DNA of 64,000 bases from Myxococcota bacterium (lineage in GTDB: Bacteria; Myxococcota_A; UBA796; CAJQPC01), in the NCBI GenBank assembly GCA_036229005.1, contig JAZAMN010000004.1:115902-179901 (forward strand). The letters are read 5' to 3'. The position numbers and the translations under genes are program-made. Numbering within the stretch: position 1 is the first letter of the stretch; each line of letters starts with the position of its first letter. Under the pieces are notes generated by a model. The model made no database searches. It saw only the letters and a program-made list of their open reading frames with translations, and was not told the DNA's origin. Below are positions 1 to 64,000 of this stretch, one piece after another.

Positions 1-126
1 TTCAACGTGGATCCGGACTTCCAGGACTGCGTGGACGCGCTGATCCTGGTGGAGATGGACCGCATCCACCCCACCCGCCGGGCGCGCTTTGCGCCCAGCT
101 ACAGCGAGCAGCAGGCGATGTTCTGA
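1..126 (+). CDS. 3' end of putative hemolysin/GNAT-type N-acyltransferase (partial)
   Basis: Frame 1 reads FNVDPDFQDCVDALILVEMD...*, resembling the C-terminal FNVDPDF..C.D.LI motif of COG3176-type acyltransferases; truncated by window edge. Confidence 0.6.
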   Translation, partial: FNVDPDFQDCVDALILVEMDRIHPTRRARFAPSYSEQQAMF

Positions 127-141
127 GGGGGCGCTCGGGGC

Positions 142-555
142 TCAGGCCTCGAGCTGCTCGACCGCCAGGCGCACCAGGTCGGTGGCGCTGAGCATGCCCA
201 CCAGCTCGCCGTCGGGGTCGACGACGGGCAGGGCGCCCACGCGCAGCTCGAGCAGCTTGCGGGCGGCCTTGGACAGCTCCTGGGCGGAGTCCACGGTGAT
301 GACGTTGGGCGTCATGAACCAGTCGACGCTGCCCTCGAGCTGCCGGGGATCGATGTCCTCGACCCGCATGGAGCGGGCGTCGGGGCCCAGGGCCATCTTG
401 ATGTCCCGATCGGTGAGGATGCCGGCCAGGCTGCCGTCCTCCAGCACGGGGAGCTCGCGGAAGCCGTGCCGAGACATCAGCTCGACGGCCTGCTCGAGGG
501 TGGCATCGCTCGCGATGGAGACGGGGTTCTCGCTCATGAGATCGCGGACCAGCAT
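142..555 (-). CDS. CBS domain pair protein
   Basis: Two CBS motifs (VRDLMSENP...LPV...GILTDRD; FMTPNV...LPVVD...GMLSATD). Confidence 0.9.
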   Translation of the reverse strand: MLVRDLMSENPVSIASDATLEQAVELMSRHGFRELPVLEDGSLAGILTDRDIKMALGPDARSMRVEDIDPRQLEGSVDWFMTPNVITVDSAQELSKAARKLLELRVGALPVVDPDGELVGMLSATDLVRLAVEQLEA

Positions 556-620
556 GGGGGCCTCCTGTTTGAGGGAAACGTATTGCGGGCGGGGGCGGGA
601 GGCGACCGGAGGAGGGCCCG

Positions 621-2164
621 GGGGTATCCGAGGTCGGGTATCAGGTCTCGGTCGTCAGGCTGGGGCGGGGTCCGGCGGGGTCTCTGGGGCGATCGTGGAG
701 CTGCATTTGGATGCCCGGAGGCTCCGCGGCCCGGCCGCAGGCCTGGGCCCTCCCCGAGGCGCTTCCCCAAGTCGGCTGCCACCACCGCCGGCCCCAACTC
801 CTACGTCATCGGCGGTCGCCGGTCGCCGGTGGCCGGTCGCCGCGCCCACCCCGATACCCGATACCTGACTCCTGATACCCCCGCGGCCTCCGAGCCCGGA
901 GCCGGGGCGGGGTGTCAGGTATCGGGTATCAGGTCTCAGTCATCGCGCTGGTGCGGGCTCCGGTGGGGTCTCTGGGGCGAGCCTGGAGCTGCATTTGGAT
1001 GCCCGGAGCCGCGTGGCCCGGCCGCAGGCCTGGGCCCTCCCCGAGGCGCCTCCCCGAGTCGGGTGCCACCACCGCCGGCACCCACGCCTACGTTATCGGC
1101 GGTCGCCGGTCGCCTGTGGCCGGCCGCCGCGCCCACCCCGATACCCGCTACCGGACTCCGGATACCCCCCCCGGCCCCCGAGCCCGGAGCCGGGGCGGGG
1201 TGTCAGGTCTCGGGTATCAGGTCTCGGTCATCACGCTGGTGCGGGCTCCGGCGGGGTCACCCGGGCGCTCCGTGGCCCGGCCGTAGGCCTGGGCCCTCCC
1301 CGAGGCGTCTCCCCAAGTCGGCTGCCACCACCGCCGGCCCCCACGCCTACGTCATCGGCGGTCGCCGGTCGCCGGTGGCCGGTCGCCGCGCCCACCCCAA
1401 TACCCGATACCTGACTCCTGATACCCCCCGCGGCCTCCGAGTCCGGAGCCGGGGCGGGGTGTCAGGTATCGGGTATCAGGTCTCAGTCCTCACGCTGGTG
1501 CGGGCTCCGGCGGGGTCTCTGGGGCGAGCCTGGAGCTGCATTTGGATGCTCCGGGGGCCGCGTGGCCCGGCCGCAGGCCTGGGCCCTCCCCGAGGCGCCT
1601 CCCCAAGTCGGCCGCCACCACCGCCGACCCCAACGCCTACGTCATCGCCGGTCGCCGGTCGCCGGTGGCCGGTCGCCGCGCCCACCCCGATACCTGACTC
1701 CTGATACCCCCGCGGCCTTGGAGCCCGGAGCCGGGGCGGGGTGTCAGGTATCGGGTCTCAGGTCTCGGTCATCACGCTGGTGCGGGCTCCGGCGGTGGCT
1801 TTGGGGCGAGCCTGGAGCTGCATTTGGACACCCGCAGGCTCCGTGGCCCGGCCGCAGGCCTGGGCCCTCCCCGAGGCGCCTCCCCAAGTCGGCTGCCACC
1901 ACCGCCGGCCCCCACGGCTACGTCATCGGCGGTCGCCGGTCGCCGGTGGCCGGTCGCCGCCCCCACCCCGATACCCGATACCTGACTCCTGATACCCCCG
2001 CGGCGTTCGAGCCCGGAGCCGGGGCGCCCCTCCCCGAGGCGCCTCCCCAAGTCGGCTGCCACCACCGCCGGCACCCACTCAGACGTCATCGGCGGTCGCC
2101 GGTCGCCGGTCGCCGCGCCCACCCCGATACCCGATACCCGATACCCGACCTCCGATACCCGGCC
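621..2164. repeat. Tandem array of ~5.5 units (~260-290 bp), each bounded by ~22-bp inverted ends built from GGTATCG/GGTATCA heptamers (MITE-like)
   Basis: Unit starts ~623, 912, 1200, 1459, 1741 plus a partial unit; left end GTGTCAGGTATCGGGTATCAGG vs right end CCCGATACCCGATACCTGACTC. Confidence 0.9.
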
Positions 2165-2167
2165 TCG

Positions 2168-3085
2168 CTACTCCGCCTGCGTCTGAAGCTGATGCACCTG
2201 TCCTCGCTCGCGGGCCAGGTTGATCTGCTTCTGTCGCTCACGGAAGGAGGCGCGTTGGTGATCCGACAAGCTCCGAGCGCAGTGGGCGCAGCTCACCCCC
2301 TCCTCGTAGTCCGGGTGCAGACGGTCCTGGGCGCCCAGCGGCCAGCGACAGCCACCGCAGAGGCACCAGTCACCGGGCTCCAGGTCGTGGTTCAGGGCGA
2401 TGCGCCGGTCAAAGACGAAGCACTCGCCCTCCCAGTTGCTCTGTTGGGCCGGGGTCTGCTCCAGGTAGCGCAGGATGCCGCCCTCCAGGTGGAACACCTT
2501 CTCGAAGCCCTGGGCCTTCATCCAGGCGGTCGCGCGCTCGCAGCGGATGCCGCCGGTGCAGAACATGGCGATGTTCTTGCCCTCGAGCTGCTCGCGGTGG
2601 TCCTGGATCCACTGGGGGAAGGCGCGGAAGCTCTCGATGTCCGGGTCGATTGCGCCCTTGAAGGTGCCGATGGCGACCTCGTAGTCGTTGCGCGTGTCGA
2701 TCAGCACGGTGTCGGGGTCGGCCAGCAGGGCGTCCCACTCCCGCGGCGGCAGGTAGGTGCCCACGCCCTGGAGCGGGTCGGCGTCGGGCACGCCCATGGT
2801 CACGATCTCCTGCTTGATGCGCACCTTCATGCGGGCAAAGGGGGCCTGGTGTGCGTGGCTCTCCTTGTGCTGCAGGTCGGCGAACCCGGGGATCGCGCGC
2901 AGCCAGTCCAGCACGGCCTGGATCCCCTCTGGCGGACCGGAGATGGTGCCGTTGAGGCCCTCGCGCGCGAGCAGGAGGATCCCCCGCACGCCCTGCGCCT
3001 GACAGTGCGCCAGCAAGGGCGCCCGCAGGGCCTCGGGGTCGGGGATGGGGTGGAACTTGTAGAGGGCGGCGACCAGATGCGACAT
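2168..3085 (-). CDS. trhO: Rhodanese-domain tRNA U34 hydroxylase TrhO (YceA)
   Basis: ALYKF, GILLLAREGLNGTISG, IDTRNDYE..IGTF, FCTGGIRCE, LEGGILRY, GECFVFD.R motifs. Confidence 0.92.
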   Translation of the reverse strand: MSHLVAALYKFHPIPDPEALRAPLLAHCQAQGVRGILLLAREGLNGTISGPPEGIQAVLDWLRAIPGFADLQHKESHAHQAPFARMKVRIKQEIVTMGVPDADPLQGVGTYLPPREWDALLADPDTVLIDTRNDYEVAIGTFKGAIDPDIESFRAFPQWIQDHREQLEGKNIAMFCTGGIRCERATAWMKAQGFEKVFHLEGGILRYLEQTPAQQSNWEGECFVFDRRIALNHDLEPGDWCLCGGCRWPLGAQDRLHPDYEEGVSCAHCARSLSDHQRASFRERQKQINLARERGQVHQLQTQAE

Positions 3086-3107
3086 GCTCGCGGGATAAAC
3101 GGATCCC

Positions 3108-3635
3108 ATGCCTCCGACCACACCCGATGGCGACGATCGCGCCTACACAGATGCCGTGGACTTCCCCGAGTCCGTGACCCTGCACCCGGTGGCCGTGGTG
3201 CGCTCGCCCTTCGCCCAGCGCCACGGGACCCCGCGCCAGCCCGGCTTTGACGGCCCCAAGGAGTTCGGCGAGGGCCTGGGCCAGGTGGAGCTGCTCCCCA
3301 GCGTGAACCCCCTGGTGCTGCAGGATCTCGCCGGCTTCGACCGCATCTGGCTGCTGACCTGGCTGCACCTGAACGGCCCCGGCGGCCGCCCCCTGGTGCG
3401 CCCCCCTCGCGGTGGCCCCAAGCGCGGCCTCTTCGCCACCCGAGCGCCCCACCGCCCCAACCCCCTGGCCCTGTCCTGCGTCGAGCTGCTCGGCGTCGAG
3501 GGCCGCATCCTGCAGGTCCGCGGCCTGGACCTGCTCGACGGGACCCCGGTGCTGGACATCAAGCCCTACATCCCCACGTTCGACGCCCACCCCGACGCGA
3601 GCTCCGGCTGGCTCGCGGACTCGCTGGAGGACTGA
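3108..3635 (+). CDS. tsaA: tRNA m6t6A37 methyltransferase TrmO/TsaA
   Basis: GLFATRAPHRPNPLALS and GLDLLDGTPVLDIKPY signatures. Confidence 0.92.
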   Translation: MPPTTPDGDDRAYTDAVDFPESVTLHPVAVVRSPFAQRHGTPRQPGFDGPKEFGEGLGQVELLPSVNPLVLQDLAGFDRIWLLTWLHLNGPGGRPLVRPPRGGPKRGLFATRAPHRPNPLALSCVELLGVEGRILQVRGLDLLDGTPVLDIKPYIPTFDAHPDASSGWLADSLED

Positions 3636-4223
3636 GTGCGCGCCCAAGCCAAGGCCCAGACCCGCGCCCGCATCCTGGCCCATGCCCGCAGCCTCTTCGC
3701 CGAGCGTGGCTTCCAGGGCACCACCATCTCGGCCATCGCCAAGGCCGCGCAGGTGTCGGTGGGCAGCGTGCACGCCCACTTCGAGGACAAGGACACCCTG
3801 CTGGCCTTCGCCTTCCACGCCGACCTGGACGAGCGGATCGCCCAGGGCTGGCTGCGGGCAGAGGACCTCGCCGACCCCATCGAGCGGCTGCTGGCTCCGG
3901 TCACCGCGCTGCTGGAGTGGTATGCCCAGGACCCCGAGCTGGCCCGGGATCTCGTCTCCCGGAGCCTCTTCGTGAAGGGGGAGGCGCGGGCCGCGTTCGA
4001 CGCGCAGATCGCCGGGTTCACCGCCCGGGTCGCGGGGGAGCTCCACACCGCGCAGGACTGCGGCCACATCGGCGAGGACATCCCGGTGCAGCTCGCCGCC
4101 CACGGCTTCATGGCCGACTACTTCGCCACGCTGCTGGGCGGACTCCGCGAGGATGAGCTCCTGGTCCAAGAGCTCGTGGGCCAGCTCCGGGCGCTCACCC
4201 GGCTGCGCTGCGGGCTGCGCTAG
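3636..4223 (+). CDS. TetR/AcrR family transcriptional regulator
   Basis: N-terminal HTH ILAHARSLFAERGFQGTTISAIAKAAQVSVGSVHAHFEDK. Confidence 0.9.
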   Translation: MRAQAKAQTRARILAHARSLFAERGFQGTTISAIAKAAQVSVGSVHAHFEDKDTLLAFAFHADLDERIAQGWLRAEDLADPIERLLAPVTALLEWYAQDPELARDLVSRSLFVKGEARAAFDAQIAGFTARVAGELHTAQDCGHIGEDIPVQLAAHGFMADYFATLLGGLREDELLVQELVGQLRALTRLRCGLR

Positions 4224-4282
4224 GGCCCCAGACAGGGTTTCGGGGGGCGGCGCCTTGATGGGGAGGGGAGCTCGGATTAGAA

Positions 4283-4310
4283 AATGAATGTATTCATTGA
4301 ATAGATTCAA
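4283..4310. promoter_or_regulatory. Two overlapping palindromic operators TGAAT-NN-ATTCA (candidate TetR sites)
   Basis: AATGAATgtATTCATT (4283-4298) and TTGAATagATTCAA (4297-4310) in an AT-rich patch just upstream of the monooxygenase RBS. Confidence 0.65.
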
Positions 4311-4322
4311 GAGGGAGCCATC

Positions 4323-5417
4323 ATGCACGCCTTGGTCTCAGGAGCCGGCATCGCCGGACTCAGCTTCGCCGCCGCCATGCTTCGTCTGGGCCACCGGGTC
4401 ACGCTGGTGGAGCAGGCCCCGGAGCTCCGGGCGGTGGGGGCGGGGATCGTGCTGGCGGCCAACGCGACCGCTTGCCTCTCCTGGGCGGGGATCCCGCTGG
4501 AGGGCCTGGGACGGCCGGTCGGGGGCTTCCGGATCCAGGACCTGCAGGGCCGCAGCCTGGGGGAGACGCTGGAGCTGCCGGGCGGGCACCCGACGCTCTC
4601 GGTGGACCGGGGCGTGCTGCTCGCGCACCTGGCGGCCCACGCAGCGGGTGCAGAGCTGCGCTTTGGACAGCGGATCGTGGACCTCGCTGGGGCCCAGGTG
4701 ACGCTGGAGGATGGGAGCACCCTGACGCCGGATGTTGTGGTCGGCGCGGACGGACTGCGCTCCGGCCTCCGCTCCCTGGTCCTGCCCCCGGGGACGGGCC
4801 CGCAGGTGGTGGACTCGGGGCAGGTCTGTTGGCGCGGGCTCTTCCCCACGCAGCCCTCCACGCCGCCGGATCCGGTCGAGTACTGGGGGCGGGGCTCCCG
4901 GGCCGGGCTGGTCCCGCTGGGCCAGGGGCGGGGCTACCTCTACCTGGTCGAGAACGGCGACGGGGAGGGGATGGACGGCCGATTTGGCGACTACCCTGTG
5001 GCCGTGCGGGAGGCCATCGCGGCGGTCTCCAGCTTCCACAAGGACGCGCTGATGGCCGTCGAGCCCCACTGCTTTGTGCGCGACGGGGTGTTCTTCCTGG
5101 GGGACGCGGCCCACGCCCTGACGCCGAACATGGGCCAGGGGGCCTGCATGGCGATCGAGGACGCGGTGCTGCTCGCGGCGCTCCTGGACCAAGACGCCAC
5201 GACGGCTGCGCAGCGCTACCCCAGCCTACGGCGGGAGCGGGTGCGCTGGGTGGCGGACAGCTCGGAACGCATCGGGCGGGTGGGGCAGTGGGAGGGCGGG
5301 CTGGCTTGTGGGCTGCGGGACCTGGTCATGCGCACGACGCCCAAGCGGGTGGGGCAGCAGGTAGCGGCGCGGCTGTGGACCGGCTCGCCGGTAGCCAAGG
5401 GGGAGCTGGGCTCATAG
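4323..5417 (+). CDS. FAD-dependent monooxygenase (aromatic-ring hydroxylase family)
   Basis: GAGIAG Rossmann, VVGADG, LGDAAHALTPNMGQGACMAIEDA. Confidence 0.92.
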   Translation: MHALVSGAGIAGLSFAAAMLRLGHRVTLVEQAPELRAVGAGIVLAANATACLSWAGIPLEGLGRPVGGFRIQDLQGRSLGETLELPGGHPTLSVDRGVLLAHLAAHAAGAELRFGQRIVDLAGAQVTLEDGSTLTPDVVVGADGLRSGLRSLVLPPGTGPQVVDSGQVCWRGLFPTQPSTPPDPVEYWGRGSRAGLVPLGQGRGYLYLVENGDGEGMDGRFGDYPVAVREAIAAVSSFHKDALMAVEPHCFVRDGVFFLGDAAHALTPNMGQGACMAIEDAVLLAALLDQDATTAAQRYPSLRRERVRWVADSSERIGRVGQWEGGLACGLRDLVMRTTPKRVGQQVAARLWTGSPVAKGELGS

Positions 5418-5445
5418 GATCCGGGCGTTGACCTTGGAGTCTTGG

Positions 5446-6096
5446 ATGAGTGAGCAGCCTTCCTTTGAGCACCTGGAGCGCCACCAGCGCGACCTGGACG
5501 CGTACCGCAGCAACGTCCGGAACAGCGCGGAGGTCCGCTTCGGCCCCGGCTGGTGGGGCCCCTGGGACCAGTACGTCGACCTGCCCGAGGGCGGCCACAT
5601 CGTCGATCTGGGCTGCGGCCCGGGCACCCTGTTGGGCCGGCTGCGCGCCCGAAACCCCAAGGCCCGGCTCACGGGCGTGGAGCTCCACCCCGCGCTGCTG
5701 GAGGAGGCCCAGCAGCACCTCGCCGACGCCCAGGTCAGCTTGATCCAGGGCGATCTGGCGGTCCCGGTGGTGATCCCCGATGCCTCGGTGGACGTGGTGG
5801 TCTCCTCCCTCTCCTTCCACGAGCTCCCGCACCCCCCGCACCTGCTGGAGAACGCCGCGCGCATCCTCAAGCCGGGCGGCACGCTGGTGCTCTTCGACAT
5901 CGTGAAGTGGCCGCTGTCCGCGTACATGCAGGGCAAGGAGCTCACCCCGGACACGTTGGACCACTACCGCGAGCACTGCCTGTTCTCGCCCGAAGATCTG
6001 GCCTGGCTGGTGCAGGCCCACGGGCTGGAGGTGCAGGAGGTGTTCACGCGGCACTCGGGCAGGTTCGCCTACCTCTTCGCCCAGAAGCCCGCGTAG
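5446..6096 (+). CDS. Class I SAM-dependent methyltransferase
   Basis: IVDLGCGPG motif I; ARILKPGG. Confidence 0.88.
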   Translation: MSEQPSFEHLERHQRDLDAYRSNVRNSAEVRFGPGWWGPWDQYVDLPEGGHIVDLGCGPGTLLGRLRARNPKARLTGVELHPALLEEAQQHLADAQVSLIQGDLAVPVVIPDASVDVVVSSLSFHELPHPPHLLENAARILKPGGTLVLFDIVKWPLSAYMQGKELTPDTLDHYREHCLFSPEDLAWLVQAHGLEVQEVFTRHSGRFAYLFAQKPA

Positions 6097-6138
6097 ATCC
6101 CGGCCCACCGTCCATCGACGAGGACAGGCTGAGCGCGC

Positions 6139-6798
6139 TCACCCGAAGCGCGCCCGGGCGCCCGCCCACAGGGTCTCGAGCTGGCTGCGGTACATGGGCC
6201 CGATGGCCTGGGGGCTGCTCTGGGCCAGCAGCAGGGGCACCCCAAAGAAGATGGACGCGGCCGCCAAGGTCAGCTCCATCACGGGGGTGTCCGGGGGGAG
6301 CTCGCCGGCCTGGATGGCCTGGGTGATCCACAGGGGGAGCAGCTCGCCGAGGCCCTGGTCGGACACGGTGGCGGCCTTGGGGTGGTCGTCCAGCCAGAGC
6401 AGGCGCTCGACCAGCTCTACGGGGGGCGTCTGCGTGCCCTGGGTCCACCGGGCCTGGTGGGCGATCAGGCTGAGCATGACGCGCGGGTGCTCCTGGACCT
6501 GCTCGGCGCTGGCCGCGTAGAAGGCGTGGATGCTCTCCAGGGGCCCGAGCTGGGCGCTCTGGAGGGCCACGACCCCCATGCGCAGGCTCCAGAGCTGCAC
6601 AAAGTGTGTGAGCAGGTCCGGCTTGGTGGGGAAGTAGTTGAAGAAGGTGGGCTGGGAGATCTCGGCGGCCTCGCAGAGCTCGCGGACGGGGATGTCCTCC
6701 AGCTCGCGCTCGCTCAGGCGGGGCACCAGGGCCTCCACCAGAGCGACGCGGGTCTTGGCGCGGTTTCGGTCGCGGAGGCCGTGGTCCATGAATCGCAT
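6139..6798 (-). CDS. TetR/AcrR family transcriptional regulator
   Basis: LRDRNRAKTR...IPVRELCEAAEISQPTFFNYFPTK HTH; start trimmed to ATG 6798 (6789 possible). Confidence 0.88.
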   Translation of the reverse strand: MRFMDHGLRDRNRAKTRVALVEALVPRLSERELEDIPVRELCEAAEISQPTFFNYFPTKPDLLTHFVQLWSLRMGVVALQSAQLGPLESIHAFYAASAEQVQEHPRVMLSLIAHQARWTQGTQTPPVELVERLLWLDDHPKAATVSDQGLGELLPLWITQAIQAGELPPDTPVMELTLAAASIFFGVPLLLAQSSPQAIGPMYRSQLETLWAGARARFG

Positions 6799-6814
6799 TC
6801 CGGCAATGTAGGGC

Positions 6815-7447
6815 TCAGAGCCAGAGGGTGCACCCCACCCCGAAGAACATCGGGGCGGTCCGGCTCCCGCCGCGCCAGGGGGTGTCCAGTCCGGCCCGGG
6901 CGCTGAGCTCCACGCCGTCGCTGACCCGGCGCGCGCCCTGCACGGCCACGGACGCGAGGCCCCCGCTGGGCCCGTACCAGGCGGCGCTGGCGTCCGGGTG
7001 GTCCCGCACCCAGGCCTCCTGCGGGCGGAGCTGGCTGACCAGGTTGGCCGAGCCGCCCAGCTCCAGGGCCACAAAGCCCCGCTCCCACCGCGCCCCGGCG
7101 ATGGCCTGGGCGTGCAGCGAGAGGGTCTCCCCGGCGATCAGCGTCCCCGACAGGTGCTGCTCCCGAGCGGCCACGCGCCCGTCCACAAAGAAGCGCTCGC
7201 CCCGGGCGATGGGGGTGCGCGCGGACAGCTCCAGGCGGTGGTCGGCGCCCTCCAGCAGGAACACGGGCACCGTGAGGGTGGCGCCCAGGCTCAGGGGCCG
7301 GCTGGGCAGGCTGCGGGTGTGCAGGACGCCCGCGCTGGCGGTGGCCAGCGGCTCGCCGCCGACGCTGAGCAGGGCGCGGGTTCCGGGGTCGGTGGGCGGA
7401 AGGGTGACCTCGACGGCGGAGGCCATTGCGACCAGGGCGAGCCACAT
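6815..7447 (-). CDS. Hypothetical exported protein (possible beta-barrel)
   Basis: Signal peptide MWLALVAMASA; TGATG overlap with upstream hydrolase; amphipathic C-terminus. Confidence 0.6.
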   Translation of the reverse strand: MWLALVAMASAVEVTLPPTDPGTRALLSVGGEPLATASAGVLHTRSLPSRPLSLGATLTVPVFLLEGADHRLELSARTPIARGERFFVDGRVAAREQHLSGTLIAGETLSLHAQAIAGARWERGFVALELGGSANLVSQLRPQEAWVRDHPDASAAWYGPSGGLASVAVQGARRVSDGVELSARAGLDTPWRGGSRTAPMFFGVGCTLWL

Positions 7448-8346
7448 CACAGCACCCCCAGGAGGTGAGCCACGACGGCGTCGGCGGCCACCCAGACCGC
7501 ATCGTGCCCGACCCCCTCCAGCGTGAGGACCTGCGGGTCCGAGAAGGGGGCGGCCTGCTCGGCGCGATAGTCGGCGTCCATGATCTCGTTGTCGTCGCCC
7601 CAGATCAGGTGGACGGGGGCGGGCAGCGTGTCCAGGCCCTCGCGGAAGTCCCAGCCGCTGGCCTGCGCGGCGCCGATGGTGTCGACGTAGCCCTGGTAGC
7701 CCATGCGCACGAAGGGCATGGGGTCGTCGGGAGAGAAGTTGTAGCCGGGGAGCTGGTCGCTCATGAGCTGGGCGAAGTTGAGGTCCAGGTGGGCGTGCCG
7801 GTCCGGGGTCAGCATCTGCTCCTGCCAGAACAGGGAGTTGAGGTGATCGGAGCGCATGTCGATCTCGGTCAACCCCATGGTCATGAACAGGGCGTCCGTG
7901 AACGGGCCGGGATCGAGCAGCACCAGCGAGGACACCGTGTCCGGGTGGGCCTGGGCGCTGGCGACGGCGAGCTGACCACCCCAGGAGTGGCCGATCAGCA
8001 CGGCCTGGCCATCGGGGCTGTACGCCGCGATGAGGTCCTGGAGGTCCTGCACGTGGAGCTCGGCGTCCACGCTGCCGGCGTCGTGGCGCTCGGACAGGCC
8101 GGCCCCGCGCTGGTCGTAGATCAGGACCTGGAAGCCGTGCTCGCTCAGGGCGCCCAGGCGCGCCATCCCGAACTGGTCCATGCCGGGACCGCCGTGGAGC
8201 AGCACGACCAGCGGGTCGGCGGGGTCGCCCAGGAGCTGGCCGTGGAGGGTGGTGTCGGCGAGGGTCAGGCGGGGGAGGGTGGGGTCCTCTGCGACGGTGG
8301 GCGGGACCAGGGTCTGGGTGCTTGTGCAGGCCATCAGGAGCAGCAT
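7447..8346 (-). CDS. Alpha/beta hydrolase (proline iminopeptidase-like), probable lipoprotein
   Basis: LLHGGPG, YDQRGAG, GHSWGG nucleophile elbow; MLLLMAC lipobox-like start. Confidence 0.88.
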   Translation of the reverse strand: MLLLMACTSTQTLVPPTVAEDPTLPRLTLADTTLHGQLLGDPADPLVVLLHGGPGMDQFGMARLGALSEHGFQVLIYDQRGAGLSERHDAGSVDAELHVQDLQDLIAAYSPDGQAVLIGHSWGGQLAVASAQAHPDTVSSLVLLDPGPFTDALFMTMGLTEIDMRSDHLNSLFWQEQMLTPDRHAHLDLNFAQLMSDQLPGYNFSPDDPMPFVRMGYQGYVDTIGAAQASGWDFREGLDTLPAPVHLIWGDDNEIMDADYRAEQAAPFSDPQVLTLEGVGHDAVWVAADAVVAHLLGVL

Positions 8347-8423
8347 GGTGAGAATCCTTGGGTGGACTCTAAATATAGTGAGCATAAAAAATATAGCAAG
8401 GTACAAAATTGGGAGAGATCGGG

Positions 8424-8692
8424 GCGCAAGTGGGGGCGAACGCACGCGCTCGCTGCGCAAGTGGGGTCGAACGCACACACTCGCTGCGCAAGTGGGCGCC
8501 AACGCACACACTCGCTGCGCAAGTGAGCTCCAACGCAACAGAGCGACCCCCAAAGCTGCGTGGAAGGGGCGGCGCTGTTGCGTTCAGCCCAACTTGCGCG
8601 CGGCGCTGTTGCGTTCAGCCCGACTTGCGCACGGGCCTGTTGCGTTCAGCCCGACTTGCGCGCGGGTCTGTTGCGTTCAGCCTGACTTGCGC
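8424..8692. repeat. 31-bp-period convergent repeat module A (4 forward + 37 bp + 4 inverted)
   Basis: Motif GCGCAAGT-N6-(G)AACGCA(AC) at 8424/8455/8486/8517; inverted copies at 8577/8608/8639/8670. Confidence 0.92.
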
Positions 8693-8714
8693 GCGGCCTC
8701 CCCCCAAAGGGAGC

Positions 8715-9761
8715 TCAGAAGCGCAGCTTGTACCGAAGCTGGGCGCCCCAGTTGTCGCGCCCCCCGGCCCGCTCTTCACCGAATGCCTCGATGTTCCAGG
8801 AGCCGCCGTCGCTCTCGTTGCCGAAGCTGGTGCCTGCGGTGGCGCGCCAGGTGTCGTCCGAGTTGTACTGGCCGGTGGCGTAGTAGGAGGCGTTGCCGCC
8901 GTCGCCGTACTTGCCGCGCACCTCGGCGCCCAGGGAGTTCAGGGTCTTGTCGTCCTCCGTGACGCTCTGGCCAAAGAGCCGGGCGCTCAGGGAGTCGTTC
9001 TGGTAGGTCGCGGCCAGGGCGGCGGCGGTGCGCTCGTCGGAGTGGCTGTAGCTGCCCTCCAGGCCGTAGATCCCGCTGTCGGCGGTGTGCCTGATGTTGC
9101 CGTCCACCGAGTAGCTGCCGTCATCGACCGTGTAGGCGCCGTTGAGGGCCGCGGTCGTGTTGCCGCCCTGGTATCGGTAGCCCGCGGTGACCTCGCGGAC
9201 GGCGATGTCCAGGGTGCTGCCCAGGTCCAGGCCGGCCAGGATCGCGTGGCCTCCGCCCAGCCCCATCTTGTGCTCGACGGTGGGGATGTCCTGGTTGGTC
9301 AGGATGTAGGTGGCCACGCCCGCCAGGGCGGCCGCCAGCATGGAGTAGGGGGACCCCATGGCGTAGTCGGAGATCGCGTCGGTCACGCCGGTGTCGGCGA
9401 TCAGCTCGTTGACGCGAGGCTCCAGGGCCTGCTTGAGGGCGTCGCCGAACTGCCTGGCGATCGCCTGCTCGGAGGGCTCGGCCTGGGAGACCAGCCAGTC
9501 GCGCACGGAGCCGAAGGCGTCGTCGACCGCGCCCTGGGCCAGCTTCTCCAGCTTGTCGCGAGAGAGCTCCTTGTTGACCACCTTGAAGAGCTCGCCGCCC
9601 AGGAAGCTGCCCAGGGCCTGCTCGTAGGTCTGCTTGGCGCTCTGCAGCTTGAGCTGCTCGGCGTTGAAGGCGTTGTCACCCACCTGCGTGGGGGTGGCGG
9701 TCTCCACCACGGGCGTGGCGGTGGCCTGGGTTGTGCTCTGGCGCTGGGTCTGGGCGGGCAT
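8715..9761 (-). CDS. Hypothetical protein: helical N-half, beta-strand-rich C-half ending YKLRF
   Basis: Strong coding-like GC3 bias, 348 aa; no signal peptide or recognised family. Confidence 0.75.
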   Translation of the reverse strand: MPAQTQRQSTTQATATPVVETATPTQVGDNAFNAEQLKLQSAKQTYEQALGSFLGGELFKVVNKELSRDKLEKLAQGAVDDAFGSVRDWLVSQAEPSEQAIARQFGDALKQALEPRVNELIADTGVTDAISDYAMGSPYSMLAAALAGVATYILTNQDIPTVEHKMGLGGGHAILAGLDLGSTLDIAVREVTAGYRYQGGNTTAALNGAYTVDDGSYSVDGNIRHTADSGIYGLEGSYSHSDERTAAALAATYQNDSLSARLFGQSVTEDDKTLNSLGAEVRGKYGDGGNASYYATGQYNSDDTWRATAGTSFGNESDGGSWNIEAFGEERAGGRDNWGAQLRYKLRF

Positions 9762-9867
9762 GCGCGTTCCCTTCGGTGCTTCGCCCTAATATAGCGGCCC
9801 GGAGCCCCCTGCCGAGCAGGGAATCTGCCCGAGGCCCTTTCGGGGGCCTCTCACATCTGGGTTTCAT

Positions 9868-10365
9868 TCAGCCGTAGGGGGTGGGCTCCGGCTCCGCCTG
9901 GCGCGCGCGGTGGGCGCTCAGGACCTCCTGCACGTCGGAGCCCTCGGGCACGAACACCACCGCGTACCCGTTGACGCAGTGGCGCGTCCCGGTGGGCGTC
10001 TGCGGGGCGTCCTGGAAGATGTGGCCCAGGTGTCCGTCGCAGCGGCTGCAGCGCATCTCCGTGCGGATCCGGCCGTGGCTGGTGTCGCGGTAGGTGCGGA
10101 CCGCGCCCGGGGTGACCTCGTCGAAGAAGCTGGGCCAGCCGCAGCCCGAGTGGAACTTGTGCTGGGCGGTGTAGAGCGCCTGCCCGCAGCCGGCGCAGTG
10201 GTACATCCCGGCCTCCTCGTTGTCCAGGTAGCGGCCGGTCCCGGCGGGCTCCGTCGCGGCGTGGCGCAGGATGCGGTACTCGGTGGGGCTCAGAAGCTGC
10301 TGCCAGGTGGCGTCCTGGATGGCGGTGGCGTCGAGCTTGGGGTCCTGGGCGGGATCTTGGGCCAT
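9868..10365 (-). CDS. msrB: Peptide-methionine (R)-S-oxide reductase MsrB
   Basis: KFHSGCGWPSF, CxxC Zn ligands, GHLGHIF.D, RHCVN. Confidence 0.95.
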   Translation of the reverse strand: MAQDPAQDPKLDATAIQDATWQQLLSPTEYRILRHAATEPAGTGRYLDNEEAGMYHCAGCGQALYTAQHKFHSGCGWPSFFDEVTPGAVRTYRDTSHGRIRTEMRCSRCDGHLGHIFQDAPQTPTGTRHCVNGYAVVFVPEGSDVQEVLSAHRARQAEPEPTPYG

Positions 10366-10456
10366 GCAAACACTCCTGCGAATGTGGGCCATGAGCGCTT
10401 CGGGTTTGCGCCGGGCGGTCTCAACGATAGCCCCGATGCAGCGCCTGGAGCCGCCC

Positions 10457-11125
10457 ATGCCCGAGATCGTCCTTCACCACCTGGAATACTCCCGCTCGAC
10501 CCGCATCCTCTGGCTGCTGGAGGAGCTGGGGCTGGACTACACAATCCAGCGCTACGAGCGCGACGCGAACTTCCGGGCCGATCCCGCCCTCAAGCAGGTC
10601 CACCCCCTGGGCAAGGCCCCCGTGCTGGTGGTCGACGGCCTGGCCTTGGCCGAGTCGGGCGCCATCATGGAGTACGTCACCGCGCACCTGGCCGACGGTC
10701 GCCTGCGCCCCAGCGACCCCGTGGCCCTCCACCAGTTCCACTACTGGCTGCACTTTGCCGAGGGCACGCTGATGCCCACCCTGCTCATGAGCTTGGTGCA
10801 CACCAAGGCCCTGGGGGCCGTGCCCTTCTTCATCAAGTCGGTCGCCAAGGCCGTGCTCGGGGCCATCGGCAAGAACTTCTCGGACCCCGAGATCCGCAAG
10901 AACATGGGCTTCCTGGATCAGACCCTGGCCCAGGGGGGCCCTTGGATCCTGGGGGAGGAGCTGACCGCGGCCGACATGCAGCTCTGCTATCCCGCCGAGG
11001 CCGGCCTCTCCCGTGCACCACGGGGCAGCAGCTTCCCCGCGGTCGAGGACTGGCTGGGCCGAATCCGCGCCCGCCCCGCCTACCAGCGCGCCCTCGAGAA
11101 GGGCGGCCCCACCATGCCGGGCTAG
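10457..11125 (+). CDS. Glutathione S-transferase family protein
   Basis: LHHLEYSRSTRILWLLEELG, HPLGKAPVL, ESGAIMEY. Confidence 0.93.
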   Translation: MPEIVLHHLEYSRSTRILWLLEELGLDYTIQRYERDANFRADPALKQVHPLGKAPVLVVDGLALAESGAIMEYVTAHLADGRLRPSDPVALHQFHYWLHFAEGTLMPTLLMSLVHTKALGAVPFFIKSVAKAVLGAIGKNFSDPEIRKNMGFLDQTLAQGGPWILGEELTAADMQLCYPAEAGLSRAPRGSSFPAVEDWLGRIRARPAYQRALEKGGPTMPG

Positions 11126-11154
11126 GCGGGGCCGCGGTCCTCAGACCCAGGGCC

Positions 11155-12378
11155 TCAGATCAGGCCCTTGAGCACCGCCAGCACCTGGTCGATGTCGGCC
11201 TCGGTGTGGGCGGCGTTGATCTGGAAGCGGATGCACTGATCGCCCTGGGGCACCACCGGGAAGTTCAGGCCCACCACCAGCACGCCGCCGTCCGTGAAGC
11301 CTTGGACCATGGCCCGGGTCTTCTCGGTGTCGCGCACCATCAGGGGCACCACGGGGTGCTCGCCGGGGATGCTCTCCAGGCCCAGGTCGGCCAGCCCCTG
11401 ACGGAACTGGGCGATGCGGGCCTGCACGTTCTCCAGCCGCTCGATGCCCTCGGGCGAGTCCGCGATGTCCACGGCGGCCTTGGCGGCGGCGCAGTCGGCC
11501 ACGGACAGGGGGTTGGTGTAGATGTAGGTGTCGGCCTTCTGGCGCACGGCCTCGACCACGGCCTCGCTGGCGGCCACGAAGCCGCCGTTCACGCCGAAGG
11601 CCTTGCCGAAGGTGCCGACCACGATGTCCACCTGCTCGCCGCAGATCTCCTCGGTGCCGCGGCCGGTGGCCCCGTAGGCGCCGATGCCGTGGGAGTCGTC
11701 GACCACGGTGACCAGGCCCTCGGCGAAGCGCTCGCGGTGGGGGGCCAGGATGCGGTTGATCTCCGCGATGGGGGCGTGGTCGCCGCGCATGGAGAACACG
11801 CCGTCAAAGATGACGACCACGCGCTCGATGCCCTCGGGCACGGACTCGATGGCGGCCTTCAGCTCGGCCATGTCGTTGTGCTTGAAGATGGCCTTGTTGG
11901 CCCGGGGCACGCCGGCGATGCGCATCGCGCGGATGATGCAGTTGTGGTTCAGCTCGTCCCCGATCCAGAAGGTCTTCTTGTTCTGGAGGGCCAGGGCCAG
12001 CCCCAGGTTGGTCGTGTACGCCGAGTTGAAGATCTTGGCGGCGGGCCTCCCGCAGAAGGCCGCGATGCGGTCCTCCAGCTCCACGTGCGCGGAGAAGGTG
12101 CCGTCGATGAAGCGCACCGCGCCGGGGCCTGCCCCGAACTTGTGGGTCGCGTCGTCTGCAGCCCGGGTCACCTGGGGGTGGTGGCTCAGGGAGAGGTAGG
12201 AGTTGGAGTTCATGCGGATGAACTCCTGGTCGTACCCGGCCAGCTTGTAGCGGGGGCCGAAGGCGCCCTGGGGGGGCTTGTAGTCCACGATGACCCGCTC
12301 GGGGGCCTTGGCGCGGCCCTCCTCTTGAAGGCGGGCGACTTCCTTGCGCAGACCGGCGTCCAGCAGCTCGATGCTCAT
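11155..12378 (-). CDS. PLP-dependent alpha-oxoamine synthase family (Kbl/BioF-like)
   Basis: NSYLSL, DELNHNCI, DGVFSMRG, VDDSHG, GTFGKAFG (PLP Lys). Confidence 0.88.
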   Translation of the reverse strand: MSIELLDAGLRKEVARLQEEGRAKAPERVIVDYKPPQGAFGPRYKLAGYDQEFIRMNSNSYLSLSHHPQVTRAADDATHKFGAGPGAVRFIDGTFSAHVELEDRIAAFCGRPAAKIFNSAYTTNLGLALALQNKKTFWIGDELNHNCIIRAMRIAGVPRANKAIFKHNDMAELKAAIESVPEGIERVVVIFDGVFSMRGDHAPIAEINRILAPHRERFAEGLVTVVDDSHGIGAYGATGRGTEEICGEQVDIVVGTFGKAFGVNGGFVAASEAVVEAVRQKADTYIYTNPLSVADCAAAKAAVDIADSPEGIERLENVQARIAQFRQGLADLGLESIPGEHPVVPLMVRDTEKTRAMVQGFTDGGVLVVGLNFPVVPQGDQCIRFQINAAHTEADIDQVLAVLKGLI

Positions 12379-12461
12379 GCGGCTCTCCTGTGCTCGATGG
12401 GAGCGAAGCCTATCGGGTTGGCCTGGGTGTGTGGGGCGGCCCTGGCGGATATGCACAGGGC

Positions 12462-12938
12462 ATGGACAAGTCGGAGCTGATCGCGGCCTGGAAGCAGGTC
12501 CTGGAAGAGCGCCTGGCGCGCGCGGAGCGTGGACAGGCAGAGGCCACCGCGGGCACTCGGGTGGACGGATCTCACCGGCCCGCCAACCGGGGCGAGCGAG
12601 GCGCGGTCACGGCCCAGGGCTACCTGGCGCATGGTCTGGGCCAGCGGGCGCTGGAGCTGGCCGAGGCCCTGCGCATCCTGGACGAGGTGGGCAGCGAGCC
12701 CCGCGAGCGCGTCGTGGTCGGCGCCCTGGTGGAGCTGGCTGAAGACGACCAGCCCTTCTGGATCGCCGTGCTCCCTGGGGGGGACGCGAGCGAGGTGGCT
12801 CTGGGTGCCCACAGCATCAAGGTCCTCAGCGCCCAGGCGCCGCTTGTACGCGCCTTGTCTGGACGGGAGCCCGACGACGAGGTCACCCTGGCGCTGACCG
12901 GCCGGCAGCGCGTGCTGGAGATCCTGCAGGTGCTCTGA
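12462..12938 (+). CDS. GreA/GreB family elongation-factor-like protein
   Basis: Coiled-coil N-terminus then GreA C-terminal pattern VVVGALV...VLSAQAPLVRALSG. Confidence 0.75.
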   Translation: MDKSELIAAWKQVLEERLARAERGQAEATAGTRVDGSHRPANRGERGAVTAQGYLAHGLGQRALELAEALRILDEVGSEPRERVVVGALVELAEDDQPFWIAVLPGGDASEVALGAHSIKVLSAQAPLVRALSGREPDDEVTLALTGRQRVLEILQVL

Positions 12939-12999
12939 GCCCTGGGCACTGGGCGCTGAGCCGTGGGGACTGGGCGCGGGGGACTGGGTCCCCGAGCGC

Positions 13000-14346
13000 T
13001 CAGTCCCGGCGGCGCCGGATCTCGACCACCGTGGGGGTGGAGGCCTTGTTGCGGGGCTTGCGCCTCCGGCGCTGCTTGGGTGGGCTGCTGTTGTCCTCGC
13101 TGGCGCTGCGGGGCTTGCGGGTGCTCTGGCGGGGTTTGGATGCCGAGGCGGTGGGCCCCGAAGTGTCCGGACGGCCACCGCTCCGCTTCTTCCGCCGACC
13201 CTCGCTGGTGCGTTCATTGCGCCCCTGATTGGGGCTGTCGCTGCGCCGGTCGTCGTGGGTGTCGTTGCCGCGCCGCTTGCGCTGCTGACCCTGGGACTGG
13301 GCGGCCTGATCCTCGGAGCGGGGGCCCCGACGCTTGCGATTTCGGCTGCGCTTGTTGTTGTCGCCCTGGCGCTCGGAGCGGGGCTTGGCGTCGCCGCCAG
13401 AGCTGTCTTTGCCGGGGGCGGACTTCTGCTGGCTGCGCTTGTCGCTGCGGCGCTTGAAGCGGGCCACCTGGGCCTGACGCTCGCGCTCGTCATCGTCGGG
13501 CTCTTCGAGGCCCAGAGCGACGCGGCGCTGGAAGTCGGCGCGGGCGGCCGCCGCGATCTCGTCGAGCACGGACTGGACGTTGGCCTTGTGGTCGCTGCCG
13601 CGGAACTTGCCGGTGAGCTCGGTGTACGGGGTGAGGTCGTTCTTCTCGTAGAGGTCCCACATCTCTTCGGCGTAGCGGGTCTTGCGCAGGCGCGGCTCCC
13701 AGCGGGAGAGGAAGAGGGTGAGGTTCTTGACGTCCCGGATCAGCAGCTTCTTGGCGTTCCGGTTGTGGGCCGGGTCCACCGCCTGGGGGAAGTCGATGAT
13801 GACGGGCTCTTCGGGGCTGAGCAGGACGTTGAAGTCCGAGAGGTCCCCGTGCACCACGCCAGCGCAGAGCATGCGCTGCACATCCTTGAGCAGGATGTGG
13901 AAGAGCTCGCGGGCCTGCTTCTTGGAGAGCTCCACGTCGCAGAGTCGCGGCGCGGGGCCACCATCGGCGCCCTTGATGAGCTCCATGATGAGCACGCCCT
14001 CCACAAAGTCGTAGGGCTCGGGGACGCGCACGCCGGCGGCGTTCAGGCGGTAGATGGTGTCGACCTCGGCGTTGCGCCAGGCCTCCTCCTCCTGCTCGCG
14101 GCCGAACCTGGAGCGCCGGCTCATGGCCCGTTGGCTGCGGGTGTTCCGAGTCTTTCGGCCCTCGGTGTATTCAGCCCGGTGTTTGAAGCTGCGGTGGTTG
14201 GCGCTCTTGTAGAGCTTGGCCACGCGCAGCTCATCGTCGGAGACGACCAGGTAGACCTCGGCCTCTTTGCCGGCCATCAGGGGGCGGACCACCTCTTGGA
14301 TGGCTCCCTGGTCCAGCAGCAGCCCGAGCCGCTCATTTGCCCGCAT
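13000..14346 (-). CDS. RIO1-family atypical protein kinase with basic disordered C-terminal tail
   Basis: LMAGKEAEVY, VAKLYK, VHGDLSDFNVL, IIDFPQAVD. Confidence 0.92.
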   Translation of the reverse strand: MRANERLGLLLDQGAIQEVVRPLMAGKEAEVYLVVSDDELRVAKLYKSANHRSFKHRAEYTEGRKTRNTRSQRAMSRRSRFGREQEEEAWRNAEVDTIYRLNAAGVRVPEPYDFVEGVLIMELIKGADGGPAPRLCDVELSKKQARELFHILLKDVQRMLCAGVVHGDLSDFNVLLSPEEPVIIDFPQAVDPAHNRNAKKLLIRDVKNLTLFLSRWEPRLRKTRYAEEMWDLYEKNDLTPYTELTGKFRGSDHKANVQSVLDEIAAAARADFQRRVALGLEEPDDDERERQAQVARFKRRSDKRSQQKSAPGKDSSGGDAKPRSERQGDNNKRSRNRKRRGPRSEDQAAQSQGQQRKRRGNDTHDDRRSDSPNQGRNERTSEGRRKKRSGGRPDTSGPTASASKPRQSTRKPRSASEDNSSPPKQRRRRKPRNKASTPTVVEIRRRRD

Positions 14347-14375
14347 TCAGCGTCCTCTCCCGGTGGGGGGTTTGC

Positions 14376-15635
14376 TCAGGGGATCGGACCCAGGGTGATG
14401 GTCCCTTGATCCTGGGGTTCACTACTAACCAGAGCGTAGGTGCCTGCGCCCGCGCCAAGGAGCGCGAGGCCACCGACGCCCGCCCACAGACCCCAGCGGG
14501 GGCCCTCCTTGGACACCGAGGGGCCGGTCTCCTGGGGCGTGGTCGCGACCGCGGCTGCGGAGGGGGTCAGGAGCATCTCGCTGAGCAGCGCGTTGTCGTT
14601 GGGGGCCAGGGCCGGCACGTCGAAGGCCACGCGATCGGGGCGGATGTCGCCGGTGCCGGTGACGTAGCTGCCCATGGCGGGGACCAGGCTCTGGAGCGCC
14701 AGCACGGGGTCTTCGCCGGCGGGGGCGCTCAGGGACTGTGAGAAGTTGCCCGAGCGGCTGCTGTAGAGCGCGAGCACGACCTGATCGCCGACCTGACCGC
14801 CCAGGAAGACCAGGGGGGTCTGCGCGTAGGCGCCCACGGCCCGGTAGAGGCTGTCGGTCTGGCGCATGTGCAGGTTGGCGTCGTCGCTGGCCTCCGCGAG
14901 GCTCATGCCCAGCTTGACGTTGACGGTGGTGGAGCGGCCGGCGCTGACCTCGGTCGCTTCGACGTAGCGAGCGCCTTCGGTGCCCTCGACGTAGACGTAG
15001 TGGCGCCCGGGGGGGAGCCCGGTGACCATCTCCGCGTCTGCGGGGAGGCCATCCACGAGCACCTTGCTGCCCTTGGGGGCGCGGATGGCCAGAGTGCCGG
15101 TGCCCGCCTCGACCTGTGCGGCCTTGGCGGCCTCGAAGGCCTCGATCACGTCGGGGGGGTAGGTCAGGGTGTCGAGCTCGCGGCGGGGGGCCAGCACGGC
15201 GGCCTTGGCGAGCGCCTCCTGGGCCTGGGCGGTCTCCCCCAGGCCGGAGAGGGCGAGCCCCAAGGTCAGGTAGGCCTCGACCAGCTCGCTGGGATCGCCG
15301 GAGATGGAGGCGCCCCCCTCCAGGACCTCGACCGCGCCCTGGAGCATGCCCAAGGCGGCGTCGGGATCGGCGTTGGCGTAGAGCACGCGGCCCTGGTCAA
15401 GCAGATCGCGCCCCTCGCTCAGGGCGAAGGCCTCCAGGACGAGATCCTCACGACCGGCCAGGCGGGTGGAGATGGTGTCCGGGCCGACGCCCTCCATGTT
15501 CCCGGTCGCGCTCAGGGCCTGGGCGAGATCGACGCTGACCTCACGGGACGCGGCTGCGTCCAGACCGGGGATGTGGAGGCCGACGACCGCGACCTCGGGA
15601 GATGCGAAGGCGGCAGGCGCCAACAAGAGCCACAT
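14376..15635 (-). CDS. PEGA-domain exported membrane-anchored protein
   Basis: Signal peptide, TPR-like helices, GSKVLVDG...GLPPGRHYV PEGA, C-terminal TM. Confidence 0.8.
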   Translation of the reverse strand: MWLLLAPAAFASPEVAVVGLHIPGLDAAASREVSVDLAQALSATGNMEGVGPDTISTRLAGREDLVLEAFALSEGRDLLDQGRVLYANADPDAALGMLQGAVEVLEGGASISGDPSELVEAYLTLGLALSGLGETAQAQEALAKAAVLAPRRELDTLTYPPDVIEAFEAAKAAQVEAGTGTLAIRAPKGSKVLVDGLPADAEMVTGLPPGRHYVYVEGTEGARYVEATEVSAGRSTTVNVKLGMSLAEASDDANLHMRQTDSLYRAVGAYAQTPLVFLGGQVGDQVVLALYSSRSGNFSQSLSAPAGEDPVLALQSLVPAMGSYVTGTGDIRPDRVAFDVPALAPNDNALLSEMLLTPSAAAVATTPQETGPSVSKEGPRWGLWAGVGGLALLGAGAGTYALVSSEPQDQGTITLGPIP

Positions 15636-15731
15636 AGAGCCCCTCCATTGCGCTCAGTGTAGCTCGGACGACGGGGTGGACGGAAGCGAGCTTCTGGAAG
15701 GCTTGCGCAGGGGAGGGGTTATCTGGTGTCG

Positions 15732-17153
15732 ATGAAGCTCTTGTTGCTGTTGGCCTCGCTGGCCTGGTCCGCCGATCCCGAGCAGCTCATGCGCGAAGGA
15801 CGCCCCGTCCAGGCGCTGGAGGCTGCCCAGGCGCAGGTTCGCGAGACCCCCGACGATGTCGAGGACCACGAGCTGCTGATCGACCTGATGTTCTCGCTGG
15901 GGCTGGGGATCCAGGGGGAGCTCGCCTACCTGCAGTTCGCGGACGACAACCCAGGCAACCCCATGGCCTGGTACCTGCTCGGGCGCGCCGCGCTGGATCC
16001 GGTGCGGGCGAACACGGCGTACGCAAAGGCCCTGAGCCTGGACCCGACCTATGCGCGGGCGATGATGGGGCTCGCGGCCCTCCAGCGGGCGCAGGGGAAC
16101 ACCGCCGATGCCGAGAAGCTGTACCGACAGGCGCTGGAGCTGGACAAGTCCCTGAGCGAGGCCTGGTCGGGCCTGGGGGCCTGTCTGGTGCAGCAGGAGC
16201 GCCACGCGGAGGCTCTGGACAACGCGCTCGCGGCGATGGCGGCGATCCCCTACGATCGCGAGGGCTACCTGGCGGCCGCTGTGCTGGAGCCCGACATGGC
16301 CCTGCAGCACCTGCAGCGGGGCGTGAAGGCCAACCCCAATGACCCCGAGCTGCTGGCGGCGCTGGGCAAGCTGCAGATCGGCGCGGGTGAATACAAGGCG
16401 GCCCGCGAGAGCCTGGACAAGGCCCTGGCTGCCAGCCCCGCGGACCCGCAAGCGAACTACGACCGAGCGGTCGTGGGGGAGCTGGAGAGGGGCACCCTGG
16501 ACGCCGCGGGACTCTCCCGCCTGATGCGCGCGCGGGCCCTGGGGGAGAAGGCCCCCGTCGCCGCGCAGATCGAGGTCGACGCCCTGATCCAGGACTACCC
16601 CGACTGCTACCTGGTCTTCCTGCTCGACGGGATGATGAAGGTGGAGGCCGGCCGCAAGACGGAGGCCCTGGACTCCCTCAACAAGGCGCTGGAGCTGGCC
16701 CCGGAGAGCCCGGATGTGCTGGGCACGATGGGGCTGCTGCTGCTGGCGCTGAACGACCCCCAGCGGGCCTATCCCTTGCTGGACAAGGCCTACAAGGCGC
16801 GGTCCTGGGACGTCGAGCTGGGGGTCTCCGCCGGGATGGCGGCCGCCGGGGCGCTCGGGGCCAACGCCGGGGTGACCTACCTGGGGCAGGTCGCCGAGGC
16901 GCACCCCACCGAGCTCTCCCCGATCATGGCGCTGGTGAGCCTGCTCACGCAGGTGGGCCGGACGGACGCCGCGTACCATGTGCTGGCGCGCGCCACCGAG
17001 CGCTTCCCGCACCCCACGCTGCTGCTCTCCAAGGCGGCGGCGGCTCAGGATCTGGGCAGGCGGGAGGAGGCGGCCGCCATCCTCGAGGAGCTCTTCCAGT
17101 TGACCGGCGATCCCAAGTACGAGCAGATGGCCCAGGAGCTGCGGGCTCAGTGA
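15732..17153 (+). CDS. Exported tetratricopeptide-repeat protein
   Basis: Signal peptide; repeated TPR consensus (AWYLLG, YAKALSLDP, YRQALELD, KALELAP). Confidence 0.88.
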   Translation: MKLLLLLASLAWSADPEQLMREGRPVQALEAAQAQVRETPDDVEDHELLIDLMFSLGLGIQGELAYLQFADDNPGNPMAWYLLGRAALDPVRANTAYAKALSLDPTYARAMMGLAALQRAQGNTADAEKLYRQALELDKSLSEAWSGLGACLVQQERHAEALDNALAAMAAIPYDREGYLAAAVLEPDMALQHLQRGVKANPNDPELLAALGKLQIGAGEYKAARESLDKALAASPADPQANYDRAVVGELERGTLDAAGLSRLMRARALGEKAPVAAQIEVDALIQDYPDCYLVFLLDGMMKVEAGRKTEALDSLNKALELAPESPDVLGTMGLLLLALNDPQRAYPLLDKAYKARSWDVELGVSAGMAAAGALGANAGVTYLGQVAEAHPTELSPIMALVSLLTQVGRTDAAYHVLARATERFPHPTLLLSKAAAAQDLGRREEAAAILEELFQLTGDPKYEQMAQELRAQ

Positions 17154-17533
17154 GCGCCGACTCCGACTGTGCGCTGCGGCTGATGGAGGTGGTGGTCCCC
17201 TGCGTCCGCTACCGCAGCACCCGCTTCTTCTACGAGCACGTGTTGGGGCTGGAGCCCGCCAGCGAGGGCCGGAACCACGTGTTCTTTGCCTGCGGCGGCG
17301 CCCAGCTCGCCCTGGTCAACGCCTCCGGGGGAGACCCCATGGTCAAGCCTAGCGGCCACGGGATCTACCTGGACCTTGAGGCCCGGGACCTGCAGAGCCT
17401 CAAGCGGCGCTGTCAGCGGGAGGGCATCCAGCTCCTGGATGAGCGCCGGGACGAGCACGGTCGGGCCATCACGCTGCGGGACCCGGAGGGCAACCTGCTC
17501 AACGTCTTCCAGGCCGGCACGGTGGGCGCGTGA
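17150..17533 (+). CDS. VOC/glyoxalase family protein
   Basis: FYEHVLGL and RDPEGNLL motifs. Confidence 0.85.
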   Translation: MSADSDCALRLMEVVVPCVRYRSTRFFYEHVLGLEPASEGRNHVFFACGGAQLALVNASGGDPMVKPSGHGIYLDLEARDLQSLKRRCQREGIQLLDERRDEHGRAITLRDPEGNLLNVFQAGTVGA

Positions 17534-17943
17534 GCTCCCTGGCGCTGGCCCTGGTCCTCTCGGGTCTGTCCCGGGCGGACACCGGCCTGGCCCCGGACCC
17601 GCCCACCGACCCGCTGCCCATCCACGGTGAGGACAGCGACGACGACGGCTGGATCGACGACGTCGACTGCAACCCCCTGAACGCCTCGATCTACCCAGGC
17701 GCGCCCGAGGTCTGCAACGGCCACGACTCCGACTGCAACGGCTTGGTCGACGACATCGACGAGGTCTGCGGGGACCGCTCCGACAACGACTGCGACGCCC
17801 AGGTCGACGAGGGCTGCGGGCTCTGCAACGCGCCGCCAGACACCGGGCTGCAGTCCGGAGTTGGCTGGATCTTCGCCGTGCTGCTGATCTCCGGCGCATT
17901 GAGCCGCCGTTCGGTGGCTCGCCGCGGGCCGCCGCTATACTGA
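17530..17943 (+). CDS. Cys/Asp-rich MopE-like metal-binding-motif protein with C-terminal sorting tail
   Basis: DCN....IYPGAPEVCNGHDSDCNG, DNDCDAQVDEG; GC-hydrophobic-RR tail. Confidence 0.8.
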   Translation: MSSLALALVLSGLSRADTGLAPDPPTDPLPIHGEDSDDDGWIDDVDCNPLNASIYPGAPEVCNGHDSDCNGLVDDIDEVCGDRSDNDCDAQVDEGCGLCNAPPDTGLQSGVGWIFAVLLISGALSRRSVARRGPPLY

Positions 17944-17953
17944 ACAGGCCTCC

Positions 17954-18451
17954 ATGTTGGTCTTGGGTATCGATCCTGGCTCCACGGTCACCGGCTACGG
18001 GCTGGTGCGGCGGGAGCGTGGGCGCTACCGGCTGGTGCACGCTGGCGCGGTGAAGACCCGCAGCAAGGACCCCATCCCCCAGCGCCTGCACGAGATCCAC
18101 GGGGAGCTGGTCGCTGTGATCCAGGCCTGGAGCCCCGACACCGTGGCCATCGAGGCCATCTTCCGGCACAAGTCCAGCGAGTCCGCGCTGCGCCTGGGGC
18201 AGGCCCGCGGGGTCGCCCTGCTCGCCGCCGCCTCCGCCCAGCGACCCATCTTCGAGTACAACGCCATGACAGTGAAGAAGTCGGTGACCGGCTCCGGTCG
18301 GGCTGACAAGAAGCAGATCCGCCGGGTGGTGGGGATGCTCACCGGGGCCGACTTCAGCGGGCTGCCCGACGACGCCGCGGACGCGGTGGCCATCGCCATC
18401 ACGCACCTCGCGCATGCCCCCCACCACGCTGCTGTAGAGAGGCTGCGATGA
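17954..18451 (+). CDS. ruvC: Holliday junction resolvase RuvC
   Basis: LGIDPG, AIE, LGQARGV, GSGRADK, DDAADA. Confidence 0.97.
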   Translation: MLVLGIDPGSTVTGYGLVRRERGRYRLVHAGAVKTRSKDPIPQRLHEIHGELVAVIQAWSPDTVAIEAIFRHKSSESALRLGQARGVALLAAASAQRPIFEYNAMTVKKSVTGSGRADKKQIRRVVGMLTGADFSGLPDDAADAVAIAITHLAHAPHHAAVERLR

Positions 18452-19050
18452 TCGCGATGTTGAGAGGCGAGGTTGTCGAGAAGGACGAGAGCCTCCTCAT
18501 CCTGGACGTCTCCGGTGTGGGCTACGCGGTGTCCGTGGGCAGCGCCATGGCCGCTCGAACGGGGCTCGGGGAGACTCTCACCTTCTCGATCAGCACCCAG
18601 GTCCGCGAGGACTCCATCACCCTCTACGGCTTCGAGGACAGCCACGGCCGGCGCCTCTTCGAGCAGCTCCTGAGCGTGTCCGGCGTCGGGCCCAAGATGG
18701 GCATGGCGCTCATCGACACCCTGGGCTTCAAGGGCCTGATCCGCGCCCTCCAGGAGGAGGACGCCCGCGCCCTCACCGCGGTCTCCGGTGTCGGCAAGAA
18801 GACCGCCCAGCGCCTGCTGCTGGAGATGCGCGGCAAGGTCAGCATGCCCTTCATCCCGGGCCCCGCTGCGGGCGTCACCACCGCCCCGGCTGCCGCTGAA
18901 GACCCCCTGCGCCTGGCGCTGGCCCGCCTGGGCTACCGCAAGTCCGAGATCGACCGCGCCGTCTCCGGGGTGGAAGAGGCCGGCGAAGGCAACCACAACC
19001 TGCAGGCCCGCCTCTCCGCGGCGCTGCGCGTCCTCTCGGGGAGGACCTGA
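18448..19050 (+). CDS. ruvA: Holliday junction helicase subunit RuvA
   Basis: [28 protein letters not shown]. Confidence 0.97.
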
Positions 19051-20078
19051 TGAGTCGACTGGTGGACCCCAGCGAGGCCGCCTACGGCGACGAGTCGGCC
19101 TTCGACCCCGCCCTGCGCCCCCGCTCGCTCGAAGAGTACGTCGGCCAGGAGCGCATCAAGGCCAACCTGCGCGTCTACATCCGCGCGGCCCTCCAGCGCG
19201 GCGAGGCCCTGGACCACGTCCTGTTCGCGGGGCCTCCCGGCCTGGGCAAGACCTCGCTGGCCTACATCCTGGGCGAGGAGCTCGGCGTCGAGGTGCGCAC
19301 CACCTCGGGCCCGGTCATCGAGCGGGGAGGGGACCTGGCCGCCCTGCTCAACAACCTCCAGGAGCGGGAGATCCTCTTCATCGACGAGATCCACCGCCTC
19401 AACCGCGCGGTCGAGGAGGTCCTCTACCCGGCCATGGAGGACTACGAGATCGACGTCGTGCTCGGCACCGGCCCCGGCGCCCAGTCCGTCAAGCTGCCCC
19501 TGCAGCGCTTCACCCTGGTCGGCGCCACCACCCGCGCCGGGCTGCTGACCTCGCCCCTGCGCGCCCGCTTCGGCATCCAGTGCAGCATGGACTTCTACAC
19601 CCCCCAGGAGCTCGTGCGCATCGTCAAGCGCAGCGCCAGCCGCCTGGAGGTGGAGATCACCGATGAGGGCGCCGACGAGCTGGGCTCCCGCTGCCGAGGC
19701 ACCCCGCGCGTGGCCAACCGGCTGCTCAAGCGCGTGCGGGACTTCGCCCAGGTCGAGGGCAGCGGCGTGATCGACCGGCCCCTGGCCAAGCTCGCGCTGG
19801 AGCGCCTCGGCGTGGACCCCGTGGGCCTGGACGAGATGGACCGCCGCATCCTGGGCACCATCGCCGACAAGTTCGACGGGGGGCCCGTGGGCCTCACCAA
19901 CCTCGCCGCCGCCATCGGCGAAGAGGCCGACACCATCGAGACCGTCTACGAGCCCTTCCTCATCCAGCAGGGCCTGCTGCAGCGCACCCCTCGGGGCCGC
20001 GTGCTGACCCGCCACGGATGGGGGCACCTTGGGCACACCCCTCCCGCCAACGCGCGGGAGCAGGAGGAGCTGTTCTGA
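19050..20078 (+). CDS. ruvB: Holliday junction helicase subunit RuvB
   Basis: [37 protein letters not shown]. Confidence 0.98.
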
Positions 20079-20497
20079 TGATCTGGACCCTGCTGTCCCT
20101 GGCCTGCGGCGCCAAGAAGTCCACCCTGCCCACCCAGGAGATCCAGGTCGCCGAGCTCGAGATCGAGGTCGAGATCGCCGACGATCCCGCCGAGCGCCAC
20201 CAGGGCCTCATGTACCGCCAGAAGCTCGACAAGGACGCCGGCATGCTCTTTGTCTACCCCGAGGCCTCGCCGCGCAGCTTCTGGATGGAGAACACCTCGA
20301 TCCCCCTGTCCATCGCGTTCATGGACGAGACCGGGCGGGTCCTCAACATCGAGGACATGACCCCCTACGACCGCAGCTCGGTGCCCTCCGCCGGCCCGGC
20401 CATGTACGCCCTGGAGATGAACCAGGGCTGGTTCAAGGCGCACCAGGTGGGCGTCGGCTCCGTCGTGGTCGGCCTCCCCGGTCCCTCGGAGAGCTGA
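20078..20497 (+). CDS. DUF192 family lipoprotein
   Basis: GLMYR, GMLFVY, FWMENT.IPLSIAF, ALEMNQG; TGATG coupling to ruvB. Confidence 0.88.
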   Translation: MIWTLLSLACGAKKSTLPTQEIQVAELEIEVEIADDPAERHQGLMYRQKLDKDAGMLFVYPEASPRSFWMENTSIPLSIAFMDETGRVLNIEDMTPYDRSSVPSAGPAMYALEMNQGWFKAHQVGVGSVVVGLPGPSES

Positions 20498-21328
20498 GTG
20501 CCGCTCCAGGCCACCCTGGCCGAGCCCGTCGACATCGAGGGCGTGGGCCTCCACTCCGGCCAGCCCGCGCGCCTGCGCCTGCTCCCTGCCCCGGCCGGAC
20601 ACGGGCGCCGCTTCCAGCGCATGGATCTCCCCGGCCAGCCCGAGATCCCCGCCCACATCGACCAGGTGCGAGACACCTTCCTGGCCACCACCCTCGGCCA
20701 GGGCCCGGCCAGCGTCTCCACCGTCGAACACCTGCTGGCCGCCTGCGTCATCTGCGGCGTGGACAACCTCCAGGTCCAGGTCTGGGGGAGCGAGCTGCCG
20801 GTGCTGGACGGGAGCGCGGCTCCCTTCATGGACAGGTTCACCTCGCTGACACCCCAGAGTGCTGCGCCGGTGTTGGAGATCCTGGCCCCCGTCGAGGTGC
20901 GGCTGGATGCGCGCGCGGCCCGGATCCTCCCCTCCCCGGAGCTGCGCCTGGAGCTGGCGATCGACTTTGAGCACCCCGCCATCGGCCGGCAGTCCCTGAG
21001 CCTGGGGCCTCAAGACTTCGCGTCGGTGGCGACGGCCCGCACCTTTGGGTTCGCGGAGCAGATCCAGGCGCTGCATCAGGCCGGCAGGGCGCTGGGGGGC
21101 AGCCTGGACAACGCGCTGGTCTTTGACGCCGCTGGACCGGTCAACGCGCCGCGCATGGCCGATGAGCCGGTGCGCCACAAGGCCTTGGATCTGCTGGGGG
21201 ATCTCGCCTTGGTGGGCGCGCGCCTGCAGGGGAGGGTGGTGACCGAGCGGCCGGGGCACGCGCTGACGCAGGCGCTGCTGACCGAGCTGATGCGGCGGCC
21301 GGAGTGCTGGCGGCTCAACACGCCCTGA
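20498..21328 (+). CDS. lpxC: UDP-3-O-acyl-GlcNAc deacetylase LpxC
   Basis: GVGLHSG, TVEHLLAA, PVLDGSA, ARTFGF, HKALDLLGDL. Confidence 0.96.
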   Translation: MPLQATLAEPVDIEGVGLHSGQPARLRLLPAPAGHGRRFQRMDLPGQPEIPAHIDQVRDTFLATTLGQGPASVSTVEHLLAACVICGVDNLQVQVWGSELPVLDGSAAPFMDRFTSLTPQSAAPVLEILAPVEVRLDARAARILPSPELRLELAIDFEHPAIGRQSLSLGPQDFASVATARTFGFAEQIQALHQAGRALGGSLDNALVFDAAGPVNAPRMADEPVRHKALDLLGDLALVGARLQGRVVTERPGHALTQALLTELMRRPECWRLNTP

Positions 21329-21374
21329 GCGGTGGGCCCAACGGTGGGCTCAGCGGGCGCGGAGCCAGGCCCCG

Positions 21375-21413
21375 AAAAGAAGAAACCCGCCGTCCCATGA
21401 TTGGGCTGGCGGG
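21375..21413 (-). terminator. Intrinsic terminator
   Basis: Minus-strand hairpin CCCGCC...GGCGGG (21386-21413) followed by TTTCTTCTTTT. Confidence 0.75.
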
Positions 21414-21442
21414 CTCTTGCAAAGGTTGAAAACGGCTCAGCC

Positions 21443-21490
21443 CTACTTCTTGGGACCGGGCTTGGGGCGGGGGGAAGGACGCCACTTCAT
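21443..21490 (-). CDS. Small ORF, 15-aa peptide MKWRPSPRPKPGPKK
   Basis: GGAGG RBS 5 nt before ATG; upstream promoter and downstream terminator on the same strand. Confidence 0.55.
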   Translation of the reverse strand: MKWRPSPRPKPGPKK

Positions 21491-21538
21491 GATTGCCTCC
21501 AGAGCGATAGGTTCCCTGGGCTGGCCCAGGCATCGTCA

Positions 21539-21567
21539 AGATTGCTCGTTTCCTCCGGTCGTGTCAA
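21539..21567 (-). promoter_or_regulatory. Candidate sigma70-type promoter TTGACA-N17-CAATCT
   Basis: Perfect -35 (minus strand, 21562-21567), 17-nt spacer, -10 with A2/T6 conserved. Confidence 0.5.
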
Positions 21568-21593
21568 GTGCTTTGGCAACTCAGGAGTGTTCT

Positions 21594-22529
21594 TTGGCCC
21601 TCGCCGATGCCTGGATCCCCGGTGGAGACACCCCCGCCCTGCCCAAGGGCCCCCCCTACGCCGCCACCGAGCTCACGGAGTGGGCGGGCGCGGCCTTCGA
21701 GATGCCGCCTGGAGACCCGATCCTCGCGGACATCCACGTCGGCGGGCCGGCGCCAGAGGGGCCGCTGTGCAACCTGGTCGGGCTGGTGAAGGCCTGGGAC
21801 GACCACCCCGAGTGGCTGGACTTCCTGGACCCCAGCGCCCCCAGCCACGTCCAGAAGATGCTGGAGCGGGGGATCTACGAGCACCACTGGGGCGAGCTGC
21901 TGCCCGAACGCGGGCGCGTGCTGGATCTGGGCGGGGGCTGCGGTCGCTTCGCCGCCTGGCTGCTGGACCGGGGCCTGGACGTCGAGGTCGTGGATCCCGA
22001 TCTGCGCTCGCTGTGGCGCTGTCTGCAGCACGCCGCGGGCCGCCCGGGGCGCGTGGATCTCCACTGGAGCACCGGCGAGCACCTGCCCGATCTGGCGCCC
22101 GTCGACGCGGTGATCATGCCGGAGGTCCTCAACTATGTGAGCGACCCCGATCGCATCCTGGACGGCGTGGCGCGCATCCTCAAGCCAGGGGGCAAGCTCT
22201 TTGTCTCGGTGGAGGCGCGCTGGGGCTGGGCCGCCGCCCTGGATGTGCCGCCCGGGACCCTGCAGGCGCTGCTGGAGGACGGAGAGGTCCACAAGCCCGG
22301 GGACGTCTGGGTCCACACCTACGAGGGCGATGAGCTGCGCGAGCTCCTCTCCAATCACTTTGCCGTCGAGGTGCTGCTGCCCACGCACTACATCCCCTCG
22401 GGTCCCTTCGAGCTGGCCGCCGGAGAGGTGGACCTGCCGGAGGTGCTGGAGCTGGAGGCCCAGCTTCGGGAGCACCCCCGGACCGCGCACCTCAATCGCG
22501 CCTGGATGGCCGTCGCGACCCGCAAGTAG
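21594..22529 (+). CDS. Class I SAM-dependent methyltransferase
   Basis: VLDLGGGCG; ARILKPGG; TTG start after CAGGAG. Confidence 0.82.
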   Translation: MALADAWIPGGDTPALPKGPPYAATELTEWAGAAFEMPPGDPILADIHVGGPAPEGPLCNLVGLVKAWDDHPEWLDFLDPSAPSHVQKMLERGIYEHHWGELLPERGRVLDLGGGCGRFAAWLLDRGLDVEVVDPDLRSLWRCLQHAAGRPGRVDLHWSTGEHLPDLAPVDAVIMPEVLNYVSDPDRILDGVARILKPGGKLFVSVEARWGWAAALDVPPGTLQALLEDGEVHKPGDVWVHTYEGDELRELLSNHFAVEVLLPTHYIPSGPFELAAGEVDLPEVLELEAQLREHPRTAHLNRAWMAVATRK

Positions 22530-22606
22530 GCGGGGACTTCTCGCGCCTTTTCTCGCACGGCGGGGCAAGACGCGGCACACTAAGGGAGATCAGCCTTGGA
22601 GTCTTC

Positions 22607-24148
22607 ATGCGGGTGATGCTCGTCCAGCCGCCGCGCCGCTACTGGCCCTACACCTCGGAAGGGGACAACTTCCTGCTCCAGCAGGCGCTCCCCGCGCTGG
22701 CCGCCGTGGCCATCGAGGAGGGACACGAGGTCGAGGTGGTCGACTGCATGCCGGCCCACATCGGCTGGCGCAGCCTCCACGACAAGGTCCGGGACTTCAA
22801 GCCCCACGTCATCGGCTGCGGTGAGAACCACGCGCTCTACTCCAAGGAGGCCATGCGCTTCTTCCGGCTGTGTCGGGAGGCGGCCCCCGAGGCCGTGACC
22901 GTCGCGGGCGGTGGCCACTTCACCAACCTGGCTGAGCGCTACGCTGCGCACCCCGACATCGACCTGATCGTCGTGGGCGAGGGCGAGCTCACCTTCGCCC
23001 AGGTCCTGCGCGAGATCGACGGCGGCCGGCACCCCAACGACGGGGACTGGGACGACGTCGACGGCATCGCCTTCGGGCGCGACGGCGGGGCCGTGAAGAC
23101 CAAGCCCGCCCGCCTGGTCAAGCACCTGGATGACCTGCCCATCCCGGCCTACGACCGCATGCCCATGCACCTGTATGGGACCAGCCGCTACCTGTTCTCG
23201 CCCGGCGGCAGCACCCTGCACCACTCCCGCGGCTGCGTGTCCAAGTGCAGCTTCTGCGCCTGGTGGACCACCATGGCCGACCGCCGGGTGGACAAGGACG
23301 GCAACGAGCGCCTCAGCCCCCGCTGGCGCTCCAAGTCGGCCGACCGCATGATGGAGGAGGTCGAGCTCCTCTACTACAAGTTCGGCAAGCGCAGCTTTGT
23401 CTGGGTGGACGAGAGCTGGAACATCGACCCCCGCTTCAACCACGAGTTCAGCACCAAGATGCTGGAGTCGGGCATGAAGACCAAGTGGATGACCTTCATG
23501 CGCGCCGACTGCATCGTGCGCGACCACGAGAAGGGCATCCTGGAGGAGCAGGTCCGGGCCGGCCTCTCCCACATCCTGATCGGCGTCGAGCGGGCCGAAG
23601 ACGACAACCTCACCGAGCTCGACAAGCGCTTCTACACCGGCGGCATCGCCGAGCGCGCCATCGCCATCTTCAAGGAGCACTACCCGGAGGTCTTCATCCA
23701 GGCGACCTTCATCGTGGGCGTGAAGAACGAGAACCAGGAGAGCCTCAAGCGCCAGGTCGAGCTCGCCCAGCGCCTGGACGTGGACTTCCCGGCCTTCCAC
23801 CCCATCACCCCGGTCCCCGGGACGCCCATCTTCGATGACGCGCTCAAGAACGGGCACATCACGATGGACGACTTCGACGACTTCGACTGGCTGTCTCCGG
23901 TGCTGGACACCGACTACATGACCCGCCACGAGATCGCCGAAGAGATCTACAAGATGAACAAGAAGTTCGTGAACCCCAAGTGGATCCTGCGAGGCCTGAC
24001 CTCAAAGGTCGACTACAAGCGGGACATGTACATCTGGTTCGCCAAGGTCTCCGCGATGATGGCCGCCGGCACCATCAAGGAGAAGCTCAACCCCTTTGAT
24101 GTGGGCCACTACCAGGCGCTGGTCAAGCCGCACTGGTACGACGGCTGA
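22607..24148 (+). CDS. Cobalamin-dependent radical SAM enzyme
   Basis: N-terminal B12-binding domain (VAGGGH, VVGEGE), SRGCVSKCSFC, TPVPGT. Confidence 0.92.
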   Translation: MRVMLVQPPRRYWPYTSEGDNFLLQQALPALAAVAIEEGHEVEVVDCMPAHIGWRSLHDKVRDFKPHVIGCGENHALYSKEAMRFFRLCREAAPEAVTVAGGGHFTNLAERYAAHPDIDLIVVGEGELTFAQVLREIDGGRHPNDGDWDDVDGIAFGRDGGAVKTKPARLVKHLDDLPIPAYDRMPMHLYGTSRYLFSPGGSTLHHSRGCVSKCSFCAWWTTMADRRVDKDGNERLSPRWRSKSADRMMEEVELLYYKFGKRSFVWVDESWNIDPRFNHEFSTKMLESGMKTKWMTFMRADCIVRDHEKGILEEQVRAGLSHILIGVERAEDDNLTELDKRFYTGGIAERAIAIFKEHYPEVFIQATFIVGVKNENQESLKRQVELAQRLDVDFPAFHPITPVPGTPIFDDALKNGHITMDDFDDFDWLSPVLDTDYMTRHEIAEEIYKMNKKFVNPKWILRGLTSKVDYKRDMYIWFAKVSAMMAAGTIKEKLNPFDVGHYQALVKPHWYDG

Positions 24149-25853
24149 TCCACAGCTCAGGGGGCACCACGGCCTGCAGCGCTCGGGTGAGCTCAGCGGG
24201 CTGCAGGGGCTTGCTCAGGTGGCCGTCCATCCCGGCCTGCTCCCCGGCCTCCACGTCCTCGGGCAGCACGGAGGCCGTGACGCCGATGATGGGCAGGGTG
24301 AAGCCTCGCGCGCGGGCCTGCAGGGTGGCCTCCAGGCCGCCCATCGCGGGCATGTGGTGGTCCATGAGGACCGCGGTGAAGCGGACCCCTGACTCCAGCG
24401 CCGCCAGGGCCTCCAGGCCGTCTTTTGCGATCACCACCTGCAGCCCCAGCGCCTCGCACATGCGCCGGATGACCACCTGATTGACGGGGTTGTCCTCGGC
24501 CAGGAGGATGGGGGCGAGCGTGTTGGACACCATGAGCCTGGACTCACAGCGCTCTGGCTCGGTGAGCTCCGCGCGCTCCACGGGGGCCCGGATCACGAAG
24601 GCCGAGCCGCCCTGGGGCCGGCGTGAGGCGCTCAGGGTGCCCGCCATGGAGGACACGATCTGCTTGGAGATGGCCAGCCCCAGGCCTGTGCCTCCGAAGC
24701 GCCGGGTCACCGAGCCGTCGCCCTGTTGGAAGGGGTCGAACAGCCGCGCGCTGTCCTCCGGGATCCCGATGCCGGTGTCCAGCACGGAGAGCTCCAGCGC
24801 CCCATCCCAGCGCGCGCGGACCAGGACCTGCCCCTCGCTGGTGAACTTGAGCGCGTTGCCCACCAGGTTGAACAAGAGCTGCCGCATGCGGGAGGGATCG
24901 AGCATGAGGCCCTCGGGCACCTGCTCCCCAACCTCCAGCCTCAGGGCCACTCCAGGTTGCGCCCGGCTCCGCATTGTGTCGAGGACATCGACGAGCAGAG
25001 CGCGCAGGTCGCAAGGGATGGGGTCCATGGGCAGCCGGGTCTGCTCGCCGCGGGAGAAGTCCAGCACGTCGTTGACCAGCGCCAGCAGGAGCTGGCCGGA
25101 GCTGCGGGCGGTCTTGAGGCTGCGGGTCTGCTCCGGGGTGAGCGGGCCGTCGCCTTCGATGAGCGCCAGCATGCCCAGCACACCGTTGAGCGGCGTGCGG
25201 ATCTCGTGGGACATGCGGGCCAGGAACTCCCGACGCACCTGCGCCGCCTCGGCCGCTCGCTCCGCCGCTGTGGCCGCCGCTGTCGCCGCCGCGGTGGCCT
25301 GCTCACTGCGCTGGGACAGGCCCAGGTTGGCCTGCCACAGGCCCCGCTGTCCCGCCAGCCGCATGTGGACCAGCAGCGCGGCCACGATGAGCGCGACGCC
25401 GACGGACACGGCCTGGTCGGTCGTGACGGGGTGCTCTCCGCCCTGCAGCCACAGCAGGGTCTGGAGCGCGTGCGCAGTGACGATCCCGTAGGCCAGCCGG
25501 GGAGAGAAGGGGAAGGAGGTCAGCGCCATCATCACCAGGATGCTCAGGAGCAGCGAGCGCGCCTCTCCAAAGAGCGGCACGTTCACCCACAGCACCATGG
25601 TGCCGGCCATCACCGCCGCCGCTGCGAGCAGAGCTTCCCGAAGCCTGGGGGTCTGCATGTGCGCCAGGATGTAGAGCAGCAGGGGGCCGACCAGCTCAAG
25701 GGTGCGCTCCGGCCAGGGGACCCCGGCCAGACCGACGCGGGCGATGTCCGCCCCCACGGCCACGAGCACGGTCGCGCAGTAGGCCGCGGCCACGGCCCTC
25801 CCGGTCTGCGACTGGACCTCGCGGAGGTATTCACCGAAGCCGTGGAGGCTCAT
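24123..25853 (-). CDS. Membrane-bound hybrid histidine kinase/response regulator
   Basis: TM N-terminus, MSHEIRTPLNG H-box, NLVGNALKFT, GGTGLGL, LAEDNPVN receiver. Confidence 0.92.
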   Translation of the reverse strand: MSLHGFGEYLREVQSQTGRAVAAAYCATVLVAVGADIARVGLAGVPWPERTLELVGPLLLYILAHMQTPRLREALLAAAAVMAGTMVLWVNVPLFGEARSLLLSILVMMALTSFPFSPRLAYGIVTAHALQTLLWLQGGEHPVTTDQAVSVGVALIVAALLVHMRLAGQRGLWQANLGLSQRSEQATAAATAAATAAERAAEAAQVRREFLARMSHEIRTPLNGVLGMLALIEGDGPLTPEQTRSLKTARSSGQLLLALVNDVLDFSRGEQTRLPMDPIPCDLRALLVDVLDTMRSRAQPGVALRLEVGEQVPEGLMLDPSRMRQLLFNLVGNALKFTSEGQVLVRARWDGALELSVLDTGIGIPEDSARLFDPFQQGDGSVTRRFGGTGLGLAISKQIVSSMAGTLSASRRPQGGSAFVIRAPVERAELTEPERCESRLMVSNTLAPILLAEDNPVNQVVIRRMCEALGLQVVIAKDGLEALAALESGVRFTAVLMDHHMPAMGGLEATLQARARGFTLPIIGVTASVLPEDVEAGEQAGMDGHLSKPLQPAELTRALQAVVPPELWISRRTSAA

Positions 25854-25999
25854 GTGCTGACCTGCTCGGGGCTGGCGCCGAGCGCCCGGATCCGCGTCCT
25901 GAACAGGCTGCTTCCGGCGGGCTTGCGGGGGCCGCGGACGTACTGGCGCACCCTGGAGGCCAGGCTCTGCTGCAGGCTCGGGCGAGGGACAGCGCTCAC
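25850..25999 (-). CDS. Small hypothetical protein (49 aa)
   Basis: GTG start after G-rich RBS; stop overlaps kinase start (ATGA). Confidence 0.35.
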   Translation of the reverse strand: MSAVPRPSLQQSLASRVRQYVRGPRKPAGSSLFRTRIRALGASPEQVST

Positions 26000-26019
26000 C
26001 CCCCCTGTATCGGAATCGC

Positions 26020-26688
26020 CTAGTCCTTCTTGACCCGCAGGCGCGTGTGGATGCCGCACTCCGTCTTGCCACCGGCGAAGATCCGGCCGGCCCGCTCGTC
26101 CTCTCCGGCCTTGAGCTTCCGGGTGCAGGGGGCGCAGCCCACCGACCCGTATCCCTGCTCAAGCAGCGGGTTGAAGGGGATGCCGTTCTCCCGCATGTAG
26201 GCGTTCACCCAGGCGCGGTCCTTCCGGGCCAGGGGGTTGATCTTGACGAAGCCGTCCTCGTCTCGCTGGATGTGCGCGAGGCCGGCCCGCATGCCGCCCT
26301 GATCTCCGCGTCGGGCGTTGACCCAGGCGCGCTTGCCCTCGAGCGCCGCGGCCAGCGGTGCGACCTTGCGGTGGTCACAGCAGGCCAGCCGGTCCTCTCG
26401 CCAGGTGGGACCGAAGGGCTCGGGGTGGAAGGGGGTGATCTCCACGTCCAGGAAGGCGGCGACGTCCTGCGCGTACTGCAGGGTCTCGGGGAAGTGGAAG
26501 CCGGTGTCCAGGAAGATGCAGCGCACCTTCGCGCTGTGCTTGCGGGCCATGTGCAGCAGGATGATGCCGCCCGGCCCGAGGCCGGTGGTGAAGGCGAGGT
26601 CGTCGCCGTAGACATCCATGGCCCAGTGCAACAGGGGCTCGGGCTCGAGATCGGGGCGGCCCAGGGGGCGGGCGAGTGCAGCGCTCAT
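26020..26688 (-). CDS. cysH: APS/PAPS reductase CysH
   Basis: LDTGFHFPET, CC..RKV.PL, GYGSVGCAPCT, KTECGIH; Fe-S Cys pairs indicate APS type. Confidence 0.92.
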   Translation of the reverse strand: MSAALARPLGRPDLEPEPLLHWAMDVYGDDLAFTTGLGPGGIILLHMARKHSAKVRCIFLDTGFHFPETLQYAQDVAAFLDVEITPFHPEPFGPTWREDRLACCDHRKVAPLAAALEGKRAWVNARRGDQGGMRAGLAHIQRDEDGFVKINPLARKDRAWVNAYMRENGIPFNPLLEQGYGSVGCAPCTRKLKAGEDERAGRIFAGGKTECGIHTRLRVKKD

Positions 26689-26710
26689 TGAGGCCGCATA
26701 ACGCGCGCAC

Positions 26711-28477
26711 TCAGCGCAGGGGGGCCAGGACCTTGGCGGTCTCCCCGGCCTTGACCTGCACGCTGCTGCTGTAGTCCAGCCCGATCTGCTCGTTGACCAC
26801 GCGCACGGTGTGGGGGCCAGCGGGCAGCTCGTAGTTGAACTTGGGGGTGCGGCCGATGTTCTTGCCGTCCACGAAGACGTTGCCCCAGCCCTTGCCGCCG
26901 CTGATGTTGATGCTCAGCTTGCCCGTCTTCACGGCCTCGGGCTCCGGAGTGGGATCGGGCTTGGGAGCCGGCGTCGCCTGGGGCTTGGGGGTGGGCTCAG
27001 GCTCCGGGGTGGTGTCGCGGCCCTGGGCGCTCGGTCGGCTGGGCTCAGGCTCAGGCTCGGGCTCGGGCTCGGCCTCCAGGCGCAGGGACATCACGACGCG
27101 CTCGCCGGCGACGATGTCGACGATCTCCTCCAGGGGGAGGTGTCCATCGGCTTCGATCCGCAGGGCCAGGTCGCCGGGGGACAGGTGCTCCAGAGCCACT
27201 TGGGTGCCCTCGCCCAGGAGCTTCTCGCCCTGGTAGACCTTGGCGGGCACGTTCAGGCGGAGCTGGAGCGCGCCCTCGGTGGGGAGGACCTTGACCTCTT
27301 CGATCACCACCTCTGGGGCGGGCTTGTCGCGGGTCAGCAGCACGCCGACCACGCCCAGGAGCAGGAGCACGGAGACCAGCGCCACCACCAGGGGCAGGCG
27401 GCTTGGGGGGGCGCTGTCCTGCTGCATGGTGGTGCCGGAGCCGGGGCCCTCCTCCCAGTCGGGGGAGAGGGTCAGGTCGGGCTCGGCCTTGTGGAGCTCC
27501 TCGGCGATCCGGGAGCCGTAGGCCAGGCGGTCCCGCTCTTCGGCGCGCTCCTCGGCGAAGAGCTCGCTGATGAAGGCGGACAGGGAGCGCTGCACAGCGG
27601 AGGCGGGCTGCGGGTACAGGTACTCGATCAGCGCCTGCTGGAACTCCGCGGCGTCCTGGTAGCGCTCGTCGAGATCCGCGCAGAGCGCCTTCATGACGAC
27701 CGCGTCCAGGCGCTTGTCGATCAGGGAGTTCACCGAGCTGGGGGGCCCGATGTCGACGCTCTTGATCTTCTCCAGGGTCTTGAGCTCGGAGTCCGTCTTG
27801 AACAGGCGCCGGCCGGTCAGCATCTCGTAGAGGATGATGCCCACGGAGAAGATGTCGGACTGCTGGGAGAGGTCCTTTCCGTGCGCCTGCTCGGGGCTCA
27901 TGTACTCGAACTTGCCCTTGAGCACACCGTCCTTGGTGTTGTACTGGGACATCTCCGCCTTGGCGATGCCAAAGTCCGCGACCTTGACCTCGCCCTCGAA
28001 GCTGACCAGCACGTTGCTGGGGCTCATGTCGCGGTGGATGATGTTCAGGCTCTCGCCGTGCAGGGTCTTCTTGCAGTGGGCGAAGTGCAGGCCCTTGCAG
28101 GCCTCGTGGGCGATGTAGACCGCGAACTCCTCTGGCAGGAGCTTGCGGCGCTTGGCCAGCTTGCGCAGGATCTGCTTGACGTCCTTGCCGTCGACCCACT
28201 CCATCGAGATGAAGTAGTTGTCGCGGATCTTGCCGAAGTCGTAGATCTGCACGATGTTGGCGTGCTGCAGGGACACGGAGATCTTGGCTTCGTCGATGAA
28301 CATGTCGACGAACTCTTCGTTGTCCGAGAGGTGCGCCAGGATCCGCTTGATGACCTGGAGCTTCTCGAAGCCCGCGGTGGAGTAGCTCTTGGCCTTGAAG
28401 ATCTCGGCCATGCCGCCCGTCGCGATGCGGTCGATCAAGTAGTACTTGCCGAAGACTTCGGGCTCGAAATGGGCCAA
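26711..28477 (-). CDS. Transmembrane Ser/Thr protein kinase with PEGA domains
   Basis: GGMAE, HRDMSPSN, DFGIAK, GKFEYMSPEQ, TM, Pro-rich linker, VFVDG. Confidence 0.95.
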   Translation of the reverse strand: MAHFEPEVFGKYYLIDRIATGGMAEIFKAKSYSTAGFEKLQVIKRILAHLSDNEEFVDMFIDEAKISVSLQHANIVQIYDFGKIRDNYFISMEWVDGKDVKQILRKLAKRRKLLPEEFAVYIAHEACKGLHFAHCKKTLHGESLNIIHRDMSPSNVLVSFEGEVKVADFGIAKAEMSQYNTKDGVLKGKFEYMSPEQAHGKDLSQQSDIFSVGIILYEMLTGRRLFKTDSELKTLEKIKSVDIGPPSSVNSLIDKRLDAVVMKALCADLDERYQDAAEFQQALIEYLYPQPASAVQRSLSAFISELFAEERAEERDRLAYGSRIAEELHKAEPDLTLSPDWEEGPGSGTTMQQDSAPPSRLPLVVALVSVLLLLGVVGVLLTRDKPAPEVVIEEVKVLPTEGALQLRLNVPAKVYQGEKLLGEGTQVALEHLSPGDLALRIEADGHLPLEEIVDIVAGERVVMSLRLEAEPEPEPEPEPSRPSAQGRDTTPEPEPTPKPQATPAPKPDPTPEPEAVKTGKLSINISGGKGWGNVFVDGKNIGRTPKFNYELPAGPHTVRVVNEQIGLDYSSSVQVKAGETAKVLAPLR

Positions 28478-28537
28478 GGGCGACTCGTCGTTGAACTCAG
28501 GCGGGAAGCTTACCCGATGTTGACGCGGAATTGGGGG

Positions 28538-28810
28538 CTACTCCAGCCCCATGTAGCGCGCAGCGTCTTCGCAGGTCCACTCCGCCTGGATGGTCTCCAG
28601 GTCCCCGTTCTCCGCGCAGACCTGGCGCTGGTCACGGGTGGTGCTGCGCCGGTTGTGGTCGGAGATGCAGGTCTTGGTGGCGTCAGCCGGCACGGTGTAG
28701 CCGCACTCGGTGGCGTAGTCCTCGAGCTCCACGCAGATCTGCTGACAGCTATTGCGGCAGCCGGTCGCGGCCAGAGCGAGCAGCGCGGCGGCGGTGAGGG
28801 CCCGGGTCAT
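28538..28810 (-). CDS. Small Cys-rich lipoprotein
   Basis: Lipobox ATGC followed by six further Cys. Confidence 0.75.
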   Translation of the reverse strand: MTRALTAAALLALAATGCRNSCQQICVELEDYATECGYTVPADATKTCISDHNRRSTTRDQRQVCAENGDLETIQAEWTCEDAARYMGLE

Positions 28811-28869
28811 TTGCGCTCCTGTGGGTTGTGCACCCGCTCAGGCTAACCTGTGGCCCAGCGGATGGCCCC

Positions 28870-29949
28870 ATGGACCGACTCCCCCAGCACATGGGGGTGC
28901 TGCAGATCGAACTCACCGATCTCTGCAACCTGAGCTGCAGCATGTGTGCCCCTCACCACGAGGGGTGGGCCACCGTGCACGGGATCCCGAAAGGCAAGAT
29001 GGACTTCGCCGTCTACGAGGCGATCGTGGGGCGTCTGGCCGCCGAGGACTGTCGCTTCGACCACATCATCTTCCAGTGGCTGGGGGATCCCTCGCTGCAC
29101 AGCCGGCTGGAGGACATGCTGGCCCTGGCCCAGGAGCGGCTGGGGGACCGGGTGGGCTACCTGCGGGTGGACACCAACGCCATCACCCTGACGCCCGCCC
29201 GGATGGATCGGCTGGTGGAGCTCTACGCCCGGCACCCCCAGGTCCCGCTGCTGCTGGTGTTCACCCTGGACGCGGCGACGCCGGAGACCTACCGCCGCGT
29301 GAAGGGGCAGGATGCGCTGGAGCGGGTGCGCCGCAACGTCCGCCGCCTCCTGATGCAGCGCGCCCGCCTGGACCTTGAGGACGTGCGCCTGAACGTGGAG
29401 CTGCAGTTCGTCCTGCAGGAGGGGAACGCCCATGAGCTGGGGCAGTTCGTCCGCTACTGGGAGCGCACGCTGGCTTGCTACGGGGGCAAGGGGCACAGCG
29501 ATCTGATGATCAAGCGCCTGTCGGTGGGGGCAGGGGGTGCGGGGCAGCAGGCCGCCGACGCGCTCTATCAGCGCCGGGTGGCCGAAGAGGGGCTCCGAGC
29601 CTTCCGCTCCGACCACCTGGAGCTCAAGCTCTGGGAGTCCTCCCCCTGGGAGAAGGCGGAGCCGGGCCCCCGGCAGGCCTGTCCGGGGCTCTGGCTCACG
29701 CCGGTGATCCGCCACGACGGGCACCTGTTGATGTGCTGCGCCGACCTGTCCTCGCAGATGGACCTGGGGCCGGTACACGAGTCCGGGTTCCGCGCTCTCT
29801 GGGAAGGTGAGCAAGCCGATGGATACCGGACAGCGCACCTCCAAGGCCGCTTCGAGGAGCTTGAGGCCTGCCGCGACTGTGGCGGAATTCAGTGGTATGA
29901 CCTGCCCATGACCCTTGTGGACGCGACCCTGGAGCGGACGGGAGCCTGA
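28870..29949 (+). CDS. Radical SAM/SPASM(twitch) protein
   Basis: CNLSCSMC; C-terminal CPGLW...MCC..CRDC. Confidence 0.9.
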   Translation: MDRLPQHMGVLQIELTDLCNLSCSMCAPHHEGWATVHGIPKGKMDFAVYEAIVGRLAAEDCRFDHIIFQWLGDPSLHSRLEDMLALAQERLGDRVGYLRVDTNAITLTPARMDRLVELYARHPQVPLLLVFTLDAATPETYRRVKGQDALERVRRNVRRLLMQRARLDLEDVRLNVELQFVLQEGNAHELGQFVRYWERTLACYGGKGHSDLMIKRLSVGAGGAGQQAADALYQRRVAEEGLRAFRSDHLELKLWESSPWEKAEPGPRQACPGLWLTPVIRHDGHLLMCCADLSSQMDLGPVHESGFRALWEGEQADGYRTAHLQGRFEELEACRDCGGIQWYDLPMTLVDATLERTGA

Positions 29950-29950
29950 G

Positions 29951-31444
29951 TTGCCTTGGCTGACCCTGGGAGTCCTGGCCGCCTGCACGGACCCTGTCGC
30001 CGGGGAGTCCGGGGACAGCGCGCTCGACCCGAGGCTCGAACTGGGCCCGGTTCAGCGCTGTGAGCAGCCGGGGGAGCTCGCCTATGCCGAGGTCGGACAG
30101 GCGCAGGGATTGGTGCCGCCGGGTGTGGTGCCCGAGCACATGGAGGACGCCGGCACGCTGCTGTTGACCGACCTGGACGGGGATGGGCACCCGGAGCTGC
30201 TGCACGGCTGGTTCGACGAGTTCCTGCTTGTGCATGGGCTGGGCGGGCCGGAGCCATGGAGCGAGCGGCTGCCCTTTGGAGTGGCCGGGCTGGTGGTGCT
30301 GCCGGAGACCGGACACCTGGCCTTCCTCTCGGAGGGGCTGTTCATGGTGGATCCCGGTTCGTGGACCGTGAAGGGGCTCGTGGAGGGCGAGATCGACGGG
30401 CGGCTGCGCAGCCCCTCGGTGGGCGACTTCGATGGGGACGGGGTGCCGGACCTCTTTGTCCCCCGGGGTCACCCCGAGGACCCGGCGCAGCGCACCGATC
30501 TGGTGTTGTGGGGGCGCGGCGGCGATGCGTTCGTGCTGGAGGAGCTGCCTGTGAGCCTGAGCGGAGAGGCCTTCGACAGCCAGGCGCTGGACTGGAACGG
30601 TGACGGCCTGCTGGACGTCTACGTGGACAACGATCGCGGGGAGACCCGGGGGCACAACCAGCTCTTTGTGGGCGGCGCGCACGGTCTGGAGGCGGCGACC
30701 GACCAGTGCGGCGCCTGCAACCTGGCGCACAGCGGGATGGGGGCCCACGCGGGGGACGTGAACGGCGACGGCGCCCCCGATCTGCTGTTGGCGGGCACGC
30801 GCTACGCCGAGCTGCTGCTCAGCACCGGGCCTGGCGCTCCGCTCGTGCAGCAGCCCTCCAGTGTGCTGCCGGACCTGGGCTCCGCCGGCATGTATTGGGG
30901 GGGCGTCATCACCGACGTGGACAACGATGGGCGCCCCGACCTCTGGCTGGCCACGGGCCCGCAGAGCTACCCCGAGTTGGGGACCGGGGTGGTGGTCGGC
31001 GACCCTACGCCCCCGGTCCTGGCCCTCCAACAGGCCGACGGTGGGTTCGTGGACGCGGCCGCCAGCTTGGGGCTCGCCGAGCCGGGGGTGTGGCGCGCCA
31101 CCCTCGCCTGGGACCTGAACGGGGACGGGGTGCTCGACCTGCTGCTGGGCTCAGCCACCGAGCGGCCGCTGCTGTTCATGAGTCAGGGCTGCACGGAGAA
31201 CGCCTGGCTCCAGGTCGACGGCCCCGAGGGCACCCGGGTCGAGGTGGAGACCGCGGCCGGCGTACAGGTGGGCTGGGTGAGCGCCGAGCAGGGCTATGAG
31301 TCCCGCGCTCCGGCGCGGCTGCACCTGGGCCTGGGCCCGCACGAGGAGATCCTCTCTCTGCGCGTGCGGGTCCCTGGAGAGGCCCAGAGCCACAGCGCCG
31401 GCCCCCTGGAGGCCCGGCGCGTGATCACGGTGCAGACGGACTGA
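29951..31444 (+). CDS. FG-GAP/CRTAC1-like repeat lipoprotein with ASPIC/UnbV-like C-terminus
   Basis: Repeated D.DGDG.PDL motifs; LHLGLG C-terminal motif; LAAC lipobox. Confidence 0.85.
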   Translation: MPWLTLGVLAACTDPVAGESGDSALDPRLELGPVQRCEQPGELAYAEVGQAQGLVPPGVVPEHMEDAGTLLLTDLDGDGHPELLHGWFDEFLLVHGLGGPEPWSERLPFGVAGLVVLPETGHLAFLSEGLFMVDPGSWTVKGLVEGEIDGRLRSPSVGDFDGDGVPDLFVPRGHPEDPAQRTDLVLWGRGGDAFVLEELPVSLSGEAFDSQALDWNGDGLLDVYVDNDRGETRGHNQLFVGGAHGLEAATDQCGACNLAHSGMGAHAGDVNGDGAPDLLLAGTRYAELLLSTGPGAPLVQQPSSVLPDLGSAGMYWGGVITDVDNDGRPDLWLATGPQSYPELGTGVVVGDPTPPVLALQQADGGFVDAAASLGLAEPGVWRATLAWDLNGDGVLDLLLGSATERPLLFMSQGCTENAWLQVDGPEGTRVEVETAAGVQVGWVSAEQGYESRAPARLHLGLGPHEEILSLRVRVPGEAQSHSAGPLEARRVITVQTD

Positions 31445-31448
31445 GCGT

Positions 31449-31763
31449 TGTATGACCTCCACCAGGGCCAGGAACGTCTCCTGACCCTCACCATGGAGGT
31501 CTCCAGGAGAGTCGGGCCGAGCGAGCGCAAGCGAGCGAGGCCCTCCTCGACCGATGGCGTACCCTGCTGGGCATGGTCATCAGGAGAGGGTCGCCGCGAC
31601 TGAGCGAGGGCGTTGTGCCCGTTTCTGAGATTGGCGCCTTCGACCTGGCGATGAGAGCTCGGACGGTATCTCGGGGCCCGCGACGTGCGCGGTGTCCCCG
31701 CATGCACAAGTGCGGGTGCTCGCCAGTCGTCGAGGCTCCTGGAGGCTTCCTTCGGAGGACGTG
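31449..31763 (+). ncRNA. IS110 bridge RNA region (target-binding loop ~31592-31636, donor-binding loop ~31641-31735)
   Basis: Guides GACTGAGCG and TTCTGAGAT match the flanks; ACGGTATCT and ACAAG match the element ends; each guide pair surrounds an internal hairpin and has a closing stem. Confidence 0.88.
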
Positions 31764-32939
31764 ATGAAGCACTACGCCGGCATCGATGTGGGCAAGGGCA
31801 AGCACTGGCTTGCCATCGTCGACGAGGACGACAAGGTCGTCTTCAAGTCCAAGGGCTTCCCGGAGACGCGGGAGGGCTTTGAAGCCATGAACGAGGTGCT
31901 GGAGCAGCATTCAATTGCGCTCCTCGCGCTCGAGGCCACCGGTCACTACTGGAAGAACCTCTTCGTCGAGCTGGTGGCCGTCGCGGGCTTGCAGGTCGCC
32001 TTGGTCAACCCTCGGCGCACGGCGGCCTTCGCCAAGGAGGAGCAGACACGCGTCAAGACGGACGCGGCGGACGCACTCGCCATCGCCCGCTTCTGCCGTC
32101 AGAAGCGTCCTGAGGCGACCGGCCTCGGTGACCTGGCCCTGGAGACCCTGCGCGAGCTCGTCCGCCTGCGGGATCGACTCGTCCAGGACCGCAGCGACCG
32201 TCTCCGGCAGCTCCATCGCGCCATGGATCTCGCCTTCCCGGAGTTCCCCAAGCTGGTCACCCTCGACAGCCAGCTCGCCTGGACGCTGCTGCAGAAGTGG
32301 CCGACTGCGCTCGCCTTCCAAAAGGCAAAGCGCGCAAGGATCTCCGCGACCGTCTACGACGGCCGGCACCACGTCGGGCGCGAGCGCGCCGAGGCCATCC
32401 AGAGAGCGGCCAAGCGCACCGTCGGCGCCCACCAGGGCGAGGTCTGGGCGATGCAGATCCGCATGTATGCCGAAGACCTGGAGCTCTTCACCAAGCGCAT
32501 CCGGCAGCTGGATCAGGACATCGAGACCTTCCTGGATGGCCACGACGTGGGCAAGCGCATCACCACAATTCCAGGTCTGGGGCCAAACAGCGCAGCCCGC
32601 ATCCTGGCGGCCGCTGACCCGACGCAGTTCCGCAGCGCGAAAGCCTTCACCGCCTACTTCGGCGTCACGCCCTATACCCGCAAGAGCGGCTCTTCCAAGA
32701 CCTCCGACCGGGCCGCCATCTCACGCATCGGCAACGCTGAGCTCCGACGCAAGCTCTGGATGCCGACCCTGACCGCCATTCAGAAGAACCCCGCCATCAA
32801 GCCCTTCTACGAGCGGCTCCGGGAGCGGGGCAAGCCACCCAAGGTCGCCTTGGTGGCCTCCATGCGGAAGCTGCTCACCGTCGTCTACGCAGTCGCGAAC
32901 CAGGGTCATGGTTTCGTCGTGAGATCAGAAACCGGTTGA
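31764..32939 (+). CDS. IS110 family recombinase/transposase (391 aa)
   Basis: GIDVGK, LEATGHYW, KTDAADA (DEDD RuvC-like); IPGLG, GVTP...SGSS, SRIGNAELR, MRKL. Confidence 0.97.
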   Translation: MKHYAGIDVGKGKHWLAIVDEDDKVVFKSKGFPETREGFEAMNEVLEQHSIALLALEATGHYWKNLFVELVAVAGLQVALVNPRRTAAFAKEEQTRVKTDAADALAIARFCRQKRPEATGLGDLALETLRELVRLRDRLVQDRSDRLRQLHRAMDLAFPEFPKLVTLDSQLAWTLLQKWPTALAFQKAKRARISATVYDGRHHVGRERAEAIQRAAKRTVGAHQGEVWAMQIRMYAEDLELFTKRIRQLDQDIETFLDGHDVGKRITTIPGLGPNSAARILAAADPTQFRSAKAFTAYFGVTPYTRKSGSSKTSDRAAISRIGNAELRRKLWMPTLTAIQKNPAIKPFYERLRERGKPPKVALVASMRKLLTVVYAVANQGHGFVVRSETG

Positions 32940-32956
32940 CTGGACCAGCCGGTATC

Positions 32957-34546
32957 TCAGAATCGCCCGAAGTCCAGGTCGTCCAGGCGGATGACCGAGT
33001 TGCTCCCGTTGTCACCGACCGCGCGCTTCATGGGGACCTCCGCCTCTTCGCCGCCGCCCGCGGCCAGGTAGGCCTTGATGGCGTTGAGCATCTCCGGGTC
33101 CAGGGTGCTGGGGTCGAAGCCCTGGCCCTGCACCTCGGGGGGCTTGAGCGTGAAGCGCTTGAGGGTCTGCCGCAGGCGGTCGGTCTGTGCGGACAACTGC
33201 TCGCTCGAGGCCGCCCGCTCCTCGGCGCTCGCGGTGTTCCGCTGGGTCACGCCGTCCACCTGGCGCAGGCCGGCCTCGATCTGGGCGATGCCCTGGGCCT
33301 GCTCGTTCGACGCCACGCTGATCTCCGCGACCAGCTCGCCGACCTTGCCGACGCTCTCGACGATCTCGGCCAGCGCCTTTGCGGTCTCCCGGGCGATCGA
33401 GGTGCCCTGGTCCACGCGCTTGATGCTGCCCTCGATCATCTCGGTGGTCTCCCGGGCAGCCTTGGCGCTGCGAGCGGCCAGGTTCCGGACCTCCTCGGCG
33501 ACCACCGCGAAGCCCTTGCCGTGCACACCGGCGCGCGCGGCCTCGACCGCGGCGTTCAGGGCCAGCAGGTTGGTCTGGAAGGCGATCTCGTCGATGACCT
33601 TGATGATCTTGGAGATGTTGTTGCTGGCCTCTTCGATGGAGCCCATCGCGCTGACCATGGCGTTCATGCGCTCGTCGCCGGTCGAGGCCAGATCGCCCGC
33701 CAGCGAAGCCAGCTCATTGGCCATGCTCGCGTTGCCGGCGCTCTGCTTGGTCTGCTGCGCGATCTCGGAGACCGACGCGGTGATCTCCTCCACCGCGGCC
33801 GCCTGCTGCGCTGCGCCATCGGAGAGCGCCACGGAGCTGGCCGCCACCTCCATCGCGCCGCCAGCGATCTCGTCCACCGCGACGGAGACCTGGCTGAGGA
33901 TCTCGTTCAGTCCGTCCAGGCTCCCGTTCAGCCCGTCGGCCAGCGCCGCGTGGTCTCCCTCGTACTCCTGGTCGATGTACGCCGTCAGGTCCCCCTCGGC
34001 GACGCGGCCCAGCTTCTCGCGCAGGTCGTGGATGGGCTGGATGCAGGTGTCCAGGATCTGGTTCACCTGGTCCATCATCACGCGCGCTTCGCCCTCCAGG
34101 ACCGAGCTGTCCCCGCGCACGGAGAGGTCGCCGACCGAAGCCGCGTGGTGCACCCGCTCCAACTGGCCCTTGAAGCCCGACAGGAGGTTCAGATCCTCCC
34201 ACTCGACCACGTTCCCGGCGTAGTTGCCGTCGGCGTCCCAGACCATCTGCACGTGCAGCCCAAAGCGCAGCTCACCCACCGGGACGGCCGCCTTCCAGGG
34301 CATTTGCGAGGCGTCGGAGAGGATGGCCTGCTGCTTGTGGCTCTGCTTGTGGAACACCGCCACCGGCTTGCCGACGATGTCCTCCGGGGAGAAGTCCGGG
34401 AACATGCTCCGCAGGTAGTCCGCGTAGCGATGGAACATCTCCAGCATCGCGGGCGAGGCGTAGGTGATCACCTGATCGGCGTCGCAGATGAGCATGCAGC
34501 TACTGGAGTGCTCCAGAGCGGCCAAGTAAGGGCTGGGGGATGCCAC
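32957..34546 (-). CDS. Soluble PAS-domain methyl-accepting chemotaxis protein (Aer2-like)
   Basis: [23 protein letters not shown] with FHK and VEW; no TM; C-terminal DFGRF; GTG start after AGGAGG. Confidence 0.92.
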
Positions 34547-34604
34547 GGGACCTCCTGTGCAAGGGAACAACGGCACCGGAATCCCAAGGTTGAGCCAAAG
34601 TCTT

Positions 34605-36149
34605 TCAGCCTGATCCCCGTCCTCCGCGGATGCTCCGCGCGAGCGCATCCAGCCGCGCCCCAAGTCCACTGGCCCGCAGCTCGGCCTCCTGGGCCCGCAG
34701 CTCCGCCTCCGCCAGCAGCCCCCGAAGCTGATCCCGATCACGGTCCCCCGCGCGCAGCTCCGCGTTCTTCTTGGCCAGCTCCGCCCGCGCCTCGGCCAGC
34801 AGCCGCTCCAGGCCCTGGACCTCCCTCGCTAGCCCCTGCCCCTGCGCACCCATCACCGCGATGGCCTCGCGCTTGAACCCAGCCACCTCCTCCAGTCCGC
34901 GGGCCATGTCCGCGATCGTGGTGGTCAGCTCAGCCACTTGCGCGCTCAGCCCCTCGACCTCCTGGCGCTTCTGGACCACCTCGCGCTCCGCCCGACCCTG
35001 GGCCGCCGCCGCTGCCTCCAGCTTTCCGAGGAGGGATCCCACCTGTACGGACAGCTCGGCTGCACCTCCCAGAGCCGGAGCCCCCTTCTCCCGGGGCCTG
35101 GGATCCTGGGCCCAAGCGAGGAGACCCGCAGCCACCCGGTCCCAGGCCATCTCCCCGGCCAGCGCCCGCGCCGCCTCCGAGCGCGCCTGCAGCTCCGGAC
35201 CGCCCTCCAGCACCGCGTCCAGCGCGTCCTCGAGCGAGCCACCCACCCAGCCTGCGCCCGCCGCGTCCACCCGAGCGCTCAGGGGGTGGAAGTCGCCTGT
35301 GATCAGCGGAAGACCGCACCCCAGGCTGTCCACGTGCCGGAAGGCCAGCGCCAGCTCCCGCTCAAAGTGCGGCTGCATCCAGTCCAGCGCCGCCCAGCCC
35401 TGGCTGTAGCGCGCCAGGAGCTGGTGGTAGGGCAGGCGGGCGTCCTCGATGACCAGGCGCTTGCTCTGGGGCAGCCGGGGGGCGTCCACCCCGTGCCCCA
35501 CGCCGGGCTGACCGCCCAGCACCACGATCCGCCCCTTGCGCCGCTTCTCCAGGTGCGCCACGGCGCGCTCCAGCCCGGGGAGGGGGTCGATCCACGGCCA
35601 GGCCACCCCGCCCATCAGGATCTCGGGGTGTCGGCTGCGCTTGCCGGGGGCCACCTGCGGCGCGGCCAGAGGGACCACCGCACCCAGCGCCGGGTCCATG
35701 CCGGCGAGCACCATCAAGCCCAGGTTGAACCAGCGCTGTCGCTCGTTGGAGAAGAGCACGAAGTCGGCCGCGTGTAGGGCCGTCAGGGTGTGCTCAGCGG
35801 CCTTGGCGGTCGCCCCCTGAAAGTGCGCCTCCAGCAGCCGCGGCGCGTAGAGATCCACGCACAGCGGCGCGATCCCGGCGAGCGCGTGGGCCTCCTCGGG
35901 CTGCACGCACAGGATGGCCCCCGGCTGGATCGCCTGCGCCATGCGCCGGAGCTGGTCGGCGTCCTGGAAGCCCGGCGGGTCCCCCGGCAGCGTGTCCTGC
36001 GCCCGGGTCAGCGGGATCACCTGATGCCCGGCGGCCTCCAGGGCCCGCTTGTGGTTCCCCGCCCGGATCGCCCCGCCGGAGCCCGGTCGCGTGGAGGCCG
36101 GGCCCTGCTCGGCGGGCAGGACGCCATGAAACACCATCAGGATGCGCAT
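34605..36149 (-). CDS. GT-B glycosyltransferase-like protein with C-terminal coiled coil
   Basis: MRILMV start, [24 protein letters not shown]; ~140-aa heptad tail. Confidence 0.75.
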
Positions 36150-36191
36150 GGGGCAAGGGTACAGCACCCGCGCGCGGGCTACCCTGCCAGC

Positions 36192-38282
36192 GTGTCCTCG
36201 CCTTCACCACCGGTGCAACAGAGTGCTGCGCGCCGCGAGCTTTCGCGGAATGTGCGCATGTATCTGTCGCGGGCCCTCAACCGCTCTCTCGCCCCCCCTG
36301 ACTGGCTCAGCGTCAACCTGACCCTGCGCTGCAACCTGTCCTGCACCATGTGCACGACCTGCTACGACGTGCCCGACGAGCTGAGCACGCGCGAGATCAA
36401 GGACCTGATCGACCAGGCCCAGGCCATGGGCGTGCAGGTCTTCAACCCCCTGGGCGGCGAGCTCTTCATGCGCGGCGACCTGGAGGAGATCCTGGCCCAC
36501 GCCGCGGGCGCCGGCTTCTACGTGACCATCACGACCAACGGCACGCTGATCAACACGCGCCGCGCCGAGATGCTGGCCACCATCCCTCCCAGCCGCCTGC
36601 ACCTGAACATCAGCCTGGACGGGCCGGAGGCCATCCACGACAGCATCCGCGGCGAGGGTATGTACCGCCGCGCGCTCAAGGGCTACCACCGCCTGCGCGA
36701 GGCCGACCAGACCGCCGGGAACCCCCACCGCAAGGTGCTCGCCAACACCATCGTCCACCGGCGCAACCTGGAGCAGCTCCCGGAGTTTCTGGACCATTTG
36801 GCGGACATCGGCTTTGACGGCGTGCAGCTCCTCAACCTCTTCCGCCACGGAAAGGACACGCCCAAAGAGGGCCGCGACCTGTGGATCCGGCCAGAAGACC
36901 TGCCGCGCCTGGAGCCCCTGGTGGAGACCCTGGTGGGCCGCCTCAACGCGCCCCGTCCGGGCTTCGTCATCTTGAATACAGAGCAGGATCTTCGCCTGAT
37001 CTCCCGCTACTACACCCAGGACCTGAGCCCGCTGGAGGCCCCCTGCTGGGCCGGCTGGAAGGAGCTCTACATCAACGCCGACGGTCAGGCCGTGATGTGC
37101 GATGGGAACCTGGACTTCCTCAGCGGCGCCTTCGGGAGCGTGCGCCAGCGGACCCTGCGCGAGCTGTGGGACTCGCCGGCCTTGCGCGAGCGCCGTCAGG
37201 TGGTGAAGACCTGCACCACCCCTTGCATCCAGAGCTGCTACTTGCGCCGCGACTCCGACGATCCCCAGTCCCTGGCCCGCACCGCCCTGTCCCTGGCCGC
37301 CAAGGCCGCCCGAAAGCGCGCGGAGAAGGTGGTCCAGCGCCTGCGCCCCCGAGCCACCGAGCGCGTCGACGGCGGTGTGCTCACCCTGGAGCTCTCGGAC
37401 CTGGCCCCCTGGGAGAGCCCCTGGGATCCCAACACCTTGCAGCGCTGGCGCGCCTTCTCCGCCGGCTGCCCCACCCCCATCGAGCAGGCCTGGACCGACG
37501 AGCCCGCCTGGGATGGACTGCGCGACCGCGGCTACCTGGACTTCGGCCGCGGCTTCATGGGGCGCGAGCTGGTGCAGGCCATCCTCGACGACCTGCGCAG
37601 CGCCCGCCTGGTCTTCCCGACCCTCCAGCTCTCCTGGCGCGGTGAGCCCCTGCTGCACCCCGAGCGCGAGCCCATCCTGCGCGCGGTGCTCTCCGCCATC
37701 GCCGACGACGGGGTGTTCGAGCGCCTCCAGGTGGTGACCGACGGGCGGCTCTTGGGCGAATCGCTCCAGCATGTCCTCGCCGACTACGCGCATGTCCCTC
37801 AGACGTGGATCCTGCACGGCAATGGCATGGGGTTGGAGGAGGATGTGTGTAGGGAGCACTTCCTCGCTCACCTCTCCCAAGACCGGCCCGCGACCCAGCT
37901 CCTCGCCGCCTGGACCGCAGACGAGGACATCGATCCCTTCTCCGTGGTCGAGCCCTGGCTGGAGCGCGGCTTTGACGCTCCGGTGGTCATCGGCAGGCAG
38001 CCCAGCGCGGGCAACGCCATCTGGATCCGGCCGCCCCAGACCGGCCACTTCGAGCAGGACACGGTGGCCCGCGAGCGCCTGCTGGAGTGGGCGGAGCTGC
38101 TGGACGTGACCCCCGACCTGGCCCCCCTCAGCCCACCGGACTTCTCTCGGCGGCGCCCCCTCACGCCCACGGTCACCTGGGACGGCAAGCTGGTCGGCAG
38201 CCTGGCCGACGTCACCCTGCGCGGCCGCCTGGGCGAGGTCACGCACCAGCCCCTCTCCGAGATCTGGCGCGGGCTGCCCTGA
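36192..38282 (+). CDS. Radical SAM/SPASM protein fused to a second, Cys-less radical-SAM-like domain
   Basis: CNLSCTMC, GGE, TTNGT, SLDG, CWAG..C..CTTPCIQSC; start uncertain (GTG 36192 or ATG 36258). Confidence 0.85.
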   Translation: MSSPSPPVQQSAARRELSRNVRMYLSRALNRSLAPPDWLSVNLTLRCNLSCTMCTTCYDVPDELSTREIKDLIDQAQAMGVQVFNPLGGELFMRGDLEEILAHAAGAGFYVTITTNGTLINTRRAEMLATIPPSRLHLNISLDGPEAIHDSIRGEGMYRRALKGYHRLREADQTAGNPHRKVLANTIVHRRNLEQLPEFLDHLADIGFDGVQLLNLFRHGKDTPKEGRDLWIRPEDLPRLEPLVETLVGRLNAPRPGFVILNTEQDLRLISRYYTQDLSPLEAPCWAGWKELYINADGQAVMCDGNLDFLSGAFGSVRQRTLRELWDSPALRERRQVVKTCTTPCIQSCYLRRDSDDPQSLARTALSLAAKAARKRAEKVVQRLRPRATERVDGGVLTLELSDLAPWESPWDPNTLQRWRAFSAGCPTPIEQAWTDEPAWDGLRDRGYLDFGRGFMGRELVQAILDDLRSARLVFPTLQLSWRGEPLLHPEREPILRAVLSAIADDGVFERLQVVTDGRLLGESLQHVLADYAHVPQTWILHGNGMGLEEDVCREHFLAHLSQDRPATQLLAAWTADEDIDPFSVVEPWLERGFDAPVVIGRQPSAGNAIWIRPPQTGHFEQDTVARERLLEWAELLDVTPDLAPLSPPDFSRRRPLTPTVTWDGKLVGSLADVTLRGRLGEVTHQPLSEIWRGLP

Positions 38283-38288
38283 GCGCGT

Positions 38289-39311
38289 ATGAGCGCCCCG
38301 ATGACCGCCTCCAAGACGCCCAGTCCGAAGATGCCCTGTCCCAAGATGACCGTCGCGCCCATGATGGAGCGCACGGACCGGCACTTCCGCACGCTGATCC
38401 GCCTGCTCAGCCGGCGCACGCTGCTGGTCACGGAGATGGTGACCACCCACGCGCTGATCCACGGCGACGTGCCGCACCACCTGTACTTCGGCGCGCAGGA
38501 GCACCCCCTGAGCCTGCAGCTCGGCGGCGATGACCCCCAGGAGCTCGCCCACTGCGTCCGCCTGGCCCACGAGTGGGGCTACGACGAGGTGGATCTGAAC
38601 GTGGGCTGCCCCAGCTCCCGGGTGCAGCGCGGCAGCTTCGGCGTGGTGCTCATGGGCCGGCCTGAGCGGGTGAGGGACTGTGTGGTGGCCATGCGCGAGG
38701 CCTCACCGCTCCCGGTGACTGTGAAGCACCGCATCGGCTTTGACGACCGCGACGCCTACGAGGACATGCTGAACTTTGTCGACGTGGTCTCCGAAGCGCA
38801 GCCCGCGCGCTTTCAGGTCCACGCCCGCAAGGCCTGGCTGCAGGGGCTCTCTCCCAAGGAGAACCGGAACGTCCCGCCCTTGCGCTACGCCGAGGTCCGG
38901 CGCCTCAAGGCCGAGCGGCCGGAGCTGGACATCGTCATCAACGGCGGCATCAAGACCCTGGCCGAGTGCCAGGCGCACCTGGAGCACGTCGACGGCGTCA
39001 GCCTGGGGCGCGCGGCCTGGGATACGCCCTATCTGTACGCCGGGGTCGACGCGGCGCTGTACGGGGATGATTGGACGGCACCCACCCGCCACGAGCTGGT
39101 GCGCCAGATGGCCGAATACGCGGAAGGCGAGCTGACCCGCAGCCCCCGCACGCGGCTGGGCCACATCGCCAAGGGGATGCTGAACCTCTTCCACGGGATC
39201 CCCGGGGGTCGGCGTTGGCGGCGGATCCTGACGGAGAAGGGGCACCTCCCGGGGGCCGGTCCGGGGCTGTTGCTGGAGGCGCTGGAGGCCATCCCCGAGG
39301 GGTCAGTGTAG
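38289..39311 (+). CDS. dusA: tRNA dihydrouridine(20/20a) synthase DusA
   Basis: APMM..TDRHFR, LNVGCPS.RVQ, HARKAWLQGLSPKENR. Confidence 0.96.
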   Translation: MSAPMTASKTPSPKMPCPKMTVAPMMERTDRHFRTLIRLLSRRTLLVTEMVTTHALIHGDVPHHLYFGAQEHPLSLQLGGDDPQELAHCVRLAHEWGYDEVDLNVGCPSSRVQRGSFGVVLMGRPERVRDCVVAMREASPLPVTVKHRIGFDDRDAYEDMLNFVDVVSEAQPARFQVHARKAWLQGLSPKENRNVPPLRYAEVRRLKAERPELDIVINGGIKTLAECQAHLEHVDGVSLGRAAWDTPYLYAGVDAALYGDDWTAPTRHELVRQMAEYAEGELTRSPRTRLGHIAKGMLNLFHGIPGGRRWRRILTEKGHLPGAGPGLLLEALEAIPEGSV

Positions 39312-39374
39312 GACCGCTGTAGGGTCCCGAGCCCGCTAGCATGGGGCATCTACAGGCTCTGATTGGAGACCTTG

Positions 39375-40142
39375 ATGCTCGCGCTCGTCGCCCTCTTTGC
39401 CTGCACCTCTGACCCTGCGGTCGATGACACCTCGACCGCCGACACCTCGACCGCCGACACGGGCGATGAGGTCCTGGAGGTCTGCGAGCAGGCCCAGCGC
39501 TTCTACGCCGGCTGTGAGGGCAGCTCCGTGGACAGCCGGGGCATCAGCGGGACCTACCGCTACGACGACCAGGGGCGCCTTGTGGAGTACAACTCCCAGG
39601 GCCTTGGGTTCGTCTACAGCTACGGCGAGCACGGCATCAGCGAGCTCCGGACCAGCCAGGACGGCGTGCAGACCGGCGTCAGCACCTACGTCTACGAAGA
39701 CGGCCTGCTGGTGGAGATCCAGGGCGACTTTGGCGAGTACCAGGAGCTGCAGACCCGCGCCTACGACGACCAGCGGCGCCTGGTGCGCACCGAATGGGAC
39801 TATGACCACGACGGCAGCGTCGAGCTGGTCGTGGAGCGCGCCTACGTGGAGGGCGGCTACATCGACACCAGCAGCCACGGACCCGTCACCGAGTTCACCC
39901 TGCACGACAGCTTCCCCGACCGCGTGGTCAAGCAGGTCGTCACCATCGACGACGTGGTCCACACCACCACCACCACCGAGTGGCGCGAGGACTGCCAGCG
40001 CGGCAGCGTCCGCGGCGAGCACAAGGACCCGCGCAGCGACTACACCCTGTACTTCGACTATGACGCCGCCAGCCGCGTGGAGCTGGAGGACGGGGTCTCC
40101 GAGAACCCCTGGTCGACGTCCTGGACGTGGAGCTGCGAGTAG
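39375..40142 (+). CDS. Lipoprotein with YD-like beta-hairpin repeats
   Basis: LFAC lipobox, DT-rich linker, YRYDDQGRL / AYDDQRRL / DYDAASR. Confidence 0.75.
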   Translation: MLALVALFACTSDPAVDDTSTADTSTADTGDEVLEVCEQAQRFYAGCEGSSVDSRGISGTYRYDDQGRLVEYNSQGLGFVYSYGEHGISELRTSQDGVQTGVSTYVYEDGLLVEIQGDFGEYQELQTRAYDDQRRLVRTEWDYDHDGSVELVVERAYVEGGYIDTSSHGPVTEFTLHDSFPDRVVKQVVTIDDVVHTTTTTEWREDCQRGSVRGEHKDPRSDYTLYFDYDAASRVELEDGVSENPWSTSWTWSCE

Positions 40143-40168
40143 GGGCCTCGGGGAGGGGGGGCCTGGGC

Positions 40169-40406
40169 GCGCAAGTGGGGGTGAACGCAACGACTCGGCG
40201 CGCAAGTAGGGGTGAACGCAACGGCTGGGCGCGCAAGTTGGGGTGAACGCAACGGCTGGGCGCGCAAGTTGGGGTGAACGCAACGGCTGGGCGCGCAGGT
40301 TGGGGTGAACGCAACGGCTGGGCACGGAAGGACCCGCGATCTCGCTGGAGATGTTGCATTCGGGGGGACTTGCGCCGGCGCTTGTTGCGTTCGCGGGGAC
40401 TTACGC
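40169..40406. repeat. 31-bp-period convergent repeat module B (5 forward + 37 bp + 2 inverted)
   Basis: Copies at 40169/40200/40231/40262/40293; inverted at 40353/40384. Confidence 0.9.
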
Positions 40407-40430
40407 AGCCCTGGCGGGTACAGTCTGCCC

Positions 40431-41345
40431 ATGCTCCTGCTCGTCGCCCCCGCCATCGCCGGATTCTCGTGGTCCATCGAGGGCAACCCCGACTCCATGA
40501 CCCCCGAGACCTTTCAGGCCGAGGTCGCTGCCGGCGTCGCCATGTGGACCTTGCCCGACAGCGCGTGTGGCAGCGTCCCCTTCTTCGACCCCGAGCCCAG
40601 CGACGGCGGCCAGCTCCAGGTGCGCGTGGTCGACGCCCCCACCACCACCCGCTGTGATGACGCCGGCTGCGTGTTGGAGCTCAGCGCCGAGCAGCCCTGG
40701 GGCACCTTGCAGCAGGCCGTCGCCACCGAGTGCCTCGACGTCCTGCCCACCAGCATCGTCGTCGGCCGCGCTGCCGGCCTGACCTTGGGACTCGAGCCAT
40801 TCGGAGAGGGCGAGCTGCTCACCGACCCAGACCTCCTGAGCGCGCTCATGTACTGGGTGCCCCCTTGCAGTGAAGACGTCACCGCCGGCGCCCACGACCT
40901 GGAGCGCCTGGGCTACCAGCAGCTCCTGCCCACCCTCAGCGTGCCCGGCCGCACCATCGCTCTGGAGGAGGGGGAGACCTTGGCCCTCAGCGTCGTCGGC
41001 CCACCCCTTCACAGCGTCGCCTGGTACGCCAACTCCGAGCTTCTCGGCACCAGCGAGGACATGCTGCTGGGGCCCCTCCACGGCCAGGACCTGGAGCTGC
41101 GCGTGGAGACCACCTACGAGCACGCCCTCTGCGGCCCACTGGACACCGAACTGGAGACCCGCCTGGTACAGCGGGACGCGCCTGCCGAGACCACCGACAC
41201 GGGGCAGGCCCAGGGGCGGGGGTGTTCGACGGTGTCGGGGGGAGGGGTGGTGGTGGTGGTGGTGCTGTTGGTGTTCTGGAGGAGAACCCGCCGTCACTCG
41301 GGTTGCGTAGCTGGGAGGGGAGGGACGCCGACGCTGTGGCGTTGA
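40431..41345 (+). CDS. Exported matrixin-like protein lacking HEXXH, with MYXO-CTERM-like tail
   Basis: RAAGLTLGL...SALMY resembles HE.GH.LGL...Met-turn; GCSTVSGG-hydrophobic-RR C-terminus. Confidence 0.6.
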   Translation: MLLLVAPAIAGFSWSIEGNPDSMTPETFQAEVAAGVAMWTLPDSACGSVPFFDPEPSDGGQLQVRVVDAPTTTRCDDAGCVLELSAEQPWGTLQQAVATECLDVLPTSIVVGRAAGLTLGLEPFGEGELLTDPDLLSALMYWVPPCSEDVTAGAHDLERLGYQQLLPTLSVPGRTIALEEGETLALSVVGPPLHSVAWYANSELLGTSEDMLLGPLHGQDLELRVETTYEHALCGPLDTELETRLVQRDAPAETTDTGQAQGRGCSTVSGGGVVVVVVLLVFWRRTRRHSGCVAGRGGTPTLWR

Positions 41346-41535
41346 GCCTTCGCAGGTCCTCGCTGGCGCCGAGGTGGACCCTTGGTGGTGTGGGTTGCAA
41401 GGATCCGGGAGGTGGGGGGATCGGCGCTGATCCCCACCAGCCGCACCTCCTTTGACCCTTGGCGCCTGCGGAATCTTGGAGCCGCCTCCACCGGCGAGGA
41501 CACTGAGGGCACAACTCAAGCCCCTGGGGGGAGAC

Positions 41536-42843
41536 ATGGATCGGATGCAGATGGAGGCGAAGGCGCGGGGAAGGCGCGTGCAGTACATGGTGCTGCAGTT
41601 CCTCCTTGGGGTGCTCGGTGTTCTGGCGCTGTGCGCGGGGATTTGGACGGCGAGCACGGCTCTTGAGGAGGAGCTCGGCGTGAGGAGCCTGGCCTTTGCC
41701 TTGGCGTACGGGGCGGTGCCTTGGGCGCTGGCGGCGACCTTTCTGGCGCCGGTGGTGGGCATTCAGCTCCGGGCGGCGTGGGGCTGGAACGCGGCGCTGG
41801 TGGTCAGCATCCTGCTGGTGACGGTGGCGATTCCGATCGGCTTGTTGGGCCTGATGCTGGTGATGATGGGCGGAGGAAAGGCCGGCTACCTGAAGATGTG
41901 GGAGGTGCTCGGGGGCGGCATGGTTCCCTCGGGCCCCATCAAGCCCATGAAGCCGGCACAGCGACAGGGGCTGTACCAAGGCGTGGCCGTGGTGGTCGGT
42001 CTGGGCATGCTGCTTGGCTGCACCTCGGCCTTTCAGGCGCTGGTCGACCACGGCTGGCCGACCGATGAGCTGGGCTACATCTACTGGGGCCTGGTGACGC
42101 TCACCTGGGGGCTGTTCGAGGGGGCCTGCGCGGCCTTGGTGGTGGTGCTGCTCCGGCGCTGGGGCTGGGGGCTGGGGGTGGCCCTGAGCGGGCTGATGCT
42201 GCTGGTGATCGTCGCCGCTCCGCTGGGGATCCTGGGGCTGTGGGCGCTGCTGGGGAACGGGGGGCGAGAGGGCTTTGAGGGGAAGCTGGACCTGCCGCCC
42301 TCACCTCCTGAGATCGACGCGCCCACGCAGATCCTTCGACCCTTCTCCGCAGCCGAGGCCCCCACGGAGCGCTTTGACGCCGCTCGCCACGCCGCCGTGC
42401 TGGAGGCCACCCAGAAGCCCGCCCCGGAGCCGACCGCTGACCCCCCAGCCGCTACGGAGAGCCCGGACGGCCTGGACCGGGCGGCTGTGGGACTGATGAT
42501 CGCGCAGGCGGTCTTCGCTGGGTTGTTCGTCCTGGTGGGGCTGTTGGGCATGGGAGTCGGCTTTGTGGCGGACCGGATCGGTTCTGGGTTCCAGTGGCAG
42601 GGCTTCGGGGGCCTGGCGTTGGTCGCTCTCCTGGGCGCAGCGCTCTTTGGGGGGCTGGCCAGGGGCATGAAGCGTCGCAAGGGCTGGGCCTGGACGGCGG
42701 GGATGGTACTGCTGCTGCCGCAGCTCCTGGTGGGAAACCTGCTGGTCGCGGTCCCGCTGGTTCACCTGCTCCGCCCCAAGGGGCGCAAGGAGTACGGGGT
42801 GGATTGGGAGGCGCCCGCCTGGTTCGACCACGCGCTGAGCTGA
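41536..42843 (+). CDS. Polytopic membrane protein with three internal TM modules
   Basis: Three hydrophobic blocks each containing an R..W[G/A]W-type motif. Confidence 0.7.
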   Translation: MDRMQMEAKARGRRVQYMVLQFLLGVLGVLALCAGIWTASTALEEELGVRSLAFALAYGAVPWALAATFLAPVVGIQLRAAWGWNAALVVSILLVTVAIPIGLLGLMLVMMGGGKAGYLKMWEVLGGGMVPSGPIKPMKPAQRQGLYQGVAVVVGLGMLLGCTSAFQALVDHGWPTDELGYIYWGLVTLTWGLFEGACAALVVVLLRRWGWGLGVALSGLMLLVIVAAPLGILGLWALLGNGGREGFEGKLDLPPSPPEIDAPTQILRPFSAAEAPTERFDAARHAAVLEATQKPAPEPTADPPAATESPDGLDRAAVGLMIAQAVFAGLFVLVGLLGMGVGFVADRIGSGFQWQGFGGLALVALLGAALFGGLARGMKRRKGWAWTAGMVLLLPQLLVGNLLVAVPLVHLLRPKGRKEYGVDWEAPAWFDHALS

Positions 42844-42845
42844 AC

Positions 42846-43541
42846 TCAGCGGGGGGGCAGCTCGATTGTGAGCAGCCCCTCTTGGTCCTCCAGGCTGGCC
42901 AGCAGGCTGCCGTTCGGGCCCCAGACGGCGCTGCGGCCGGCGCAGACAAAGTCCTCGGTGGGGCCGACCGCGTTGACCGCGAGCACGAAGATCCCTCCCC
43001 GTTGAGCCAACTCCGCGTAGTGAGCCCAGGCACGCTCCATGCCCGCGCGGTCCTTGGCGAGGCTGACCAGCAAGACGCTGGCGCCGCGGTCGAGCGCGGC
43101 CTGGTTGTGGTCGGGCTGCATGGACTCGAAGCAGATCGCGGGGGCCAGGTGGTGTCCGCCAAGGACCAGGTCCAAGCTCCGCTCTCCGGGGACGAAGCGC
43201 GCGCTCTCGTCGGCGTGCAGGAGCTGCTTGGCGTAGCTGCGGGGCGGCGTGTTTGGGGAGAGCAGCACCTGGGCGATCTCGACGCCGGCTGGGGCCTGGA
43301 GGGGGACCCCGACGCTCAGGTGCATGTCGGCGCCGTCGGCGGCGAGCTGGAGCACGCCGAGGCCCCGGTGTTCCAGGGGCATGGGGTGCGCGCTGGCGTA
43401 GCGGGGGTTGTAGCCGCAGAAGGAGAGCTCGGGGAAGAGCAGCAGGTCGGCGTCCACGGCCTCGGCGCTGCGGAACATGGAGATGTGCCGCAGGGCACCG
43501 GCTCTGGGCGCGCAGCGGAGCTGGCCCAGGGCGATGCGCAG
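42846..43541 (-). CDS. Carbon-nitrogen hydrolase (nitrilase superfamily)
   Basis: FPEL, YAKQLL, ICFES catalytic triad; domain begins at CTG-RIALGQ. Confidence 0.8.
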   Translation of the reverse strand: MRIALGQLRCAPRAGALRHISMFRSAEAVDADLLLFPELSFCGYNPRYASAHPMPLEHRGLGVLQLAADGADMHLSVGVPLQAPAGVEIAQVLLSPNTPPRSYAKQLLHADESARFVPGERSLDLVLGGHHLAPAICFESMQPDHNQAALDRGASVLLVSLAKDRAGMERAWAHYAELAQRGGIFVLAVNAVGPTEDFVCAGRSAVWGPNGSLLASLEDQEGLLTIELPPR

Positions 43542-43548
43542 GCCGCGC

Positions 43549-44271
43549 TCAGAGATCGAGCACCTGGGCCATGGTGTAGGTGCCGGGCTCTTGGTCGGCG
43601 AGCCAGCGGGCTGCGCGCACGGCTCCCTTGGCAAAGGCCATGCGGCTGGTGGCCAGGTGTCCGAGCTGGACGCGCTCGCCGGGCCCCGCCAGGTAGACGG
43701 TGTGCTCGCCGGCTACGTCTCCTCCGCGCAGGGCGTGCATGCCGATCTCCTGGGCGGTGCGAGTGCCAGTGTGGCCCTGGCGGCCGTGCCGGATCTGCTG
43801 CTCCAGCTCCACGCCTCGGGCCTTTGCGGCGTACTCCGCGAGGGAGATGGCGCTGCCGGAGGGGGCGTCCTTCTTGAAGCCGTGGTGCATCTCCACGACC
43901 TCCAGGTGGTAGTCGGGCAGGGCTCGGGCGGCCTGGGCGACCAGGTCGAAGAGCAGGTTCATCCCCGAGGAGAAGTTGCTGGCGTGCAAGAGGGGCCCGC
44001 GGGTGCCCCAGGCGCGAAGTGCACGGAGCTGCTGGGCGTCCAGGCCGGTGCTGCCGGTGACCAGGGCCTGGCCGGGCTGCAGGTGCTCGACGAGGCAGAC
44101 CGGCCCTGGGGGTAGGGAGAAGTCGATGACCACCTGGGCGTCGGGGTGCGCCGGGGTGTCTTCGCGGTCGGTGGTGCTGACCAGGGTGAGGTCGTCGGCT
44201 TCGCGAACCAGCCCGCACACCAGGGTGCCCATGCGGCCGCGGGCGCCGTGCACGCCGATGCGGAGGCTCAC
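43549..44271 (-). CDS. dapB: 4-hydroxy-tetrahydrodipicolinate reductase
   Basis: GARGRMG, IDFS, EMHHGFKKDAPSGSA, LRGGDVAGEH. Confidence 0.97.
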   Translation of the reverse strand: MSLRIGVHGARGRMGTLVCGLVREADDLTLVSTTDREDTPAHPDAQVVIDFSLPPGPVCLVEHLQPGQALVTGSTGLDAQQLRALRAWGTRGPLLHASNFSSGMNLLFDLVAQAARALPDYHLEVVEMHHGFKKDAPSGSAISLAEYAAKARGVELEQQIRHGRQGHTGTRTAQEIGMHALRGGDVAGEHTVYLAGPGERVQLGHLATSRMAFAKGAVRAARWLADQEPGTYTMAQVLDL

Positions 44272-45131
44272 TGAGCGATCTCCAGCAGCTCGGCGCTGGG
44301 GGGTGTGGTGTGGGGGACCAGGGGCAGCCGAACGCGGTTGGCGATGTGGCCCTGGGCGGCCACGAAGGCCTTTGCCGGCTGGGGGTTCGACGAGGAGAAC
44401 AGGTAGTGCACGATGGGCATGAGCTCATGGTGCAGCGCCCGCGCCTTGGTGAGGTCCCCAGCGGCGACGGCGTTGGCCAGGGCCACGGTCTTGCGGGGGG
44501 CCACGTTGCTGAGCACGGAGATCACGCCGTGGGCGCCACAGGCCATCAGGGGGAAGAAGGTGAAGTCATCGCCGGAGAGCACGTTGACGCCGGGGGCCCG
44601 GGTCAGCAGCTCGGAGCCGTAGTGCACGTCACCGGTGGCCTCCTTGCAGGCGATGATGCCCTCGACGGAGGTGCAGAGCTCGGCGAGCTGCTGCACGGGC
44701 AGGTGCTGGGCGGTGCGGCCGGGCACGTGGTAGGCCACGACGGGCAGCCCTGGCTTGCAGGCGGCCTGCAGGTTGCGCAGGTGTCCCTCTGGCGAGGGCT
44801 TGTTGTAGTAGGGCAGCACCACCAGGGCGGCGTCGGCGCCGAGCTCGATGGCCTGCTCGATCAGGTGGACGGTCTTGGCGGTGTTGTTGGTGCCGCAGCC
44901 TGCGGTCACAGGGACGCGGCCGCCAGCGACCTCTACAGCGGTGGCGACCACGGCGGCCCACTCGTCCGCGTTGAGCGTGGCGGCCTCACCGGTGGTGCCG
45001 CAAGGGACGAGGCCGCTGACGCCCGCCTGGATCTGGGCCTCGCAGAAGGCCTCGAAGGCGGGAAGATCCAGCTCCCCGTCGCGCATGGGGGTGACCAGGG
45101 CGGTGTGAACGCCGGTGAGCTGCAGGGACAT
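44268..45131 (-). CDS. dapA: 4-hydroxy-tetrahydrodipicolinate synthase
   Basis: TALVTP, CGTTGE, PYYNKP, YHVPGRT, KEATG, SGDD. Confidence 0.97.
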   Translation of the reverse strand: MSLQLTGVHTALVTPMRDGELDLPAFEAFCEAQIQAGVSGLVPCGTTGEAATLNADEWAAVVATAVEVAGGRVPVTAGCGTNNTAKTVHLIEQAIELGADAALVVLPYYNKPSPEGHLRNLQAACKPGLPVVAYHVPGRTAQHLPVQQLAELCTSVEGIIACKEATGDVHYGSELLTRAPGVNVLSGDDFTFFPLMACGAHGVISVLSNVAPRKTVALANAVAAGDLTKARALHHELMPIVHYLFSSSNPQPAKAFVAAQGHIANRVRLPLVPHTTPPSAELLEIAQ

Positions 45132-46483
45132 CAGAACTCCGCGACCAGGTAGAGTCGACCGCCAAAGGCGGGGGCGTTGAAGCCGGCCTCGAGGGCCGAG
45201 CTGCCGTAGTTCGAGTAGTAGGTTCCGGGGAGCAGGATCGCGCCGGTGCCCTTGAGGTAGAAGTGCTCCACCGGGCTGTAGGTGACGTCCGCGTCGATCT
45301 CCCAGCCGTAGCCGGTGCGGTCGTCGTCAGGGGCGGCGAAGGTGCGGGCGCCGATCAGGCTGAGCTGGCCGTGCAGGTCGGGGCGCAGGTGGTAGCCGAT
45401 GGTGGGCTTCATGAAGAGGGCGTTGGAGACGCCCTCGCCGGTGAGCACGGAGCTGTTGTCGCGGCCCAGGTTCTCGCTGTTGCGCACTGCGGGCGCGGTC
45501 AGGGGAAGGGGCTCTTCGAAGAGCATCAGGGCGATGTTCTTGTCGCGGTCCATGGTGAAGACGCGGTCGGTGCTGTCGCCGGTCTCGCCGTCGCCGCTGG
45601 CCATGCCCAGGTCCAGGCCGGCGGTGAGGTTCATGGGCAGGTCGGCCTCGGCGCTCAGGATGCCGCCGAAGGAGACCAGCGAGACGTCGTTGGTCTGGCT
45701 GTCCAGGTCGCCGGCGCCGAAGTTTCCGGCCAGCTCCATCTCGATGCGGGCGGGGCCCAGCTCGGTGAAGCCCCAGAGGCTGCCGGTGTAGGCCTGGAAG
45801 GTGGGGGAGAACTGGCGGCGGTAGCGGTTGTAGAGCCCCACGCCCATGGTCTCGCCCAGGTAGGCGATGGCGACGTCGGCGGCCATGCCGTCGTCCCGGT
45901 CATCGCCCTCCTCCCAGTAGCCCTCGTAGAGCTGCTCGTAGGCGGCCATCACGTAGACGGGGCCGGCCTGGGTGGTGAATTGGATGCGGTCCGCGGTGTC
46001 GCCGAACTCGGACTCGGAGGTCAGGCCGTCGTTGAACAGGATGCCGGCGCCCCAGTGTTGCGGCATGCGGCCCATGCTCAGGCGGCCGTAGGGCAGGTAG
46101 ACGTCGGCCCATGCGCGCGTCAGGCTGATGTTGCCCAGGTTGCCCATGTTGTTGTTCGTGATGTCGGCGGCCACACCGTGCGCGTAGGCGGCGGGGAGCA
46201 CCGAGCCGTCTGCGAGCGTGTAGGTGTTGATGTTGTCGCCGAATGCAGTCAGGTTCAGCAGGTCGAGCTGAGCGTGCACGCTGACCCGGGAGCTGGCGTG
46301 GAAGGTCGGCTGCAGCCGCATCCGGTGGTCGATGTAGGTGGTCGGAGCCAAGGCGCTCTGGTTGGTGTCCGAGAGGCTCAGTCCGCTGTAGGCCAGCACG
46401 CGGCTGCGGTAGTGGCCGTGCCACTCGACCTCCGCGGCGGAGGCGGTCTGAGACAGGGCGAGGGCAGCGATCAGCGTCAGCAA
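45131..46483 (-). CDS. Outer-membrane beta-barrel protein (myxobacterial TIGR04551-like)
   Basis: Signal peptide, GRMPQHWG.GIL.N.G, GWEID, C-terminal Phe. Confidence 0.75.
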   Translation of the reverse strand: MLTLIAALALSQTASAAEVEWHGHYRSRVLAYSGLSLSDTNQSALAPTTYIDHRMRLQPTFHASSRVSVHAQLDLLNLTAFGDNINTYTLADGSVLPAAYAHGVAADITNNNMGNLGNISLTRAWADVYLPYGRLSMGRMPQHWGAGILFNDGLTSESEFGDTADRIQFTTQAGPVYVMAAYEQLYEGYWEEGDDRDDGMAADVAIAYLGETMGVGLYNRYRRQFSPTFQAYTGSLWGFTELGPARIEMELAGNFGAGDLDSQTNDVSLVSFGGILSAEADLPMNLTAGLDLGMASGDGETGDSTDRVFTMDRDKNIALMLFEEPLPLTAPAVRNSENLGRDNSSVLTGEGVSNALFMKPTIGYHLRPDLHGQLSLIGARTFAAPDDDRTGYGWEIDADVTYSPVEHFYLKGTGAILLPGTYYSNYGSSALEAGFNAPAFGGRLYLVAEF

Positions 46484-47060
46484 GGCAGGCTCCGGCGTCG
46501 GGCCCCGGATGAGGGGCCCAGGGGGTCTAATCTTGGAGCCCTACGCTCGCCATTGCGGGGATGTTTCGGTCTTCTATATGGGGGGCTCGCGACCCCCCTG
46601 AGGCCCAGTCAAGCTGGGCCCACCCCCCGCGGGGAGTTCGGTCGGACGGGTGCGAGGCGGATGGGCCTTCGCGTCGGCGCGGCTTCGCCGCTTCTTTGGC
46701 TTGACCCAAGCGCCTCGGCCGCCCGAACTCCCGGCTGCGCGCGCAGGTTTGCGCGCAGCATCCCCGGCCGTGGAGAGATGAGGCTGGGTGGGTGGTCCGC
46801 TCGGCCATCGAGCGGGGATTGGGCCGCAGGAAGTGCCGGCCGCTCTCCAACGCGCTCCTCCAGGTCGGCTGCCGCCAGCGCCCCCAGTCGGCAGTGCGTC
46901 GTCGGTGGTCCCCGGTTCACGGTCGCCGTGAGGGACATCATCAGGGGTCGGGATTCAGGTCTCGGGCATCACCTCGCCCCACTCCGAAGTGCTGTCTCCA
47001 ATCCGAGCCTTGAGACCCATCCCAGACTCCCGCCCCGTGTGCCGCACGCAGTGCCGGTCG

Positions 47061-47550
47061 CGGCTTCCTGTACACCCCGCTGTTCGACTACAGCGACCAG
47101 AACCTGCACACCCTGCACACGCACCCCAGACCTGCGTGGGCCTGAGCGACGGCCGGCGTCAATGCGGCGCGATCTGCGACGGCAGCATGCCCAGCTTCCG
47201 CCCCGGGACCGCAGTCGCGGCGACCAAGTCGAGCTTGCCGAGTCGTCCGCCGCCAGACCAGCCAGACCGCCGAGCTCTTTGGCCTGAATGACCGCGGCCG
47301 CGTCGCGGTCGGCCACAAGGCCGACCTGAACGTCATCGACCACGACCAGCTCAAGCTGCGCTCCCCCGAGCTGGTGTTGCACCTGCCCAGCGCCGACCAC
47401 GGCCTGATCCAAGAGGCCGACGGCTACAAGATGACGGTCTTCAGCGGGCAGATCCTCATGCAGGACGGCGTGCCCGCGGGGGCGCTGCCCGGGCGCTTGA
47501 TTCGCGGGGCCAAGGCGGGGCCGCGGGGTCGGCGTGCCGGTCAGCGCTGA
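47061..47550 (+). pseudogene. Frameshifted C-terminal remnant of an N-acyl-D-amino-acid deacylase (amidohydrolase)
   Basis: Fragments in different frames: FLYTPLFDY, GLSDG..CG.ICDGS.PSF, VVRRQTS.TAELFGLNDRG...KADLNVID...GALPGRLIRG. Confidence 0.78.
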
Positions 47551-47562
47551 GTGTGCTGGGCC

Positions 47563-47862
47563 GCGCAACGCGGGTCGAACGCAAAAGCGCGCCGCGCAAC
47601 CTGGGTCGAACGCAACAGCGCGCCGCGCAACCTGGGTCGAACGCAACGGCGCGCCGCGCAACCTGGGTCGAACGCAACAAAGGGCACGCTGACACCCCGA
47701 GTTCAGGGGGGGAGTGTTGCGTTCAGCGCTACTTGCGCGCCGGGTCGTTGCGTTCAGCGGTACTTGCGCGCCGGGTCGTTGCGTTCAGCGGCACTTGCGC
47801 GCCGGGTCGTTGCGTTCAGCGGCACTTGCGCGCCGGGTCGTTGCGTTCAGCGGCACTTGCGC
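47563..47862. repeat. 31-bp-period convergent repeat module C (4 forward + 37 bp + 5 inverted)
   Basis: Forward 47563/47594/47625/47656; inverted 47716/47747/47778/47809/47840. Confidence 0.92.
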
Positions 47863-48424
47863 ATGGGCCTGCACATCGGCGCGGCTTCGCCGCTTCTTTG
47901 GCTTGACCCAAGCGTGTCGGTCGCCCGGACTCCCGGCGGCGCGCAGCGGCCCGGGTGCAGAGGGAAGAACATCACCGCTCTGTTTTCGCTCGGCCGGCGA
48001 AGGTGCCGGCGAGGAGCAAGTGGGCCGTGCGTAGCGCCGGCCCTCGCCAGGTCGGCCGCCATCAAGCGCTGGCGCCTGGCGGCAGTCTCACCAGCAAACA
48101 CGGTCGCCGCGGCGGGAAGTCTGCTGCGGCTTGTGTCTGGCGTGATGTTGAGGAGGGGCTGTGCCTTCGGGCCACCCTGGCGATGGGCTTGGCGGGTGAG
48201 TTGGGCTGTCGGCCTCTGAGTGCGCGGCTTTGCCGCTTCTTTGGCTTGGACCGACCGCCTTGGCCGCCCGCACTCCCGGCCGCGCGCGAAGGTTTGCGCG
48301 CAGCAGCGGGTGTTCTTGTGTGGGGCCTCGCGACCCCTGAACCCCCGTGCTCCCGGCGCACGAGGCCAAGGCGGCACCGCAGGCCGAGCGCGCCGCTCAG
48401 CGCTGAGTGTGCTGGGCTGGGGGC

Positions 48425-48724
48425 GCGCAACGCGGGTCGAGCGCAACGGCGCGCCGCGCAACCTGGGTCGAACGCAACGGCGCGCCGCGCAACCTGGGTC
48501 GAACGCAACATAGGGCACGCTGACACCCCGAGTTCAGGGGGGGAGTGTTGCGTTCAGCGCTACTTGCGCGCCGGGTCGTTGCGTTCAGCGGTACTTGCGC
48601 GCCGGGGCGTTGCGTTCAGCGGCACTTGCGCGCCGGGGCGTTGCGTTCAGCGGTACTTGCGCGCCGGGTCGTTGCGTTCAGCGGCACTTGCGCGCCGGGT
48701 CGTTGCGTTCAGCGGTACCTGCGC
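48425..48724. repeat. 31-bp-period convergent repeat module D (3 forward + 37 bp + 6 inverted), near-duplicate of C
   Basis: Forward 48425/48456/48487; inverted 48547-48702 every 31 bp; spacer nearly identical to C. Confidence 0.92.
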
Positions 48725-48835
48725 GCGGGCGGCTCGCAAATAGGCCTCCCAAGTCGGTCTCCACCAGCGCCCCGACCCGGCACCGCGTCACCGAAGACCC
48801 CCGAACCCCCGGTCGCCGCGAACCCTCAACCCCGC

Positions 48836-48890
48836 CCCCGATACCTGACCCCCCGATACCCGATACCCGATACCTGACCCCCGATCCCCC
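48836..48890. repeat. Solo heptamer (CCGATAC) tract matching the right end of the 0.6-2.2 kb units
   Basis: CCCCGATACCTGACCCCCCGATACCCGATACCCGATACCTGACCCCCGATC. Confidence 0.75.
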
Positions 48891-48891
48891 G

Positions 48892-49137
48892 TCAGAACAT
48901 CCGCTGCGCCTTCTCCATATCGAAGCGCCCGTCCTCTTTGGCCTCCCAGTAGCTCTCCGCCTCGGGGTCGATCTCCGGCGGGCTCACCAGCCGCTTGCCG
49001 ATGAGCTTGAACACCACCGCGACCGGCGCCACCGCGAAGATGTAGACCGCCGCCATCAGGATGGCGTTCTGCGCGCTGATCAGCTTGTGGGAGAAGCCCT
49101 TCCAGGCCTTCCAGATGACTTTGTGGAGCGCCAGCAT
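48892..49137 (-). CDS. Small membrane protein, SxtJ-like
   Basis: W.AW..F...L...QN.IL..VY, SYW, terminal RMF. Confidence 0.7.
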   Translation of the reverse strand: MLALHKVIWKAWKGFSHKLISAQNAILMAAVYIFAVAPVAVVFKLIGKRLVSPPEIDPEAESYWEAKEDGRFDMEKAQRMF

Positions 49138-49140
49138 CGG

Positions 49141-49323
49141 CTACATCAACGTGTAGACGAAGGGCAGCACCGGGCTGGACTCCGCGAACAGGATGAAGGC
49201 CACCATCGCCAGCAACACCAGCACGATGGGGGTCATCCACCAGGCCTTCTCGTGCTTGATGAAGGCCCAGAACTCGGCCAGCAGGCCGCGCTGTTCGGTG
49301 GGAAGCTGAGGACGGTCGCTCAT
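49141..49323 (-). CDS. DUF5989-family small membrane protein
   Basis: EFWAF....KAWWMTPI...PFVYTL. Confidence 0.8.
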   Translation of the reverse strand: MSDRPQLPTEQRGLLAEFWAFIKHEKAWWMTPIVLVLLAMVAFILFAESSPVLPFVYTLM

Positions 49324-49352
49324 GGCTCGCTCGCAGGGTGGGCCCAAGCCTA

Positions 49353-50750
49353 TCACCGCCCCCGGGGGACACGCACCACGAAGCGCCCCAAGGGCCCAGC
49401 GTCCACAGGCTCCCCAGGTTGACCCGGCCGCCAGTCCACGATCAGGCCGGGGGCTGCGGTCTGCGACCCAATGACCTCGCGTTCGGACTCCGACCGGCGA
49501 AGTGCGACAGCCAGGTGGGCGCTCCAGGGGTGGGTGGTCTGGACCTCGCAGGGGATCGATCCCTCCCCCAAGACCAGGACGGGACCCTCGGGGGCCCGGC
49601 GCGCGGCCTCGACCACGGCGCTGAGGCCCCAGTCGGAGGGCTCGGGCGGACGCAGCCAGACCTGGGGACAGCCGTGGAGCAGCGCAGAGTTGGGCGCAGG
49701 GGCGCGCGACATGGGACTGGGCAGGACGGAGAGCCACGCGGTCCAGGCGGCCAGCAGCGGGGTGCCCCAAGCCAGGCGCGGCGCCCACTGGAGGGCCGCG
49801 GTGACGAGCAGGCCCGTGGCCGGAAGCAGCGGCAGCATCAGGCGCTCGTACTTGTTGGGGAGCAGGAGGAGGAGCAGGATCCCGCTGGCCCAGATCCCGG
49901 CCACAACCCCCAGCCGCCGCTGCCCTCGGAACGCGGCCACGATCCCGACCCCAGCGAGGACAAGCTGAAGCGGCCCCAGCGCCGGAGCCCACAGGGCCCG
50001 CGGGTAGAAGGCGAGGTGCGCGAGCAGCCCGGCGTCGCCCTGGTGGGTGGCCGAGCTGAGCAGGTAGCCGCCTTGACCGTCCAGGTTGTTCACGACCCAG
50101 GGCAGGGCCAGCAGCAGGCCCACGGGCAGGGCCAACAGCTCCTTGCGCCAGCGCACCAGGCCCAGCACGGGGGCGGCCAGATAGAGCGCGGCGCTCTGCT
50201 TGACCAAGAAGGCGAAGGCCAGGGACAGGCCCAGCAGGGCGGCGCTCGCCCAGGTGCCGCGCTGCCGTTGGTGGAGGGCGGCCAGGATGGCGAGGGCGAC
50301 GGCGAAGGCGAGCATCCCCTCGGGCATGAAGTGCCGGGAGAGGCCGGTGTTCAGAGGCAGCCACAGGGTCGCAGCGGCCCCCAGCGCAGCGGCCCCAGGA
50401 TCTGCGCCCAGCCGGCGCGCGATGGCGCCCACACACACAGCGGCGCCCAGAGCAAAGAGAAGGTTGATGCTCCGGACTTTTGGGTCCGAGGGGTGCCCGC
50501 CCAGGGCCCACCACCAGAGCCCGACGCTTGCTGCATAGGCGGGCGGATAGTCGCCCATCTCCCCCGACCAGAGGCGCTGCAGAGCCTGCGCGGGTTGGCC
50601 CTGCTCCAGGTCGTAGCGGTAGAGCTCGGCGGCGCCGATGTGGCCCATCTCATCGCCATCCACGGGCAGGCGGTCTACGCTCAGCCACCACCCCGAGAGG
50701 GCCAGCCAGGCCGCCGCCAGCAGCCCCGCCAGCGCCAGCCGCAGCTTCAC
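49353..50750 (-). CDS. ArnT/PMT-like (GT-C) membrane glycosyltransferase
   Basis: GDEMGH, YPPAY, FMPE, LVKQ; GTGA overlap with upstream gene. Confidence 0.78.
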   Translation of the reverse strand: MKLRLALAGLLAAAWLALSGWWLSVDRLPVDGDEMGHIGAAELYRYDLEQGQPAQALQRLWSGEMGDYPPAYAASVGLWWWALGGHPSDPKVRSINLLFALGAAVCVGAIARRLGADPGAAALGAAATLWLPLNTGLSRHFMPEGMLAFAVALAILAALHQRQRGTWASAALLGLSLAFAFLVKQSAALYLAAPVLGLVRWRKELLALPVGLLLALPWVVNNLDGQGGYLLSSATHQGDAGLLAHLAFYPRALWAPALGPLQLVLAGVGIVAAFRGQRRLGVVAGIWASGILLLLLLPNKYERLMLPLLPATGLLVTAALQWAPRLAWGTPLLAAWTAWLSVLPSPMSRAPAPNSALLHGCPQVWLRPPEPSDWGLSAVVEAARRAPEGPVLVLGEGSIPCEVQTTHPWSAHLAVALRRSESEREVIGSQTAAPGLIVDWRPGQPGEPVDAGPLGRFVVRVPRGR

Positions 50751-52561
50751 GGGCGGCCCCAGACCACGAAGGCGAGGGCGGCCAGGACCGCGGCGCCGCT
50801 GAGGCCCCAGCGCAGGGGCTTGCTGGGGAGCGCGCTGGTGTTGCAGGCGATCGAGACGCCGGAGAGCGCCAGCAGCGGCAGGAAGTAGTGGGTGGGGAAG
50901 TGGTCGATGGTGCACAGCAGCAGGCTGTAGAGGCCCGCCGCGCCGAGCACCCAGCGGCCCTCGCGGGAGGCCAGGGGGAGCGCCGCCAGCAGGCCGAAGC
51001 CGGTGTAGCGCAGCCAGGTCCAGTAGAAGGCCGGGGGGCGGGCCCAGATCGCGGCGGCCTCGCCGTTGTTGTCGTAGTGCTCGGGGACGGTCTCGAACCA
51101 GAGGATGAAGAGCCAGTCGCCCAGCGCGCCGGAGAGCAGGGCCACAACCCCGAACACCCCGGCCAGCGCGAGCACCGCGACGCCCAGATCCCGCAGGCGA
51201 GGCCAGAGGCGGCCCTGGGGCCAGAACCAGTGGTGGAGCGCCACGCCCAGGACCACCGCCACCACGCCGGGGTAGCGCAGCAGGCCCGCGAGCAGGGTGA
51301 GCAGCACGAAGCGCCCGCGTCCCGCGCCCCCGCCCGGCATGGCGAAGGCCGACAGCGCCCCCACCAGCGCCGCGGCGTAGAGGCTGTCCGGGAAGTTCAC
51401 CGAGCCGGGCTGCAGCATGAGCTCGGCGTGGACCAGGACCATCGCCGGGGGGAGCAGCCAGGCGGGGAGAGGCGCGCGCGGGGAGAGCTGCTCGACCAGG
51501 CGCAGCGCCTGGGCACCCAAGAGCAGCAGCACCCACGCAAAGAGCAGCCCCGCGCCGGGCATGTCCGCGCTCAAGGTCGCCGACGCCACGGCCAGCACGA
51601 AGGACCACAGCGGGGGCTGGTTGACGGTCAGCAGGCGCTCGCCGGCCAGCAGCTCCTGGGCCCAGATCTGGTTCTCCACCAGGTTCAGGAGCTGGTAGTA
51701 GTGGGCGAAGCGCACCACGCCGGCCTCGTCGAGGGACCACGGCGCCGCCTGACCCGGCAGCAGGTAGAGCTCGACGGGCCCGGTGGCCTCGAGCTTGATG
51801 TCCAGGGTGCCCGGCCGCACGCTCAGGGGCAGCGCGATGACGCCGCGCTCCAGGTAGCGGCGCACCTCGCCCTCTTCGGACTGCACCTGGACCGAGGCGG
51901 CGACCTTCTCCGCGGGGGCCCACTGCCCAGCCTGTCCTGCCTGCACCAGGGAGCCGATGGGGCCGCGCAGCAACAGCATGACCTCGCCGGCGGTCTGGAT
52001 CTCCAGGGTGCCGCCGTCGAGCTCGGGGTCCAGGAGGTGGGCCGCGCCAGCCTCGGGCCACCCGATCCGCTCCACCTCGAAGCCCTGCCCCTCGGCCCAC
52101 TCCACGGGGGGCTCGGAGAGGGTCTCGGTGTGCTGCGACCACCACCAGGCGTCCAGAGGGCGCAGGAGCTCGTCGGCGCGCAGACCGGTCCAGAGCACGA
52201 CGGCCACGAGCAGAGCGCCCAGGCCGGCCAGCACGCGGGGGCGCAGTCCGGGGAGGGGATCGGCGTTCCAGCCCAGCCAGACGCCGGGGAGCGCCCAGGC
52301 CACGCTCAGGCCCCAGAGCGTCCAGGGGTTCGCGCCGAGTCGGGCGCCGATCAGGACCGTGGGGACGGCCATCACGAGGCTCAGCCAGGCGCCGTCCAGG
52401 GCGATCTGCAGGGCGCTGTGCTGGCGGCGGTTCAGCCAGCGGGCGTAGCCGAGTCCGGGGGCCAGGAGCAGGCCGGGCAGCACGAGCAGGGCCTTGAGGG
52501 CCAGAGGCGGATCCACCGCGAGGCCGAGGGCTGCCAGCAGCAAGAGGGCGAGGGCGATCAC
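50747..52561 (-). CDS. Polytopic membrane protein, GT-C-like
   Basis: Many TM segments, periplasmic loop, NQPPLW, FPD, LRYPG. Confidence 0.6.
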   Translation of the reverse strand: MIALALLLLAALGLAVDPPLALKALLVLPGLLLAPGLGYARWLNRRQHSALQIALDGAWLSLVMAVPTVLIGARLGANPWTLWGLSVAWALPGVWLGWNADPLPGLRPRVLAGLGALLVAVVLWTGLRADELLRPLDAWWWSQHTETLSEPPVEWAEGQGFEVERIGWPEAGAAHLLDPELDGGTLEIQTAGEVMLLLRGPIGSLVQAGQAGQWAPAEKVAASVQVQSEEGEVRRYLERGVIALPLSVRPGTLDIKLEATGPVELYLLPGQAAPWSLDEAGVVRFAHYYQLLNLVENQIWAQELLAGERLLTVNQPPLWSFVLAVASATLSADMPGAGLLFAWVLLLLGAQALRLVEQLSPRAPLPAWLLPPAMVLVHAELMLQPGSVNFPDSLYAAALVGALSAFAMPGGGAGRGRFVLLTLLAGLLRYPGVVAVVLGVALHHWFWPQGRLWPRLRDLGVAVLALAGVFGVVALLSGALGDWLFILWFETVPEHYDNNGEAAAIWARPPAFYWTWLRYTGFGLLAALPLASREGRWVLGAAGLYSLLLCTIDHFPTHYFLPLLALSGVSIACNTSALPSKPLRWGLSGAAVLAALAFVVWGRP

Positions 52562-53460
52562 GCGGCACGCTCGGCGTCGATGCAGGCGCGCAGGCCGGCG
52601 TCCAGGTCGATCCGGGGCTGGTAGCCCAAGAGGGAGGCGCAGAGGCTGGGGTCCCCGCAGAAGCGCGCGACCTCACCGCTCCGGGTGGGGAGGGCGCCGG
52701 GCATGATGAGGGAGCGGTCGGCGCCAGCGAGGTCGAAGATGCGCTGGACGATCTGGAGGACGGGCAGCTCGGGCCCGCCGCAGAGGTTGAGGGTGTGGCC
52801 CCACAGCCCGGACTCCGCGGCCATGGCGATGCCGCGGGCCAGGTCCTGGACGTGGTTGAGCTCGCGGGTCTGGGCGCCGGCGGTCATGGGGAAGGGCTCC
52901 CGGCGCACGGCGGCTCGGACGGCGGCGGGCACCAGTCCGCGGCGCTCCTGGTGGGGGCCGTAGGCCAGAAATGGGCGGAGAATGAGCGCTCTGAGGCCCT
53001 GGGTGCGGGCGAGGGTGGAGACCCAGAGCTCGGCGGCGGCCTTGGCGGCGGAGTAGGGCGACACGGGCTGGGGGCGCTGGGACTCGTGAAAGGGGGCGGG
53101 GCCGTCCCCGTAGACCTCGCAGGTGGACACGAGCACCAGGGGGGTGTCGGTGGCTGCGCAGGCCCGGGCGATGTGGGCGGTGGTCTGGAGCACCCCGGTC
53201 TGCATCTCCTCCCAGAGCGCGGGGTCCCGCGCCGGGTTCACGGGGCTGCCCAGGTGGAGGACGCGCGCGGGGCGGCTCTCGTGGATCCAGGCGGCCAGCT
53301 CGGGGCCGTTGTCGGGGACGGCGGGCAGGAGGAGGGGCTGGACTCCGGGCGGCACAGGGCGGGTACGCTGCACCCCCACGACAGCGTGGCCCGCGTCAGT
53401 GAGCAGGGGACAGAGGGCGCGGCCGAGGAAACCGCTGGCGCCGGTGACGAGGGTGGGCAC
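52558..53460 (-). CDS. NAD-dependent epimerase/dehydratase
   Basis: VTGASGFLG, STCEVYG, YSAAK, AYGP. Confidence 0.92.
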   Translation of the reverse strand: MPTLVTGASGFLGRALCPLLTDAGHAVVGVQRTRPVPPGVQPLLLPAVPDNGPELAAWIHESRPARVLHLGSPVNPARDPALWEEMQTGVLQTTAHIARACAATDTPLVLVSTCEVYGDGPAPFHESQRPQPVSPYSAAKAAAELWVSTLARTQGLRALILRPFLAYGPHQERRGLVPAAVRAAVRREPFPMTAGAQTRELNHVQDLARGIAMAAESGLWGHTLNLCGGPELPVLQIVQRIFDLAGADRSLIMPGALPTRSGEVARFCGDPSLCASLLGYQPRIDLDAGLRACIDAERAA

Positions 53461-53487
53461 GGGGGGAGGGTACCGCGCCCGGGGCGC

Positions 53488-54585
53488 TCAGATCTCCAGG
53501 CGGGAGTCTTCGGTCACGGCGAACACGCCGTCGAGCACCAGGGAGCGGTCGGCTACGCGGATGCGGCCGGAGACCTCGCCGTAGTACTGGTTGAAGTCGC
53601 CCTGGGCGAGCACTCCCTGCCGCTGCTCGCGACGCTGGAATCGGGGGTGGAAGCGCAGGTCCATCCAGTCGTCGCCGGGGGCGTCGGAGACGATGCGCCA
53701 GGGGGTGGTGCGGCGGGTCTCGGGGTCGAGCACCTGGTAGTCGAAGCGGGCGGAGGGGATCTTGTAGAGGCCCTCCTCCAGCCAGACGGCGTACTTCTGG
53801 GAGTTCACGATGGGGACGGCGTCGGGGCGGTCCTTGGCGACCTGGAGGCCGAAGCGCACGCGCTGCTTGCGGCCCCGGTCCCAGGCGCTGCCCGCGCAGG
53901 CGATCCAGTTCCAGTTCTGCAGGCCGCGCTGGTGGCCGATGGTGCGGTCGACGGTGCCCAGGCTGCCCGCGGGGATGACGAAGAGGCGGTCGCCGATGGT
54001 GAGGGCGCCGTGCTCGACCTCCAGGTTGCCATAGAACTGGAGGCTGCCGCGGCCGCGGTGGAAGCGGGTGGACTGGACGAGATCGGGGCCCAGGCAGCGC
54101 CGGGCGATGACCTGCAGGTGCAGGTGGTCGACGTGGAGGCTGATCTCGTAGCGCTGGCCGTCCGGGCTGACGCGGATGAAGGAGTGGGTGTCGGGGTCGT
54201 GAAAGCAGCGGGCGTCGTCCGAGACCTGGACGTGGACGTTGGGGTAGAGCCGCGTGCGGGTGGCGTGCTCGAAGGCGCCGCTGGGCTTGTGGGCGACGAG
54301 CAGGGCGACGTTGGCGGCGCGGGTGAGGTTGGCGAGGTTGCAGACGATGAAGTGGTCGCCGGCGTCGATGCTGATGTGGAACCAGCGCTGCAGGGCGATG
54401 CCCAGGGCCGCGGAGTCGTCCAGGTTGAGCGCGCCGTTGAACTCGGTGAACCAGCCGGGCACGTAGCGGCCGTCGCTGCCGATGATTGCGGGCGGGCCGG
54501 GGCGGCGACGGAGGTAGTCCACCGTCTCCACGGTCTCCGGCGCGCGGCCGGCGGCGAGTTCGAGGCGATCGAGGATTCTCGGCAT
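53488..54585 (-). CDS. DUF2804-like protein
   Basis: QRWF, WNW, LRFHP..RRE, F.QYYG.VSG, FAVTED pattern. Confidence 0.65.
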   Translation of the reverse strand: MPRILDRLELAAGRAPETVETVDYLRRRPGPPAIIGSDGRYVPGWFTEFNGALNLDDSAALGIALQRWFHISIDAGDHFIVCNLANLTRAANVALLVAHKPSGAFEHATRTRLYPNVHVQVSDDARCFHDPDTHSFIRVSPDGQRYEISLHVDHLHLQVIARRCLGPDLVQSTRFHRGRGSLQFYGNLEVEHGALTIGDRLFVIPAGSLGTVDRTIGHQRGLQNWNWIACAGSAWDRGRKQRVRFGLQVAKDRPDAVPIVNSQKYAVWLEEGLYKIPSARFDYQVLDPETRRTTPWRIVSDAPGDDWMDLRFHPRFQRREQRQGVLAQGDFNQYYGEVSGRIRVADRSLVLDGVFAVTEDSRLEI

Positions 54586-54632
54586 GGACTCAGGGTATCC
54601 CTTTGCTTCACTGGGATCGGATACTGGATTGC

Positions 54633-55919
54633 ATGCGCACAGATTTCCTGAACCAGTCCGCGGTCGATCAAGGCCTGCAGCTCCCGAGCGACACCCTGGG
54701 CCATGAGGCCACGGCCACGCGCCTTCTGGCCTGGAGCGCGCAGCTCCCGGCGGGTGCGGTGATCGCGGTGCAGGGCGACTGGGGGCGGGGCAAGACGGAC
54801 GTGCTGGCGCGGGTGGCCGCCCAGACGGTGCGCAACCCGGGGCCCGCGGGGTCGGCGCTCTGGCTGAACCCCTGGCAGTACGGGACGCCGGATCTGCTCA
54901 CGCCGCTGGTGCAGGCGCTGCAGGAGCGGGCCGGGGTCCACGACAACGCCAGGCTCCGCGCGGCGGCCTCGCGGCTGGTGAAGGCGGGGGTGAACTTTGG
55001 GCTCAAGGCAGCGGGGGAGGCCATCCCGGGGGGGCAGCTCCTCGAGATCGCCTCGCCGGCGGTGCAGAGCCTGCTGGAGGGGGAGTCGGAGAGCGGGTCC
55101 CAGAAGGTGGACCCGGTGATGGAGATGGCCCAGGACTTCCGCGAGCTGACCCTGGCGGCGCTGGGCGACTACGCGGACGTGGGGACGCGGCTGATCGTCT
55201 GCGTGGACGACCTGGACCGCTGCCTGCCCGGCCGACAGGTGGCGCTGCTGCAGGGGCTGCGCTTTCTGGTGGCGGCGGGGGCGCCGGTGACGCTGCTGAT
55301 CGCGCTGGATCCGGTGCTCGCGCACGCGGGGGTGCGGCTGCACTACGGCGCGCAGGAGATCGACGCGGACCGCTACCTGGACAAGATCTTCGACCTGCGC
55401 TTGAGCCTGCCGGGGCTGGACCCGCTGGCGGTGGCGGCCTTCTTCTCGTCGCGGCTGCAGCAGCCGGTGCGCACCGAGCGCGGCGACTTCCCCCTGGCCG
55501 AGCAGCTCTCGCTCCCTTGGCTTGAGGTGCACGCCGGGGCGATCGCACCGGTGCAGAGCCTGCGGAATCCGCGGGTGCTGGCGCGGCTCTGCGACAAGCT
55601 GCGGGTGCTCGCAGCGACAGGGGACCTGCCGGCTCCGCCCACCCAGGCGCACGCGGAGAGCCTGCTCCTGTGGCTGGCATTTGGGGAGCGCTGGCCGCGG
55701 CATCGGGCGCTGGTGCAGGCGGCGCCGGACTTCGCGGTGCGCCTGAGTGCGCTGGCGCGGCAGGTGGGCGGGCACCCCGGACAGGCCTATGACCCCGCCC
55801 CCGAGGTGCAGGCGCTGGCGCGAGACCCGCAGCTTGGTGTGGTGCTGGATCGCCTGCTGGAGAGCGATCTGGGCTGGCTGGCCAAGGAGAGCCGGGCGCT
55901 GGGGGCGCTGGGGATCTGA
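54633..55919 (+). CDS. KAP-family P-loop NTPase
   Basis: GDWGRGKT Walker A, NPWQY, VDDLDRC Walker B, YLDKIF, RNPR. Confidence 0.88.
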   Translation: MRTDFLNQSAVDQGLQLPSDTLGHEATATRLLAWSAQLPAGAVIAVQGDWGRGKTDVLARVAAQTVRNPGPAGSALWLNPWQYGTPDLLTPLVQALQERAGVHDNARLRAAASRLVKAGVNFGLKAAGEAIPGGQLLEIASPAVQSLLEGESESGSQKVDPVMEMAQDFRELTLAALGDYADVGTRLIVCVDDLDRCLPGRQVALLQGLRFLVAAGAPVTLLIALDPVLAHAGVRLHYGAQEIDADRYLDKIFDLRLSLPGLDPLAVAAFFSSRLQQPVRTERGDFPLAEQLSLPWLEVHAGAIAPVQSLRNPRVLARLCDKLRVLAATGDLPAPPTQAHAESLLLWLAFGERWPRHRALVQAAPDFAVRLSALARQVGGHPGQAYDPAPEVQALARDPQLGVVLDRLLESDLGWLAKESRALGALGI

Positions 55920-55949
55920 GCGCTGCGCGGTGCTGCTACGCTCGGGGGG

Positions 55950-57332
55950 ATGCGTGCCCGTCTCCCCGAGCTGCTGGCCGTCGCGGTGGCCCTGGCGGTG
56001 GTGCTCCTGAACCTTGACGCCCCGCTGGTGGACGACAGCCTGTTCTGGTGGGTCCCCAAGGCGCTGTCGGTGGCCGAGTCCGGGCCTGCGGTGGTGCTCG
56101 ACACCCTGCCTCAGGCCGCCGCTGTAGGACCGACGCCGCCGCAGTGGGCGCAGGGGCTCCCGGACTACGCGCACCCGCCGCTGTGGTTCTGGTACCTGGG
56201 GCTGTGGCTCAAGCTGCCGCTGGCGCCGCATGTGGCGGTGCACCTGGCGGCGCTGCCGCTGGCGATCGCGCTGGTGACCGGGACCGCTGCCTTGCTGAGG
56301 CGCGCTGGCGGTCCCCGAGCGGCCTTCGCGGCGGCGGCCATCCCGCTGCTCCCGCCCATCGCCGCGCAGCTCCTGCGGGCGGACACGGATCTGCCTCTGC
56401 TGGCGCTCACGCCCTGGGCGTTGGTGGCCCTGATGGACCGACGCTCGCTGGGCTTCGCCGTGTTGGCCGCGCTGGCCACCTGGTGCAAGGAGCCCGGGGT
56501 GCTGCTGGCGGCCCCGGCGGCCGGGGTGATGCTGCTGGACCGCCGGCTGGACTGGGCCTGGCTGGCGCCGCTGGCTGCCCTCGGGGCCTGGGCGGGGCTG
56601 CACCTGGCGCTCACCGGAGCCGGGCTGGCTGGGGCGGAGCGGCTGCCCGAGTCGCTGGGGGCGTGGGTCCGCGATCTGGGGCAGGTGCTCTGGCTGAGCT
56701 GCGGCGCGCAGGGACGCATCCTGTTGTGGCCGGGGGTGGCCTTTGCGCTGTGGCGGGGCGCTCGGCGGCGGCCCTGGGCGCTGCTGGCCCTGCATCTGGG
56801 CGTGCAGGTGCTGTTCTTTGGGACGCTCAACTTCCTGGGCGGGGTCGAGCGCCTGGATGCCCACACCCACGTCCGCTACCTGCTGCCCGCCATGCTCAGC
56901 GCCTTCGCGTTGGGGGCCGCGGCGCTGCCGGAGTCCAGCCTCGCGGTGGGGCTGCTCTCGCTGCTGCAGCTCTGGCGCCCCCACCCTTCGGGCCCCGAGG
57001 CCAGCCTCTACCAGCTCGACGTGGCCCGCGCGCTCCGCGAGCTGCCGCTGCCCGAAGAGCGCCCGCTCTGGGTGGGGAGCTACGCCGCGACCCAGCTCAC
57101 GCGGCCCTATGCGGGGCTGGTGTCCTCGCCGGTGGGCGAGGTGTCGATCTATGGGCCGGAGACTGTGCCGGCGGAGGTGGTGGGCCACCTGGTGGAGTCC
57201 GCCACGGGAGAGCCTCTGGGCCGCCTGCAGGAGCTGGAGCTGGAGCTGGTGGAGGAGCAGCGCGTGCGCTCGGGCTGGGCGCGCCTGTACCGGGTCAAGG
57301 GGATGCGCAGCGACGTGGCGCCGGGGCGCTGA
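55950..57332 (+). CDS. GT-C-like polytopic membrane glycosyltransferase
   Basis: DD, HPPL, DTDL, WCKE, RYLLP, many TM segments. Confidence 0.7.
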   Translation: MRARLPELLAVAVALAVVLLNLDAPLVDDSLFWWVPKALSVAESGPAVVLDTLPQAAAVGPTPPQWAQGLPDYAHPPLWFWYLGLWLKLPLAPHVAVHLAALPLAIALVTGTAALLRRAGGPRAAFAAAAIPLLPPIAAQLLRADTDLPLLALTPWALVALMDRRSLGFAVLAALATWCKEPGVLLAAPAAGVMLLDRRLDWAWLAPLAALGAWAGLHLALTGAGLAGAERLPESLGAWVRDLGQVLWLSCGAQGRILLWPGVAFALWRGARRRPWALLALHLGVQVLFFGTLNFLGGVERLDAHTHVRYLLPAMLSAFALGAAALPESSLAVGLLSLLQLWRPHPSGPEASLYQLDVARALRELPLPEERPLWVGSYAATQLTRPYAGLVSSPVGEVSIYGPETVPAEVVGHLVESATGEPLGRLQELELELVEEQRVRSGWARLYRVKGMRSDVAPGR

Positions 57333-59363
57333 TCAGGGATCCAGCAGGGGGAGCTCCAGGCCCAGGGACTCCAGGCGGAGGGCGCTGCCGTCCAGGAGCA
57401 GGATGTCCCCGCGGACGATCCACCGCAGGCCCCAGGACAGAGGCGGCTCCCGGCGCTCGGGGTGCTGAGCGAGGTCCAGGAGCAGGGCGCGGTCGGCGGT
57501 GGAGGCGCGCTGCGCGAGCACCAGGGCGAGGCTGCGCCACAGGGGATCGGCCTGGAGCTGCTGGAGGCGCTGATCCAGGTCGTTTGGGAGGCCCAGGCGC
57601 TCTCGGCAGGCGGCCCGCATCAGGGCGACGGCGCCCCCAAGGTGGGCGGGGGTCTCGGTGCGCGCCAGCACGCCCCAGGTGTCCGCGGGCAGGAAGGGGG
57701 GCAGGCAGTCGGGCTCGGAGAGGGCGGTGGCCCAGGCCCAGGACTCGGCGGCCAGGTAGGTGCCGTGGTCGTCCAGAAAGCCGCTCCAGACGCGGTCCAG
57801 GGCCCGGGCCCAGCGCTCCCGGTCGCGGCTCTGCACGGGGATCCGGGCGGCGTCGACGAGCTGCTCTCTGGAGGCGCCGAGCAGGGCGAGCTGCTGGAGA
57901 CGGCGGGACAGGGCGACGCGGGGGCTGGGCCAGGCCGCGAGCAGGGCCAACTCCCAGGGGCTGCCAGGCCAGAGGGGGGAGCCCGCGGAGAGCACGCGCC
58001 CGGTGGCGATGGAGGGGCTGGTGTCGCAGGAGCCCTGGATGGCCCGGAGGAAGGCGCCGGTGGGGGTGTCCGCGGCGGGGCGGGGGAGCTCGGGCAGCTC
58101 GGCGTCCAGGGAGAGGGCGTGCAGGCGCAGCCAGTGGGCCCAGTGGGCTTGGGCCGCGTGTGCGCGGAGGGCCTGGGAGAGGGCGGATCTCTGCGCGTCG
58201 GAGACCAGTCCAGACCACATGGACAGCACGGGCGCCCAGCTACTGGTGTGGGCCAGCTCGCAGAAGCGAGGAACGGGGTCCGGGTACTGCCGCGTCAGGC
58301 GCTGGGCGGCCAGGTACTCCCCGACGCTGCGGTGCACAAAGGTCAGGCGGCTGCCGCGGCGCTCCAGCAGGCCGGAGTCGCGCTCGGCCCACTGCAGGAA
58401 GGCGCGGCGCTCCGCCAGGGTCCAGCTCTCGGGCAGGGAGCTGGCGTAGAGGCCGTCGGCCCGCTGCTCCCAGAGCTGCAGGGCGAGCTCTTCAAGCTGG
58501 TGGCGGCGCAGGCCTTGGGGGTCCCGGGCCTCCAGGAGCACCTGGAAGCTCTGGCGGTAGAGCTGGGCGGTGGAGCGCGGCAGGGGCTTGGGGTGGCGCA
58601 GCAGCATCATCTGCAGCAGCAGGGGGCGGCGGGCGAGGCTGCGGGCGTGGGGGTGGTCCGCGAGCTGGTCCAGGAAGTCCTGGGCCAGGGACTCCGCGTC
58701 GCGCTCCGGCTCCAGCAGCTCCAGGATGCGGCGGCTCAGGATGGACAGGCCCTGGTCGCTGAGGGGGGCCAAGCGGTGGACACGCATGTCCTCGCCGTCG
58801 CCAGGGAGCGCCAGGGCGCCAGGCCGGGCCGTGAGGACCAGCCCCAGGCGGGGGTAGGTGGTGAGCAGCCCCATCAGCAGGTCGCGCAGCTCGGGGCCTC
58901 GGTCCCCCAGCTCGTCCCAGCCGTCCAGGATCAGCAGCACCCTTGGACCCGAGGAGGCCCGCAGCAGCGGGTCCAGGAAGCCCGCGGGGAGGGAGGGCAT
59001 CCGGCGCCGGATCCAGGACTCCAGGACGGCGTCCAGGCTCTGGTCGGAGCCCAGCCGCAGCTCGCGCAGGGGGAGCGCCAGGGGCAGGGCCTGGTGCTCG
59101 GGGGCCAGCAGGGCGCCCGCGAGCCAGGCGGAGAAGGTGGACTTGCCCATCCCAGCGGCGCCGATGATCACGCTGCGCTCGCTCAGGAGCTGGGTGGGAG
59201 AGGCCGGGCGGCGCTCGCCTTGCGCGTCGACCAAGGAGAAGGGCACCAGCATCCGCGCCAAGGTCACGCTGGCGTGGGGCTGCAGCAGGCGGCTCTCCCA
59301 GCGGGAGTAGCTGTGGGCCAGGCGCTCCCTCCAGAGGCGCGCGATGTGCTCAAGGTGAATCAC
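57333..59363 (-). CDS. NACHT-domain (STAND) NTPase
   Basis: GAAGMGKS, LLILDGWDE, LTARP, PLLLQM, FVHRSVGEYLAA; start uncertain (GTG 59363 or TTG 59426). Confidence 0.88.
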   Translation of the reverse strand: MIHLEHIARLWRERLAHSYSRWESRLLQPHASVTLARMLVPFSLVDAQGERRPASPTQLLSERSVIIGAAGMGKSTFSAWLAGALLAPEHQALPLALPLRELRLGSDQSLDAVLESWIRRRMPSLPAGFLDPLLRASSGPRVLLILDGWDELGDRGPELRDLLMGLLTTYPRLGLVLTARPGALALPGDGEDMRVHRLAPLSDQGLSILSRRILELLEPERDAESLAQDFLDQLADHPHARSLARRPLLLQMMLLRHPKPLPRSTAQLYRQSFQVLLEARDPQGLRRHQLEELALQLWEQRADGLYASSLPESWTLAERRAFLQWAERDSGLLERRGSRLTFVHRSVGEYLAAQRLTRQYPDPVPRFCELAHTSSWAPVLSMWSGLVSDAQRSALSQALRAHAAQAHWAHWLRLHALSLDAELPELPRPAADTPTGAFLRAIQGSCDTSPSIATGRVLSAGSPLWPGSPWELALLAAWPSPRVALSRRLQQLALLGASREQLVDAARIPVQSRDRERWARALDRVWSGFLDDHGTYLAAESWAWATALSEPDCLPPFLPADTWGVLARTETPAHLGGAVALMRAACRERLGLPNDLDQRLQQLQADPLWRSLALVLAQRASTADRALLLDLAQHPERREPPLSWGLRWIVRGDILLLDGSALRLESLGLELPLLDP

Positions 59364-59409
59364 GCAGGGAGCGTAGCGCGGGGGGCGGACGATTTCTGTC
59401 CGGGGGATC

Positions 59410-60657
59410 TCATCCCCGCTGGCCAAGCTCCAACAGCATGCGCACGGCCCGCAGTCGGGCCTGGCAGCTCAGCCAGCGGCACAGATCCCGGGCCTGCTGG
59501 TCCTGGCTGCCCAGAGACTGTTGGACCTGGGCGCGGCGCTGCTCGTCGCCCGTCTTTCGGGAGGCCCACGCACGCAGCAGGGCCCGACTGGCCACGGGGT
59601 CCAGGCCTTGCTCGGCGGACCAGACCCGGGGCATGAAGCGCGCTGGCACGCCCGCGACGGGGCCACCCTTGATCACGCCGCCGCGGGACTCGGCGACCAC
59701 CAGCACCTTGTCGCGTCCTGCGCGCAGGCAGAAGCTCCCCTCGGGCGGGGGCAGGGCGCTCCCCAGGCGCGCGACGGACTCCAACAGGCGCTGTTCTCGG
59801 TCGCGGCGGGCCTGGTCGCGGGCCCGCAAGGTGATCTCGTGTCGGCGCTCCGCCAGAGCCTCGGAGAGGGTGCGCGCGAGCAGCGCCCGGGCCATGTCCA
59901 CGCTGGGCGGTGGGTCGCTGATCATCGCGCGGGCCAGGTCTCCGACGGGATCGATCTCCTTGGGGTCCAGCCAGCTCACCGCCGCGCCCAGATCCCGCAG
60001 GTCATCCTGTGGGCTCCCTGGCCGAGCGAGGACAGGGTCCAGCCACAGGAGCTGGAAGCCGTCGCCCCTGCGGATCAGGTGCCGGGGGCTGACGTGTCCG
60101 TGCACCAGGCCCTCGTGGTGGAGCGCCTCCAGGCCCGTCAGCCCGGCCTCCAGGGCGGCCGCGATCATGCGGGTGTCGGGGTGATCCTCGGCCGGGAGGA
60201 GCTGCGAGAGGGAGGGCCCCTCCAGGGGCAGCTCCAAGAAGGGCCAGGGCCCGGGGTGCAGCAGCAGATGGGGCAAGGGGGCGGGCAGGGGAGCGCGTGC
60301 ACTGCGCTGGAGACGGCGCAGCCACACGGGGTCCTGCCGCAGGGCCGGCCGCAGGGCCCGCACGAGCACCCGCTGGTCCCGCCGCCAGCCGTCGAAGGTC
60401 ACGCTGATGGCGTCCTGCTCCCAGACGCTGCCGCGGCGCACGCCGGAGAGCTCCGTGGGCAGGTTGGTCTCGGCGGCCTCCAGGGCGCGGGCGGCCAGCA
60501 GCAGCGGATCCAGGGTCTGCCGGCGGGCCGGGGTGGTCCCCGCGTCCTCCAGGGCCTTGCGCCGAGCGCTCCAGCCCTGGGGCAGGTGGCCGAGCTCGCG
60601 CAGGAGGGCGTCCTCCAGGGCGTGCAGGGGCAGGGTGCGGGGATCAACAGCAGGCAT
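59410..60657 (-). CDS. Degenerate protein-kinase-like protein (pseudokinase)
   Basis: EGPSL..LL, GLEALHHEGLVHGHVSPRHL, DLRDLG; lacks HRD-Asp, DFG and VAIK Lys. Confidence 0.65.
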   Translation of the reverse strand: MPAVDPRTLPLHALEDALLRELGHLPQGWSARRKALEDAGTTPARRQTLDPLLLAARALEAAETNLPTELSGVRRGSVWEQDAISVTFDGWRRDQRVLVRALRPALRQDPVWLRRLQRSARAPLPAPLPHLLLHPGPWPFLELPLEGPSLSQLLPAEDHPDTRMIAAALEAGLTGLEALHHEGLVHGHVSPRHLIRRGDGFQLLWLDPVLARPGSPQDDLRDLGAAVSWLDPKEIDPVGDLARAMISDPPPSVDMARALLARTLSEALAERRHEITLRARDQARRDREQRLLESVARLGSALPPPEGSFCLRAGRDKVLVVAESRGGVIKGGPVAGVPARFMPRVWSAEQGLDPVASRALLRAWASRKTGDEQRRAQVQQSLGSQDQQARDLCRWLSCQARLRAVRMLLELGQRG

Positions 60658-60718
60658 CTGCGCCCCCTAACCCACCTGGAGCCGGAACCTGAGGGCTATT
60701 CTGCTGTCAGGAGGAGGC

Positions 60719-61906
60719 GTGGACCTCAACACCCTGGCATGGCTGATCTCAGTGCCGCTCATCGCGGTCCTGCACGAGCTCGGCCACGCGCTGGCGGCGC
60801 GCCCTGCCGGCTACCGGGTGACCTCCTTCGGGATCGGCCACGGCAAGCCCTTGCTGCACTGGGAGACCCGCCGCGGCGTCATCGTCTACCTGGGCCGCTG
60901 GCTGGTCTCCGGCGGCATGTGCGTGGCGATCCCCGTCGAGCCGCTACCCTCGCGCCGCTGGCTCTACCACTCCGGCGGCCTGCTGATGCAGGGTGTCCTC
61001 GCTCTGGCCCTGTGGCCCCTCTCCCAGCGCTTCCCGGCCCTGGAAGGCGCGATGGTGTTCAACCTGTTGGTGCTCGCCTGGAACCTCCTCCCCCTGCGTT
61101 TGGGCGGCTACGCGACCGACGGCTGGCACCTGGTCGCCCCGTGGCTGGGGGGCTCTCGCGCCGGGCAGTTCTACGCGCAGCGCGCCCACGTCGAGCGGGT
61201 CCTGCGTCTGGAGGAGGCCAACCACTCGGCCCTGGGGGTGCACTGGTGCCGCCTGATGCTGGAGTGGATGGACACCGTGACCGGCCAGGAGCCCCAGGAC
61301 TGGGAGCCCGAGGAGCTCATCCTGATGTCCGAGCCCCAGCTCGAGGGCCTCATCACCTACATCCGCGCGGAGCAGGAGCGCATGGAGGGGGCTTCGCTGG
61401 GCGCTCTGCAGCGAATCCAGGCCCACCGCCGCGACATGGCCGGTGCCCTCCCGGGGCGCGTGCGCGACATGCTCGCCCTCTCCGAGGCCCGCGCGTGGAA
61501 CGCCCAAGGCAGCCCCAAGAAGGCCCGCGAGCTGCTCTCCCAGGTCGCCGGGGTGGGGGGCGCGCTGGGGCGTGAGGCGCTGGTGGTCCAGCTCGAGGCC
61601 GCGCTGCAGGAGGGGGAGCCCGCCTTGATCGCCGCCGCGTGCGAGCGCCTGCGGGCCAGCACCGAGGGCGCCTTCCTGGACCTCCCAGCCGCCGCGATCG
61701 CCCTCTATGAGGGGGCCCAGGAGCTCAAGGAACAGGGGCAGCTCCAGGCCGCAGAGACCACCGCTCTGGCCGCCCGGGCCGCCGCCAATCGGGCACTGGC
61801 CGCCGCCCTCCCCGAGGACAGGCTGCCTCTCGCTGCGCGGCTGGGTGCCGTGGCGGGGGTGGAGATCGTGCCGGAGCGCCCCCGGCTCTGGCGCCGGAAG
61901 CAGTAG
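60719..61906 (+). CDS. Site-2 protease (M50) family with helical C-terminal domain
   Basis: HELGH, FGIGHG, NLLP....TDG; GTG start after AGGAGG. Confidence 0.85.
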   Translation: MDLNTLAWLISVPLIAVLHELGHALAARPAGYRVTSFGIGHGKPLLHWETRRGVIVYLGRWLVSGGMCVAIPVEPLPSRRWLYHSGGLLMQGVLALALWPLSQRFPALEGAMVFNLLVLAWNLLPLRLGGYATDGWHLVAPWLGGSRAGQFYAQRAHVERVLRLEEANHSALGVHWCRLMLEWMDTVTGQEPQDWEPEELILMSEPQLEGLITYIRAEQERMEGASLGALQRIQAHRRDMAGALPGRVRDMLALSEARAWNAQGSPKKARELLSQVAGVGGALGREALVVQLEAALQEGEPALIAAACERLRASTEGAFLDLPAAAIALYEGAQELKEQGQLQAAETTALAARAAANRALAAALPEDRLPLAARLGAVAGVEIVPERPRLWRRKQ

Positions 61907-61916
61907 CCGCCCGGAG

Positions 61917-63512
61917 CTACTCGATGTAGCCGAGCTGCCGGAGCTGCTCGAGCACCGCCTCGTCCTCGGAGGTGGTCTGGCTGGCCTTGCCGCTGCCCCG
62001 GGCGCCGTAGCTCTCGACGGTCTTGAGGGGGTGCGCGGCGCGGAACTCGGCCGTGTAGAGCTGCTGGTAGGCGCTGCCCTTCATGTCGTCGGCCACGGCC
62101 AGCCCCATCCCGTAGAGCAGGGTGGGGGTGATGTCGTGGATGGAGATGCCCTCGACCTTGGCGTCGGGGTCGATGTCCGGACCGGCGGCGATGAAGATGC
62201 CCGGGGGGTCCCCGGCGTGGCCGCCCGAGTTCTCCACCATGCCCTTGATGATGCCCTTGGTCTCCTTGCCGTCGATCAGCAGGGTCTTGGTGGCGCCGTC
62301 CTGCAGGCTGATGACCACAAAGTCACCACCCCGCTCCTGGTCCGTCTGGTTGGCCATGTCCAGCTCGAATGCCGGCTGTCCCGAGGAGTAGGTCACCGTG
62401 GCCAGGCGGGCCTCAAGCTCCTTGCGCAGCGCCTCGGCCTGCTCGGGGGTGAGCTTGCCGCCGGGGTCCCGGCCCTCCAGGGAGAAGCGCACGCGCTTGC
62501 GGCGCTCGTTGAGGGCGGAGCTCCAGGTGAACATCTGGCTGTCCTCGACGATGGCCGTCCCGTCCGGCGCCAGGGTGGCGTACCCCAGCTCCGCGAGCAG
62601 CTTGTCGAAGTTGTAGGTCACCTTGAGCGTGACCTCGTCCAGGGGGCGGAAGCCGTGGTCGCTGACGATGATGACGTTCACGTCGTCCGCGGCCTGCTCC
62701 AGCACCCGCCCGATGACCTCGTCCGCGGAGCGGTAGGCCTTGGGGATCTTGGTCCCCCACTGGTCGATGCCCTCCTGGGGGACGCTGCCAGCGGGGAAGT
62801 CCTGGGGCCGGTAGTAGCGCCAGAACTTGTGGCTGTTGGGGTCGGTGCCGTGGATGTACATGGCCATGAAGTCAAAGGGCGTGGCGGCCAGCACGGGCGC
62901 CCACTCGGTGACCACGCGGTCTTCTGGCGCGAAGTGCTGGGGCCCCGGCCAGAGCTTGTTGTGCTCCTGGTTGGCCTTCTCCAACGAGGCTCGGACCTGC
63001 GTCTGGGCGGACCCGGGGGTGGCGCAGCGGTCCAGGTCTCCGTTGCAGCGCTCGGTGATGTTCATCCCGCTGATGTCCTCGGCGGGCCAGCTCCCCCACC
63101 AACCCAGCAGGTGCGTGCGCATCCCGGCGCTGCTGGTCATGTTCCAGATGGCGGGCACCTTGCGCAGGTCGGAGGAGACCGGCACGTCGCCCTGGGGGGT
63201 GGCCACCACGAAGCCGGTGATGCCGTGCACATCCGGGCCCTGGCCTGTGGCCACGGTGGTCCAGATCACCGGGGACCAGCCGTAGTCGGTGACCAGGTCC
63301 GCGCGGACGCCCCGGTCCACCAGGCCCTTCACGTTCTTCATCTGGCCCTGCTTCCACTGGTCCTCGATCACGTCCCACTCGCCGCCGTCCATGCCGATGA
63401 GCAGGAAGGGGTGCCCCGAGGGGGTCTTGGCGGCCATGGCGACGCTCCACAAGCCCACCGCGCCAAAGACCAGAGCGGTGATTCCAAGTCCACGTCCAAG
63501 CTGCTTGAGCAC
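61917..63512 (-). CDS. Alkaline-phosphatase-superfamily nucleotide pyrophosphatase/phosphodiesterase
   Basis: IGMDG, SPVIWTTVATG, D..SH, SDHGF, DITPT, LRQLGYIE. Confidence 0.88.
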   Translation of the reverse strand: MLKQLGRGLGITALVFGAVGLWSVAMAAKTPSGHPFLLIGMDGGEWDVIEDQWKQGQMKNVKGLVDRGVRADLVTDYGWSPVIWTTVATGQGPDVHGITGFVVATPQGDVPVSSDLRKVPAIWNMTSSAGMRTHLLGWWGSWPAEDISGMNITERCNGDLDRCATPGSAQTQVRASLEKANQEHNKLWPGPQHFAPEDRVVTEWAPVLAATPFDFMAMYIHGTDPNSHKFWRYYRPQDFPAGSVPQEGIDQWGTKIPKAYRSADEVIGRVLEQAADDVNVIIVSDHGFRPLDEVTLKVTYNFDKLLAELGYATLAPDGTAIVEDSQMFTWSSALNERRKRVRFSLEGRDPGGKLTPEQAEALRKELEARLATVTYSSGQPAFELDMANQTDQERGGDFVVISLQDGATKTLLIDGKETKGIIKGMVENSGGHAGDPPGIFIAAGPDIDPDAKVEGISIHDITPTLLYGMGLAVADDMKGSAYQQLYTAEFRAAHPLKTVESYGARGSGKASQTTSEDEAVLEQLRQLGYIE

Positions 63513-63596
63513 AAGGCCTCCGTTTGGGACATCCCCGTATCCCGTCGGATTCAAACCCTCAGCCCTTGACAGACTTCCCCGAGCCCTCGGAGGAGG

Positions 63597-63950
63597 CGTG
63601 CTCAAAGTTTGAGCACGATGCACAACCCCTCCCGATCTTCAACCCTTTGTGACCATCCCCACATGCGGGTCCACAGCTTGTCCATAGGGAGTCCCAAGCC
63701 GTCCCCAGCGGACGCTGTTCTGCAAGTGCCAAGAATCAGGTGGATCTGCTCAGCCCTTGACCTGTCAATTCACCCCTTCAAGCCACGGTCGAGGGGATCC
63801 TATGGACAAGCGCCGCGCTGCTGTCTCGCCGCCGCCTCGCTGCTGTCTGGCCGCTGCCCGGTAGCGTCCCAGGAAGTGGTGTAGCAGCCCCCTCAGGTTG
63901 AAGAGGCGGTGGGGTTCTCCATAGACGTTGACTTGTCAACAACAACAACC
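63597..63950. promoter_or_regulatory. Candidate oriC/regulatory region: DnaA-box-like 9-mers, palindromes, CAA trimer run
   Basis: CGATGCACA 63616, GGGTCCACA 63667, TTGTCCATA 63678, TATGGACAA 63801, TTCTCCATA 63915; (CAA)4 at 63937-63948. Confidence 0.4.
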
Positions 63951-63966
63951 TGGAGACCCACCGCTC

Positions 63967-64000
63967 ATGGCCGACGTAGAAGATTTGACCGCACTCAGCA
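63967..64000 (+). CDS. 5' end of unknown gene (MADVEDLTALS...), partial
   Basis: ATG preceded by GGAG; runs off the window. Confidence 0.5.
   Translation, partial: MADVEDLTALS

Follow-up and report, generated by a model that had tools for sequence, protein, structure and literature searches.

An IS110-group element from a Myxococcota genome with bridge RNA guides that appear to read two convergent stop codons

Introduction

How do the RNA guides of mobile elements come to direct them to harmless sites? The addresses known for IS110 elements are repeats, attC sites and other elements, and this wider question is raised by an IS110-group element located in a 64,000-nt stretch of DNA from a Myxococcota bacterium (the window), where it lies between the ends of two convergent genes.

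IS621 of Escherichia coli has a 177-nt bridge RNA (PMC11208160, PMC11208158). A promoter is formed across its joined ends, and pairing of the core on both strands is strongly preferred (PMC11208160). The bridge RNA contains the handshake bases A81/U82 and a discontiguous right donor guide, A157-U158/C162-G165 (PMC11208158). Among the left-core mutants listed for the IS621 screen, a few showed some activity, and GA is absent from those listed. Excision is weak (PMC13626964); it may proceed by copying just one strand, with the donor half being sufficient (10.64898/2026.08.31.748434). For seekRNA elements, targets with functional meaning have been described, namely the catalytic codon of IS3, attC and REP (10.1101/2024.04.26.591405).

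Results and Discussion

The recombinase

The protein encoded by the element matches PF01548 (N-terminal DEDD RuvC-like domain) with 120 bits, PF02371 (C-terminal Tnp domain) with 77.8 bits and NF033542 with 248 bits (cut-off 140). Its residues D8, E57, D100 and D103 align with D11, E60, D102 and D105 of IS621, and the catalytic serine is S308 within an RKSG motif. The nearest solved structure by sequence is that of ISCro4 (PDB 9t56, E 6.2e-37), and the IS621 structure (PDB 8wt6) matches with E 2.4e-34. ISCro4, compared here by sequence, is the best solved relative, yet a distant one in which about 75 residues inserted in the middle of the window protein are missing. This insertion (residues about 162-238), which is also missing from IS621, is common to the group of roughly 390-residue proteins. 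With 315 nt before the gene and 16 nt after the recombinase stop codon, the element has the layout of the IS110 group, unlike that of IS1111. Judged from its sequence, the element at 31449-32955 is an intact IS110-group member of the IS621 type (DEDD plus Ser308), and there is nothing unusual about its recombinase and RNA scaffold, which belong to a large and well-known family.

Among 21 other genomes of the family no close copy was found, except for one relative with 52% identity, and a protein-based scan of genome contigs returned nothing. The three pattern matches in viral contigs all lack a recombinase.

Copies and empty sites

Four left and four right ends of the element are present in the source genome (G000, 70% GC), which, judging from its gene content, its nearest named relative and the runs in which it occurs, is probably that of a marine myxobacterium. 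Three of the four copies are broken at contig ends, and their left and right ends were counted separately. The core is CT at seven of the eight junctions and GT at one, the left junction in the window (Table 1). The breaks at contig ends raise the question of whether a collapsed repeat joined unrelated flanks during assembly, in which case neither the site nor its match to the guides would be real, and several relatives are internally deleted, possibly by misassembly. For the window site this is refuted by contigs of two other studies, which join the window flanks directly and skip exactly 1509 bases, corresponding to the element plus one core; in addition, the depth of the element in run X1 (28.8 versus about 7 for the flanks) matches four copies. 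We thus consider an assembly artefact highly improbable. The empty site in run X7 reads ACTGAGC-GT-CAGAA (skip from 31447 to 32957). The window site is real and polymorphic, and its original core is GT.

The preliminary description had proposed that the guides of the element match its insertion site. The flanks of the other genomic copies agree with this, as all copies are located at guide-like sites and none at an unrelated one. The dominant strain of run X6 has an empty site with TAA instead of TGA at 32957-32959, which would mismatch the right guide, and in this run the element is present at about a tenth of the host depth.

Table 1. Positions of the element, its functional parts and the neighbouring genes in the window.
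Feature	Position	Strand	Remarks
Host gene (FG-GAP repeats, ASPIC/UnbV)	29915..31444	+	TGA stop 31442-31444 matched by left guide
Left target ACTGAGC	31440..31446	+	host stop at its positions 3-5
Left core GT	31447..31448	+	inherited from target; CT in the other three copies
IS110 element	31449..32955	+	1507 bp between cores
Candidate -10 box TATGAC	31451..31456	+	weak final base
CCTCC	31456..31460	+	predicted pairing with ribosome-binding site in read-through transcripts; 3 of 21 folded elements
5' extension	31494..31570	+	long-range helix arm, GCGAGC hairpin, alternative partner for 3' strand of donor loop
Bridge RNA core (target loop, donor loop, closing helix)	31580..31754	+	RNA model match 113.6 bits
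Left target guide ACTGAGC and non-canonical core-binding GA	31599..31607	+	register with L022, L040
Target-loop inner hairpin GGGC-GTTGT-GCCC	31608..31620	+	
Right target guide TTCTGAG	31623..31629	+	matches core CT and CAGAA, i.e. bottom-strand TGA stop
Target-loop handshake guide AT	31630..31631	+	pairs with donor positions 6-7; like A81/U82 of IS621
Left donor guide ACGGTATCT	31663..31671	+	8/9 to right end plus core
Right donor guide, discontiguous AT-(GC)-ACAAG	31702..31710	+	matches core and TGTAT of left end
Long-range helix 3' arm and Shine-Dalgarno GGAGG (31754-31758)	31736..31758	+	
IS110 recombinase	31764..32939	+	391 aa; D8/E57/D100/D103 and S308; middle about 75 aa longer than in IS621
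-35 box TTGACT	32936..32941	+	overlaps recombinase stop codon
Left donor CCGGTAT	32949..32955	+	right end of element
Right core CT and right target CAGAA	32956..32962	+	
Host methyl-accepting chemotaxis gene	32957..34741	-	TGA stop 32957-32959 overlaps core, matched by right guide

The bridge RNA and its guides

A scan with a donor-loop pattern gave 36 loci, 24 of which have a recombinase nearby; the 12 loci lacking one were left out. The set of 22 elements used for comparison includes the window element, L002 and L022, with the duplicate of L002 counted once and five identical copies (L033) counted once. A covariance model was built from 18 relatives, leaving out the window element and its two closest relatives. 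It recovered the region 31580-31754 with E 1.2e-20, the next best match in the window having E 0.31, and confirmed the bridge RNA of the preliminary description by its relatives. In the 18 relatives the two-loop structure is 97.1% paired, and 9 of 36 pairs have changed on both sides. This level of pairing was reached by none of 500 shuffles and dropped to 39-51% in slid registers; as the sequences are related, these figures do not amount to a probability. No Rfam family came near its gathering score (two chance matches).

All 15 motifs quoted in the preliminary description are present where it had placed them, but the register of several guides had to be revised. The left guide matches the left flank as described, although not in the register given before: G31598 is a linker, the guide comprises 31599-31605 and the bases GA facing the core are located at 31606-31607. 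The earlier match of 9/9 letters holds here because the window site has a GT core, whereas the other three left junctions have CT. Similarly, the right guide agrees with its junction in 9/9 letters, but as a reading of the target it consists of five target bases, two core bases and the handshake AT. The match of the left donor guide to the right end (8/9) was borne out. For the right donor guide, ACAAG is indeed complementary to the core and the left end but represents only part of the guide, which is the discontiguous ATGCACAAG (31702-31710) with a 7/7 match to the joined ends. The handshake AT is present in 18 of the 22 elements and pairs with donor positions 6-7 at the element's own end, while the TG at the corresponding place of the donor loop pairs with neither DNA.

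In IS621 the core dinucleotide is paired by all four guides. This is not so here, where the left target guide has GA at the core positions; L022 has CT, L040 GC and L080 TT at these positions. Of the features tested, the unpaired left core is the one in which the element deviates from IS621; for the IS110 family as such it is no exception.

We also asked how far guides and flanks match beyond chance. In the 22 elements, the left guides match their own flanks at 114 of 154 letters (maximum 102 in 20000 shuffled pairings) and the last three letters of the right guides at 51 of 63 (maximum 42 in 20000). For the window element by itself, 59 of 3000 shuffled left ends contained, at any position, both a 9-mer shared with the left flank and a 7-mer matching the right flank. 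Such short matches between end and flank are only modestly beyond chance, and the case therefore rests on the relatives and the other copies.

Overall, protein families, catalytic residues, the RNA model, the other copies and the empty-site contigs support the intact IS110 recombinase, the IS621-type bridge RNA and the 315-nt left end of the preliminary description, which had set the guides slightly out of register and missed the convergent stop codons. Like IS621, the element has RuvC-like DEDD and Tnp-serine domains, a long left end, a CT core, two internal loops, a discontiguous right donor guide and an AU handshake; the candidate split promoter would be a further similarity. It differs from IS621 in the size of the recombinase (391 versus 326 aa) and of the left end (315 versus 191 bp), in its natural 7-nt right guide and in the left guide core, which is GA and not CT.

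Pairs of stop codons as target in the source genome

Both target guides contain CTGAG, that is C-TGA-G, and thus a TGA stop on each strand. Gene ends were assigned with our own codon-model caller (5360 genes) and GC profiles. At 8 of 8 junctions of the four copies in the source genome, a called gene pointing at the element ends in TGA, the left stop being located 2-3 bases before the core and the right one overlapping it. Three further sites, known from loose ends, are occupied in runs X4 and X7 (other marine populations) and empty in the source genome, where each of them (C6:101035, C64:74508, C51:30127) lies between two TGA stops; the gap at C51:30127 is shorter there than in the strain of X4. 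All seven sites known for the element are stop pairs. Both stop codons are intact at every junction seen, and gaps of 3 and of 4 bases both occur. Of 12 ORFs that flank the sites outside the window, 11 match a Pfam family, although two of these matches do not reach the curated cut-off; both neighbours in the window have a match as well.

The source genome contains 855 convergent gene pairs, 57 of which have a gap of 3-4 bases. A strict guide motif, CTGAG-N1-2-CTCAGA, which was defined after the sites had been seen, has 7 empty sites in 6.4 Mb, and 6 of these are located between two stops. TGA accounts for 4179 of 5360 stop codons and is preceded by C in 2604 and followed by G in 2315 of the 4179 cases; C-TGA-G is the commonest stop context of this genome. 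The strict motif is mostly found at stop pairs because TGA dominates among the stops and usually has these neighbours. Codon bias that purges the motif from genes was also considered and found unsupported, with 16 occurrences inside genes compared to 20-28 in shuffled sequences; the enrichment reflects the stop context. For the looser motif CTGA-N2-3-[CG]T-CAGA, no more than 7 of the 29 empty sites are flanked by stops on both sides, and owing to this lower specificity selection against insertions in genes probably also acts.

Such selection might account for the whole pattern if the element inserted at any loosely guide-like site, if only insertions between genes survived and if the stops within the guides represented a frozen early site. 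Consistent with this, 17 of the 29 empty sites with a loose match are not in contact with any stop codon, and occupation is known for none of these. Moreover, six out of six stop-to-stop sites would be drawn from 33 loose sites, 11 of which are of this kind, with a probability of 4e-4, which indicates that something beyond CTGA acts, and the C64 site, the one occupied in X4, is the only stop-to-stop site among 66 sites with two mismatches. However, the guides themselves spell stops, and the strict motif lies at stop pairs in 6 of 7 cases with no need for selection. It is likely, taking these points jointly and judging from the DNA sequence, that the element is an intact IS110-group member with a target loop directed at the place where two convergent genes meet, and that it was recently mobile and moves like IS621.

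A second lineage with stop codons at its ends

In a genome of the same class but another order (G133), a relative is present that is 54-56% identical over the part available and occurs in two variants. Their left guides read AG-TAG-GT in the first and GC-TGA-CG in the second variant. All seven left ends scored follow a stop by 1-3 bases, and this stop, TAG in four cases and TGA in one for the first variant and TGA in both cases for the second, ends a gene-like frame of 131-505 codons. L094, which does not have the exact left-end pattern, and L168, which is not an element end, were left out of this scoring. As a control, the 11-mer used here was located in six other genomes, and none of its 32 chance matches comes after a stop of this kind. 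Six of seven right ends likewise end a gene-like frame, the search pattern having fixed CA but not the gene end. Only 6 of 13 flanking ORFs have a Pfam match, and 2 of 5 empty guide matches are clearly located between two stops. Another relative, L021 (78% identical to the window element), is also located between two TGA codons. On the evidence of sequence, stop-pair targeting is well supported in two genomes.

The exchange of TAG and TGA at the same three positions of the left guide in an element of such low identity also speaks against survival of harmless insertions as the sole cause. Selection on outcomes and selection on guides can co-occur, so that the former lowers our confidence in guide-encoded targeting only in part; on its own, we consider it an unlikely explanation.

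A different objection concerns the right-hand stop, which might be a by-product of a structurally fixed UGAG, with only the left guide being free and the stop-pair habit half accidental. In 21 aligned elements, the right guide has an invariant GAG preceded by a T that is at least 90% conserved, and the right target starts with CA in 20 of 21, regardless of whether the site lies at the end of a gene, in a repeat or in tRNA-like DNA. Against this, the more distant L043 has the right guide CGCGTAG and the target ACGTG, which indicates that these positions can change, and all nine non-core positions of IS621 are programmable (PMC11208160). Even with a fixed right guide, the left guide had to gain a stop. 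We regard the by-product explanation as doubtful, though it deserves somewhat more weight than survival alone.

A farther-reaching reading, which we hold with moderate confidence, is that a branch of the IS110 group evolved guides reading the stop signal of the host. One guide per strand would find back-to-back stops, the guide could change from TGA to TAG or back and yet remain on a stop codon, and the lack of pairing at the left core would admit several gap lengths. The machine is known and the targeting logic apparently new. That the whole group aims at stop codons is unsupported: TGAG in the right guide is nearly invariant group-wide, and no more than 8 of 20 relatives have a gene with Pfam support that terminates at this TGA. 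Among the close relatives, L022 is inserted in a repeat, and the left flank of L040 has no stop although its guide contains TAG; the pattern is also absent from the 18 left ends in G090. In a phylogenetic tree L080 groups with L022 and L040 (100/99), a placement compatible with one or two origins of the stop-pair habit.

Proposed mechanism

Based on IS621, the two ends would join at the CT core to form a circle, in which the -35 box of the right end meets the -10 box of the left end, and the junction promoter would drive expression of the bridge RNA and the recombinase. The candidate promoter consists of TTGACT and TATGAC, with a weak final base, at a distance of 18 nt; relatives have TTGACA and TATGTT at 17 nt. 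No circle joint was listed for the contigs of four runs, a blank that carries no weight as evidence. The donor loop is complementary to CCGGTAT-CT-TGTAT. The target loop matches ACTGAGC on the first strand and CT-CAGAA on the second, and C-TGA-G is thereby read two times in back-to-back orientation. Recombination at the core would then keep both stop codons and land in the gap of 3-4 bases, with neither gene broken. As in IS621, the recombinase would bind the RNA, and the handshake bases would assist strand exchange. Since GA of the left guide does not pair with the CT core, the left duplex may be uncoupled from the position of the cut, so that it could slip by one base and accept gaps of either 3 or 4 bases. 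Counter-selection of insertions within genes probably makes this pattern sharper.

The long left end and read-through transcription

The left end comprises 315 nt in the window element and 310-311 nt in L022 and L040, compared to 223-242 nt in the other relatives measured. The 5' extension is common to L022, L040 and, in part, L080. Two structures had been suggested for this region in the preliminary description. The long-range helix (31501/31744) is predicted with pair probabilities of 0.99-1.0, and the pairing of the extension with 31736-31750 shows some compensatory changes within the three sequences available. The 5' hairpin GACCTCCA/TGGAGGTC is not predicted (0.00-0.02), as formation of the long-range helix excludes it. 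When the full left end was folded as a single sequence, the donor loop was absent and the extension captured its 3' strand; the donor loop formed only without the 5' extension. This capture may represent a switch or a folding artefact of the single-sequence prediction.

Transcription of one of the two host genes always runs into the left end, as the space is too small for a terminator. In the read-through transcript the ribosome-binding site is predicted to be unpaired with a probability of 0.01-0.02, compared to 0.46 otherwise. Hiding of the ribosome-binding site was considered as a group-wide property and rejected, as it is predicted here but in only 3 of 21 elements.

Comparison with other elements and possible significance

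The target of the window element is a pair of host stop codons, whereas that of IS621 is a REP repeat. The REP-targeting IS110/IS1111 elements ISPpu9, ISPpu10, ISPa11 and ISRm19 likewise reach harmless sites, often between convergent genes (PMC1525189; 10.64898/2026.03.19.712850). They use the host repeat as address, and ISPpu10 also a target stem-loop (10.64898/2026.03.19.712850), whereas here the site, with a gap of 3-4 bases, contains no repeat, and it is the pair of stop codons that serves as address. ISEc21 and other seekRNA elements share RNA guides that match both target strands (10.1101/2024.04.26.591405). In the accessible text of the same study no stop-codon target is described, and "stop codon" occurs only with respect to the transposase gene.

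The guides described here appear to use a general feature of genomes as address, namely the meeting point of two gene ends, and 14 guide bases suffice to encode it. Elements of the IS900 group insert between the ribosome-binding site and the start codon; this group of the IS110 family is likewise aimed at a translation signal, which is the start of one gene there and two stops here. If our reading is correct, it describes a safe-harbour address for which neither a repeat nor a tRNA or att site is required, and bridge recombination with an unpaired core and a slipping register would have a natural example. With the stop address apparently kept through a change between TGA and TAG in the second lineage, guide evolution under host selection becomes directly testable. 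For engineering, the element offers a naturally occurring orthologue in which the right guide has 7 bases and the left guide is unpaired at the core. These properties are relevant to the programming of the core and to slippage by one base as a cause of off-target insertions.

No report of guides reading stop codons was found in the literature covered, which excludes most subscription journals and bioRxiv supplements. The term "stop codon" is absent from the main text of PMC11208160 and 10.64898/2026.08.14.744561. A word search of the supplement of PMC11208160 revealed targets of the same type, at least 58 of GCTCAGTC and at least one of CTGAGGCTCAG, and no comment on them in the text searched.

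Observations on further relatives

L080, L088, L090, L091 and L021 are internally deleted mini-copies that kept both ends or have different breakpoints. The deletions in the G133 copies and in L021 may represent natural non-autonomous elements or misassemblies. In genome G090 (L106-L126), 18 left ends of two element variants were found, 11 of them in one repeat that ends with CCGATGA directly before the core.

In L028 and L047, both junctions are located on an overlap of start and stop codon of the opposite strand (GTGA, ATGA). Read backwards, the left end provides an ATG five codons upstream and in frame with the downstream host frame, and by its position this ATG may restore translation of a gene otherwise beheaded. 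The upstream gene is supported by Pfam in L028 only.

Five identical copies in one Myxococcota chromosome (L033, L035, L036, L056, L059) are located in DNA that resembles the anticodon and T arms of a tRNA on the opposite strand, at sites where ARAGORN called no tRNA; their guides are CCCGACC-CA and ACCTGAG. The proteobacterial members L026, L029, L031, L032, L045, L052 and L053 are located in or beside a shared palindromic repeat.

The source genome contains a second IS110 element at the ends of contigs C15, C27, C29, C48 and C50, with five right ends, the donor GACGGTTG-CT and the right target CACTC; only the right end on C50 closes a gene-like frame. A third, distant IS110-type gene (L072, G000:C52:176238-177404; 23% identity) has a long upstream end, is unmatched by the RNA model and is flanked by short tandem repeats.
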